Part shown: positions 1-64,000 of the stretch, in pieces | Numbering within the stretch: the first letter of the stretch is position 1 | How the letters are laid out: each line of letters begins with the position of its first letter | DNA from: Octopus vulgaris | Lineage: Eukaryota | Direction of reading: 5' to 3' | Assembly (NCBI GenBank): GCA_951406725.2 | Contig: OX597815.1 | Span: 38,750,001-38,814,000, forward strand | DNA: 64,000 nt | Notes under the pieces: model-generated | What the model saw: only the letters and a program-made list of their open reading frames with translations | Databases searched by the model: none | What the model was told of the DNA's origin: nothing | Program-made: the position numbers and the translations under genes

Positions 1-836
1 AACAAGAAACTACCAGGCCAACATATTAAAGATCAGAAGCAGTCCAACGTGTCGTGTATGCAAGCAACAAAATGAAACCATTGACCATGTGGTCTCCAAG
101 TGCAGTCTTCTAGCGCCTACAGAGTATCTCAACAGGCACGATAGAGCTGCACAATATATTCACTGGGTAATCTGTAAAAACCTGGATTTGCCCCATGAAA
201 AAAACTGGTGGGAACACAAACCACCCCCAGTGCTTGAAAATGACCACATCTCACTCCTCTGGAACTTCACCATTCAAACTGACAGGAAGATAGATGCAAA
301 TAGGCCAGACATCATATTGAAAAACTTCAAACAAAGAACATGCCTCCTCATTGATATGACTGTCCCAATCGATATAAACGTATCTGTTAAGACCTACCAA
401 AAACTGAGCAAATATAAAGATCTTGAAATAGAAATCAGCAAAATGTGGAAGCTGAAGACTAAAACAATACCTGTTGTCATAGGTGCCCTGGGAATGATAG
501 CAAAAGGGGCTGATAGCTACCTAACTCAGATACCAGGAAACCCAAAAATGGCAGAAGTTCAAAAGATAGTGCTCATGGGAACTGCTCATATCCTACGCAA
601 AATACTCTCTATGTAATCTCAAGGTTTAAAACAAACATAATTTTCGGTTTAAAAAAAAAAAAAAAAAAAAAACCTTTTTTTTTTTAGACATTCATTAGTA
701 CAACATCCCCACCCCCCAAATATATGGCACACTAGGCATAACAACAACATGAACTTCCAACCCTGTTGTCTCTTGAGGTCTCTGGGTGAGACTTGGAGCC
801 AACTTGTACAAATATAAAGCAAAAGTCAAACATAGA
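1..836 (+). mobile_element. 3' end of R4/Dong-like RLE non-LTR retrotransposon (family 1), ORF to 616 plus 3' UTR
   Basis: CCHC knuckle (CRVC..ETIDHVVSKC), RHD, RPDI..LID restriction-like endonuclease motif, KY.DL, GALG, GTAHILR; followed by (TAA)n. Confidence 0.9.
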
Positions 837-854
837 ATAATAATAATAATAATA

Positions 855-914
<60 letters not shown>

Positions 915-925
915 ATAATAATAAT

Positions 926-1015
<90 letters not shown>
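836..1015. repeat. (TAA)n tract with internal (TTA)n inversion; similar TAA/TGA/TAG tracts at 1823-2055, 2592-2796, 2967-3254, 4393-4744, 12373-12568
   Basis: Directly visible. Confidence 0.98.
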
Positions 1016-1016
<1 letters not shown>

Positions 1017-1820
1017 GACAAAGAAAAATCCCAGCAATGGTTGAGAAGCTCAGGACTCAAAGCAGAAACAGGGATTTTTAATTGCAGCACAAGACCAAAG
1101 CCTCCACACCAGAAATTACCAAAAACATGTAATGAAAAGAAATATTACAAGTAACTGCAGAATATGTGGAGATGGACAAGAAACAATAAATCATATTATC
1201 TCTAGCTGCCCAGTCCTGGCTAAGAAGGAATATATTCCCAGACATGACAAAGTTGGAACCTACATACATTGGAAGCTATGCCAACATTATGGAATAACAA
1301 CAGAAAAAAGATGGTATAGGCACACACCAGAAAAGGTCACAGAAAACGAGAAAGCAACCATACTCTGGGATATGCCGATACACACAGATAGAGAAATTAA
1401 GGCCAACAGACCAGATATAGTTGTCAGAGATCATGAAGAGAAAAAATGCTTTCTAATTGATGTATCAATACCGGCAGATGACAACGTGTCTCTAAAAGAA
1501 ATGGAGAAACTCTCAAAATACAAAAACCTGGAAATAGAGGTAACTAGAATGTGGAATCTGAAAACAGAAACAATTCCTATCATAGTAGGTGCATTAGGCA
1601 TGATAAAAAAATATTCAGACAAATACATAACAAAAACACCAAGACTTACAAACACATATAACATACAGAAAATTGCACTACTAGGCACTGCACACATCCT
1701 ACGCAGAACACTTTCCATACAATAACCATCAGAGCATCACAACAAATCACAGCACATACCCAAGGCACACAGAGCTGCGCTCGGTAGTGAAGTGAAAGCA
1801 CGCTATAAAAATAAAACTAC

Positions 1821-1822
<2 letters not shown>
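1016..1822 (+). mobile_element. 5'-truncated R4/Dong-like element (family 2)
   Basis: ORF 1132-1725 with CRIC..HIISSC, RHD, RPDIVV..LIDVS; near-identical to 5918-6730; flanked by (TAA)n on both sides. Confidence 0.9.
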
Positions 1823-1908
<86 letters not shown>

Positions 1909-1931
1909 TGGTAATGATGATAATAATAATC

Positions 1932-1972
<41 letters not shown>

Positions 1973-2012
1973 GATGATGATGATGATGATGATAATGATG
2001 ATAATGATGATG

Positions 2013-2055
<43 letters not shown>

Positions 2056-2056
<1 letters not shown>

Positions 2057-2591
2057 ATGCAAAACCAGGCAGTGGCTCTCATGGCTTCTGATCTTAACTG
2101 ATTGGAAGTGTTATCATGTACATTGTTTTGTCTGGGTATAAAAGATGGGCTACAGCAAATATTCTGTTCAGTACCACAGATTTGCATGTCAGTTGTTTGA
2201 CCTCCACCAGTTGAGCATGTAACTTAGTGGCTGACGACATGTGCATCTCTGATCATGAGCAGAAGTAGTGGGGGAGCATCATACGAATTCTTAGAGGTTT
2301 GGATAATTCACCTTTCGAAACATTGGTGGTTCGTTCAACGTCCTTAAAGAATCCTTATTCAGGGACCTTTTGAGCAGGATGGACTACTCGACCAGAAGAA
2401 AATTCTAACTGGGCCCACCTACAAGGTCATCTGTTGTTTATATTGATATGAGATGACCATGTCGCGCACATTTGGTTGTGATGCATGTGCCTGGTGTACC
2501 CTTATCGGACGGGTAGTCATGATGGGTATACTGGGCTTCTAATTTTTTTTACCCCAGTGTCACTTTGATGGCATGCACTGCTCTCTCACTC
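2056..2591. repeat. unclassified ~530 bp non-coding insert between (TGA)n and (TAA)n tracts
   Basis: Complex sequence bounded by microsatellite, no credible ORF. Confidence 0.4.
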
Positions 2592-2598
2592 AATAATG

Positions 2599-2694
<96 letters not shown>

Positions 2695-2713
2695 TAATAA
2701 AAAATAAAAACTA

Positions 2714-2796
<83 letters not shown>

Positions 2797-2798
<2 letters not shown>

Positions 2799-2966
2799 TT
2801 TTTTAATTTATTCATTAGACATTCACTAGTACAACACCAAAATAAAAACCCAAATATATGGCACACTAGGCATAACAACAACGTGAACTTCCAACCTGTT
2901 GTCTCTTGAGGTCTCTGGGTGAGACTTGGAGCCAACTTGTACAGACATAAAGCAAAAGTCAAGCAT
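2797..2966 (+). mobile_element. 3' UTR-only fragment of family 1 R4/Dong-like element
   Basis: Matches ~680-836 (tagacattca..ggcacactaggcataacaac..gcaaaagtcaa), followed by (TAA)n. Confidence 0.85.
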
Positions 2967-2990
2967 ATAATAATAATAATAATAATGATT

Positions 2991-3022
<32 letters not shown>

Positions 3023-3060
3023 AATAATAATAATAATTATTATTATTATTATTATTATAA

Positions 3061-3178
<118 letters not shown>

Positions 3179-3196
3179 AATAATAATTATTATTAT

Positions 3197-3254
<58 letters not shown>

Positions 3255-3255
<1 letters not shown>

Positions 3256-4392
3256 TAGTGATTACAGTTAACAAGGAACTACACCCCCAAAAGCGATACT
3301 GACAGCGTATGTGCCTAGAAACAGGGGTGGAAGAGGTTTCATAAGATGCAAGATCTGTGGTGTCAACGAGAAGAACAGTCTGGGATGGTACATGAAACAG
3401 CAGAGTGAATCCTTGCTTGCCGCTGTTAGAATTAACAATATAATATCTACCGACCATCCACAAGCATTTAATAAATAAGGTGAAGAAGAAAGAATAAGCA
3501 ACTAGAAAATGAAAGCACTTCATGGGAAATACCTCAAAGAAATCGAAAGGAAAGACAAGATCAACACTTGGAGATGACTAAGAAAAAAGTGATCTGAAAA
3601 GATGCAGTGAGGCATTGATATGCTGCGCCCAGAAACAATCTCTGAGAACTTATTGCACCAAGTTCCAAACAGATAAGAGCAGCGAATCGCCCTTTTGTAG
3701 GATGTGTGGCAGCAGAAACGAAACAATCTCACATATTGTGAATGACTGTAGCAAGCTGGCCCCAAAACACTACAAAAAGAGACACGATAATGTGGCTAAG
3801 TCCGTCTACTGGTGGTTATGTGAAAAGTACTGCCTAAACAAAGCACTGTACGAATATGAACCAGAAGGCGTCATCGGGATCATAAATAAGGAACATAAGA
3901 TTCTGCTGGATTTTACAATCCAACGTGACTCCCTAACCGAGGCTTGGAGACATTGTTTAAATAGATAAAGAAAAAAGAAACCAAGATCATAGATATTGCA
4001 ATACCTGGAGATGCACGCATAAGTGACAAAGAACTAGAAAAGATTGAAATATACAGACTACTAAAAGACGAAATAATAAGAATGTGGACTGTGAGGAGAG
4101 TGTGTCATTCCAGTAGTTGTAGGGGCCCTTGAAGCACTAACAAACAAGTTCGAGGAATATGTCAAAAACATCGGAATTAACGTGAGAGCAGAGCAAGCCC
4201 AAAAAACTGCCCTGCTAGGATTTTCAGACTGGTACTTGGATGTTGAATATCAACCATAATAATTAACAACCAAGTATTAAAGCTTGTAATTTGCGGAAAC
4301 TGACCCTGTCAGAACTCTCACAGCATGCTGTTGACCGCTCTCACAGAATATACCAGAACAAACAAGACCAAACGTTCTGAGAAGTAAAACGA
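3255..4392 (+). mobile_element. degenerate 5'-truncated R4/Dong-like element (family 3)
   Basis: GGRG, CRMC..ETISHIVNDC, KRHDNVA, IIDIAIPGD, GAL motifs with stops and frameshifts; (TAG)n/(TAA)n tail. Confidence 0.85.
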
Positions 4393-4442
<50 letters not shown>

Positions 4443-4484
4443 ATAATAATAATAATAATAATAATAATAGTAATAATAATAATA

Positions 4485-4528
<44 letters not shown>

Positions 4529-4542
4529 AATAATGATGATAA

Positions 4543-4586
<44 letters not shown>

Positions 4587-4622
4587 ATAATAATAATAAT
4601 AATAATAGTAATAATAATAATA

Positions 4623-4654
<32 letters not shown>

Positions 4655-4682
4655 AATAATGATGATAATAATGATGATGATG

Positions 4683-4742
<60 letters not shown>

Positions 4743-4744
4743 TA

Positions 4745-6731
4745 ATCATAAAATTCATAGAGCACTCTATGAATAAATGGCAAACAGTCCTACACCTCCA
4801 AACAAAAGAGGGACTCATGAAAACCAAAGACATCCCCATTAGAAGAGGAATATTCCAGGGAGACACGCTCTCTCCACTCATTTTCTGCTTGGCACTGTCA
4901 CCTCTATCTGATATGCTAAATAGAACTAGATGCGGATATAAATGTTACGGCAAAACGATCAGTCACCTTTTATATATGGATGACCTAAAACTATACGCTG
5001 CAAATGACAAACAGCTGGAAACACTATTAAAGACAGTTCATGGATTTACCAAAGAAATAGATATGAAATTTGGATTAGAAAAATGCGCCAAAGTAACCAT
5101 GAAAAGAGGAAAACTAGTTAAGAGTAACAACATCACACTAGATAAAACCAATGAAATAAAAGAATTAGACCAAAGCCAAACTTACAAATACTTAGGAATC
5201 CATGAACTAGATAAGACACAACACACACAAATGAAAGAGAAAATAAAAAAAGAATATTATAGACGAGTTAGATCAATACTAAACACAGAGCTCAATGCTA
5301 GAAACAAGATAATAGGTATCAACACTTTAGCTGTCCCAGTTATAAGTTACAGCTACAATATCCTTAACTGGACACGAAATGAACTGACCAAAATAGATAG
5401 GAAAACAAGAAAAATAATGACAGGATCTAGGATGCATCACCCAAAATCTGACATAGAAAGACTATATATACAACGTATAGAAGGTGGTAGAGGCCTTATA
5501 CAGCTGGAAAACTACTAGAAAATAACCACCATAGGACTGCAAAAATATCTACTTCAGAAGGAAGGAAAACTGATCCAGATAGCGGCAAAACACGAGCAAA
5601 ACAAAAAACTGTTCTCAGTATTTAAGGAAGCTGACAAATACAAACAAGAAATCATACCACCTAATAAACATAAAGAAGAAGAAGAAGAAGAAGAAGAAGA
5701 AGAAGAAGAAGAAGAAGAAGAAGAAGAAGAAGAAGAAGAAGAAGAAGAAGAAGAAGAAGAAGAAGAAGAAGAAGAAGAAGAAGAAGATGAAGAAACAACA
5801 AAAGCTATAAATCAAATGAAATCCAAACTAAAAATAGAACAGCAACGAACCATGATAAAACGATGGCAAGAAAAGCCCCTTCATGGTAAATACTGCACTA
5901 AACTAAACGCAAAAGAAATAGACAATGAAAAATCCCAGCAATGGTTGAGAAGCTCAGGACTCAAAGCAGAAACAGAGGGATTTTTAATTGCAGCACAAGA
6001 CCAAAAGCCTCCACACCAGAAATTACCAAAAGCATGTAATGAAAAGAAATATTACAAGTAACTGCAGAATATGTGGAGATGGACAAGAAACAATAAATCA
6101 TATTATCTCTAGCTACCCAGTCCTGGCTAAGAAGGAATATATTCACAGACATGACAGAGTTGGAACCTACATACATTGGAAGCTATGCCAACATTATGGA
6201 ATAACAACAGAAAAAAGATGGTATAGGCACACACCAGAAAAGGTCACAGAAAACGAGAAAGCAACCATACTCTGGGATATGCCGATACACACAGATAGAG
6301 AAATTAAGGCCAACAGACCAGATATAGTTGTCAGAGATCATGAAGAGAAAAAATGCTTTCTAATTGATGTATCAATACCAGCTGATGACAACGTGTCTCT
6401 AAAAGAAATGGAGAAACTCTCAAAATACAAAGACCTGGAAATAGAGGTAACTAGAATGTGGAATCTGAAAACAGAAACAATTCCTATCATAGTAGGTGCA
6501 TTAGGCATGATAAAAAAATATTCAGACAAATACATAACAAAAACACCAGGACTTACAAACACATATAACATACAGAAAATTGCACTACTAGGCACTGCAC
6601 ACATCCTACGCAGAACACTTTCCATACAATAACCATCAGAGCATCACAACAAATCACAGCACATACCCAAGGCACACAGAGCTGTGCTTGGTAGTGAAGT
6701 GAAAGCACGCTATAAAAATAAAACTACTGAA
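4745..6731 (+). mobile_element. 5'-truncated R4/Dong-like element (family 2) with RT, zinc knuckle and RLE; pseudogenised
   Basis: RT motifs GIFQGDTLSP, HLLYMDDLKLY, YKYLG; stop at 5516, frameshift near 6003; RPDIVV..D; same 3' end as 1016-1822. Confidence 0.93.
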
Positions 6732-6756
6732 TAATAATGATAATAATAATAATAAT

Positions 6757-7123
6757 AAATATAAAGACTTGCTAATAGAAATTGAAAAAATGGGGCATCT
6801 CAAGGCGACTACAGTACCAGTGATTGTAGGATCTCTAGGAATGATTGAAAAAAGGTACTGAAGCCTATTTAAAAATGATACCAGGCTTACCATCCTTACA
6901 GGAAGTGCAAACTGGAACGGCTCATGTATTAAGAAGAGCATTATAGCTGTGAAAACAACATCCATTCATGAATTTATTTAGTTATTAATTTTTAAATACA
7001 TATTTTACCTGTGAATTTGCGTGTGTAATCTGGGAATGCATATAATGAAGCTCTCTGCCCTAGGTGTATGGAAAACACTTGGCGAGAAACAGAAGAAAAC
7101 TTGAACAAAGAAGGAAAATGATA
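6757..7123 (+). mobile_element. short 3' fragment of R4/Dong-like element (family 4)
   Basis: KYKDLLIEIEKM..TVPVIVGSLGMI..GTAHVLRRAL; followed by (GAA)n. Confidence 0.8.
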
Positions 7124-7356
7124 TGAAGAAGAAGAAGAAGAAGAAGAAGAAGAAGAAGAAGAAGAAGAAGAAGAAGAAGAAGAAGAAGAAAAAAGAAGAA
7201 GAAGAAGAAGAAGAAGAAGAAGAAGAAGAAGAAGAAGAAAAAGAAAAACAAGATGAAGAAGAAGAAGAAGAAGAAGAAGAAGAAGAAGAAGAAGAAGAAG
7301 AAGAAGAAGAAGAAGAAGAAGAAGAAGAAGAAGAAGAAAAAAGAAGAAGAAGAAGA
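7124..7356. repeat. (GAA)n tract; also 5672-5787 and 10412-10542
   Basis: Directly visible. Confidence 0.98.
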
Positions 7357-10180
7357 AACAACCGTGGTGGAAAAGGAGAACTTCTGAAGATATAAATTTC
7401 CTTGAACAATGTAGTGTCAATACTTGTCAGGAAAAGAAATGGAGAACTTAAGAATGAATGGAAATTCGAAAAAGTTATGAAGTACGGTGTAGGTACAAAG
7501 ACCTGAATGTTGTAATTGAAGAACTGAAGCAGCGTATATATGCAAAAAAAAAACAAAAAAAAAACAAAGCTAACTCGGTTTGAACAACGGATTAAGCAAT
7601 ACCGTGAAAACAAATTGTTTACAACCAACCAAAAAGGATTTTACCAAGAGATTAACGATGATAAAAAACGTGGAAGATAAGTTTCCGATGCTGATGAAAG
7701 TCGACTTTTCTGGGGTAAGATATGGAGTAAACAAGAACAACATGATACTACAGTTTCTTATCCCCGGCAAGAGGCTATCCACTTCACAGAAGACAGTATG
7801 AGAAATATGAGTAAAAAGATGAACAACTGGAAAGCAGCAGGACCTGATGGTATACAGGGATTTTGGATAAAAAAAAGTTCAGCTGTTTCCATAAATTGAT
7901 CGCAGAGCAATTAAGTGCATTGATCAATGGAAAAGAAGAAATCCCGGGCTGGTTGACAAAAGGACGAACGGTTTTGTGCCTGAGGGATGCATCAAAGAGA
8001 AATACTGCTGACAATTACAGACCAATTTCCTGCCTCCCATTAATGTGGAAGTTACTGTCAAGAGGAATTGCAGCAGAACTGTATAAATTTCTTGATGAGA
8101 ATGATATATTACCGATGGAACAAAAAGACTGCAGAATGAGATGCTGAGGTATCAAAGATCAACAATTGATAGACAAAATGGTAATGCAAGATTGTAAACG
8201 AAGGAGAACCAGTCGGGGAATGGCCTGGATTGATTATCGAGTGCTTAAATCTGTTTGGAATTACGAGGAATGTAACGTATTTCCTGAAGAGAAGTATGGT
8301 GGGATGGAAAACTGTACTAACATCTTACAGAAAAAGCTTGGGCACCCTGGGTATCAGAAGAGGGATTTTCCAAGGTGACAGCCTATCTCCGTTGTTTTTT
8401 GTACTCTGCATGATACCCTGATCTTGTTACTTAAGAAAATGAAGCTGGGATACCAACTAGAGGAAAAATCCCAAACAATCAGCCACCTCCTCTTCATGGA
8501 TGATTTGAAACTGTATGACAAAGATGAGACACAAGTGAGTTCCTTGGTGAACACGATCCACTGTCTTAGTACTGATATTAGAACGGAATTTGTGCTCAAG
8601 AAGTGCGGAATAATGTGCTTAAAAAGAGGCAAGGTACAGTCTCTAGCAGGGATAGAATTACCGAATAGATACTTGATTAAACAAATTGAAACGGAAGGAT
8701 GCAACTACATTGGTATACTAGAGTTCATGGCGGCGAGCTGGCAGAAACGTTAGCAGGCCGGGCGAAATACGTAGCCGTATTTCGTCTGTCGTTACGTTCC
8801 GAGTTCAAATTCTGCCGAGGTCGACTTTGCCTTTCATCCTTCCGGGGTCGATAAATTAAGTACCAGTTACGCACGGGTTGATGTAATCGACTTAATCCCT
8901 TTGTCTGTCCTTGTTTGTCCCCTCTGTGTTTAGCCCCTTGTGGGTAGTAAAGAAATATATACTAGAGTTCAACGAGTTAGTGGAAAAGGAAATGAAAGTG
9001 AAACTGAAGATGGAGTATTTCCGAAGGCTAGATGGAATAAAATCCAAGCAGTTAATACGTGGGCAATAGCATCACTTCGGTATGGAGCGGGAATTATCAA
9101 ATGGCAAAAGAGAGAAGTGGATGAAATGGATACCAAGACCAAAAAAGTGTTGACATTACACGGAGCCTTCCACACTAAGAGTACACTGATAGGCTGTATT
9201 TGCCTAGAAGAAACGGTGAGAGCGGTTTCATCAGTTGTCATGATTGTATTGAAGCAGAAGAAAACAGCTTAAAGCGGTATATGAAAAATAACGTGGAGCT
9301 ACTGTTGAAACACATGAAGAAGGCCGGCGCTATCAAAACTGAAAATTGTGAAACTAAAGAAATGAACAAAATAAGAAAAAGCATGGAAGTTAAAGAAAAT
9401 GTACCGTCAGTTTGAAAGAGATGTGAACAGGAAGACAGATACAGAGAACCAGTGGCTATGGATGAGAAGGAGTGACCTGAAGGTAGAGACAGAAGCACCC
9501 GTATGCACAGCTCAGGAACAAGCATTAAAAATAGACAACACTACCAATAGCGACAAATGCAGAATGTGTGGTCAGAGGGGTCAAAAGGTATTGTACATCG
9601 TTAGTGAATGCCCGAAACTGGCACAACGCGAATACAAAGGACACCAAGACAATGTGGCAAGCATGATCCATTGGGAGCTCTGTGGAAAGCAAGACCTATA
9701 AAGAGCAAAGTCGTGGTATGAGCAAAGTCCAGAAGGAGTAACCGAAAATGAGAATTGCACTATCCTGCGGGATGCAATGATCCAGTGTGATCACCTGACC
9801 AGACATCGGAAACAGAACATTGGTGTGGTGGAAAAAAAAAGAAGAAAGAACATGTATGATAATTGGCATAGCATGCCCTGATGACAACAAGATCAATGTG
9901 ATAAAAGAAAATTATACAACTCTGACGATTTGAAGTGGGAAATACGAAATTTGTGCTCTATGAAGAGAGTAGATGTAATGCCAATAGTAACAGGCGCACT
10001 TGGAAGTATCAGCACTCAACTACCAAAATGTCTGAAAAAGATTGGTGTAAGTGTGAAGGTAGAACACCTACATAAATCAGCATTGATTGGAACTGCAAGA
10101 ATTCTTCGCCTTAGTCTGCTGGCTGTGGACAGCTGACACTGTCCATCACACCCAGCAAAATAAGCTATGTGTTTTCATAT
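7355..10180 (+). mobile_element. degenerate R4/Dong-like element (family 5), ~2.6 kb, interrupted by a SINE
   Basis: [53 protein letters not shown]; many stops; ends in taataataat. Confidence 0.88.
8729..8957 (+). mobile_element. tRNA-derived SINE with 14-bp TSD
   Basis: B-box gagttcaaattc, central gcctttcatccttccggggtcgataaa; TSD tatactagagttca at 8714-8727 and 8958-8971. Confidence 0.9.
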
Positions 10181-10189
10181 AATAATAAT

Positions 10190-10402
10190 GGTTTCAAAGT
10201 TTTCTACAGGGGCAGCCATTTCGGGGGAGGAATAAGTAGATAATATCGACCCTCCTTGTTTCACTAGTACTTACTTAATCGACCCTGAAAGGTTGAAAGG
10301 CACAGTCGACCTCGGTGGAATTTGAACTCAGAACGTTGCGACGGGCGAAATACCGCTAAGCATTTCGTCCAGCCCGCTAAGGACTCTTCCAGCACGCTGT
10401 CT
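10190..10402 (-). mobile_element. tRNA-derived SINE, related family, diverged
   Basis: Reverse-complement match to the SINE head and central domain (gaaagg..gtcgacctcggtggaatttgaactcagaacg). Confidence 0.75.
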
Positions 10403-10566
10403 TAAATAATGAGAAGAAGAAGAAGAAGAAGAAGAAGAAGAAGAAGAAGAAGAAGAAGAAGAAGAAGAAGAAGAAGAAGAAGAAGAAGAAGAAGAAGAAG
10501 AAGAAGAAGAAGAAGAAGAAGAAGAAGAAGAAGAAGAAGAAGATGATGATGATGATGATGATGATG

Positions 10567-12372
10567 AAAACACTATGGAATAACAACAGAAAAGCCAAAG
10601 TAAATGAGAAAGCATCGATACTCTGGGATATGCTAATACACAGTCAGAGAAATTAATCCAATAGGCCAGTTGTAATTGTCGGAGATCACCAAGGAAAAAA
10701 CACTTTCTAATCGATATATCAATACCAACAAATGACAATTTTTCTCTAAAAGATACGGTGAAACTTTCGAAATACAAAGATCTGGAAATAGAGGAAAACT
10801 CAAATGTGGAGTCTAAAAACAGAAACAATTCCTATCATAGTAGGTGCATTAGGTATGATAAAAATATTCAAACAAATACATAACAAAACACGAGGACTAA
10901 CAAGTACATACGAGGGACGTTCAGTAAGTAATGGCCTTGACCCACTTGTAGTTGTTTGATCTAGCTGAAAGTGTGCATGTGCAATTATTTATATCTCTAT
11001 AGATTACGTGACAAATTACAGCTCTGAACTAATTGTGGTTTCTGATTTACAGGTGTTTGAACTGAGTCAAGTGTGAAATGGAGCTTGTTGAGTGTCGAGC
11101 AGTGATCCGGGTTTTGTATTTGAAAGGACGCACACCACGGGAGACTTTTGATGAAATGAAAGTAACTTATGGTGATGATGCCCCATCATATGACCTTGTA
11201 AAACGCTGGCATCGTGAATTCAAACATGGTCGGAACTCGTTGGAAACAGCCCCCAGATCTGGTCACCCTCCTTCTGCCATTGATGAAGCATCTGTCCGTC
11301 AAGTTGAGGCTGCCATTTTGGAAGATCGACGCATAACTATTCGCCAAATAGCCCATGAGGTCAAGATTAGTACCGGGTCTGTGAAAACTATCATTCATGA
11401 CTATTTGCATATGCAAAATGTGTCTGCCAGATGGATTCCCAGGTTGCTCACACCTTTCCAGAAGTAAGAACGCGTCGAGTGCTCGAGGATGAATTTGGAG
11501 ATGTGCTAAGAAGATGAGTCAAAATTTTTCAAAAGACTGATTGCACAGGATGAAACCTGGGTCCATCACCATGATTCAGAGACCAAAGTCCAGTCAATGC
11601 AGTGGAAACACCGTGACTCACCTCCTCCAAAGAAGGCAAGGGTGCAGCCCTCCGCTGGCAAGGTCATGCTCACAGTCTTCTGGGACCAGGACGGAGTAGT
11701 GATGACAGATTTCCTGGCAAAGGGTACCACAATTACAGGAGCCTATTACGCTTCACTTTTGAGGAAATTAAAAGAAGCTATCAAAATCAAGAGGCGGGGC
11801 AAGATCAGCAAAGGCATCCTCCTCCTGCAGGACAACGCTCCGGTTCACAACTCGATGGTCGCCATATCAGAAGCACAGGCGTGCGGCTATGAACTCCTCC
11901 CCCAAACCCCTACTCTCCTGACCTTGCACCCTCGGATTTTCACCTCTTCCCAGCCATGAAGTTGTTTTTGAAAGGAAAGCGTTTCCCAGATGATGCAGCC
12001 TTGATTTCTGAAGTCAGGTCGTGGTTGGAGGACCAAGCTGGGGTCTTCTACAAAAACGGTCTCTAGAGCTGCATCATACGATGGGAGAAATGCGTAACTC
12101 TGGGTGGTTCCTATGTAAAAGAAGACTAATAACTGTGCCAAGTTTCGTTGCTCTAATACTATGGGAAGTGGGTCAGGGGCATTACTTATTGAACGCCCCT
12201 CGTATAACAAAAAGAAAATAGAACTACTAGGCATTGCACACATCCTACGTAAAGCACTTTCAATACAGTAAAAATAAGAGCATTACAACAAACCACAGCC
12301 CATTCCCCAGGCACACAGAGCTGCGCTCGGTAGTGCAGTAAAAGCCCATGATGAAAATAAGACTACAGTTTG
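10567..12372 (+). mobile_element. 3' fragment of family 2-like R4/Dong element split by a mariner
   Basis: 10567-10910 and 12203-12372 align colinearly with ~6190-6730; ends in (TAA)n. Confidence 0.85.
10911..12202 (+). mobile_element. full-length mariner transposon, transposase pseudogene
   Basis: TIRs cgagggacgttcagtaagtaatg / cattacttattgaacgcccctcg, TA TSD; WIPRLL, DETW, QDNAP, YSPDLAPSDF motifs; stops at ~11465 and ~11507. Confidence 0.95.
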
Positions 12373-12442
<70 letters not shown>

Positions 12443-12450
12443 CGATAATG

Positions 12451-12521
<71 letters not shown>

Positions 12522-12528
12522 GATAATC

Positions 12529-12569
<41 letters not shown>

Positions 12570-13975
12570 CTAGCAATCTACAATTTCCTGTATTTTAAAT
12601 TTTCCTCAAAATAAGTAAGGTAACTTACATATATACAGTTTCCAAACACATAAACGATCAACAAAACCTTTGAATATCTACAACTTTTGTGAATACCTAT
12701 CCTCTCCTTTTTCCTTGAGTATTCGAAAATGTAAACATCCTTTTCATTCTAAAAACACTACAGTTTTCTCTGTGCGGCTTTACAAAATCTTGAAACTTTA
12801 ATATCTAGAATTTTCTGTGCTTTACTGCACAGCAGCTAGTGGACATATCTGGCCACATTGTCCTGTCCTATTCTTGAATATTTTGCTTTCTTTCATTAAC
12901 CTCTTTTTCTTCCTTCCCCTTCTTTGCATTCTCTCTCAATTTCTGTCACTTTATATGTCACTTCTTCTCCCTCTCATTCACTTTCTTTCTCTTTCCTGCT
13001 CCCTCTCTCCCACCTTTGTTGCCTCTAATTATGATTAAAAAAAATTGTCTTAATTGGTAAATGATAAACAACGTTCTAAATTTTTAGTCAATTTTAATGA
13101 AAGAAAAGATTACCTGTGAAGATTGTTTTGTTTTTCACGCACCAATTGGTTGTTATTTCGTTAGAACGTGGTAGATTGGTTAAATCGTTGGTGCGTAAGC
13201 CAAAATACGTCTCAGTATTTCTTCGAACTTTTAATATTCTGAACTTAAAAATCCCATCGAAAACCTTTTTATCCTGTCGTACTATGGAATCGACTAAGCC
13301 CCCAACTCTCAAAATACGACCTTGTACTTTAATTAGAAACAATTATTTAATCACAAAAGCTATAATTTAATTAGATTTGATAAGAGAAGATTTGTTCGAG
13401 ACATAACCATTGCTTTATATAATCGCTTATATCAGCATTTTGCCGATATTGCTATGGTTTCTATCTTGTATTTCAAGTAACTATACATATGTAATTAAAT
13501 CATTGATAATTATTAGAAATATTACCTCATTCCACGCAATTCAAACTACATTAAATCAATGTATATGACTATATTCCATCCTTAAGAACTTAGGAACACA
13601 TACGAGATGATATTAGTACGTTACTGGGTTTTCGAGTTTATTTTTAATCCCAAGCAAATCTTGCTGGAGCAAAGGTTCGTTCAAACCGTTCTTATGCCAT
13701 ATTTTATAGATAAAATATTTTAAGATATAGTCTATTGAAGACGAAATTATGTAATGTGAAAGAATGTGAAAAATACAGGTATACCAGATACCATACAACA
13801 TAAATTCTTGATTCATTAAAATTATGTCGTAATTATTAAATGGCAACTAAGACAAGCTCCATATAAAAGAGGGAGATAATCTCAAGTATTAGGAACCCTC
13901 CAAAGCTCACATGCCATTAAGGAGACAGCAAGATTGCTGTATGAAAAGTTATACGTATAATTTTATATACATATA

Positions 13976-14778
13976 TAGTAGAAGGAATAGCTATATCTTT
14001 TAGCTTTTAGTAGAAGGAATAGCTATATCTCTTTGACTGCTATTTCTATATTCGGTGTGTTGGTGAGGCAATTCGTTGCTAAACCCTTAATTACTTAGTA
14101 TTACTTAAATTTTCCTCGAATGGGGCTTTTACATGCCGAAATCTACTTGGTGTAATTGATAATTATCCCTAATTAATTAATTTCACCCTTTATTATTACT
14201 GATAACCATATTTTATCCCAGTAAATGACCGCAGCATTTTGTCTTGGCTACACGCGGGTGGAAGGGGGCTGGTGACACAAACTTTCATTCAAACTTTGAA
14301 TTTCGTGGTACTGGTCATGCTTTGGCTCGCTCTGACACTGAGTTGAGATGATGCATTCTAGTATCTCAAAATTTAATATACAATTATTCATAATTGTCGT
14401 ATCCTGCGCCGATGAGAGAAGAAGTTTGGGTAAAGTAGAATTTTCTAATTCTTATGCTATCCTAAAACTTGATCTCGAAACGTACGTCCGTAGGTAACTT
14501 AAAATTGCATGATAGATTGCCGTCATTTCATTCTTTCTTTCTTACCTGTCTGTGTTTGCCTTTCAAGTGCTGTGTTTTTACTGAGATCCCCCTTTTAGTA
14601 GAAGGAATAGCTATATCTCTTTGACTGCTATTTCTATATTCGGTGTGTTGGTGAGGCAATTCGTTGCTAAAACCTTAATTACTTAGTATTACTTAAATTT
14701 TCCTCGAATGGGGCTTTTACATGCCGAAATCTACTTGGTGTAATTGATAATTATCCCTAATTAATTAATTTCACCCTT

Positions 14779-14784
<6 letters not shown>
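13976..14784 (+). mobile_element. non-coding HHR-bearing unit with ~190 bp terminal direct repeat (PLE pLTR/retrozyme-like), in TA-rich site
   Basis: 14005-14196 repeated near-identically at 14594-14784; HHR between; ends in (TA)n. Confidence 0.75.
14403..14494 (+). ncRNA. type I hammerhead ribozyme motif with long stem II
   Basis: cctgcg-CCGATGA-gaga..tctc-GAAA-cgtacg-TC-cgtagg; one core change (U4C). Confidence 0.8.
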
Positions 14785-14812
<28 letters not shown>

Positions 14813-15044
14813 GTATGTATGTATGCATATATATATATATAATTGTATGTATATATGTATGTGTATATATATATATATATATAATCAACCGAAATTGCGA
14901 GGATAATCTGGTGCTTGACTGAGGAAAGAAATTTTCGTATGACCCGTCCTTGTTTTCTTTGTATCGTCTACCTGGATGTTTTGTCGTCCTATTTTTGTAT
15001 TACCTAGCTGTTCGGATGTTTTGCTTTCTTGTCCCATTTTGTAT

Positions 15045-15170
<126 letters not shown>

Positions 15171-15244
15171 TGTGTGACCGCGTGTGTACCGTTAGTGATT
15201 TTTTTCCCTCTGTCTTCCCTTCTCTGGATTTTTCCTTTTCCTAT

Positions 15245-15279
15245 GTTTCTGACGAAGAGCTCCGCTCGAAACGTAAAAC
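15245..15279 (+). ncRNA. minimal type I hammerhead ribozyme motif
   Basis: gttt-CTGACGA-a-gagc tcc gctc-GAAA-cg-TA-aaac. Confidence 0.8.
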
Positions 15280-15387
15280 CCTCCTTCTTCCCTTCCTCCC
15301 TGAGCGTCCAATAATACTATATTTGTCCCACGTCCTCGCGTTGTTGTGTTTTCTCTTTATGTTTTCATGTTTGGATTAACTATATAT

Positions 15388-15446
<59 letters not shown>

Positions 15447-15629
15447 TGCATGATGAATGTCCCGTTGATTTCGACACATAATCATATAGTGTATGACACA
15501 GTTATTAAATTGGCTTCAAACTTAAACAGGAGTTTCGAACCTCTACTCGTTGTGAATTATGTCCAATATGAGAACATTTAAACAAGTGTTATGGCAGTGC
15601 AGGAGATGACTCTTTCTTTCTGTCAAACG

Positions 15630-16366
<737 letters not shown>

Positions 16367-16599
16367 TATATGTCTATCTATCTATCTAGCTATTATCTAT
16401 CGATATATATATATATATAAATTGTATATATGGTTATACTAGAGATATGTACTACGTACCAATATATGATGTATAGAGTGCAAACATTATCTGATATGTA
16501 ATTCAAAATATTGTATTGAGTGGATAGATATATTTATTTATCAATGTTGGCAGTCTGCCCTTTACGTCTGTGGAGAACAAAATGGGACTTTGTTATTTA

Positions 16600-17148
16600 T
16601 GTCCATAATAAAAACCATAAACATAAATTTTTTGCCAGCGTGGATAGCCAATATACATAAAAGCATTATTCCCCCAGTCAGGAGGATATTCATTATTAGA
16701 CATAGAATTAAAATCTCAAACTATTTAAATAGAGAGCTCAATGACAGCCAGAAGTTACTGTAGAGATTGAAAATAAATCAGATGGGAAAGAAAGGGAAGA
16801 AAAAGAAACCAAGGCAGTCGAAAATGTAAAAATAAAAGACATTATATTAGCCTCGGTGATCTACTAGACAGAACCACTATTTCAAGAAAAGACTCACTGA
16901 CTGCAGATCCCCTACGGATAAGTGAAATACTAAATAAACAATTCCAAAGTGTTTTCACCTGCTCGCTGGGCATATCCAAATGAATTAGTGGGATTAGTTC
17001 TTCAAAACTGTAAATCAAAACAAGGAAGAGGTAAGCATAGATATCGATAAGATGAAATTGAACACAGAATAGGGCCCTGATGATTTTTCCAGTTATTCAT
17101 TTAAAGATATGCAAGAAAGCTCTCGCAAAACCACTGCCGATACATTTC
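16600..17148 (+). mobile_element. decayed APE-type LINE ORF2 fragment (CR1/L2-like)
   Basis: EILNKQFQSVFT, GPDD, LKICKKALAKPL motifs. Confidence 0.6.
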
Positions 17149-17714
17149 TATATATATGTGTGTGTATGTGTGTACGTGTGTGTCTGTGTGAAGATGTGTT
17201 TGTAAGCGTTTGTGTATTGCTTAGTTTACGTGTGTGTTGCTTGCAGTTTTTTTCCGGCATATTCAAATACTAGTAATTATGCCATTAAATTTATACAATG
17301 TATTTGTATTGGCATTAGAGTGACTATTAACGTGACGGTAATCTGATGTCAAATTTCTTAAGGGGATCAGTAACATCCATTACAATTACCATCTACTCGA
17401 ATACCTTAGCTAATTATCATTATTCACATGGAAGGGCTTCAAATTGAGTATTAGAATGTTTTACTATGTCAAACCAAAAATCAGTACACTCACTGTGTGA
17501 GTGTGTACGAGTGTGTGTGAGAGTGTGTGAGAGCGTACGTGTGAACGTCTGTGTGTATATCTATATGTGCATGCGTGTGTGCGCGCGCGCGTTGTCTGTC
17601 TTACATAGACCTCTTAAAAATCCCTGCCACCACCAGAGATGTGAATGTTTTCTACAATCTGAAGGTGTAAATATCGGTATATTTCGGTATGGTCAATTCT
17701 TTTAGTGTTTTTTG

Positions 17715-18040
17715 TTTTGCCAAATAAACACATTCGTTAAACTTCACTCGTTTATTATTGTTCTTATTTTAACTGATGTCCATTGCCCGGAAATCTTTCG
17801 TCACACATCTGTGACCTCTTCAGCGACCTTTTCCGTCCATGTGTGTCTTCCTGTTCCTTTTAGTCCATCTTTAGTCTATGGACTAAACGGAGCAGGAGCA
17901 TGCACAATGACGGAAAGTTTAGCTGAAGAGGTCACGGATGTGTGACGAAAGATTTCCGGACAATGTACATCAGTTAAAATGAGAACAGTAATAAACGTGT
18001 GAAGAACGAATATATGGTGTATGTGTTTATTTGGCAAAAA
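17715..18040. repeat. imperfect ~325 bp palindrome with an HHR motif in each arm
   Basis: Arms centred on ~17874; CTGAAGA-g-gtcac..gtgac-GAAA-gatt-TC at 17923-17956 (+) and 17785-17828 (-). Confidence 0.8.
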
Positions 18041-18190
18041 AAAAGTGCCGAAATATAACAATATCGATTTCACATCAGGAATCTTGCAACACAAATTCGT
18101 AAACGTTATGACGATGTAAACATTATGAATATATTCCATCGCCGAAGGCTGTAGACAAAACCGTTGGGACAGTGGGAAAAATGCTTTTTA

Positions 18191-18757
18191 TTGGGTTGTC
18201 CGGAAAGTTCGTGCCGATTTTTAAAGGAAAGAAAAAGATCAATAAATACTTGCCATTATATTTTTAATCAACCAAATATGAACCATTTTTTGGGCACAAT
18301 ATGTCTCCATCTTTCCTTTAACTTGAAAATACCCTCTTTCCAGAATTGAGGTGATTTCATGGCAAAGAATTCATCAAGTTATCTTTTTACGTCATCCAAA
18401 GAATTGAAATTTTTACCATTAAGTCTATTCTGCAGAGATCTGAACAAATGGAAATCCGAAGGAGCAATATCTGGTGACTATGGAGGGTTGGGTAACACAT
18501 CCCAGCCGATCCGCAGCAATTTTTGTCTGGTTCCCAAAGCATCAAGAGCCGAAAAGGAATTTTCTTATCTTCCATATTAAAGGGTTACAAAATTAACATA
18601 GGTAATAGGAACATAAACCTTCTCCCACGAAAAGATAGCTTAAACTGTGCTCTAAATGGGGGTGTAATCAAATCCTATTTCATAGACTCAACCATGTTCT
18701 AAAATAAGTCGAAATGTAAGCTACTATAAATCGGCACGAACTTTCAGGACAACCCAA
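18191..18757 (-). mobile_element. internally deleted mariner
   Basis: TIRs ttgggttgtccggaaagttcgtgccgattt / aaatcggcacgaactttcaggacaacccaa, TA TSD; SPDIAPSDFHLFRSLQN on minus strand. Confidence 0.92.
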
Positions 18758-19056
18758 TAGTATGAATTCCAAATTCCACTAAGATCAACTTTTTACTTAT
18801 TATATATCCAGGATTGGTAATACACGTACTACCGTAGATCTATAGAATTGTGCCAGAGTTAGAAAAACAAGATGTACTACTCTTAAATCAAGACTTGCAG
18901 TAACGTAAGCTGTTTTATTGAATCGTAATTGACTACGGGTATTTCCTTTGAATACATCTAGAAAATCATTAACCAGAATTTGTGTATTAAACGTTCGCTT
19001 TTTTAAATAATTGGTTGGCATTTGTGTATTCAAGTATGTTTTCTTATTTTATACCA

Positions 19057-19194
<138 letters not shown>

Positions 19195-19196
19195 CC

Positions 19197-19241
<45 letters not shown>

Positions 19242-20762
19242 TGATGCATACATACATGTGTGTGTGTCTGTGTATGTGTATGTATGTGTTTGTGTGTATG
19301 TGTGTGTGTGTGTGTGTACATGTGTATAAAAGTTTTTCAAATTTATATATATATATCTGAACGCCTAACAAATAAAATACCAAACTTGCTGCAACTTAAA
19401 TGAAACTTTAAATGTATATCACAAAAAGCTTTTCCATAACTAACTGGAGAGTAATTTTATGAGCTAATATTAAACCAGCTTTTTTCTTGTGAAAGACTAA
19501 TAGATCAAAACAAAAATGTGATTATTTTCTTTCAGCAAGCACAAAATTATATAAAAGGTATTAGCAGACATGAAAAAATATCTGGCAGCTAAATTGTGTA
19601 ATGATGTCTAAGTATAAACGAAGGAGAAGAAAATTGAACTTTTTCTTTCATTTGCGCAATCAGTGCCTGTCATGGCTTCTATTCTATCACCACACAGCAG
19701 AGTAACTATGAGAAAAAATGTTTTAACCTTCAGAACAAAATTAGAAAATTTGCGAATAAATTGTTTCAGTAGCATCAAAATCAAAAGTTTGCTTATTTCC
19801 TACTTTCTGGCGATTTATCAAAACAGATGGAATGACAGGTCCTCTAGGAAAGAATCAGGGAAAACGGTCAATTTGTGACGATATATAAACTGATTTCTTT
19901 CATTTGGCGCAGCTACGTAATTCGAGAGAAGAGTAGGCTCATGATAGAATTAGTATGGTATTTAACTTGCTGAACTGTAAAGCGATGTGAAAAGAAGTCA
20001 ATCATAACAGCCTTTATATTCCAAATATGCCGGTATATAACTGAATATTGTATTACTACAGTTACTCTCGCATTTTATGTCCTCTCTTTCCCAACATTAT
20101 CTTCTGATGAAAGTAGTGAAATACTTGAATATGGATTGACCAGATTTGCATCGGTTTTTAAAGCAAGGCACCTTTGACAATGACAACAGTGAGAGCTTAG
20201 TGATATTCTAAGGTACCTAGATTATGTGACATGTTACGGCCTGGTAAGTTAGTGTGTCTGCTAACAAAACAAACTGTAACAGTATAATCTACTTTGTACA
20301 GCGAGCTTATTGCATAACGACAAATACACATTAATATAAAATACTTTAATGCTAAAACTCCAATGACTGTTTATAAGGACGTCATTTCTGAAGAAAGATT
20401 ACAGCAAATCTAATTCATTTTTCATCATGATAATTAATCGTTAAATCTATTCAAGGATTGTGTGAAATATGTTCAGAATTTCAGATTGCTATGAGACTAA
20501 TAACTTTAAATGTAAAATTATGATTATATTTCAACAAGCAAAGTAGCTAGTTAGAAAATTTCTATAAGAGATGAAAGTAATAAGATATTATAAGAAGCAA
20601 TATTTATCGCCACTTCAACATGGCTATTCCATAAGAACCAACATTACCACCGTTTTTAACCCTAGGAGGAGCCTCCACCAGCTGGTTATCGATGCAATCT
20701 GCATCCGATATATATTGAAAGCAGGAGAGCGAATCCCTACCATCCTCTAGCAGACGATGGGA

Positions 20763-20811
20763 CCACCAGACAGTACGGTTTCGAATTATTTGTGCTCATC
20801 TTCAGTGGTGG
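20763..20811 (-). ncRNA. type I hammerhead ribozyme motif
   Basis: ccacca-CTGAAGA-t-gag..ttc-GAAA-ccgtactg-TC-tggtgg; decayed partner at 21285-21333 (+). Confidence 0.8.
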
Positions 20812-21014
20812 ACAACCGTCCGTTAGAGATAGCAGTGATTCGCTCCAGCTCGCAATATATAGAAAAATAAGTGACAATCAAGCATTGATCTGGCAACAAG
20901 CAAAGTAGTGAGTTAGAAAATATCTGTAAGAGATGAAAGTAGCAACTATACTGAGAAGTAATGTTTATCGCCACTTATGGCTGTTCCTTGAAAAGATCAG
21001 TGACTGATTGTCAC

Positions 21015-21226
21015 ATTTAGCACGCCGGGCGAAATGCGTAGCCGTATTTCGTCTGCCGTTACGTTCTAAGTTCAAATTCCGCCGAGGTCGACTTTGCCTT
21101 TCATCCTTTCGGGGTCGATAAATTAAGTACCAGTTATGCAATGGGATCGATGTAATCGTCTTAATTCGTTTGTCTGTCCTTGTTTGTCCCCTCTATGTTT
21201 AGCTCCTTGTGGGTAATAAAGGAACA
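21015..21226 (+). mobile_element. tRNA-derived SINE, 5' truncated
   Basis: Near-identical to 8750-8957. Confidence 0.88.
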
Positions 21227-23797
21227 TACTTTTCGATATATTATGAACTGGAGCGAATTACTACAATCTCTAACGGACGGGTGTCCACCACTAGGGATGA
21301 GTACAAATAACTCGAAACCATACGGTCTGATGGTCCCGTCATCTGCTAGAAGATGGTAGGGGTTCACTTCACTGCTTGCAATATACATCGGGTGCAGATT
21401 GCATCGATAACGAGCTGGAGGAGGTTCCCCCAGGTGTTAAAAGCGGTAGTAACATCGGCTCTTATCGAACAGCCATGTTGAAGTGACGATAAACGTTACT
21501 TTTTATAATTAACTTAACCATCTAAGAGTTTGAAATTGATGCTATAAACACGTCTGATGTTTTCATTTATAATGGTAAAAGACATTTATATAACTATATT
21601 GTTTCTTTATGTATTGCCTTGATATCTTCCTAAAACTCTAAAAAAATTTAAGGACTTTGTTTCAACAGCAGAGTGCACTGAGGTACAATTGTATTATAGG
21701 CTAGCAGTAACTTTCTATTTGTAGACTGTTGCCTCTTAGTGTATAGTTGTCCATAAACAGAGATTTCCTTCTATGTCTTACCATTTTATTTTTATATTCA
21801 ATGTTTTTTTGTGTCTGCGTATATGTCTGTGTGTATTTATTTGTATCTATTTTTAATTCCGTTCTCTTAACTGAATATTTGATCAGATGTCTCCTCACAT
21901 CTGCATTAAATATTCCGTTCGTTCATAATTTTCTTATCTTATAAGAAAATTGTAATTTCTTTTTTTTCTTCTAGGCTTCTATTATACTCGCAGGTAATTT
22001 GATTACACAAAGGATATGAGAGTTTTTACTTTTAGAAAATATATCTATATCTGGGAAATAATGTTATTAATAATTCCCAATTTTTTCATTAATAACATTA
22101 ATAAATTCACGAACAGTTACATCGTTAGTCATTTGAATTCAAATATAACTCCAGTGAACCAATTAATTGTTCAGTTTATTATCAGATATGAAAGCAAAGA
22201 ACGATGTTTGTGTGCTCGACTTTTGAAAAGTTGTTTGTTATGAAAGTAACAGGTGATGTTTGTGAGCTCGATTTTTTGACTTCTAGCATCGTTCACACAT
22301 CAGTGACAATATAACACTGCGATTCATGGGAAGAGCGATGCCTTCAGTCATTTCGTAAAATATTGTTATTGCAGTAACATGTATTATATGCCGCAGACTC
22401 TTCGTAATGAATTGTTTAAATTTGCTTGATTTATCTGCGGTCATGGTAATTTTCATTTGAAAGTAGTTGAGTTTATTGAGTTTACAATGAGAAATATTCA
22501 TTCAAGTTCAACATGCATATTTTATAACGTTTCAGATTTTTCTTTGAAGCGCTTCTTTATATATTCTTTTTGGTTCTCCTTATTATATTCTGTTTATTTA
22601 CAACAACTTTTGCTCTGAATAATCACCAAGTCTTTATGTTACAATGTTACGTATAATGGTGATATGTTCTTCCCACGGCATCCTACTTTGTAACTTTTCA
22701 CGTAGAATTTTAAATGTTTTTTTTTTCAACGACAACCTACGATTCACCTGTTGAGATGGATTTAACATGATCTATTTTTCATATTACCTTCACTATATAC
22801 TTTGCATTAAAACTCACGTTCTATAGCACGGTATCAAAAATTGTCTCATGTTGTTAATGGTTGATGAAATTTTTGAAAACTGTCTGGCAGCAAACATTCG
22901 CCTTAAATTAATCAGTTGAATACGTGACTTCGTTATATTCGAAGTAGGAGCTATAGGAGAGAGATAGCGAGAAAGAGAGAGAGAATGAGATAGATGGTGA
23001 GCGGTAGGAATGGAAAATATTAACAAATGTTATGGGACATCAACATTGCTGATGTAATTGTTGATTTTTGTCATCTTTTCTGTGTCTGGTGTTACGTTTC
23101 TATTTAATTGTTCCTTTTGTGATTGTAGCGTAAATGCTAGTTTCTTTTCTTAATTTGCTTCTTTCCAAACAATGAAGAAACGGTGCCTCCTTTTGAAACC
23201 GCTTCTGCATATGTTATCGAAAATTTATGCGTATACATATTTTAGATGAAAATATAGATGACTTTGTATTTATTCCCTCAAGGCTAACTGCATGTAATCT
23301 CTTAAAGTAAATTTATTAACCAGACAACAAAATTTTTGAAAATTTTCCTTTACATGACTTTCAGTACACGGAATATTGAATTTTATAATCTGAAGTTTTA
23401 AGTTTTACTAGCGTTGTGATAGCTACTAAGTCAGTTGTAAAGAAGTATATAATGGCTTGTGGTATTTATACGAACTTCTATTAATCAGCATAGTTGGTGG
23501 TTATAAAATACACTTTAGGGGCTAGCAACTTCTGCCGTTCACTAACATAGTCAATTGCGATGCCCTACGCACTCATAGTTGATTATAACCATGTCAACAC
23601 ATGCTAATTTGTAATTGACTTCATGCAATACATAACAACGCCACTTCCTGATGACAAACTCGGTCTCTTCCACAAATTGTATTGGTATCACAGTGCTATC
23701 AAATTCACCAGGTACTGTAAAGCAACCTTGTATAGTTTATCGAGTCTACTTGTATTATAGTTAAAACAACATGTATATATATATATATATATATATA

Positions 23798-24023
23798 CTT
23801 TATTTAAAGCAGCAGAAAATTCAACAAAATCTGTTACTCTGAGTTTCTCGTTGCCGTTCATCAGACAGTTTTTGCTAGAAAAACTGTCTGATGAACGGCA
23901 ACGAGAAACTCAGAGTAACAGATTTTGTTGAATTTTCTGCTGCTTTAAATAAAGCATATTACTCTACCACTGGTATTTGAGTACTCTTTTTTCCACCTTG
24001 TTTCACACTTATGTGTTTACTCC

Positions 24024-24026
<3 letters not shown>
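23798..24026. repeat. foldback element: perfect 76 bp inverted repeat plus ~70 bp tail, inside (TA)n
   Basis: 23798-23873 is the exact reverse complement of 23879-23954; spacer gctag. Confidence 0.92.
23884..23921 (+). ncRNA. minimal type I hammerhead motif (mirror copy at 23831-23868, -)
   Basis: ctgt-CTGATGA-acg gcaa cga-GAAA-ctcagag-TA-acag. Confidence 0.8.
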
Positions 24027-24072
<46 letters not shown>

Positions 24073-24074
<2 letters not shown>

Positions 24075-24351
24075 CTTATAAATAAGGGCAAACGAAAACA
24101 TTTCTAATGCCAAATATGCCGAAATTGTAACTATTGTCCATAACCATTTAATTTTTCACAATACGCACAATGCGTATTGTGAAAAATTAAATGATTATGG
24201 ACAATAGTTCCAATTTCGGCATATTTGGCATTAGAAATGTTTTCGTTTGCCCTTATTTATAAGTTGTTTATAATTTTAACCTTTAAAGGTATTTTTTAAT
24301 ATGCTGGACATTGATAAAATTTTTTTTTCGAAAAAATTTTATCCTACATTA
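24073..24351. repeat. foldback element: 95 bp inverted repeat (2 mismatches) plus ~85 bp tail, inside (TA)n
   Basis: 24073-24167 vs 24171-24265, spacer caa. Confidence 0.9.
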
Positions 24352-24414
24352 AATATATATATATATATATATGTTCTGCATATATTTATTTGTATTTATG
24401 TGCCTATCTGATTT

Positions 24415-24474
24415 ATTCAACTGATGAGGCAAAGCTTATATTTAAAGCAAAGTTAGAAATCCAGGATCTTGAAT
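24415..24474 (+). ncRNA. type I hammerhead motif within a ~330 bp (TA)n-flanked unit
   Basis: attcaa-CTGATGA-ggc aaa gctt..aagc aaa gtt a-GAAA-tccagga-TC-ttgaat. Confidence 0.75.
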
Positions 24475-24698
24475 TATTCATTTATACTTTTTACTAGTCT
24501 ATTTTGTCTCTCAGTCTTATCTCATGTGCGATATGAACATTTAATGTGGTTCTTAGAGTCAGGGTTTTGACTGCTATTTCGGCATGGTGGTGTCTCTCAG
24601 ACACCCTTATTTTTAGTTGTAAAAAAATTATTACCTTTGTATGGTATTTTTCCCATGTTGGCCACTAGATAATATCGATATTTAAATATCGATATTAT

Positions 24699-24755
<57 letters not shown>

Positions 24756-24850
24756 CCTTTAATTGGAATAGTTTCCAAAAGATTTCAAACGTTGATTTTT
24801 CATACTTTACTTTGAATTTACTGATGCAAATTGGCGTAGATATGAAAGGT

Positions 24851-25380
24851 TATATAAGTATATTAAGTTTATGATTTAAGTTATAGAACGAAGTTCGACA
24901 AATTCAATCATGTTTTTCATAAATAGAGGAGATTAGATGTTAATATGGAATAAAATATTTTTATTCGTTTCACTATACGATTGTTTCGTACAGAAAGACA
25001 ATAAATTCATTCTAAGAATCTGTGTTGTCAAAGTCTTTTAACATAAGTGTCTTAAATAGACATGCCTTCTAAAGTGTTTAAATAGACAAGACTCCAAGAA
25101 CAAATACACATTAAAAAACTTAGTAAAAACACCGTACCCCTGTAATTTTAAAGTCCCTCTTTTTTATTTATTTACTTTTTATTATTTTTTTCGTATTGTG
25201 CTACTCAGATTCTTAAAATGAATTTATTGTTTTTCTGTACGAAGCGATCATATACCGAAATGAATAAATATATATTTTATTCCATATTAACATCTAATTT
25301 CCTCCATTTATGAAAAATATGATTGAAATTGGTGAACTTCGATCTATAACTTAAATCATAAACTTAATATACTTATATAT
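24851..25380. repeat. inverted-repeat element with ~170 bp diverged arms and TA-rich ends
   Basis: 24851-25024 vs 25203-25378 reverse complement. Confidence 0.8.
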
Positions 25381-25385
25381 ATATA

Positions 25386-25530
25386 TACGACGGTCTTCTT
25401 TCAGTTTCCGTCTACTAGATCCACTAACAAGGCTTTGGTCTGTCCGAGGCTTTAGTAGAAGACACTTGCCACAAGGTGCCACGCACATGGACTGAACCCA
25501 GAACCATGTGGTTGATAAGTATGCTACTTT
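25386..25530 (-). mobile_element. fragment of a second tRNA-derived SINE family
   Basis: Matches 26810-26950. Confidence 0.75.
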
Positions 25531-25999
25531 ATTTCAAAACATTTGCCATAAAAGCATGATACAAAGTAGCTTGCGGGCTGGACAAAGACATTGATGAGGT
25601 GAATGATGGTTAGAATATTAATGGGAGAAGACAAAAAACGCCCACTGAATAAAAATGAGGTAATGAACCTCTAACTTCAGTATTACAATTTTTGGACTAA
25701 TAGTTCATTTAACACTTATAAATATTTTGACCATTCTGTAGGGTCGCAAAATATGTTGAAACAGTAGCCGTTTCTATAATGGTTAATGAGACGAGAATCA
25801 ACTCAAATGAGGAATGCTATGATTTTACACAGTTTAATTAAAAGATGAGATAATCATGTTCTCCGCATTTATTAAAATTTGTTTTACCCTCTACGAACAG
25901 GACTACACTGATACATATTCATCGGAGCACAACGATTTCGACTTTTCAGGATCAATGTTCTTCATAATATTTTTAGCGCACCGCTCTAAAGCCTATACA

Positions 26000-26552
26000 A
26001 GTAATAAATGTTTCTAACAAAGGCACAAGACCTGACATCTGAGGGATCGCTGTTAACTAATTAAATTGACTTTGTACTTGGCTGGTGTTTTGCTTTATTG
26101 ACCTCGAAGTGTTAAAAGGCAAAGATGGAGCTAGTGTGATTGAAACGCAGAATATAAAGACTGGAATTAATATCAGTTTCAATTTTTGGCACAAAGCCAG
26201 CAATTCAGAGGATGGCTTAAGACGATTACGTCGACCCCAGTGTTCAGCTTGTACTGGAACTAATATTGCAAAGTATTTTTTTCTAATGATCTAACGATTC
26301 TCTTAGTTCAATGTTCTTAATTTACAAGCAATATAAGTTTCAAAGTTTGGCACAGGGGTAGTAATTTAGGGGGAGGAGTTAAGTTAATTATATCGATCTC
26401 AGTGCTCAACCACTGGGTACCTATTTTATCGATCCGGAATGGATGAAAGGCAAAGTCGTCCATGGCAGTATCTGAACTCAGAACGTTAAGTCGGAAGAAG
26501 TAACACTAAGCATTTTTTCCGGTGCGGTAACCATTCTGGCAGCTTGCCGCCT
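26000..26552 (-). mobile_element. cluster of diverged SINE fragments
   Basis: Repeated ggcacaag.. tail, ggatgaaaggcaaagtcg, gaactcagaacg motifs. Confidence 0.65.
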
Positions 26553-26559
26553 TGACTAG

Positions 26560-26974
26560 TACTCTCTCTTTCTCTCTTTTACTTGTTTCAGTAATTTGGC
26601 TGCGGCCATGCTGGAGCACCGCCTTTAGTCGAGCAAATCGACCCCAGGACTTATTCTATTGTAAGCCCAGTACTTATTCTATCGGTCTCTTTTGCCGAAC
26701 CGCTAAGTGACGGGGACGTAAACACACCAGCATCGGTTGTCAAGCAATGCTAGGGGGACAAACACAGACACACAAACACACACACACATATATATATATA
26801 ATGCATATATACGACAGCTTATCTCAGTTTCCATCTGCCAAATCCACTCACAAGGCATTGGTCGGCCCGGGGCTATAGCAGAAGACACTTGCCCAAGATG
26901 CCACGCAGCGGGACTGAACCCGGAACCATGTGGTTGGTTAGCAAGCTCCTTACCCCACATCCACTCCTGCGCCT
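26560..26974 (-). mobile_element. full-length tRNA-derived SINE (second family) with internal microsatellite
   Basis: Head aggcgcaggagtgg..ccgggttcagtccc, body cttgggcaagtgtcttct, tail tgaaacaagtaaaagagag; second copy at 60958-61375. Confidence 0.85.
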
Positions 26975-28559
26975 TTATTTTTTTAAATGGAAGAAAGCAA
27001 AGTTGGCTGCATAGCGTACAGAACAGAAGCAAATGCAGCAAAACATTTTGTCTGATAGCGCAACGATTTTGTTAATACAACACCATAGTTCTTTTAAAAA
27101 GTTTGTTAACAGTTTCTAATTTAGAAACAATACCAGAAATATTAAATGGTAGGGATTAGTTGATAGAATCATCGATTTTAATTCATCTACCCCCAAAGAA
27201 TTAAAGACATAGTCGACCTCGGAATGATTTAAAATTAAGACAAAAAGAGCTGGAAGAAATGCCGCTAAGCATTTGTTTCCTTTCTGAAATTTTGTTGGGG
27301 GATAGAGTTTGTCGATAGCCTCAACACCTGCGCTCAACTGATACATGTTATTTTATTGACCCCGAAAGGATGAAAAGCAATTTGAACTCAAAATATAATG
27401 TGCTGGAAGAAATACCGCTCTGTATTTTATCGGCCGCCCTGACGATACTTTCAGTTTACTGTATTTAAATTGTTTTGAAATAACTAAAAACAAACTTTTA
27501 TATGTTTTAAAGTATATTTATTTTGTATATTTTCCGCGTATTTTTTTTCTTTCTTTTTTTGGTTTATAAGAAAGAAATAGACTTCATAAAATTCTGTAAT
27601 ATACTGAACAAAAGCTGGAAGCTAAATGTATTTACTCATGAAAATAAAGAATGCAAAACATCAGTGTGAGTTAATTTGGGATATATTAATGTACTGGGTA
27701 ATTCTGTTTATTATGCCAAATAATTATACAAAAATATGGAAAGAAAATTTCGAGCGTAAATCTTGTTCGAAACCGATTTTTCCCATCGGGTTCTTTAGGA
27801 AAACCAAAGCAGGCAAACCTATTTTGCATTTGTGCATTCAAACTGCCTTTATTTATTTATTTATTTTTTTTTTTTGTAAATTTGAATATTCTTTTTGACA
27901 ACTTATATAAAAGTTAGGGAGACGTTACAATTTTTTCCAAAATTTCAATTAAGGAATTCGCTTCTGGTTCAATTTACTGCAACATTTCTTCAATTCCTCT
28001 TTTAACGGAATGATCTTTAGCAACATTTTGTTAGCATGCATGGGGTAATATATTCATTAAAAGTTTTATTATTAAAACTAAAAAGTGTTCTTGAGGTAGT
28101 GCAATATTTTAAATCCCTTGGAGTTGGAGTATTATCTAAAATTTGGGATCTTATCCATTTCATTCGCAGCGTTCACTTTATCCAATTTCCTTCACTGATG
28201 TAGTTTTGCATTCTAATTACGAAACTCATTAACATTTTATACAAATTAATAGTTACAAATCTTTAAAGTTTGAAATTTTTGATCATTTTTTCAGTTGCAA
28301 ACCTCTAGTTTCGAAATACCGGAAGCCACAACGTTCATTTGTTGATGATAAGGTAATTGAAACATTACGAAATCCTGACATTTATTTTTTTCTTTTTAAT
28401 GAATAAAAAAGAATAAAATTTCTAATGAAAGAGAATTCGATTACGAAACCCCTTTAGAGATTAAAAAATTAATAAAAGAAATGAAAATGTTACAAATGAT
28501 TTAAATATAGAAAATTTGGTGAAAACTCTCGAAATGAAAGAAAGAAAACAAATCCGGAA

Positions 28560-28760
28560 TGAAATTGTATGATGCACTCAAACAGTTTGTGGAAGATTTG
28601 TGCTTCTTTTAATGTGCACTGCCACATGAACTCTACGAGATATAAGTCAATTATAGAACGATGAGTGCCATTGAATTGTTTATTTTTTAGTTTGAAGCAG
28701 ACCAAGTGCTTTCCGTTCTGTAACTTGACAAATTTAATAATGTAGTTCAATGTTCCATAC
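28560..28760 (-). mobile_element. possible Merlin/IS1016-like transposase remnant
   Basis: GTHRSIIDLYLVEFMW resembles the C-terminal G..L..YL.EF.W motif; no TIRs found. Confidence 0.4.
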
Positions 28761-31480
28761 TGAAATTGAAACGATTATATGCGTGGTTTGAACGTGTATG
28801 TTCACCACAAGTCATTGTATATAGTGGTTTCCGACAGAAATGACTTGGTACACTTCTCCAGTGTGAAGCGCTTACGACATAGCACGGCATATAGAAACAG
28901 CCAGTGTGTTTCGCGACCCACACTGCCATAAACCCACCCTCCCTCAATTTATACTTCATCTCTAGAACACTGTTTCATCAATTTTAAAATCTGGTCCAGA
29001 ACCACATCACTTTTTAGTTGTGAACCTGGGCCTATCCACATAGCTATTATGATCAACGGTTGTGTCGTGGATCATGCCCTACTTCCCACCACAAAATCAG
29101 ACCATGACCAGTTCCACGAACCATAAATAGAAGAACAGAGCTACGGTTCTAAAACCATGTGCCTTTTCTTTTTCACAGACAGGAGTTAGTTACATCTAGC
29201 CCTGTTACGGGGCTAGAAGAGGCTGCCGTGAACTAATGTCATCCTTATAGCACATCAACTGCGACACATCAACGGAATTATCCCTTTCTCTTGAAAATAA
29301 AAAATCTAGCCACGTTCTTTCCATCTTTAAATTCTTCAATACTATTTCGAGATTCAATGTTTCTACACACTCATAATAATTTGCTTTTGAAAAACATATG
29401 GCGAGCACTGATTGAAAAACTTGATCGAACAAGTATGAGATGAGAGATGTTGCATCTTTGAAAACAGACAAGTTCGACATCCAGCATGGCGATAATGAAG
29501 ATTTCCGGCTGGATAAAATTAGCATAAATTTAAAACTTTAATGCAGTGTAACGTTTTATTATTATTATTAATTTTTGTAATAATTATTTTGAGTCTTGCA
29601 ATTAGCATGCAAAACTACATCGGTGTAGAAAATTTGAAGAAAATCAAACACTGAATAAAAGAGAATAAAATCCAAATTTCTTAGAAATTCATTCGGAAGT
29701 GAACTTACGATTTCCTTTTACAATTCGTGGCTTCCATTTTTCGTGAACTTGAAGAAAATACTCGTTTGTGCATTATAAATCTAAATCTAATTCTCTTGAG
29801 AAATAAGTTTCAAAACTAAATCTTCTTGAATGAGATTTCAGACAATCTAGCTCGCATAGCACGCTAAATCACCTTTCACATTAATATTTGCTAAGTTATC
29901 TCCCACGTAAGTTTTGCTTTCTTCATTTTGCTCATCTTCACAGTATATGTCCAGTTTTATATTATAACTTGCAACATTTGTTCAATAAATTATAGAATGT
30001 TATTACGCTTATGCATTTATTAATTTCCACTTAGGAAATTTAAAATAGACATTATTTACATTTGACGGATATTTGTCCACATTTTGTTTGTTGTTAACAC
30101 AATGTTTCGGCGGCTGATATACCCTCTAACTTTCATCAAGTGCCTTGGGAAAATTTCGAACCTGGGTTCTCATCCCTAAGGTATTTCTCGATATTGTTAT
30201 TATTATTATTAAGGTCACTGCCTGGCATCGAACTCGGTATCTAGGGGTTAATAACCCGCACTTTTAACCCCCTACACCATATGCCCGTGGGAAATTATGG
30301 AGTGAATTTTAGGGCTCATAAATCTAATATTTTTCTATCCTTCCTTAATACCGGTTCCCATATGCTATTCAAATCTGCACTCGGTCTGCTTAGGAGGTTT
30401 TGTGCCCTAGAATATGTGCTGCTTCTTTTAGTTTTCGCATTTTCCAGTGGTGTTCTCTGTCTATATATCCGTCAAATGTAAATAATGTAAAAACTATCTA
30501 TTTGAGTATGGACACTGATATATCAACATAAAAAGGGTTTAGCTATGGGTTCGTCATTATCACCGATAATAGCCAATATATACATGGAATACTTCGCAAA
30601 TTTTGACATTAGGATCAATATCACTAAAACCAACCCTATGCCTCGATATATTGATGACACCTGTATTCTCTGCTGTTAGATCATGTGAACTCAATAAAGC
30701 AATCCATACAGTTCACAATGGAAAAGGAAAAAGAGTATCAACTAGAATTACTGGACATATTAATAACATGCACCAAGTATGGATTCGGGACATCCGTATA
30801 CCGCAAGCCGACCTTCACTGGACGATACCTCAACTTCAATTCCCACCATCCATACAGTGTAAAGAGAGGAATTGCTCAGTACCTCGAGCAAAGAATATAA
30901 GTAGCGATCGAGATACCCACCACGAGAAAATGATCAAGCTCCGTAACAATGTATTAAGCAACAAATACCCCCAAAACATACTATCCACTCCAATTATGAA
31001 GAAAAGAGAGGATGCAAACAATAAATTGTCTACAGTCTATCTACTCTATGTGAAAGTATTCAAGAGTAATACAACACTTCACAAATATCGCCTTCGGCTA
31101 AAACCACCAGTAGAAGAGAATAATGACGAAATACTTCGTGTACCCAATCCCATGCAACTGTGGTAGGTTATACAAAGGTGAAACATGCCGCTCCCTCAAA
31201 ATAAGGGTAGACAAACATCGCAAAGCTAACACAAGAAGATATTGATAAATCGGGTATAGCAGATCATGTATGGAAAAACGGAGACCACCTCCCCCTGTGG
31301 GATGAAGTTAAAATAATAGACAGAAATACGAAACTAAAAGAAGCAGCACATATACTAGGACACAACCTCCTAAGCAGACCGAGTGCAGATATGAATAGCA
31401 TATGGGAACCGGTATTAAGGAAGGATAGGAAAATATTAGATTTATAAGCCCTAAAATTCATTCACGCCAGAATTGCCCAC

Positions 31481-31550
31481 GGGCATATGTGTAGTGGTTA
31501 AGGGCGCTGGCTACTAACCCCAAGATTACGAGTTCGATTCCAGGCAGTGA

Positions 31551-31553
<3 letters not shown>
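31481..31553 (+). promoter_or_regulatory. tRNA-like Pol III A/B-box module in PLE pLTR (also ~37068-37140 +, ~30210-30290 -, ~34950-35030 -)
   Basis: tagtggttaag A-box, ctactaa loop, gagttcgattcc B-box, followed by (AAT)n. Confidence 0.7.
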
Positions 31554-31587
<34 letters not shown>

Positions 31588-31635
31588 GTCGAAAAATATC
31601 TTAGGAATGAAAACCCAGGTTCGAAATTTCCCCAA

Positions 31636-31681
31636 GACACCTGATGAAGGCTGGAGGGTTTATCAGCCGAAACGTTGTCTT
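31636..31681 (+). ncRNA. minimal hammerhead motif in PLE pLTR
   Basis: gacac-CTGATGA-a-ggctg..cagcc-GAAA-cg-TT-gtctt. Confidence 0.75.
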
Positions 31682-32507
31682 AACAACAAACAAGATGATG
31701 ACAAATATCCGTCAATTGTAAATACTACACATAATTCCTCATCACTAAAATATAGGACTGTTGAACAAAAATATTTTTAGTATTTTAAGCTGTTACAAAA
31801 ATTAATGTCCACGAATATTTTGCTCAGAGGATTTATTAGTTTTAAACCAAGTGCGACATACTGGCAGAATCATTAGTGTTGTACAAAGTGCCTTGCGGTA
31901 TTTGCTGCTAACCTGAGTTCCGATCCTTCTGAGGTCAACTTTGCCTTTCATGCCTGAGTGGTCAACGAAATAAAGTACCAATCAAGCACTGGTGTTGATT
32001 TAATCAACTGACACCACCCTGTCAGTCTCTGTGCCACTATTAGAAGCAAATGGTACTTACATTTATCTGTAGGTTAGGAAGAATATCAAACTAGAATTTT
32101 ATGTATGCATGTGTTCTCATGCACTTGTGATGAACAAATAACTGATTTCTCCTGTGTGCAAGATATAAGAGATTCTTTTACATTTTTCCGATATAATTAA
32201 ATCTATGTTTAACTGAGTTGGGAGATGGATGTATTATCGTTAATAAATTCTTTACTTTTTTCCATACACTCAGGATGTTATAGTTGGCAATTCAAAACTT
32301 CATATCGTTTAATCTCTTTATTACTGATATTGTTTTCTTGTAATGAGCTGAACTTTTCACCTTAGTCATTTATCCTTGTTGAAAATAAGATACTTCTTGA
32401 TAAAGAAATTAGTAAAAATCAATATGAAATAATCTTGATAATCACTTAGATCATTTCAATTCGGTAATGATAAACAAGAAATCTAGTTAATAATAACATT
32501 AATTATA

Positions 32508-33444
32508 CGTGGTCTGATCAATAAGTATCTGGAATGTTGCCATTGTAACGACGCTAAAGCACGCAGGATAAAGCCGCTTGGTACATATTGACCTTGAACT
32601 TTGTTGTGCATGCGCACTAAGTTTTAGGATTCCAGCTCACTTCCGCTGTTTAAGGCAGCGCTTGGAAGGGAGGTATGTAGCCTGTGATCGCTGCATTGAC
32701 CATTACAGAGAGAGTTGAGCGGAGAATCTGCATCAAATTTTGCCAAAAGCTTGGCGATACCCGATCAGAGGCCTACGCAAAGTTTTCAAAAAGTTTTCAT
32801 CTTTCTCAAAACAATGAAGGAGATCTTGTACAACTGAAACCCGAGTGTCATTTTGGTCAGCTGAAAGTAATTTTGCCACAAACTTGGCAGACACGCGTCT
32901 CATACCCAAATCTTCAGTGATAATGGACTGAACTGAACTGTAACTAATCTGCACATTCTCTAATAACTCACGGATGGGGATTCGACGATTTCCCCTCATA
33001 GCTGCACGCACATCTGCGATGCTTTTCCTCAGCTCTGCTGGTTGCGCGTCTCCTAGAACGTTCGTCAATATCGACATTTTTTCATCTTGGAAGTGTCTGA
33101 ACCACTCGTACACTTGTGTGCAGCTCGTGCACTCCTCTCCATACACTTTCTGCAACATTCTGTAGGCCTTTGGGCAAGTATCGCCATGACAACTTCCTTT
33201 GCCATGGTCAATGAGATGATCACACTCTACACACCTTCCTTTAGCTGCAAAATGTCGATATTGACGAACGTTCTGAGAGAGCCGCAACCAAGTACTGATG
33301 TAAACAGCGGAAGTGAGCTAAAACGTTAAACCTTAGTGCGCATGCACATCAGTATTTAGCTCAATCTTTGCCAAGTGGCTTTACTCTGCGTGCTTTAGCT
33401 TCGTTACTATGGCAACAATCCGGATACTTATTGATTAGACCTCG
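32508..33444 (-). mobile_element. rearranged mariner made of two inward-facing 5' ends
   Basis: TIR cgtggtctgatcaataagtatc / gatacttattgattagacctcg, TA TSD; transposase N-terminus (ICIKFCQKLG; VYEWF..F; MRRVSAKFV.KLL) from both ends. Confidence 0.85.
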
Positions 33445-33664
33445 TAATGTCAAGTTTAGTGCAGACGAACTACTTCACCACTCCATCTTTACTTTACAGA
33501 CATTTATTTAAAACCCCGTTGTCCATGTATTTTGACCTATGTATGACTTTAAACTGCACTAGATGGTGGAACCTTGGCTCGGAAGTTTCAGGTTTTTCAG
33601 AAGTGTGGAACCACCTCTCAACCATTATTGTTCCTAGATCTGCTCTGACCCGAAGTGATATCAC

Positions 33665-34025
33665 CAGACACCCGTTTTGGTGGAGCTTTCCAGCCCTGTA
33701 AGGCAGTTCCCTAGAAGGTCACTCCAATGTAAAACCTACACTTTTCTGGTCACCTCCAGTGACCTTAGCCTGCTGACCCGATGTATGCAGATCTCCAAAT
33801 CAAAAGAGTGGGATCGGACTGCGCGGATGACTCTCACGTTAAAGCTGCGAAGCGCAAACTGGAGGTACAGCAGAGCTTGTCATTCGAAGATCGGTTTACA
33901 TAGCCACTTGAGGAAGTGCTGCTGTTCCACTTCACCTTTGAGCGTGAAGGGGCTCCATCGCAGTGCACCATTTCCTTCTTAAACCTATTGATTCTGATAT
34001 GGGGAAGGCTTGGCTACTGTTCTAC
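33665..34025 (+). mobile_element. decayed 3' end of RTE-clade LINE
   Basis: RACHSKIGLHSHLRKC resembles the RTE C-terminal zinc-finger motif. Confidence 0.55.
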
Positions 34026-34286
34026 CTTTGAGTAATCACGTAGATACTCACTCGTTAATTAAACTAATTCTATGGGGTAAATGATCCACTTCATTTATGT
34101 GAAAAGAAAATCTAAGGACTCAGTCTTCTGTGATGCGGCTGTAGACAAATTGTTACATTAAAATATGTTTTATCTCAATACTGAAAATTTAACTTGACTG
34201 ACAATTTCGGTTTAAATTTAGATTTAGACTTCGGCATTACAGAGAAATTTTATGAGTTATGTCTTCCAGTGTAATACGCTTAGCGT

Positions 34287-34340
<54 letters not shown>

Positions 34341-34714
34341 GTATATATATATGAAGACGACTGTCTAAATCTTGATAAATTTCAATGGATATACTATAAA
34401 TATCTTTAAAAAGAAGGACACATGACAGTACCAGCAGATGTTGATGCTGTCAAACAAAGAAGATACTTTCTTTTATAAAAGCGGATTAAATATTAGTATA
34501 TTTTAACGTCCATTAAGTTTAGCTAACGAAAATAATACAGTTCTTCGTTAAGGTAAGTGATCAAATCCCATTGGCATCACATTCACCTTTTATTCTTTTG
34601 TGGTTAAAATATTACTAAATTAACGTACAGTGTTGGTACAGCTGATTCCTCCGCAACAATTGCTGCCTCCCACTGACGTAATGAATCTTTTAATTTTATA
34701 TTCAGGCAACTTTT

Positions 34715-37328
34715 TTCACATTATTTACATTATTTACATTTCACTGATATTTATCCTCATCTTGTTTGTTGTTAACACAACGCCTCGCTGATATACCCTC
34801 CAGCCTTCATCAGGTGCCTTGGGGAAATTTCGACCCTGGGTTCTCATTCCTAAGGTATATTTCGATATTAGTATTATTATTATTAATATTTTTTATTATT
34901 ATTATTATCATTATTATTATTATTATTATTATTATAATCATCATTATTCAGGTCCCTGCCTGGAATCGAACTTGGAACCTTAAGGTTAGTAGCTCGCGCT
35001 CTTAACTACTGCACCATATGCGCGTGGGCAATTCTGGAGTGAATGAATTTTAGGGCTTATAAATCTAATATTTTCCTATCCTTTCTTAATACCGGTTCAC
35101 ATATGCTACTCATATCTGCACTCAGTCTGCTTAGGAGGTTGTTGTGTCTTAGCATTTGTGCTGCTTCTTTTAGTTTTCGTTTTTTCCAGTAGTGCTCTCT
35201 GGCTATTATTTTAACTTCATCCACAGGGGTAGGTGGTCTCCAGTTTTCCATACATGATCTGCTATACCCGATTTATCAATATCTTCTTGTGTCACAGCTT
35301 TGCGATGTTCGTCTACTCTTATTTTGAGGGGACGGCATGTTTCACCTTTGTATAACCTACCACAGCTGCATGGAATGGAATACACGCAGTCTTTGGTCAT
35401 ATTCTCTTCTACTGGTGGAAATGCTACAGTGATGATACTACAGTGTGATGAACAAGTCTAACTACTCTAAAAAATCGGCAAATCCTATAAGTGATGGTAA
35501 CTACAGAAAAGAAAAGAAAAGAAAGACCCACCTTTGAAAACAGAGAAAGTTGTCACAATCCTTGATCAAGAACAATGAAGTACAGGCAACTGACTCAACA
35601 CTACAGTAAACTACCACACATGTACAGTCTTCCTAAGATTCACAAGGGTGCTATTCCATTAAGACCTATAGTGAGCTGTAGTGGTTCAGCATGTCATCCA
35701 CTGAGCCGCTTCCTTGTGGATATAATCAGTCCATTAGCAGGAAAATCAACATCGTACGTGAAGAATTCCACCCACTTCACAGAATTGATCAAGAGTACAC
35801 CCATTGAATTCAACCAGATGGAGAGTCTAGATGTGATAAGTCAGTTCACCAAAGTCCCAACTGGTGAAGCACTATCTGTGATTCAAGAAAAAGTAGTGAG
35901 AGACACCCATCTAAAAGAACTCACTATTATACCAATAAGAAACTTGATGGAAATGTTGACCTTCTGTGTAGGAACTACTTACTGCAGTATGGACACTGAT
36001 ATATATCGGCATAAAGAGGGTTTGGCAATGGGTTTGCCATTATCACTGATACTAGCCAATATATAGATGGAATACTTAGAGAATTTTGGCTTTAGAATCA
36101 ACACAAACTAAAATCAGACCTATGGCTGTGATATGTTGACGATACCTTTATACTCTGGCCCCACCAGGAAGATGTCCAAGTGCTGTTAGATCATGTGAAC
36201 TCAATAAAGCAATTCATACAGTTCACAATGGAAAAGGAAAATATAATCAGCTAGCATGGACGTACTAATAACGTACTAATGGACGTACTAATAACACGCA
36301 CCAAATATGGATTCAGGACATCCGTATACCGCAAGCTGAACCTCACTGGATACCTCAACTTCAATTCCCACCATCAATACAGTGTAAAGAGAGGAATTGC
36401 TCAGTGCCTAAAATATCGTGCAAAGAATATAAGTAGCGATCATGATACATACCACGAAGACATGATCAAGCTCAGTAACAATGTATTAAACAACGACTAC
36501 CCCAAAAACATAATATCTACTCCAATTATGAAGAAAAGAAAGGATGAAACCAACAAATTGTCTACAGTCTGTCTACCCTATGTCAAAGTCGTCTCCGAAA
36601 ATATACAAAAGATATGCAGCATAGGACAGTATTGAAGAGTAATACAACAATTCGCAAATATCTCCTTCGAGTAAAACCACCAATAAAAGAGAATATGACC
36701 AAAGACTGCGTGTACTCCATTCCATGCAGTTGTGGCAGGTTATACAAAGATGAAATATGCCGCCCCCTCAGAATTAGGGTAGAGGAACATCGTAAAACTA
36801 TGACACGAGGAGATATTGATAAATGGAGTATAGCTGATCATGTATGGAAAAATGGAGACCACTGCCCCTGTGAGTTGAAGTTAAAATAATAGGCAGAAAA
36901 CACCACTGGAAAATACGAAAATCAGAAGAAATAGCACATATCCTAGGACACAACAACCTCCTAAGCAGAGCGAGTGCAGGTATGAATAGCATATGGGAAC
37001 CGGTATTAAGGAAGGAAAGGAAAATATTAGATTGTAAGCCCTAAAATTCACTCCAGAACTGATCGCAGGCATATGGCGTAGTGGTTAAGGGCGCTGGCTA
37101 CTAACCTCAAGATTCTGAGTTCGGTTCCAAGTAATGATCTTAATAATAATAATGATAATAATAACCTTAGGAATAAGAACCAAGGTTCGCAATTTCACTA
37201 AGACACCTGAAGAAGGCTGGCGGATATATCAGCCGAAACGTTGTGTTAACAACAAACAAGATGAGGACAAATATCCGTCAACTGTAAACAATGTACATAA
37301 TTCCTCATCTCTTAGATATAGAACTGTA
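34715..37328 (+). mobile_element. Penelope-like element (RT + GIY-YIG, pseudogenised) with inverted 5' copy of its 3' end
   Basis: LPKIHK..PLRPIVS, GLAMG.PLS..LANI, YVDDTF, VYSIPCSCGRLY; 34715-35420 is the reverse complement of ~36680-37300. Confidence 0.93.
37202..37247 (+). ncRNA. minimal hammerhead motif in PLE pLTR
   Basis: gacac-CTGAAGA-a-ggctgg..tcagcc-GAAA-cg-TT-gtgtt. Confidence 0.8.
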
Positions 37329-37494
37329 TTAACTTTTTTCATTGTCAATCCATATCACTGGGAATTTATTCTAACCAGCCTTTCTTTTGTTTTTGTATTT
37401 TATTCAGCTTCCGCTAATTATTGCAATATCTTTAATCATTTATAATTCATGTTGATATCTCACTTGTTTTACTTTGATCTCCCTTCCATATTTC

Positions 37495-37566
<72 letters not shown>

Positions 37567-37949
37567 CTGTCTCTTCCTTTTTCTCTCTTTTTCTTCCGGT
37601 CATTTCATTTTATTAATCTATCCTTTGACCTTTAATTTGAAGATAATCATCACTTGATGTGTTCCTGCCGCTTCATTATAAAACCATTATAGCCTTTCCA
37701 CTGAGTACAATGGAGAGGTTGTTATGTAACACAGGTTAGCCTTATTCAAGCAGTCGAGGTGCTTCACACACACACACATACACACACACACACATCTATT
37801 TTTTCCGATTATAACATATCTGAGAAACATGCAGCACCCTCTGTAGCGATGAAGCATATAGTGTTTTGTGTGACAGTTCAGAGGTTGAACTCATTCTATT
37901 GCCCAGTTTATCTCGGTACTGCCAGTCATCATCATGATGACGATGATCA

Positions 37950-38169
37950 TGGCAGAAACGTTTGCACGCCGGGCGAAATGCGTAGCCGTATTTCGTCTGC
38001 CGTTACATTCTGAGTTCAAATTCCGCCTAGGTTGACTTTGCCTTTCATCCTTTCGGGGTCGATAAATTAAGTACCAGTTACGCACTGGGGTCGATATAAT
38101 CGACTTAATTCGTTTGTCTGTCCTTGTTTGTCCTTTCTGTGTTTAGCCCCTTGTGGGTAGTAAAGAAAT
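37950..38169 (+). mobile_element. tRNA-derived SINE inserted in a (GAT)n tract
   Basis: Near-identical to 8740-8957; gatgatcatgg on both flanks. Confidence 0.9.
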
Positions 38170-38664
38170 GGATGATCATGGTGATGATGATGATGATGAT
38201 GGTGATAGTTGTGATGTATTACTTGTTACCTTGTATTGTGCACTTTAAATGTATTCTCTGTAGAGCTGTAACTTGTAAACAGTACTTACTGTCTTTTTTC
38301 ATGCTGCTTCTCTTGCAATTGCTGATGTTCTTGATGATGGTGATTATACAATTTCTGAGTCTGAAATTGTGATAACAAAAATGTTTCAAAGATCCTCTGT
38401 AAACACAACTTTAATGGCATCTTTATAGCAATATGTTCAGTAAATATTGCGTCACAGCCTCAATACATTGAAGACTGCACTTTACAGAGAAATTAATGGA
38501 TAGATAATTGAAAATATAAAAAAAGATAACAGTTAAAACAAAATCCATATTCAATTTCTTTGACATTTGTTCATGTGGATGTTAGGCCTAAGAGAACTAA
38601 AGCATTTTAATAAAATACGTAAGCATATATACATTTACATATATATATGTGTGAATACATCCAG

Positions 38665-38715
<51 letters not shown>

Positions 38716-38951
38716 TTGATATACGCACATATTTGTATACATATTTACTTAAAGCTATATGTATATATATATATGTATGTGTGTATGTACGTATGTATAT
38801 GTAATGTGTGTATATATATATACATATATATAAATACATATACATGTATATATATATGTATATATACAAGCATATATATATATATATACATATATACATG
38901 CACATATATACATATATATACATATACATATACATACATACATATATATAT

Positions 38952-39063
<112 letters not shown>

Positions 39064-39071
39064 GATAGATT

Positions 39072-39219
<148 letters not shown>

Positions 39220-39304
39220 TACGCATATGAAAATAAGGAGATAGTACGGAGAGCTTCTTATGTGAAGAGTGAATTAATAATTTATAAATTCTTTATATAT
39301 TTCG

Positions 39305-39550
39305 ATTAAATCACCATCAGCAACAACCCATCTACCGAGGGAAAACTGTTCACAGCTGATAAGAGACCAGAGATCATATATATATCTTCCTTCCGGATCA
39401 CAACTTGAAATTTGTTAACAACAACAATCTTACATCCGCTACCATTCATGTCAAGGAGCGCAACATCGACTTTTTGCCGATGAAGGAAGCCATTTTCATT
39501 CAAAAAGAAACTAAGCCTAAAGACCAATCGGAGTTAGACCAATGGTTGAT
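39305..39550 (+). mobile_element. decayed RTE-like LINE fragment
   Basis: Weak similarity to the post-RT region (LG..IT, F.R....KKLSLKT). Confidence 0.35.
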
Positions 39551-40229
39551 ATAATCCGTCTGCCACCACTCGCGTTTCCAAGGACGTTACTATTGCTTCC
39601 ACAGCTACTGCTGTTACTACTACCACTGCAACTACCACTAAAACTCCTACTGCACCCACTACTGACAATCCTTCCGCTACTGCAGCCATTACATATGCTG
39701 TCGCTACTACGGTGACTACTTCGAGAACCAGTATTATTCCCACCACTATCATTATTACCACTAGTAAGAATACTACAGCCGCAGCCAATACAACCACGAC
39801 TATCACGCAGCTGCGTCTAGTACCTCAACACACTCGCTACCCCCAGCTTCTACCAACTCTACCCCTACCCTTTCCTTCGACGACTGATATTTCCCAGCAA
39901 GAAAACACATGATGATTTCTGGTTTCTGATACTGCGTTGCCTACTTTTTCACTGCAGATGAGTGATTCTTTCGAAATGTGTAAGGAATAGATAGATTATT
40001 AATTCTCTTTTTTCATTGCAAGAAGCTCCCTATATGATTTATTGCTTCCTTATATCATAATGTGTGTGTGTGTGTGTGTGTGTCATAAACAGCGGTTTGC
40101 AAAGAGAATTACAAATGTGGCTAGGGTGTTAGGAAACACCTACATTGCTAGAAATAAGAGCTAAACCGCTCTAACGCACATGAATGAAAACATACACTAA
40201 CAGGGACCATAATCGTCCGAAAAGTGCCG

Positions 40230-40300
40230 ATCGAGAATTCTTCATACTGACGCATCAGTCTCGGCAATTACCGTTGCCTCATCAGTTAAGGCCGCTCGAT
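40230..40300 (-). ncRNA. type I hammerhead motif with full stem III and extended stem I
   Basis: atcgag..cttaa-CTGATGA-ggcaa cggtaa ttgcc-GAGA-ctga tgcg tcag-TA-tgaag..ctcgat. Confidence 0.75.
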
Positions 40301-41950
40301 TGTTTAGGTCTTTCCGTACTTCCTTTGCTTTTAGCATTTATGTTTTCATCATCCAGATAATTGAATGGTTTACCGATTTACTTATGTGCATGTATAAAAT
40401 TAATATAAGCAGCAGTTTGCAATGTTTCACCAAAAAGGATAATTACAATCGTTACTAAATGTGACCAGGGTATTAGGAAATATATATATTCATTTAATAA
40501 ATTCCTTAAGTGCTTGATGGCTGGTTCATTTTCCCACATGTATCTCAAGCAAAACCAAGCTATTGTACCATCTTGAGTTTTCAACTGAAAATTAATAGTT
40601 TTAGAAAAATGTACACAACTATTACTATTCGTCTCACCATCTCACTATGCGATAATAAGTTTCTGTTACATATGTGAATATCACTCAGTTTGCCTCTCTT
40701 TTCACTCCCTATGGATAACTTTTTAATGTTCTTAATCTCCTGTCTGTATTGTAAATCATTTCATTCCGAACAGTTTTCTAACCTTTTCGTTATCAGTTGT
40801 ATTTTCTTAATTTTGCTGTCTGGGCTGGTGTCATTTATTTATTCGTACAAAACGCATTGCCTAACTCATATATTCACTCGTACGGATAAAATGAGGACGA
40901 GTCTGTTATCCACTGAAATTCTAAATCTGACTGAAAAGATGCTGTATCAGAGATATAGTCAGGATTAATACAGTTTCCCACTAGAAATTAAACAAACTGG
41001 AAACAACATTACATACATTAAAAAAATCTCTTGAACTTGTGATAAGGATAACAAGCCTAGGCCGAATTATCGTTGAAGACAATAATTACAGAATACGGAT
41101 AATATCTTACAAGTAATCAAGCTGACACATCAGGATGTCAAAACTTCCATGGTTCGAAAAAAGAAACTGAAAAGCAGTGCATGATAAAAAAAAAAAATTC
41201 ATTGGAAACAATCATTATATAGACAGCTGAAACTTTTTTTAAAATGCAGTTCATATCAGATAAAGTGAGCAGCCAATCAGTAATTCTAACCGTAACTTTA
41301 ATTTCTAAAATTTTAGATGTCTCTTTGAATGCAGATAAAGTCGATTCTTATGCAAACTGAACTCCAATCTTGTCCAGCTCTCTAAACATTCTATTATTAA
41401 CGGCCTATAATGAAATTAGTAGTTATTTTAGATGAGACAAATTCTAATTCAAATTTTTATGGGAATATTCAGTGTATTCCATTATTTATTTACTTGTGAA
41501 AACCTGTCTATTGTAATGTATTAGATATGATACAACGTTTCTTTGAATCGGTAATCTAATCATTACAGACAAAAATACTTAAATATAACATCCAATCAAA
41601 TCGCATTCGTTTATCCTGTACTTCGTTAGAAAACAGTCTGAAAATTTTTATATTAAAATATAAACTTGTAAAAAAATTAGGATGTCTCATAAATTCTACA
41701 GAGAATTTAAGAAAATTAATATTTTAAACATTTATTCATTAGACAATTAATAATTTTTGAAAAGCTGGAAACTCTAATTAAACACGTAAACAAAAGAAAT
41801 TTTGCACATAAATAGAAAGAGTAATGTACATAATTAATTAGTTAAATTAAAATTTCTTTGGTTACTTGTCTATTTAATTGCAACAATTTTTTTTATTTCA
41901 GCCTCTCTGTAAATATGCCTGTTTTTGATATGTGTGTGTGTCTATACATA

Positions 41951-42021
<71 letters not shown>

Positions 42022-42399
42022 GTATGTATGTATGTATGTATGTATGTATGTATATATGTATATACCTATATACATGCATGCATACAGACATAGATAATAC
42101 AAGATGGCACCAACATATCAGATATTCAGGTGTAGAGGATTTTAAAAAATTGTTTTCAACGTTTTCTTGTACACTTATATACACTTGGACCCTAAATCAG
42201 TAACTGGCTTATTTCTCCCATTATAAGTAAAAGAAACAACTTTTACTCACCAACGTAGTATCATTCAGACCGGATTTTAAGAAATACATCTTATGCCACG
42301 TGGAATTTCGCTAACACGGTCATACACCAAATAAGGCCTAGCTGTGAAACGCTCAACATATAAAAAAAAAGACCAGGCATGGGTATGTTTCCCGAAAAC

Positions 42400-43190
42400 T
42401 TGTAGAAGACAGAAATATTGACTTGAAATGAAGTTTTCTTGGACACGTGGCCGCTACCTCACAGCACATTTCAAAGGCTATGCATTTGCAATCCAAGAAC
42501 AGGAGATTGCTACTAAATAGCTAATCAACAAAAGAGACAGTGAAACCCTTGGAGTTCCAAGATGCAATTGGAAATATATATTATGTCATATTTCGGTGGA
42601 AGACATCACACATGATTAGCAGCTGCCCAAAAATGTCATTAAGGTACTATCTCCCTATGCGACAGGACGTTGTCGCAAAGACAATATACAATGCCATCCA
42701 TAAAAAAGACTGTCCTGGAATATGTACACAAACATCAACACAAGGAATACTGGTAAAAAAATTCCCGTCCAAACACTTGTCAAGTGTAAACATAACAGGC
42801 CGGATATTGTTGTTTGGGACATGCATGGAAAAGTATGTACCATCATAGAGGTTTCTGTCCTGCTGATGTGAATACCTATCTCTTTGAAAATGAAAGAGAA
42901 AGAAGATAACTATAGTCAACCTTTGATGAGTTGTAGTGCACCCGAGCGCTATACAAAATAACTTCATTATTATCATAACTGCTTCGAAACCTCCAGCTTC
43001 TATACCCAAATTACAAATTTACATTTATGCCAATAATAATTGATGCGCCTGGTTTTGCGAGTGCCTGACTGCCAGTTTCGATAAGCTTGTATTTTTAGGA
43101 GAAGAAATCAACCAACTAGCTCGCACATTACAAATACAACCTGTAAGGTAAAACAGTAAAAATATGCAGGACTTTTCTCAAGTATAAAAT
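42400..43190 (+). mobile_element. decayed 3' part of an RLE non-LTR element
   Basis: AIQEQEI, HMISSCPKMS.RYYLPMR.D, HNRPDIVVWD..IIEVS motifs. Confidence 0.75.
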
Positions 43191-43237
43191 GTGACAATAT
43201 TTTCGTTATCTACCCTCCATCGAAGGAGCTTTGTATT

Positions 43238-43656
43238 TTTTATTTGTTTATTGCCCACAAGGGGCTAAACATAGAGGGAACAAACAGGGATAAACAAAGG
43301 GATTAAGTCGATTACATCGACCCCAGTGCATAACTGGTACTTAATTTATCGATCCTGAAAGGATGAAAGGCAAAGTCGACCTCGTCAGAATTTGAAATCA
43401 GAACGTAACGGCAGACGAAATACCTATTTCTTTACTACCCACAAGGGGCTAAACACAGAGGGAACAAACAAAGACAGACAAACGGATTAATTCGATTACA
43501 TCGACCCCACTGCGTAACTGGTACTTAATTTATCGACCCCGAAAGGATGAAAGGCAAAGTCGACCTCGGTGGAATTTAAACTCACAACGTAACGGCAGAC
43601 GAAATACGGCTACGCATTTCGCCCGGCGTGCTAACGTGTCTGCCAGCTCGCCGCCT
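43238..43656 (-). mobile_element. two tandem copies of the tRNA-derived SINE
   Basis: 43425-43656 full length, 43238-43424 lacks the head; match to 8729-8957. Confidence 0.9.
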
Positions 43657-43663
43657 TTTCTAT

Positions 43664-43727
<64 letters not shown>

Positions 43728-44959
43728 GTGTGTGTGTTGTTGTCGTTGTAGTGCGCAATGAAGAATAAAAATGTTAACCTGTTTTGATCTGATACACAGG
43801 GACAGTTTGAGAGAAATTGGCCTACCGTATCTTAGATAGAGTAATCAGAAGATGCCTCTTCGTTGCCTAATTCATTTTCAAATTTAGACTCTAACCCTGC
43901 TTTGTACAGACAAGTGCCAATTCGTACCTCAGTACAGAATTGTGACACGCATCAGAATCCAGCATAGGTTAAATCCAATTAATCTCTTCTCGGTGCCACC
44001 AATATTCATCGCCATTCCTCAATAATATCCTAACACCTCAGGCACATATATATTACACATCATATTTGCTTAATATCGATGTTATTGCTGTTTGTGCAGT
44101 ACAAAGTCAGCATTGATTAAGCAGTTCTACGGTCAAAGACATTCCAGTCAGAATCATCCCATCTCTTTGGCGATATCCTGAGCTACATTAATAAATAAGT
44201 CGTTTCCTTTTTGACGATGATGATGATGTCGCAGAGGAGAAGGAGGAGGATTCTTGAGGAATCTTAACTGAACCAATCTTATACGCTACAGTTCCTTTTA
44301 AGAGTGAGAATTACTTAGATTCCGTGCGTTGTAATGAATTCAGACGTTTGAAACTTTTCTCTCCAATCTCGTCACAAGATATTGATGATATAATCTCTAT
44401 GTAATTCATTACTACGGTGAAACAATATCTTCAGGTAGATGGATAATTATGAAAGAAATGTAAAAGAAAGACGCAGTCCTTAAGTAAATCCTTCATTATG
44501 CCTTTCGTACGTTTAACACTTGTAATATTCCATAATGGTTATGCTCTTTTGTTATCAGTCATCCAGTGAAGCAAGCAATGAGCCTATTAGTGAGACTGGC
44601 ACTTGTAATTCCTATTCGCAGCGTGATGCTTTAGCAAGTTATCTTATGGAACATTCGTCTCTTTTTCATTCATTCTGTGTTGCCTGAACAATATGATAAG
44701 ATATTAAACAATGACTTAGAGTGTGATTTAGGAAGGATCTACGTGATATTTTATGTACTGGATTAACTGGAGTTTGCAGAATCCCTTAACAATACATTTT
44801 AGTCAAGAGCGCAATAACGATTTCCATTGCTGTTGTTTTTATTGTTCATATCCATATTATTTAGCTCCAAGTTAGTCCTTGTAAAACAGTCCTATATTCA
44901 AACACAGTCTAATTATGACCAAATAGTCATTTAATGAATCATCTCTCATATAACATCCG

Positions 44960-45030
<71 letters not shown>

Positions 45031-45574
45031 TCTTCTAGGATCTCGAGCATCTTCCATCCGATTGAGCTCAAATTTGATATGTAAATACCGACGATATCAG
45101 GGCGTGTATAAGTCTTGGAAAAATAACAAAAATCGATTCCAGGTGAGAATGCGATCGATAAAGCCATTTTTGTCCTGCTTTTCTTCCGTCAACCTGTACA
45201 TAACTCCACCTTCCATTTTTTGTTGTTTTTGTACTACTTAAAGGCATGTTTCTTTCCTGCCAAGCTTATTATTTAAACCATGTTTGTTTTCTCCTAGTCA
45301 ACAGCCTTATCATTACTGGTACTTTAAATTCTTCGATTGCATATTTATGTGAATAAAATCGTTTTTCTTTGAAATAGAAAAAAGTCTATCTTTATTACTT
45401 CTTTTGCTGGAGTCTCAAATTTAGGTAAATCAGTGTTTCTCAAAGGGGAGGCCTATAGGACAGTCGGACAAGTCGTTTACAGAAAATTTGGTTTAAATGT
45501 TTGACAACTCAGCACTGTCCATTGGACGGGGGCGTTTTGCTCGTATTTTATATAGATCTAAATTGTCCAATCTA

Positions 45575-45960
45575 TTATTACCTCCGCTTTAGCGAAGGCG
45601 GAGGTATTTTTTTCAGTCGTGTTTGTTTGTTGGTTTGTTGGTTTGTCTGTGGACAACATATCTCAAGAACCACTGGATGAATTCGGATGAAACTTTCAGA
45701 GATGTTTGACTTTGTTACTGGCACGAACCGACCAGAGTTTGGGAGCAATCCGGTACAGGACAAGGATTCTGGATTATTTTTCCTGTTTTTCTTTTACTTT
45801 ATTTTTGAGAGCGGTCGGGTTCATTTTTAGTATTCTCGTTAATGAGAGTAGTCGAGTTTATTTCAGATATTTTCATTTTAAAACTCATTCCTGGCTAATC
45901 GTTGAGAGGACGTTGGTGTTGCCTTGGCGGAGATCTGCGCTCTCTGAATACACTTGTTTC
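45575..45960 (+). mobile_element. HINE/DINE-1-like non-autonomous Helentron derivative
   Basis: 5' ttattacctccgct..ggcggaggta hairpin, (gttt)n, 3' ggcggagatctgcgctctctga subterminal repeat; T-rich flanks. Confidence 0.65.
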
Positions 45961-46507
45961 TTTTTAAGACGATAGAGTATGATTAGAGCAAAATTCCGCT
46001 GTAATTTTTAACATGTCAAGTGACTACGTAAGGGATGTAGCTGATATGTTTATATTTCTAGTAGTAATTTAATTGACTTACTGATATGGAAGTTAACGAC
46101 TCCAATTATATTTCGAGTCATTTTCATTTCATTTTCAAGCAAGAATTAAAGTCTATAAAAAGGAACACTTCGCTGCAAGTTAAATTCTGCATTCCTAGCA
46201 CGACTCAGCACAATGTTTCTTACGTTGAAAAATAAAAGTAAGACCAAGTCTGTACATGAGAGTTTGTTTGTATTTAAATCAATGCATGGCATAAAACAGG
46301 CTGACTAATTAGACAAATAGATTCTTTTCGACCTTGTGCTTATTCCGGATGAAACTAATTCACGTTATTTAATTTTACGCCATCAAAATCTTTGGGAAGA
46401 GCGTGAAGTTCATACAATCTTAATTCATCCTTGCTTGTTTTCTATTTGAAAAAGAATGACTGTGTGTGTGTGCGTCTCTGTGTGTCTCTGTGTGTATGTC
46501 TGTGTGC

Positions 46508-46540
<33 letters not shown>

Positions 46541-46756
46541 GAGAAAGAGAGAGAGAGAGAGAGAGATCTGCGAGAGATGTCTGAACAAAATTGGTTCGAT
46601 GAAAAAAGATCATTTGGTATTTTGCAGTATTTATATCCTTTTCCTTCTCGATTGACCTTGTCCTTGTACCCTAAAAGGCATGACTGTTTTATTACATATA
46701 CAACCACAATATACATAGATTAGCAATGAACCTCTTCCACTGTGGGGACCCCGGAC

Positions 46757-47305
46757 GTGAAATTTTTGTTCTCACGAGAGTTCCGGATCCCAGTAATGAA
46801 CTCATTTGCATAGAGCCAATCAGAGCTTACCTTGATCTTGTTGTCAAGTTAACAAACACATCCTACAAAGTAAACTCAAGACGAAGAACGGTGTTGTAAG
46901 TCGACCGATCGCCAAGTTATGCCTGATTTTAGAAGGCGACAAGTAATTAAATAGATTTGCATCTACACCGATTATTGGATTTTGTTAGGGTTCCATGTGG
47001 TAAAGACGTGGATGGGAAAAAGTGGGTAAAGGTTGATGTGCTAGCAACTCTTTTCCCTCGCTGTTTTATAAAGTAAACAGCAGCACAAATAACTACGCAG
47101 GGGCCGCCATGATTGAAACAAAGACAAGAACAAGAAGCATTATTAAAAGAGAAAAGAAGCATGTTCATTCCTTACCCAAATGATCTTATCTTATCGCCCA
47201 TCACTTATGCGCTCACAAATTAGTTTAATAGTTGAACTCTGATTGGCTGTATGCAAATGAGTTCATAACTAGGGTATGGAACTCTCGCAGGAAAAAGATT
47301 TCCCA
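46757..47305. mobile_element. MITE-like element with ~70 bp diverged terminal inverted repeats
   Basis: gagagttcc..atgaactcatttgcatagagccaatcagag vs ctctgattggctgtatgcaaatgagttcat..ggaactctc. Confidence 0.7.
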
Positions 47306-49899
47306 CACACACACGTACACACACATACATAGTGTGCCCAGTGTGCCCATAGCTTAAGAGAGCACCGCTGTGATGCAAATAAAATAATCAACAGACAATT
47401 AGTGAGATAAATTTTATCGTACAAGAGATCCTTGAAAGCGACATATCTATATAACTGCGGTCTAATCCAATAACAGAAGCCAATAAACAAAATTAAGAAT
47501 ATATAGGCCGTGTAAGGAACGTTACCGAGATGTAATCTGATTTCATCTATCAATTGAAAAAATTTTACTTAAATAATATCTAAAAAGAGAAACCTGAACG
47601 TTGCAAATTCATAATTGCTTTCCGGTTAACCTCTGAAAGAGTGGCAGTCATCGATCAGCTATCTGCAGAAAGTAAGCCGTGAGACAGAAGTCGTAACTAC
47701 GCGCATCTACTTGACATAGCATTTTTGAAGAAGAGGAATTCACTTTTAAAATATTATTAATTCTTAAATTTTTAGCGACCGGGCAGCATTAATTAATGTA
47801 CTAAATGGTGAAGGGTGGTATTTTTATCTTTTATCTTTTACTTCTTTCCATCGTTGGACATGCTGGAGCACACCAGAATGGTTTGAGTCGAAAAAAATGA
47901 CCCAGCTACTAAAATTCTTTTCTTTTTAAGTGTGGTACTTATTCTTTCGATCTCTTTGGCCAAACTACTAAGATCTTAAGCTTACTCAAACGAATTATTT
48001 ATTGTTATTACCATTATGCTAAGAAAATATTCAGATTACAATAATCAAAGGACGTAAATCCAAAGCTTAGATAATGACAATACAACTGGATTTAGATGCA
48101 ACTGTCTCAGATTCGATCATGTCATGCATAAGTTAATATGCATATATCCAGAAGACAAAGTATGAGCAAAGGCAAGGAAGAAACTAAAACGAAATATAAA
48201 AACGACGAACAGCCCAAAGTCAGTATGTTACACTGTAAAGGAAAAGAAAAGGTATCGCGTTTCCGGGACACTGTGTTCTTTGAGAAGATAGAAGGAGAAA
48301 AGGCAGAATATAATTATAGATAAAGAAAAGAATAAGGTGTATGTGTTTATGGAAGATGCAGCTTGGGGGATAATCTCTATCGCTTGTGGCTCGCTTACTA
48401 AGTAACTTTTGTTCAAAACAAAATTTCTATGAAGTATAATGCGGTGAAACTGTATCATGCGTAGAGGGTAATTACATAAAAAAAATACAAACACTATTAG
48501 AACCTTCTTTTGTCCTGTTAATTGTTCTGGTATTCCATAATGGCTGTATCCTATCATTATTAGACGTCCAGTGAACCGGGCAATGAATCTCTAAGTGAGA
48601 TCGGTACTCCAATTTCCTATTCTCAATATGATGCCTTAATTTATCTAACGGAACATTCCTCTCTTTTCAATCATTTCCCATTGTCTGCACAATATGAGAT
48701 TATGTTAAATAACAACTTAGTATCACAGTTCGTGATCGAGGAATTGTTTATTTAATATTTTACGGGCTGTATTAATTTGTGTAATCAGAATCTGATGCCC
48801 ATAAATTTACTCTAGCAATAATGACCATCTACATTTCCGATTTTGTTATTACAAGCCATTTAATGTTTTATTAATACATTTGCGTGTATATGTTTGTGTG
48901 AATGTGAGAATGTGTGTGTGTGTATGTGTGTGTGTGGGGGGGGGTGAATAGAACACGGCTGTTTTATTTTTCATAGTGGATATTCTAATAATATGTTGTC
49001 TTAACAGCAGTGTCATTTTTAATAACCTGTTTAACTAAAATCATATTCAATTCCTCATAAACTATTGCAATATTTTTTTAGTTTTTGAAGTTTTGAATGC
49101 CATTAATTTTACTTAAGAACTGAAATTATGAATGACGTTCACTTTTTTTCTTTAGCTTTCCAAATATCTCTATTTTCTCCAGTTAATTTCATTATAGCGA
49201 ATATAAAGTGAACGCGATATCAACTTAATTCGAAGATGCATTTCAGTTTTTCGCTTCTGTTAGTTCAAAATGTTTGTCACATAATGTATGAAAGAATTAT
49301 GTTTGTGTGGTTCTGTTTTATTTTTGTATGAATAATGTGTGTGTGTGTCTGTGTGTTCGTAAATAGACGTGTCAAAACTAGACATTATATTGAGCAACAG
49401 ATAGTCCTCATACTGGTTCATACTCCAGAGATCAGCAGAAATACCGTCAAGAAGTATCGTATTTTCTTTAATCCATTTACTCTTGTTCATTTTATCTGTG
49501 ACAATGAAAAACGTCCATTAAGGGAATGTCCTTTCTTAGCAGACATACTTATTCTGAAATAAAGAAACAACGTCTCTAATTCTGGCAGTACGACAAAACA
49601 CAGTCCAGCTAGGGACAAAAGCTTAAACGCCAACCTGATGAGTGTCATTCTCTCGCTGTTGAGCAACTGTAGTTGAGTTGACTCTATTACAAATGTCTGG
49701 GTAAAGCTGCCAATTTAAGGATAATACATTTCCCAACATGATACTTCCACCTATACATTCCTTTGCATTTCGCGCTGAGTTTTGCAGCGTTTCGACGGAA
49801 ATGGATTCATCGGGAAGAGCAATAACCGGAATTTGAGATGATCTAAACTGAAAGTTGTGCTCCGATTACAGCTTTCTTAAGTGCTACATAATTGTATAT

Positions 49900-51750
49900 C
49901 CTCTTTTACCTCTGTTATTTTCACCAAATAACATTTCCGGAGTCTCTCTGAGGACCCTAACTTATACTAACGCCGTAACGATCAACGTTAGCTTTAAAAC
50001 AAGAATGATCCTTTACTTTTACACTTTCACCAAATATTCATATTTTTCACAAAGCTATTTCAAACGAATATTGAGACTAAAACCACCTCGCAATTCTGTC
50101 TCATTTTCTACCAATATCTATAGACGTTGGTACAACTCTTATACCATTTCTAACTAAGCACATCACACCCACACACACACACACACACCATATCTTCTTT
50201 TTTGTGCGCCATATTTCTGTTATCCTCTATCTCCAATACATTCTACTTTTTCCAAACAGAAACTCAATATTCTAGTTTATGAAATATGGGAGCTGACTTT
50301 ATCTGGTAACCACTTATCTTATCATCCATCTCTCTTATGTAATCAACAATTGATATTTTTCAGTTACTCGAATAGTGTCTTTTGCTCATCCACCCAAGCA
50401 CATTTTCTCCAAAACTTTCAGCTGGGTGCAGTTATTTGACTACATTTGGGGCTGTACTGATGACATCTCTTTTTAACTAAGATCTTTGGATGTACACAAA
50501 TGGTTTTGTTATCACATTCTTCCCTCACCACTTGCGAGTCTTGAAGTTAAATTGCTTGTCATCTTGAACTCGCTCCTGCCTTCCTCAGTATCCCGTTCAA
50601 ATAGTCTTTAAAGTATTTGTTAGTCCGAAAACTAGACTTATTGAGTCATCATCGTCGTTGCTCATATTAGGAATGAGAATGACTGAGTTTATTCAACATC
50701 AGTCTCTTTCTAGGTTCTAGTAGAACCTAGAAAGATCATGATGTTACTTCCTTCTCTTTCACTAAATAATGATTTTAAAGACTTAACTTTATCCAGAACA
50801 TCGGTGAGGTATTAGTAACAATAAGTGAATCGAATGTCTAGTTGAATAATTTTGTCGGTAAACGATTTTCACGAAGTAAATGTATAAAAGAAAAATCAAT
50901 AGGGTAATTTTAGAAAGTAAATTCAGGTTTGCATATGTGATGAGTGAAAATCCCAAGAGTGGAATTTGGTCTGTTGGCTTCATTGTATCCTGAGGTCAAA
51001 TGTAAACCAAGGGTTACGATCGGCATTTCGAATGGTCGGCAAGAAATCCATGATTAGTTTTTGTTGACAGTTATTGGAAAAGATGAATTATTGTGGTTGA
51101 TATCTGGTTCTATACAAAAAGGAGCTGAGATATCAATATTTCGATGAATGTCTTTCAATACCGGCATATCTATAAAATTTAGTGGCATCTTTGCCCTTGA
51201 AGAAGCTATAAATAAATTCTAGTTTTCTGAAATAGCAAGCAATAAAATATGAAAATACAGTTAATTTTCAGTTTTTATAGAGTTCAGAAAACCATCATTC
51301 CGATCCATGTATAGAACTTTCAGTCTCTCTTTTTGATCAAGTTCTTTTCAGTTGTCTTTAAAACCTCTTATTACACAGTATGAATTTGTAGATTCTAAGC
51401 TTATATTCTATTTTCTATGTTTGGTATTTTCAGATAAGCTCACTTTTGGATATAGGAACTTTATTCCTGTTTGGACCGTTAGTTGCATCTCACGCGAATG
51501 TTGCGACCTACTAATTATCCAATGTAATAAAATTATCACCTTCGATATTTTCAAAGAAGCTGTTAATTCTAACAATTATCTTGAAAGAGTTTTTATGATT
51601 GTGTTTGTGACAAAATCAATTTTTCCTTTGCTCTTTCTGATTTTATTTAATGATAACCTGTTCAATGTCTCTTTTATTTCACTGGCTGAAAACATTGTTT
51701 TTAATCCATAGGAGGTTTTGTTTGATTTGAAGATTTTATTCAATTTTTTC
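49900..51750 (-). mobile_element. highly decayed Penelope-like RT region
   Basis: Scattered frameshifted similarity to PLE RT motifs; no continuous ORF. Confidence 0.35.
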
Positions 51751-53264
51751 TATTCATTTTCTTTTTCTTTTTTTTTTTTCTGTTTTTGTAATGAGTCTCG
51801 CTGATTTTAAATTGTCATTCTCAACATATATTTCAGGTTATCTATGATAATGTTTCAAGGAGATTGTTATTTTTACTGGCTTAGTCAAAATACTAGAAAG
51901 TCAGTTCAACGCCAGACGTATTCACTTTCCTCCTGTATTCAAAGCAGTAAAAAATAAGAGTTGCATTCCACTTCATATGATGACCGTTGTTCAAGGACTA
52001 TGAGTGCATGTGCCCTCTGCCACCATAGATACTAAAACAGGGTGTTATTTTCCTACAATAAGTCATGTAACACTTATAACGCTTTTTTAAGATCCTATCA
52101 AAGATACTGTGTATGTAAGTGGGTGTGCGCACGCACGGCGTGTGTAATTTATAGACAATGATCTAAAGTAGGAAGAATGTTTCTCTTATCGCGGTTATTC
52201 TTATTTGTTATGTAATGTATTCGTTCCAGATCACTTTTTCTTACAGGCTACATTATCAGTAGAACCATCTTTTTAAAAGATATAGGAAATTTGGTTGCCA
52301 TTTCTGACAAGTAACTGACTTCCGTACTGCATGGTTTTTTTTCATTGGTACTGTTCAATATTTTTTAATCTTTTATTAGGACTGCTTTCAATTGTCCCAC
52401 GGTTGATGCTTATATGTATCTATCGATACGCTGCTCTGAACGGTACACATACATACACACACACACACATGCACACACATACATACATACAACATACATA
52501 CATACATACATACATACATACAAACATGCATGCATACATACATACATACATACATACATGCATGCATGCATACATACATACATACATACATACATGCATG
52601 CATACATACAGACATACATACAGACATACATACATACATACATACATACATACATACATACATACATACATACATACATACATACATACATACATACGCA
52701 AAACGCATTTACTATTCCGTGGTTTACTTGTCCAAGATGCCGCGCAGCAGATTTGAAGCCGAAATCATGTGGATTGCATAACCACACATGTCTTGTATCA
52801 ATATTTGCATGTGCGTCTTTCTTGCTAAATGGCATATTTCCTTTGTTTAGTCTTAAAGCCGCTGGGCTCTGACATATACCAAACTTTGTTAGACGTTTAA
52901 ATCTTAGAAATGACTTGCATTTAATATTTTAAGACATTCTACATCCGATAACCACCTTTTAAAGATATGTGTTCTCTTGTCTTTATGTATATTTCAAATA
53001 TATGCTTTCGTTTATGTGTAAAGACAGTGTTTCTTCTCTCTATGCGAACTTTCCGGAATTTTATTGCAATATTGTATACTTACATGTAAAAATAATAGCA
53101 TATGTGGAGTGTGTTTTGGAATTGACAGCAGCCTGAAGCGCATACACAAATACACGCACGCACACACGCTCATACACACACACACACAGATGCACACATA
53201 CACTTTCACACACACACACATACACACAAACACAGATGCACACATACACTATCACACACACATG

Positions 53265-53298
<34 letters not shown>

Positions 53299-53499
53299 AA
53301 CACACGTATATGCATATTAATCTCTATATGTTTATCTATCTTTCTATCTTCTCTTTTTTCTGTCTCCCACTATATACGCGTGTGTATGTGTGCGTGTATA
53401 CACAGACACAATTATACGCACGCGCACATAGACTTACCCTTGACTTATACGGTAGATTGCTTCATCGGGCTATCTTGTAAGTCGAAATCATGTATATCG

Positions 53500-54125
53500 A
53501 GACAGTTATTTTAATGTTATTGTGTTGAATCAAAAGTTTTGCAATATTTTGTTAACTTTGCTAACTTATTTGCTTTATTCGTCAACTTACAACAAAAGCA
53601 ATCCAGCATTCAATGTAGGGGGCCATCGTGTCGCCTCGTCTGAAGTCCTGGCAGGTCTTTGATCCGACGCTAATGCTACTTCTTGTTCTTTGAAGTGAAG
53701 AAATCCTTCAGTGAAGTTTCCATATCTTCTTGGTTGATGAAGCTTGATTCACGAGTGCAGGAAGTGAACCATGGATCTGAACAAGCTATAATCCGAGGGA
53801 GCTAGGTTTAGACTATATGCTAGGTGTGGCATCACTTCGATTTATTTCGAGTTGTTCGAGCAGTATTAGGATGTACGTGGTTTCCTACAGAAGATCTTGC
53901 TTTCTGTTAACCAATCACGGGCATTTTTGCTGCACAACGGCATACATCGACTTCAGTTACACGTTTGCATCGATGGTTCCACCACCCAGAATGAACTGGT
54001 AGTTAATCATCCCCTCCATAATTCTCCCAGACACAGAGCATCACCCTGTATTCGAAACGCCAATGTTTGGAGACAAGTTCCGAAAAGTGACTCTTGCTTA
54101 ACCACTGTTTATGCACGTTAGGATT
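53500..54125 (-). mobile_element. decayed mariner transposase 3' fragment
   Basis: RVMLCVW, VMPHLAYSLNLAPSDYSLFRSM on minus strand. Confidence 0.75.
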
Positions 54126-54384
54126 GCAAAAGTATATTTGTGTTTCTACTGGAAATAAGACCCGTTGTTGTTTATATTGTATTACTGTGTCCTGTAAACT
54201 GACGGTTTGACAAATAGAGACGATAAAATAGATTCCGGATTGAAGTAAATTCTGAAACCAATGTCATTGACAAAAACCCACAAAGGTGGTAACCTGGCAT
54301 GACCGTAGTCTCTTAGTGAAACCACAAAATGAGTAACATGTGGCAATTTTATAAATGTAGTTTGTTTGCAATGTTTATCGTACT

Positions 54385-54597
54385 GATTTCAAGTGTTGGC
54401 AGAGGGCCAGCAGTTCCGGCGGAGGGGTAAGTCGATTATATCGATCTCAGTGCTGAACTTGTACTTAGTTTATCGACCCCAAAAGTATGAAGGCAAAATC
54501 GACCTCGGTGTAATTGGAAATCAGAAAGTAAAGACGGGCGGAATACCGCTATGCATTTCACCCGGCGTACTAACGATAATGCCAGCTCACCGCCTTA
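54385..54597 (-). mobile_element. diverged tRNA-derived SINE
   Basis: tttatcgacccc..atgaaggcaaaatcgacctcgg..gccagctcaccgcctt. Confidence 0.75.
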
Positions 54598-56351
54598 AGT
54601 AACGTTTATCATATTGATTTTTGATTTATATATGCGTGTATGTGTGTGTGTGCGTTTGTGTGTGTGTGTGTGTGTGTGATTTAATCTGCGAAACATTTTC
54701 ATATTTTTTGTATATTGCCACAGAGAGCCATGTTTCGCCTTGAAATTTCAATCTGTGTTCCATATTAGGATTATCCTTAATGAAATCAATTTCCAAACAT
54801 TTTACCTTTGGCTGTGTTTCTTGCCAATTTTTGCAATAATCATAAAGTTTTGTTCACCAACACAGGAAACGCTTTCGTTATATGCAGTTACACTACCATA
54901 TCAACGAAATCTTCATTTTTTTGACGACTAAAACTAATTTTTTGCCATTTCTGGAAGGGACGATATCAATTACATATGTTTAGACTTTTTCTTGTTTCGG
55001 CATCACACCATTTAGAACTAATCCAAGCAAAACTCCCTTCCATCGTTCATTTAACGTTGTTTTTTTTCTAAATGCCTATGAATTACCATGGCCATTATCT
55101 TCACAATAAATTGTATCGGTTTTTTGCTAGCCTCTGAAACATTAGCTAATTTTCTTACATATCATCCAGTATAATGTTTAACAAAATTACTGAAGAAAAT
55201 TACTAATTATAATTTGACCTAATAGTTGAATAATTGGCCTAGCCTTACGCAGGGAGAACAAAACTTTAACAATGGTGTTTTCAAAATCACAAGAATGATT
55301 TTGAAAGTTATCAATTGATAATACAATTTTACAGTCAATATTTTCTTTTATATAAAATTCAGCTTCAGGAACAAAGTTTTGATAAAATATGTTCTTTTAA
55401 TATTGCAGAAATATTATTAGCAATATTATTAGCAATATTATTAGCAAGCCAATGAACAGGGAGAATACTTTTATTCACTCCTTTCAAGAAACAATCACTT
55501 AAGGCATCGCAGTATGATAATAATGCGATTTAAGCTTTAGATACTTTGAATCAGCTAACTGATTTTTCTGTTTTTGTTTTTCTGTTCATGATGCAAAAGT
55601 TTCCTTACGCATTTTGTCTAGAATAGATCAGTTCCATCAACATTAAATACTTGTTCAAAGAACTGGAACCTTCATCAGATTCTTTAGCTGTGTCGTGACA
55701 CTTGATCCACATTCACCATGCAGTTCTCTATTATGTAGAAAGCTTCGATTTTTTACATTGTCCTGCCTGAAAATCCAGATTTTTATTGATTAGATGTAAA
55801 ATTTGCTATGATCATTTTAATTAAAATTCCTTATTTTTTTGTCTTTTGATTTTATAATAAATGGGCAATCTTTTTTGAATTTTATCTTTAATCCAAAGTA
55901 TAGAGCATAATGGTTTTTCCCAGCGTAACTAGACAATGACCAGTGGATAGGGTGTTGCTCTCACAATCTTGCGATTGTGATTTCGATTCTTGTACCGAAA
56001 GTGCGATGTATTCTTGAGCAAAAGACTTCATTTCATGTTGCTCCAGTCCCACTCAACTGTAAACGAGTAACTCTGCCACGAACAGGTGTCCCGTTCAGAG
56101 GAAGTGTTATGATGCACCACTGACACTCCAAACAGTAATGTCCAGGGATTTACTTCTGTAACCTTACTTCTGATGTGCATTTTAAACTTTTGGAAAAATT
56201 TCGATTATACTGGCTTTGATTTTTTTTCTTTTAACTGAACTGGAACCTTCTTCAGATTCTTTACCTGTTTCGCGATACTTGATCCACATTCACCATGCTG
56301 CTTCGTTTATAGCAAAATATTTCGCAAATTCTGTTGAATTCTTTCTATTTA

Positions 56352-57607
56352 CAGGGTGGGGAAGCAAAATCTGCAATGAACTTTAAGTTGTTTTTTCTCA
56401 GCAGGCACTAAGTCAATTGTTTTGAAACCCAGCATATATTAATGTCATAATCATACATAACACTATTATCCTTACCTTTTCAGAAACTTTTGCCCATTTG
56501 AGTAATCAGGAAAAGCAAACGTCAAAGAGTGTGTGATTTGCTGAATGCACTGGTCACACCAAAGGAGATTTCAAGAATAGCTGGAGTGTCCATAAAGACT
56601 GTTTATAATGTAAAGAATAGAATGACTATGAGCAAATCTATTACGAGGAAGTCTGGAAGTGGAGGAATCAACAAAAAGCGTACCAAAGCTTTTATTAAAG
56701 CTCTCAAATCCAAAATCCTAAAGGATCCAACCAAATCCATGAGAAAAATAGCTGTTGAACTTGAGGTAGACAGCATGACCTTTAGAAATGCAGTAAAATG
56801 ATGATTTAAGGCTAGAATCTTACACAAGAACACCAAAACACTTGTCGACAACAGCTATGAAGGAAAAGAGATTGGAAAGGTGCAAGAAAATTATTACATG
56901 GTTCAAGAAAATGTCTTCCAATGTAACGATCTTTTCAGGTGAAAAGATCTTCACTGTCGATGCTGTTCTGAACCACAGAAATGACAGATTTATTGCAAAA
57001 TTGACAGCTGAGTTTAAGGGGACATTCAAAACAAAACATCCTGCTCAAGTTATGGCTTTTGTTGGTGTGGATTCCGATGGAAAGAAAATGCCTATAAAAT
57101 TCTACAAAGCTGATGAAAAGATCAATGTTAATACTTACTACAAGACTCTGAGATACGAGGTCGTGCCATGGCTTAAAGCAAAATACCCAGATGGTAATTA
57201 TGTATGGACACAGGATGGTGCTCCAGCCCACACAGCTAGAAAAATACAAGATTTTCTGCAAAATCCAACTTAGCAATTTTTTGGAATCATGTTTATGGCC
57301 GCCTTCTAGCCCAGATCTAAACCCTCTGGATTATGCTACCAATAGAACATCACACAACAATGTCGACTCTCTTAAAGATACTATTAAAGAAGAATGGGAG
57401 AAGTTGTCTCCCGAATATTTGAGGAACACTTGTGCAAGTTTCAGGCAGTAATTGAGAAAGAATGAGGATACATAGAATAAAAACATTTTCTATTATGTAA
57501 ATTTTCTTGCGGCAAATAAATTCTCATGACTTTCAATATACTAACTGGTCATACACTGTCTTTCGATCCCTGCCTCAAAATATTGTAAATTTTGCTTCCC
57601 CACCCTG
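56352..57607 (+). mobile_element. full-length Tc1/mariner superfamily transposon, likely maT (DD37D), pseudogenised
   Basis: TIRs cagggtggggaagcaaaat / attttgcttccccaccctg, TA TSD; FS(G)EKIF, QDGAPAH, WPPSSPDLNPLDY. Confidence 0.92.
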
Positions 57608-58036
57608 TACATGTTGAGTTTAATATTTTAACTTCTGTTCTAGAGTAATTGATTATGTCTGTTTTCAGTTTTGCATTTGAAATTCCATTATTCAATTTCG
57701 AATGTATTCAGCAAAATATGCAAAATAATTCTAAATTATGGATATATTAGCATGTGTTCTACCTAACTATCGCAGAAGAAGAATCAAATCTCAAAACAGG
57801 AATGACGGATGACAATATATTAATACAACTTCATGTAAGTAAAGTACAAAAAACTTGTGACAGGATGAAAATAGTGCAAACTTAGTACCGTATTAACTTC
57901 GGGGAGCAACTGTATGTATACACACAGGCACACACACACACATACGCATACATACATCAGTCACACACACGCATACACACGCGCATGCACACACACACAC
58001 ACACAAACACAGACATATGTATATGTTGCTCTGTGT

Positions 58037-58102
<66 letters not shown>

Positions 58103-58399
58103 GGTTTTATTTCACAAATTTCTTATGAAAGAAGAAAGGTACAGTATCTAACTCAGAAACAAAAGCTCTTTCGTAGACCTTTCGACTTCATATTAGTATC
58201 CTCGAATGTAAGACTGCATGTTTGCATGTATGCATGAATGTTCTTCGCTTTCTCCTTTTTTATTGAGAGTAAATACTGCCCGACCATTTACTTGGTAGCA
58301 AGGTTGTGAAGGAAAGCAACTCGTTTTGCTCAACATCCTTTATTTATTTTTATGGCGCTAGATATCGTGATCATTTGTAGCGTATGAATTAAGGCTTTG

Positions 58400-58812
58400 T
58401 GTTCTCTCCTCATTATCCCAAGTCAGTTATACTTTGCTCCAGACGGGTTGGTATGTATCCTGTAGCTCTAATAATAATAAGTATGAACCTGAATGCGTAT
58501 CCTGTTCCACACCGTTCTGACCGCTGAGTTAAGAAAGTTTCCGGTGTTGGTGTGTTGGTTAAAATGTCGATGCATACACCCAAGTGAGTGCCTCTGTTAA
58601 CATATGAATCCCAGATGGAGAAATTCTGGAATGTCTTCAAATATTCATTGTGCCACAAATAGACTGGATTTGAAGAATCCGCGTCAGTTTCTTTTGCTCT
58701 TTTGCCATCAACCCAAGTGCTTCCAGATTTTGTGCAAATTTGTTGGTAGATAGCTTAATGAACCTATGATGATAGGTACCAATAAGAATTCATAGTCAGA
58801 GTAGAAGAGTTG
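58400..58812 (-). mobile_element. 3' fragment of an RLE non-LTR element, related to 42400-43190
   Basis: LVPIIIGSL..LQIQSICGTMNILKTF on minus strand. Confidence 0.6.
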
Positions 58813-59684
58813 TACGTATGTATGTATGTATGTATGTATGTATGTATTATGTATGTATTAAAACCTGCGGCTCAGTGGTTACCGATGATGTTGATTTGTT
58901 TTTCTTTTCGGATTATGGCTGCTGTTGCTTAGTGCGCGGGATTGACTCAGTGCACAGCCTTTCCTCACTTTAAAAAAAATCTTCTTGCACAGGCATTGCA
59001 CGATGACAACATTGATTAAGCTTCGCGCAATGGCCATACTCGATATCGAGAGGGCAGCCACCATGTATGTATGTATGTATGTATGTATGTATGTATGTAT
59101 GTATGTATGTATGTATGTATGTATGTATGTATGTATGTATGTATGTATGTATGCATGTATGTACGTACGAGACAATGTCATCTTCACACTTACTAGCTGA
59201 AAAAAACTAAGGTTTCCAAAGTGACATTGTATCCAGTATTTTTAGAAGTAGCTGTATGTATTGTGATATACTTTTGGAAATGGATGCAGTTGTAGCTAAT
59301 TAGTCGCCAGTGTTCTTTTTGCTATGATAGTTATTACAGGTGTAATACTATGACTCATATTGACTAAATACTGTTTTATTCTCGTCATTTCTGTTTGGGT
59401 TACAGTGCTAAATCTACGCCAAGGGTTCGTGTTATAAAGATTGTATCTGAGGTGAAAAACTATTATCAATGAAGTAAAGACAAACGTTATATATGAAGAT
59501 AAACAAGACTATTGCTTTGTGGCAGGTCATTTACCTTTAGGAACAGATTTTTGTCTCGAGATTTACATAAACATAACATTAAACTTGCTAGTTTATATTC
59601 ATGAAGTGTTGCTATCAAAATATATAACACTCTGAAGTCTGAAGTACAGAAACACAAATACATTACTGTGTAAACATAGACTGC

Positions 59685-59756
<72 letters not shown>

Positions 59757-59770
59757 CAGACCAGACAGAT

Positions 59771-59806
<36 letters not shown>

Positions 59807-59838
59807 GTGTGTATGTGTGTGTGTATACATACATACAT

Positions 59839-59898
<60 letters not shown>

Positions 59899-60957
59899 GT
59901 TTGTGTACGCGCGCGCGGCAAGTACGAGAACTTATAAATTTCCGATTTGTTGCTAAGATGTGCATTTAGTCAACCCGGATAGGCTGGACCATAAGTCGTG
60001 ATGAAGGCAAATAACGAAGGATATGGAAAACTGAAAAAAAATCCTGTGGAATGCTGTTCATTGTGTCTGTAGTAAGCATTAGCACAAACGTTCTGCAAAT
60101 CAACATTTCCAAAAAGTGGCTGTTCGTACACAAGTCTTCACCAGTAAAAAATCAAATCACCCGTCTACCAAATTCCCTCACAAGATATTGACCGGCAAGC
60201 CTATGATAGGACTCACACGCAAGACGTCACGCGTTAGGTTGAACACGAAACCAGATGATTCCAAATCGAGTTTCTTAATCCCTAAGCTTCAGACAACCTA
60301 AGCTAGTACCAACAAGTGTTTTAGTGTTTTAGTCGATCATAAAGACACCACTACTTACTTTCTTAGCCTGGTATTATTTCAGAAATCGTTGTTTATCACA
60401 CCGCTAACTTAAAGGATACGCTTCTTTTCCAAACAACACATAGGCAGATAGTGAAAGATTGAGTTCTTTGGGAGGCTAATAAAATTATTCCCTGCGTTCT
60501 GAGTTCAAATCACACAGAGGTCAGTTCTGTCTTTCATCCTTTCGTGACCGATAAAGAAAAAACGCTTTACTAGTCTAGTGTAGTGGGTTCTTTCAGTATT
60601 TGTTCCGGCTCCTTTCGTCCTCATTTCGAATACGGCAATGATCTCCTAGGGTAGTAGACATAACTTGCCGCCCAGTTTAACACTTCAGTTCTTTAGTGGA
60701 GCCCAATTTGTTCCAAACATTCTGGTCAGGTCTCCGGTTTGCGAATACCTGATTCTTTCCATCCCATCAAAGCCCTATAAATAGTCATGGACTCTGTCTT
60801 CATTCATAATGAGACTATAAACAAAAAACACATGCACATAGGTACGCACGCTCACACATGCAGCGCGCGCGCACTCATGTATGTGCATACGTGTGTCTCT
60901 GATCATTAAGTGTCAGCGGACAAAACTCTTGGGCCTTGAATCACTTTGTAACTTTTA

Positions 60958-61106
60958 GGCGTGGCTGTGTGTTAAGAAGTTCGCTTACCAGCCACACGGT
61001 TCCAGGTTCAGCCTCACTGCGCGTCACGTTGGGCATGTGTCTTCTATTATAACCCCGGGCCGAATAAACCCTTGCCAATGGATTTGGTAATCCGTAACCG
61101 AAAGTC

Positions 61107-61158
<52 letters not shown>

Positions 61159-61375
61159 GTGTCTATCTGTCTGTCCTTGTCTCCACTACACCGGTTGACA
61201 ACCGCTGTTGGCTTCTTTAAGTCCTGTCAACTTGGCGATCCTGCAAAAGAGAATAAGTACTAGGCTTGAGATCAGAGTTGGGGTACATTCGTCCACCTGA
61301 AAATTTTGAAGATTCACTTAAAATTCTTCAGCCCAAGCAAGGCTGCACTCTAATGATTAAAACAAGTAACAGATA
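60958..61375 (+). mobile_element. tRNA-derived SINE (second family), diverged
   Basis: Matches the reverse complement of 26560-26974, including the internal (TG)n. Confidence 0.8.
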
Positions 61376-62037
61376 CTAAATATATATATTAGTGGCAGAG
61401 ACAGTACTAATATCGTGGCGTAATATCTATTTTTACTTAAACGTGGATGTCCTGACACAGATAATCTCCATTACATACCTCTTTGTCACTTCTTAACTCG
61501 TATCCATAGAATTGCATTCCCACCCGACCCCTAACATTTTCGTCCCTCCTTTTTTATCACTCTTCTCTCTTCTTTTTTTTTCTGATGAAGGACTTCATAT
61601 ACGAAATGTCAAACACCTATTTCTTACCTTTTATTTTCAAGCGGGCAACTATTAATAACTTTTTGGAAACTTGTTCTTCTTGTATTCTTTTTCTTGTTTT
61701 ACTTATTCATTATATATAGAAAGTTAACGACTTTTGAAGAAGCAACGAAAATTTTAGAAAAAATACGTAAGTAAATGAGTGAAAATCGGACCGATGAGTG
61801 TGAGTGTATTAACTAATAATGCATTGAAACAAAATAGCTCTTCTTTGACACAATAATATATATATATATATATATTTATATATATGTGTGTGTGTGTGTG
61901 TGTGTATACATATATATATATATATACATGTGTGCATGTTTATGCATGTGTGTATGTTCTTGTTGTGTGTGTGTGTATGTGTGTGTGTACATCCATACTC
62001 ATGTTTTGAGTTCTATTTTCCTGCTGGTGTAATCAAA

Positions 62038-62094
<57 letters not shown>

Positions 62095-62096
62095 AA

Positions 62097-62235
<139 letters not shown>

Positions 62236-62239
62236 TAAA

Positions 62240-63480
62240 GAGAGAGAGAGATGGAGTTAAACGCAGGTGTTATTCAAATCTCTTTACTTCCGACATATGT
62301 TTTGAGGAATAAAATGATGTAAAACAATGCAATCTTCTCATTATGGAAAGAAAGAAACCAAAGACATCAGTAAAACAATTTAGCAGAATGAGATGACTGT
62401 GCATATGATGAAAGGAACGCTAGCAAGTTGGGTTGTTTTTTTAAAAAAAACTTTAACAGATATAACGTCAAGGGCAGTTTATAGAAAGAGAAGGGAGAGG
62501 AAAATAATAGTGGAGAGATATAGAGCGAAAGGTGAATAGGAATAAATCTTAAAGGCTTGGAAGTAGATATATTTAGTGGAAGTGAAATTTAAGAAGATAG
62601 TTAAAGGTCGAATTTTATAGAATGGTACAAATCACTTATAGGAACTAAGGGTATGTTTTTGCCAATGTTTGCAACGATAAACGTGTTTACAAGAGGATTC
62701 TCTGAGAACAAGATGAAATACATTTCATCGTTACAAAGGGAACAGAAAGATTTACCTTTATCATACGGAAATAATTTAGATAGAATATTCCATTCCAAAT
62801 CAAAGTTTTTAATACTATGACCCTTTAGATACCAAATTAATTTATTAAGTCCAATATCGTTACGTTTATTGATATGTCTAAATGTAGAGTAATGATTAGA
62901 AATTCTTTTGGAGAACTGAGATGAAGAACTATCTATATAAAAAAAAGACACCAGAACTGGAAGTAATTTTACATTGGTAAATAGAGTTTCAAATCTTAGA
63001 ATTACTACTAAGGAAACGAATGCGAACATAGCTGTTATTATTCTTTAAAGAATGGTTAGTGTTAACAATATTACCATTTTCATTAAGTGGATTTGCATTT
63101 AACAACTTATTATTATGCGAAGAAATGATTTGTGAAAGATGTTTTTATGTTAGAAAATCATATCTTGATTCGGTGTGAATTAATAATCGAATAGTATCTT
63201 GAATTTTTGGGAAATTCCTTTCTATAGCTACACGAAGCTGATAAAAAAAAGGTTGGATTTGATCTACTTACCATATGGAATTATCAACCAAACAGTTTCG
63301 CTAGGACGTACCTTGTTATTAGGGTAATTATCTTTAAAAGCACTCGATGTACCTTTATAACGAAAAATGGGTTTTAAATATTGGTTATCTCCCTTACGCT
63401 GCAAAATTACATTACACAATTTAGTGTTGTTATTCGAACTAAGATTAATATTGTTAATGTCGTTATGACGTGATGGACAG
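62240..63480 (-). mobile_element. decayed Penelope-like 3' region (GIY-YIG) ending at an (AGAT)n tract
   Basis: FSKRISNHYSTFRH..L.K.IW.LK..W.IL....Y....CSLC..E motif; decayed HHR at 62288-62348. Confidence 0.75.
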
Positions 63481-63560
63481 CCATGTTGAAATGGCTACGA
63501 ACATTACTTGTTAGTACAACTGCTGTGTTGATCTCTTAGAGAGATTTTAGAACTATACAC

Positions 63561-63593
<33 letters not shown>

Positions 63594-63672
63594 TACATAT
63601 ATACATACACACGCACACATACACACACTCACACACATACATGCATACATACATATATACATACATACATAC

Positions 63673-63703
<31 letters not shown>

Positions 63704-64000
63704 CATACATACATACATGCATACTTGCATATGTGCAGTAGTAATTTGCATTAATTACTCTACCAAATGATCTCATGCAGATTGTTAAACACGGAAATCG
63801 TACTGAACATCGGAATACGTGGCATATGAAACACAAGAAAAATTAGGAAAATATGTTTCCAATTGCATATATGTGAGGGTGCGCGCGCGCACCGATGTTC
63901 AATATGATTTCTACGTTTAATAATCGGTTTGAGAACATTTTGTAAAATAACTAATGCAAATGATTAATGAGATATTGTATAATCGAATCACCTCCAAACA

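What the first reader, a model, noticed from the sequence alone, without database searches (positions are those of the whole stretch)
23798..24026. Perfect 76-bp foldback with back-to-back hammerheads inside (TA)n
Seen: (TA)n, short arm, gctag spacer, long arm, (TA)n. The arms are identical and each encodes an HHR pointing outward, sharing the same A-A mismatch at the base of stem II. Inference: a very young pLTR-only insertion made by snap-back or template-switch synthesis. A read-through transcript would form long dsRNA masking the ribozyme, a candidate ADAR or siRNA substrate.
Basis: partly seen in the sequence, partly recalled or inferred. Interest (0 to 1): 0.7.

Follow-up and report, generated by a model that had tools for sequence, protein, structure and literature searches.

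The report
Head-to-head Penelope retroelement stub with hammerheads
A perfect DNA mirror repeat holding two outward-facing self-cutting-RNA (hammerhead) motifs is real and belongs to a very abundant repeat family; it is likely an ordinary, doubly truncated insertion of a Penelope-like jumping gene, a layout already described for these elements.

Summary
In detail: perfect 76-bp arms (23798-23873, 23879-23954), a 5-nt centre, a minimal type I hammerhead motif in each arm, and (TA)12 and (TA)24 flanks. It is not single-copy. Three assemblies lay 3,547-6,201 contigs on the stretch, nearly all on the element, against 1-2 listed on the flank. They show two family 3' ends running into (TA)n and many different inversion points. 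The hammerhead has the plan of Hydra-clade Penelope-like elements (PLEs), and head-to-head inverted pLTRs in (TA)n are published PLE features. Three corrections: the 'spacer' is native element sequence joined through a 2-nt microhomology; A at the A-A site is the family's commonest letter, so it does not date the copy; and 0/76 differences allow up to 3.9% divergence. The one-sided 66-71-nt tail favours two cDNAs primed from both target strands over pure snap-back (inferred). Artefact was not excluded directly, because the one raw-read run did not cover the arms. Parent element, polymorphism, transcription, editing and cleavage are untested. Verdict: new member of a known kind, low interest.

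The parts
23774..23797 (.). (TA)12, left half of the likely target microsatellite
   Evidence: read directly
23798..23880 (-). short copy (83 nt) of the family's 3' end, 5'-truncated, ending at the family's short terminus; includes the GCTAG centre and AA as native upstream sequence
   Evidence: loose ends behind 23880 (21 X1, 10 X4 contigs) and behind 23959 running into (TA)n (35, 38, 35 contigs)
23831..23868 (-). minimal type I hammerhead motif, left arm (mirror of 23884-23921)
   Evidence: core at 23864 on the - strand
23879..23880 (.). 2-nt AA overlap (microhomology) joining the two copies head to head
   Evidence: inferred from the native continuation behind 23880
23879..24025 (+). long copy (147 nt), 5'-truncated, ending at the family's long terminus
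   Evidence: loose ends behind 24022 running into (TA)n (39, 38, 29 contigs)
23884..23921 (+). minimal type I hammerhead motif: stem I 23884-87/23918-21, core 23888-94, A23895 opposite A23904, stem II 23896-97/23902-03, GAAA 23905-08, palindromic helix III 23908-16, predicted cut after 23917
   Evidence: same plan as Hydra-clade rows of File S2 in PMC8557442 (compared by eye)
23955..24025 (+). 'tail' of 66-71 nt present on one arm only, lying between the two family termini
23960..23985 (+). stem-loop in the tail (CTC-hairpin-GAG-ACT plan) that resembles the 3' ends of three published Hydra consensus sequences and the start of a fourth; candidate signal for the reverse transcriptase
   Evidence: z -2.1, 8 of 200 shuffles as good; by-eye comparison; only match in the window (motif made after the fact)
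24026..24073 (.). (TA)24, right half of the likely target microsatellite

Best explanation
This is a head-to-head pair of 3'-end pieces (83 and 147 nt) of a very abundant hammerhead-bearing repeat family sitting in a (TA)n run, likely a doubly truncated insertion of a Penelope-like retrotransposon of Hydra type, likely made when the element's enzyme nicked both strands of the (TA)n and primed two short cDNAs that were then joined. Steps: (1) inferred: an RT/GIY-YIG protein from an autonomous element elsewhere binds an RNA carrying this 3' end and nicks both strands of (TA)n; (2) the two termini are shown, their cause is inferred: one cDNA starts at the inner site (23954-59), the other at the outer site (24025), which gives a tail on one arm only; (3) variable junctions are shown: both cDNAs stop early, here just upstream of the hammerhead; (4) inferred: they are joined through a 2-nt AA/TT overlap. 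The hammerheads are passengers. They are of the kind that needs a dimer through the helix III palindrome, and in a read-through RNA they would be masked by the 76-bp duplex (predicted). Confidence in PLE origin alone is about 0.9; the figure below is for PLE origin plus the two-cDNA route.
For: Family: 6201, 3547 and 3626 contigs laid on the stretch in X1, X3 and X4, with summed depth on the element 1e5-2.4e6 against 48.7, 24.1 and 9.7 on the flank (the tool warns this is no copy number; hammerhead-bin ratios of 39,000-79,000 fall to 1,250-2,550 if divided by 31 for overlapping contigs). Both arm ends here coincide with two family termini that run into (TA)n in all three assemblies. Of 53 joints 15 were shown; 14 of them are 'skip' joints that read as head-to-head junctions at different points. 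Hammerhead plan: helix III actc-N-gagt in 5 of 25 Hydra-clade families, a base mismatch in stem II in 15 of 25, stem I ctgt/acag in Hydra-2_aMil, (TA)n listed as target for nearly all, and Penelope-13_HM has a 5' inverted copy with the hammerhead on both strands (my counts). An inverted 5'-truncated copy and a one-sided tail are typical of PLEs; head-to-head is the commonest arrangement. A purified PLE protein cuts and extends both strands and starts at two sites that bound the tail. Four more outward-facing inverted hammerhead units lie in this window.
Against: No parent ORF was found: the upstream motif is absent from the window and four collection scans were blank. The published Hydra-1_Obim 3' end looks different (by eye), so clade placement rests on RNA motifs alone, and small palindromic helices III also occur in other PLEs. 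The tail is 66-71 nt, not the 30-40 bp in print. Stem II is 2 bp beyond the mismatch, shorter than the 3-7 bp of all 25 Hydra rows, and none of them has A-A. No target-site duplication can be read in (TA)n. Raw-read run X21 laid only 8 reads, all on the tail, none on arms or flank, which does not fit a high-copy family if X21 is the same organism. No listed record bridges this centre with 31 letters on both sides. Identical arms fit snap-back equally well.
Confidence: 0.55

Rival explanations
1. Same PLE family, but made by snap-back: the top-strand cDNA ending in GCTAGAA folds its last AA onto TT, copies itself to give the identical arm, then switches to a second template that supplies the tail.
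For: The junction has exactly this geometry (2-bp stem, 5-nt native loop) and the arms are 76/76 identical. Self-priming is the published reading of palindromic junctions. Similar centres appear in other contigs (X3 record 10, 23849-23931, 7 other letters and 1 gap; X1 joint 23883 to 23940).
Against: The fold is unstable alone (+1.8 kcal/mol). The left arm holds no tail to copy, so a second antisense template is needed anyway. Many shown joints have unequal truncation points on the two sides, which a simple fold-back does not give.
Confidence: 0.27
2. The palindrome is older than it looks or was copied whole: a palindromic source copy is amplified as a unit, or the arms were made identical after insertion by gene conversion or hairpin repair.
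For: Near-identical centres exist in other contigs. The tail has one private letter (24008) while the arms show none at the 5% reporting level.
Against: Most shown junctions differ from each other. Neighbouring foldbacks do diverge: 2 of 94 at 24074-24264, 89% at 24851-25379, 79% at 17710-18044. One difference in 71 nt against none in 76 is not significant.
Confidence: 0.1
3. Assembly or library artefact (fold-back chimera).
For: No raw read or contig shown bridges the centre by the tool's 31-letter rule; X21 gave no read on the arms; the junction of flank and element was not seen because contigs end in the (TA)n.
Against: A chimera would mirror the tail and the right flank too. Instead the left arm stops at a real family terminus and meets (TA)n, then a flank present in all three assemblies (1-2 differences in 342-463 bases). 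Head-to-head joints occur in independent samples.
Confidence: 0.05
4. A MITE or foldback DNA transposon that targets TA.
For: Palindromic, short, non-coding, TA-flanked and abundant.
Against: The ends are asymmetric (tail on one side), the centre varies between copies, and the family continues upstream of the centre. It carries a hammerhead of PLE plan.
Confidence: 0.03

Closest known systems
Hydra-clade Penelope-like elements and their hammerheads (Craig et al. 2021, PMC8557442; e.g. Hydra-2_Amil, Hydra-2_Ajap, Penelope-3_HM, Penelope-13_HM)
   Same: (TA)n target; type I hammerhead near the 3' end; 9-nt odd palindrome as helix III (actc-N-gagt); unpaired pair at the base of stem II; GUA-ACAG; 5' inverted copy with the hammerhead on both strands (Penelope-13_HM); a similar stem-loop downstream (by eye).
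   Different: No ORF here; A-A instead of U-U; 2-bp stem II; a common C4 variant (16-56% of depth); 3' end unlike the published Hydra-1_Obim, so a different family.
Inverted pLTR plus tail structure of EN+ PLEs (Arkhipova et al. 2013, PMC3846280; Frangieh et al. 2024, PMC11167929)
   Same: Head-to-head inverted copy overlapping the direct copy; tail on one end only; two termini.
   Different: The whole insert is 228 bp with no body; the tail is 66-71 nt rather than 30-40; overlap 2 nt rather than 15.
Minimal hammerheads of metazoan PLEs (Cervera and de la Pena 2014, PMC4209133)
   Same: Minimal core, extra nucleotide after position 9, palindromic helix III, thousands of dispersed copies, pairs on opposite strands 100-700 bp apart.
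   Different: The conserved G10.1-C11.1 pair is missing; helix II is short, not long.
Non-LTR retrozymes (Cervera and de la Pena 2020, PMC7229834; Li et al. 2026 preprint)
   Same: Short non-coding repeats with a type I hammerhead, linked to PLEs.
   Different: Retrozymes are head-to-tail tandem units of 150-450 bp; this is head-to-head, with one sense hammerhead per strand.

Membership tests
EN+ Penelope-like element (insertion structure) | Inverted 5'-truncated copy adjacent head to head | tested here: met
EN+ Penelope-like element (insertion structure) | Optional tail at one end (two termini) | tested here: met
   two termini running into (TA)n in 3 of 3 assemblies; length 66-71 nt, longer than the 30-40 bp in print
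EN+ Penelope-like element (insertion structure) | Type I hammerhead in the pLTR | tested here: met
   motif and helices present; no Rfam match; cleavage not tested
EN+ Penelope-like element (insertion structure) | Linked RT plus GIY-YIG ORF in an autonomous parent | not testable with these tools
   no genome held; only 30 upstream letters shown; scans blank
Hydra clade | Insertion into (TA)n | tested here: met
   shared with Neptune and Naiad, so not diagnostic
Hydra clade | Protein motifs (RWK, DKT, CxCX5C linker, no CCHH) | not testable with these tools
   no ORF in the element; motifs
Hydra clade | Hammerhead plan as in File S2 (not a formal criterion) | tested here: inconclusive
   close by eye, but A-A and a 2-bp stem II are not among the 25 families, and no table for other clades was compared
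Metazoan minimal hammerhead | G10.1-C11.1 pair at the base of helix II | tested here: not met
   A opposite A, then C-G; feature
Metazoan minimal hammerhead | Palindromic helix III that allows a dimer | tested here: met
   self-duplex -7.4 kcal/mol; monomer helix III pair probability 0.002
Metazoan minimal hammerhead | Self-cleavage as a dimer | not testable with these tools
   needs an in vitro assay
Non-LTR retrozyme | Head-to-tail tandem units each with a hammerhead | tested here: not met
   no tandem unit here; the copies are head to head
MITE | Fixed symmetric termini and fixed internal structure | tested here: not met
   asymmetric ends and variable centre

The most novel reading that the evidence does not exclude
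This family is a genome-wide record of PLE integration by double target priming: thousands of tiny head-to-head inserts whose two arms start at two fixed sites set by a stem-loop conserved across Hydra-clade tails (not described in the text I read). Such self-pairing stubs could be a main source of the perfect double-stranded RNA that drives heavy A-to-I editing in the likely host, an octopus (host recalled, not tested).
Probability: 0.25. Interest if true: 0.5.

Novelty: new member of a known kind. Interest (0 to 1): 0.2.

Why it matters
As a single locus it matters little: the structure, the target and the ribozyme type are in print, and this window alone holds five such units. The family could be useful. 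How PLEs form inverted structures is still open (PMC8557442 names it as a task for future work), and a family with thousands of short head-to-head copies allows a direct count of arm identity, junction overlap and tail side. If the host is an octopus, which has unusually many near-perfect dsRNA-forming loci and high hyper-editing (PMC5625713), these stubs are candidates for part of that load. This was not tested.

Tried and rejected
No whole genome is held, so genome BLAST and empty-site checks were impossible. Rfam: 0 matches at gathering score over 64 kb; the 59 matches at E<=10 over 23700-24800 are mostly microRNA and snoRNA models fitting hairpins, all below gathering, rejected. No second copy of the element in the window. 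Pattern scans of metagenome (2), viral (1) and prokaryote-genome (1) collections: 0 hits. Sequencing runs: no RNA holder listed; this blank says nothing on expression. X21 was uninformative for the locus. Truncation at the hammerhead cut site: 3 of 14 shown skip joints end within 4 nt of 23917/18; by my rough estimate about 1.3 are expected, so this is a lead only. A-to-G/T-to-C family variants as traces of editing: rejected for now, since 3 of the 5 sites (23889, 23892, 23978) are CpG/TpG pairs and direction is unknown. Host gene: 9 nearby open frames gave only hits below Pfam cut-offs. PLE remnants in the window: Pfam 0 of 5, PDB sequence search blank at E<0.46, homolog search among longer proteins blank; the Atlas gave GIY-YIG-like leads for 36548-36886 and 62604-62930. 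Earlier findings by sequence, by place and by a six-word query: none. Lunse et al. 2017 is not held. The supplement of PMC13282606 was listed but not read; the Repbase Hydra sequences and any octopus repeat library were not seen and may already hold this family.

Full report
Observation. The arms 23798-23873 and 23879-23954 are complementary at 76 of 76 positions around GCTAG. The right arm continues to 24025, and the unit lies between (TA)12 and (TA)24. It folds as one hairpin at -138.3 kcal/mol, z = -24, with 0 of 200 shuffles as good. Each arm has a minimal type I hammerhead motif facing outward. A structural descriptor found 6 motifs in the window against 0-2 in 20 relaxed and 0 in 20 strict Markov controls. 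Rfam does not detect it. As a monomer the fold is weak: z = 0.4-0.6 and helix III pair probability 0.002, while the helix III palindrome pairs with a second copy at -7.4 kcal/mol. This is the dimer-dependent type.

Setting. The window is microsatellite-rich animal-like DNA with broken RT and mariner-type frames. I take the host to be an octopus from recall of its short repeats; no call tested this, and no genome is held.

Family. I laid 4 of 24 listed runs on 23300-24025 at 80% likeness. X1, X3 and X4 laid 6201, 3547 and 3626 contigs, nearly all on the element; 1-2 listed contigs cover the flank, with 1-2 differences. Summed depth is 1e5-2.4e6 on the element and 48.7, 24.1 and 9.7 on the flank. 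The tool warns that this is no copy number; ratios of 39,000-79,000 over the hammerhead bins fall to 1,250-2,550 if divided by 31 for contig overlap. So thousands of copies at least, and the single-copy refutation fails. Loose ends show two termini that run into (TA)n in all three assemblies: behind 23959 (35, 38, 35 contigs) and behind 24022 (39, 38, 29). These are exactly where the short and long arms end, so the extra 66-71 nt is a family-level tail. Of 53 joints 15 were shown, each in 1-2 contigs per run; 14 are 'skip' joints that read as head-to-head junctions at different points, so the inversion point is variable. Loose ends behind 23880 (21 contigs in X1, 10 in X4) share one continuation, so GCTAG+AA is native to the minus-strand copy and the junction is a 2-nt AA overlap.

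Results against. The only raw-read run, X21 (1,934 million letters read), laid 8 reads, all on the tail, with three differences shared by all reads covering them, and none on arms or flank. Either it is another organism under the same label or reads were filtered; it neither confirms the palindrome nor fits the high copy number. No listed record bridges the centre with 31 letters on both sides; the nearest is X3 record 10 (23849-23931, 7 other letters, 1 gap). Contigs end inside the (TA)n, so presence or absence in other samples is unknown.

The A-A site and age. At 23904 and its mirror, A is at most 56%, 76% and 77% of summed depth; U and G make up the rest (biased towards the reference letter). 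It is the commonest family state, not a private mutation copied into both arms. A C at core position 4 is also common (56%, 27%, 16%). Zero differences in 76 allow up to 3.9%. With the clock quoted for octopus repeats (distance 0.09 = 25 million years; PMC13282606, passages) that is up to about 5 million years, if the host guess is right. Position 24008 differs from 98-99% of family depth. The copy is young compared with its neighbours (2 of 94, 89% and 79% arm identity figures), but 'very young' is not shown.

What is known. Craig et al. 2021 (PMC8557442; passages, section 11, supplement parts 2, 52, 53 and searches) describe an inverted 5'-truncated copy next to the pLTR and a one-sided 30-40-bp tail as typical of PLEs, and (TA)n as the target of almost all Hydra families. 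In their hammerhead table, by my count over 25 Hydra-clade families, 5 have helix III actc-N-gagt, 15 have U-U or U-C at the base of stem II, none has A-A, and stems II are 3-7 bp. Penelope-13_HM is listed with a 5' inverted copy and the hammerhead on both strands. By eye, the 3' ends of Hydra-2_Amil, Hydra-2_Ajap and Hydra-1_Crog and the start of Hydra-1_Ajap share a CTC-hairpin-GAG/GTG-ACT stem-loop with our tail (23960-23985, 8 of 200 shuffles as good). It is the only match in the window, with 1 match in 30 controls, but the motif was made after the fact. I did not see it described in the parts I read, and one search returned no other PLE paper on it; this is not proof that it is unpublished. 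Hydra-1_Obim has a different 3' end. Arkhipova et al. 2013 (PMC3846280, passages) call head-to-head the most frequent arrangement and propose self-priming. Frangieh et al. 2024 (PMC11167929, parts 1-2 of 4) show that a PLE protein cuts and extends both strands, starts at two sites that bound the tail, and does not need hammerhead cleavage in vitro. Cervera and de la Pena 2014 (PMC4209133, parts 1-2 of 4) report minimal hammerheads in thousands, some paired on opposite strands, inactive as monomers and weak as dimers. Also seen: Li et al. 2026 preprint (part 1 of 5), and passages of PMC7229834, PMC6765202, PMC5625713, PMC9977147 and PMC6962438.

Mechanism. Shown: two termini, one on each arm, variable junctions and a native centre. 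Inferred: a PLE protein supplied in trans nicks both strands of (TA)n and primes two cDNAs, one from each start site; both stop early and are joined through AA/TT. Snap-back has the same junction geometry and explains the identical arms, but the fold is unstable (+1.8 kcal/mol) and the left arm has no tail to copy, so a second template is needed anyway. One locus cannot separate the two routes; I give 0.55 and 0.27. In read-through RNA of either strand the antisense arm comes first, the arms pair with probability >=0.988, and on the + strand stems I and II fall to about 0. The masking is therefore predicted, but these hammerheads would be nearly inactive as monomers anyway. No transcript, host gene or editing was shown.

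Context. Four more inverted units with outward-facing hammerhead cores, some damaged, lie in the window: 17710-18044, 20587-21509, 30049-31761 and 34720-37327. The last encloses a frame with a GIY-YIG-like Atlas lead (PF01541 on 20% of members of the third hit), which Pfam does not confirm. The same (TA)n cluster holds a second foldback with a one-sided extension and a third insert with a hammerhead motif of similar plan. An earlier AI note from another genome (e1-7788996) describes the same kind of palindromic stub; it is unchecked and not independent support.

Verdict. A real feature and an ordinary product of Penelope-like retrotransposition, probably of an uncatalogued Hydra-like family. 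New member of a known kind; interest 0.2.

Noticed in passing
window 24074-24350: Second foldback in the same (TA)n cluster: 94-nt arms with 2 mismatches, 3-nt centre, one-sided extension of about 86 nt, then (TA)n. Same layout as the finding, unrelated sequence, no hammerhead found.
   Followed up: partly
window 24373-24701: Third insert between (TA)n runs, with a type I hammerhead motif at 24421 (6-bp stem I, 9-nt palindromic helix III, A bulge before GAAA) and a perfect 32-nt palindrome at 24668-24699.
   Followed up: partly
window 24851-25379: 177-bp inverted repeats, 89% identical, around a 177-bp middle, TA-flanked; MITE-like or another inverted PLE stub.
   Followed up: no
window 17710-18044, 20587-21509, 30049-31761, 34720-37327: Four older inverted units with outward-facing hammerhead cores, of three other families; the second is split by a 208-bp dispersed repeat (21017-21224) and the last two enclose broken frames.
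   Followed up: partly
window 62601-63550 (-): Decayed frame whose C-terminal part resembles by eye the endonuclease end of Hydra-clade PLE proteins; the Atlas gives a GIY-YIG-named cluster at 0.95, Pfam and the homolog search are blank. No sequence link to the finding.
   Followed up: partly
window 23889 and 23892: The family often has C at core positions 4 and 7 (C4 share 16-56% of depth). Both are CpG/TpG pairs, so the canonical U4 could be the decayed state in some copies.
   Followed up: no
run X21 on window 23962-24025: Five reads show the tail alone, preceded by (TA)n and without the hammerhead part; three differences are shared by all X21 reads covering them.
   Followed up: no
window 23551-23736 (-): 61-codon open frame with an acceptor-like site near 23713 in the unique left flank; only a sub-threshold Pfam hit. 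If it were an exon, the element would lie in an intron.
   Followed up: partly
window 4736-6632, 11066-11959: Broken RT-bearing frames with long trinucleotide tracts, and a broken mariner-type transposase.
   Followed up: no

Follow-up and report, generated by a model that had tools for sequence, protein, structure and literature searches.

The terminal repeat of a Penelope-like element (PLE) in Octopus vulgaris carries a tRNA-Arg-like head in promoter position, upstream of a single ORF coding for a reverse transcriptase (RT) and a GIY-YIG endonuclease. Copies that reach the head mostly begin there, and the sense strand of the entire unit is free of TTTT; these sequence features make it on balance probable that RNA polymerase III (Pol III), with the head as promoter, transcribes the whole coding unit. 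The element is described from a window of 64,000 nt (contig OX597815.1, positions 38,750,001 to 38,814,000) and from its copies in genome G000 (2.8 Gb).

Two insertions share a tRNA-headed terminal repeat

Two insertions account for the four terminal-repeat copies in the window, and each is composed of a 5'-truncated sense copy and an inverted arm (Table 1). The four copies align across head, (AAT)n tract, linker, hammerhead, and tail with 75% mean column identity, confirming the preliminary description, which had placed a module of tRNA-like head, (AAT)n, and hammerhead in each of them; its coordinates also hold, including a predicted ribozyme cut after 31676. A 25-nt fragment of the element's own tail lies between inverted arm and sense copy of the first insertion, at 30465-30489, and is likely a template-switch scar.

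Table 1. Features of the two insertions, in window positions
Feature	Position	Strand	Basis or remark
Insertion 1, sense copy	30486-31761	+	Alignment
Insertion 1, inverted arm: endonuclease end, head, hammerhead, short tail	30049..30464	-	Alignment
Insertion 2, sense copy: truncated ORF and full terminal repeat	35435..37334	+	Alignment
Insertion 2, inverted arm	34720..35418	-	Alignment
PLE ORF, 5'-truncated and frameshifted: C-terminal part of RT and GIY-YIG endonuclease; stop TAA 31445-31447	30486..31447	+	
Spacer, ORF stop to inferred RNA start	31448..31474	+	
Inferred RNA 5' end (+1 = 31475; second peak 31481) with 10-nt palindrome	31475..31484	+	5'-end counts
tRNA-Arg-like head	31481..31554	+	Alignment to tRNA loci
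A box	31488-31498	+	1-nt deletion in insertion 1 sense copy
B box	31530-31541	+	
(AAT)n tract	31555..31587	+	Tract proper 31555-31586; length differs among copies
Linker with predicted ORF start codon ATG 31607-31609	31588..31635	+	Family ORF; relative P0003 aligns throughout
Minimal type I hammerhead within ORF	31636..31681	+	Predicted cut after 31676; structure by hand
Tail = ORF codons about 24-52, with stem-loop	31677..31761	+	Two 3'-end clusters about 30 nt apart

The module is abundant and, as had been proposed from the window, belongs to the element. Exact searches of G000 give 2,386 matches for a 24-nt pattern from the head and 6,036 for a 25-nt pattern from the hammerhead, compared with 0 for either reversed control, and because copies differ by about 5% at non-CpG positions, the true copy numbers are presumably several-fold above these exact matches. 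In 29 of 30 loci, among them 27 of the 28 outside the window, the endonuclease end is followed by the head, and the order of the unit is ORF stop, tRNA-Arg-like head, (AAT)n, ORF start codon, hammerhead, and tail.

Remnants of other mobile elements occur in the same window. Two non-LTR retrotransposon remnants, which we take to be R4/Dong-like, lie at 1045-1725 and 4751-6632 (RVT_1 E 1.2e-15), flanked by long (AAT)n tracts, and a mariner-like remnant at 32506-33446 has 89-nt inverted ends enclosing a Mos1-type HTH match. Another short repeat, which is very common, occupies 31880-32020, 37955-38160, and 43241-43607, the last of these being a 184-nt tandem dimer, and is also inserted within element copies L021 and L160.

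The element is of Penelope/Poseidon type

The majority sequence of the family, derived from the loci retrieved, spans 2,673 nt and contains one ORF of 835 aa, organized as an RT followed by a C-terminal GIY-YIG domain with CCHH (endonuclease motif recognized by eye). The ORF has 2,980 homologues, and its RVT_1 match (E 2.7e-6) falls just under the curated cut-off. Inspection by eye finds no Zn finger between the RT and the endonuclease, a linker feature that the available text of PMC8557442 gives as present in Neptune/Nematis and absent from the Penelope/Poseidon layout. The family also has inverted 5' arms and bimodal 3' ends, which are Penelope/Poseidon traits (pseudo-LTR, optional 30-40 nt tail), and a partial-tandem pseudo-LTR is found in loci L153 and L158. 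Judged by sequence, the element is a Penelope/Poseidon-type PLE with thousands of copies in G000.

Because the ORF starts in the linker (31607), the hammerhead and tail constitute its first ~50 codons, and in near-complete loci the tail continues into the ORF. An 847-aa relative (P0003, 56% identity), from a set of relatives that are 55-68% identical (P0001-P0007), has an N-terminus that translates the same hammerhead-encoded peptide, and the ribozyme thus lies inside the ORF in the P0003 lineage too. The longest genomic open frame observed is 569 aa, so the family appears dead or nearly so. Lower-identity protein matches in G000 are decayed members of this family, and no relatives of the element were found in the viral contigs searched. 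A second, very young PLE family, used below as a control, is present at L427:1509-3767 (G000:C4:153218200-153223700) and in L428-L432; it has near-identical open frames of 753-764 aa across many chromosomes, occurs as an inverted pair in L430, and has a Zn-finger-like linker that by eye is Neptune-type.

The head is tRNA-like in sequence and accompanied by a minimal hammerhead

The three best alignments of the head among 30 genomic tRNA loci are all to tRNA-Arg (z 7.2-8.2), with tRNA-Ala next (z 6.5), a modest margin. The head folds no better than shuffled sequences (z +1.3 and +1.7) and is thus tRNA-like only in sequence. ARAGORN and Rfam (gathering and E-value) detect neither head nor hammerhead, single-strand folding yields neither a cloverleaf nor a hammerhead fold, and a dimer co-fold does not give the active form. 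Assigned by hand, the hammerhead has a 5-bp stem I, a 6-bp stem II, and a palindromic stem III, and carries damage in all but one of the four copies in the window (a stem I mismatch at 31679 and core changes in both inverted arms). It fits the minimal hammerheads described in PMC4209133, single examples of which, according to the available part of that source, do not cleave in vitro; the role of the PLE hammerhead is treated as still open there and in the accessible text of PMC11167929.

In 66 copies sampled without anchoring on the head, non-CpG substitutions amount to 6.0% in the A box, 4.8% in the B box, and 5.1% in the remainder of the head. The preliminary description had taken boxes no better conserved than their surroundings, along with a lack of transcripts starting at the head, as the mark of a passive passenger SINE. 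The first half of this is indeed what is seen, but the copies are dead and decay neutrally, so the comparison has little power and a flat result is expected either way.

Copies begin at the head

Two samples of copies locate the 5' ends. The first comprises the first 90 listed of the 2,386 head-pattern matches, all on contig C1 and each extended upstream. The 5' end falls at -1..+8 (+1 = 31475) in 67 of these 90 copies, with peaks at +1 and at +7, the latter (22/90) corresponding to tRNA position 1; the remaining 23 extend further and are scattered over 690 nt. The 5'-end rate is thus ~14% per nt at the head start versus 0.22% per nt upstream, a difference of ~60-fold. Some loci share flanks (L042-L044, L056/L058, and L322/L323), and collapsing them leaves 65 of 86 at the head start.

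As anchoring on the head forbids ends downstream of +8, the second sample is anchored on the hammerhead and consists of 70 loci from the first 76 listed of 6,036. Truncation within the short unit is common, with 53 of the 70 copies falling short of the head start: 19 end in the linker or hammerhead, 17 end in (AAT)n or show no head within 850 nt, and 17 end inside the head. The head start is nonetheless the end point for 12 of the 17 copies that reach it, 5 ending upstream, and its rate is ~13-fold higher than the truncation rate of ~1% per nt inside the head. Genome-wide, 1,899 start-motif matches in G000 include 470 at an ORF-side junction and 729 at a fold-back junction, perfect palindromes being counted twice.

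The fold-back junctions reflect the 10-nt palindrome at the head start, which is the site of 5' inversions in many short copies, and inversion at this point implies a cDNA end at about +1. L146 and L160, which lie 1 Mb apart on G000:C3, have the same junction, in which an ORF position ~226 nt beyond the tail directly abuts the head start (+1); such joints are proposed to be either template switches or a small deleted derivative. Jumps from nearby ORF positions back into the repeat are also seen in L142, L147, L148, L152, L162, and L169.

The pile-up points to an RNA 5' end at the head, which is a part of the proposal of a Pol III RNA made from the head that stands. A different explanation is that the head is a passively captured fragment of a tRNA or SINE, with the pile-up arising either from RT stalling and snap-back at the palindrome or from a Pol II transcript being cut, in RNase P-like fashion, at position 1 of the tRNA. 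The palindrome does lie exactly at +1..+10, at least 21 of the 67 copies ending at the head start have a fold-back signature, the +7 peak coincides with tRNA position 1, and the A and B boxes are not preferentially conserved. However, many ends at +1..+7 lack a fold-back, the 4-bp stem is weak, the head has no cloverleaf fold, and a passive head offers no cause for the avoidance of T-runs described below; we regard this explanation as improbable.

Insertions run past the ribozyme site, and short copies share variants with ORF-linked ones

At the 3' end, 69 of 70 insertions run at least 27 nt beyond the predicted hammerhead cut and none cluster at it; instead, 36 copies end +43..60 past the cut and 30 copies +73..91, giving two clusters. 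The accessible part of PMC11167929 traces a two-site tail in anole Poseidon to two internal RT start sites, and finds that cleavage is not required for insertion and that uncut RNA is the main substrate. The preliminary description had envisaged a ~190-nt Pol III RNA with its 3' end set by ribozyme cleavage, and it is this ribozyme-set end that does not hold for insertions. As a functional or mobile product such an RNA is very improbable: the family has both the head and the hammerhead as fixed parts, and it could arise as a 5' cleavage fragment, but the insertion ends refute it for insertions, its hammerhead belongs to a class uncleaved in vitro when single (PMC4209133), and anole Poseidon inserts without need of cleavage (PMC11167929). 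A cleaved 190-nt RNA would moreover be missing the tail, the apparent RT start.

Among copies reaching the head, the short head-to-tail type is the most frequent, in 3:1 excess over ORF-linked ones, and to this extent the notion of a PLE-mobilized SINE is borne out. An independent SINE lineage is not, since the same variants are common to short and ORF-linked copies. Non-CpG variants at +70, +181, and +250 and a 9-nt tail duplication have similar frequencies in 56 ORF-linked and 128 short copies (for +70, 17/56 and 44/128), and no diagnostic site separates the two sets; at +266 the difference is weak (P 0.02), and the variant there is linked to tail length. Capture of a separate donor SINE, also suggested previously, finds no counterpart in the 90 head-anchored loci: linker, hammerhead, or tail follows the head in 76, the other 14 stop in or just after the head or (AAT)n, and no SINE with the same head and a different body is among them, and a more diverged donor may exist.

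Given these shared variants, the short form is best read as a solo copy of the terminal repeat, derived from the same masters as the ORF-linked copies. Like a SINE it has a fixed 5' end at a tRNA-related head containing A and B boxes, and its 3' end is PLE tail, made of ORF codons, and neither a LINE-derived 3' end nor an A-rich tail. Assignment to the non-LTR retrozymes was rejected, as a direct repeat of hammerhead and tail, the sign of a head-to-tail array, occurs in only 1 of 30 head-anchored loci (L040).

The coding unit is depleted of T-runs

Four Ts end Pol III transcription in animals, and the sense strand of the 2,673-nt majority unit has 0 TTTT compared with 30 runs of four or more As. 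Among synonymous sites where a T would complete TTTT, 0 of 16 have T, with 5.3 expected (P 0.001); when CpG-context sites are removed, 4.6 are expected (P 0.003). Synonymous codon permutation predicts 2.9 TTTT (P 0.026) and third-position redraw predicts 5.1 (P 0.003), all of these tests being made on one family majority sequence with small expected counts. Markov models of order 0, 1, and 2 predict 4.8, 2.5, and 1.5 (P 0.006, 0.09, and 0.23, respectively), the order-1 and order-2 nulls, which are not significant, both absorbing the T-run depletion itself. The absence is not a consensus artefact, since T4 is found in at most 11% of copies at each of the 13 T3 sites.

Control ORFs were RT-motif open frames of at least 380 aa among 80 metagenome loci, from elements that are 27-45% identical. 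T4 is present in 30 of 30 control PLE ORFs, and controls use 634 of 1,085 T4 chances, versus 538 expected, in a set of 33 ORFs that includes three frames dropped from the 30-ORF count; an A and B box pair is found near 0 of these 33. The second PLE family in G000, with equal T content, has 8 T4 in 753 codons. The observed/expected ratio for TTT is 0.50 in the octopus family, versus a control minimum of 0.73 and median of 1.36 (n=31). G4 runs are absent too (0 of 13 chances, with 2.4 expected), and G-run depletion is common in the controls.

These counts bear on a further explanation, that Pol III makes only a short RNA, giving a PLE-mobilized, SINE-like solo repeat, while Pol II makes the ORF mRNA, for which the Pol II promoter of Drosophila virilis Penelope is a model in the available text of PMC2377424, the T-run depletion being otherwise caused. 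This would account for the 5' pile-up and the excess of short copies and requires no uncapped coding RNA, and only one of 30 loci with an ORF 5' end (L145) starts at the head start, most starting in the hammerhead or tail. However, it leaves the family-specific loss of TTTT over the whole ORF unexplained, a short transcript from the upstream repeat meets no terminator before the ORF end, and no variant separates short from ORF-linked copies. We consider it a serious candidate that is nonetheless rather unlikely.

A model for transcription and mobility

The simplest account of both the 5' pile-up and the absence of TTTT would be a head acting as a Pol III promoter, together with selection for Pol III readability of the entire unit. 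The head is fixed in the family and lies ~140 nt upstream of the ORF start codon (+143). Transcription would start at the equivalents of 31475 or 31481, and with no terminator in the unit, RNA begun in the upstream repeat would extend over the ORF and on through the downstream repeat, as far as the first T-run in the flank. Reverse transcription would then initiate at an internal site of the tail, 50-60 or 80-90 nt beyond the predicted hammerhead cut, in line with the internal start in the tail shown in vitro for anole Poseidon (PMC11167929, as far as its text is available). Initiation in the tail nearest the RNA 5' end would give short copies of 270-300 nt from head to tail, often with a fold-back inversion at the 5' palindrome; keeping promoter and tail, these would be de facto SINEs. 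Initiation in the downstream tail would give truncated, ORF-bearing copies. The hammerhead may be active only with a second copy, so that it would cut two-repeat RNAs only; the cut at +212 would split the start codon from the rest of the ORF, and, speculatively, ligation into a circle of a unit cut in both repeats would make the ORF complete again. An internal promoter and start site at the same repeat position is reported for D. virilis Penelope in the accessible part of PMC2377424.

A fuller scenario, to which we give about an even chance from sequence evidence, is that an autonomous coding retrotransposon swapped its Pol II promoter for a tRNA-derived one, purged 2.7 kb of terminators, and came to have its RT-endonuclease mRNA made by Pol III, giving rise to thousands of Penelope-mobilized, SINE-like copies. 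Pol III normally makes short non-coding RNAs, and its transcripts are uncapped; translation of an uncapped RNA is the weak step of this reading. The processivity of Pol III has also been argued, in the available text of PMC10886601, to limit such elements to about 1.3 kb. No sequencing run recorded as RNA contains the window stretch. In organisms B, C, and E, contigs of presumed RNA runs cover the element and span the endonuclease-head junction; starts, ends, strand, and level are not readable from them, and there is no recurring splice-like joint among the contig matches listed.

Relationship to known elements

The octopus element resembles Penelope/Poseidon PLEs, as described in the available text of PMC2377424, PMC11167929, and PMC8557442, in having a single ORF for RT and GIY-YIG, a pseudo-LTR, a hammerhead over the ORF start, 3' ends ~30 nt apart, inverted 5' arms, and a start inside the repeat. 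It differs from what those sources describe in that a tRNA-derived A/B-box head occupies the promoter position, where theirs is TATA-less and DPE-type, and in a sense strand without TTTT; no intron is seen. PMC13282606, in its accessible portion, has no description of a tRNA-headed PLE structure, and PMC5786205, likewise in part, mentions a tRNA-like sequence in one RTE LINE group with no mechanism given. A LINE driven by Pol III is not mentioned in the accessible portions of PMC13343379 and PMC6740152.

A small-RNA-derived Pol III promoter inside a retroelement terminal repeat is shared with Cassandra, Helenus, and Ajax (TRIMp3; PMC10886601, accessible text), which are non-coding LTR elements of 311-1263 bp, whereas the octopus element is a coding, autonomous 2.7-kb PLE. 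Identity with TRIMp3 was rejected on these grounds, as a non-coding LTR structure with PBS and PPT is not found and the architecture is that of a coding PLE. The SINE-like schistosome elements Sm-alpha and Sj-alpha are likewise tRNA-related short repeats with a hammerhead, to which the available text of PMC2770079 links no autonomous partner; the octopus short form, in contrast, consists of its own PLE's terminal repeat and initial 50 codons. Metazoan non-LTR retrozymes are also short, hammerhead-bearing, non-coding units from PLE repeats (PMC7229834 and bioRxiv 10.64898/2026.07.22.740005, both in their accessible parts), but they are tandem arrays by definition, whereas the octopus copies are mostly single, with inverted arms and a tRNA head; the accessible text of the bioRxiv report has 0 occurrences of tRNA or Pol III.

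The short form is like tRNA-derived SINEs in its tRNA head, fixed 5' end, length of about 300 nt, and thousands of copies, and unlike them in deriving its body and 3' end from a PLE instead of a LINE. Three families of octopus tRNA-derived SINEs were reportedly described by Ohshima and Okada in 1994, and the short form may be one of them. In the literature searched, neither a PLE with a tRNA-derived promoter nor a Pol III-transcribed autonomous retroelement was found.

Pol III-driven retroelements are treated as short and non-coding, with autonomous partners expected to need Pol II, in the accessible parts of PMC10886601 and PMC5786205, and the former considers a 2.7-kb coding element unlikely for Pol III. 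If the octopus element is transcribed as proposed here, its natural ORF of 835 codons, driven by a tRNA promoter, would be an exception to this rule. Such a case would call for an explanation of translation from an uncapped RNA and would give the PLE hammerhead a concrete job; it would also provide a path by which SINE-like elements come to be mobilized by a Penelope enzyme.
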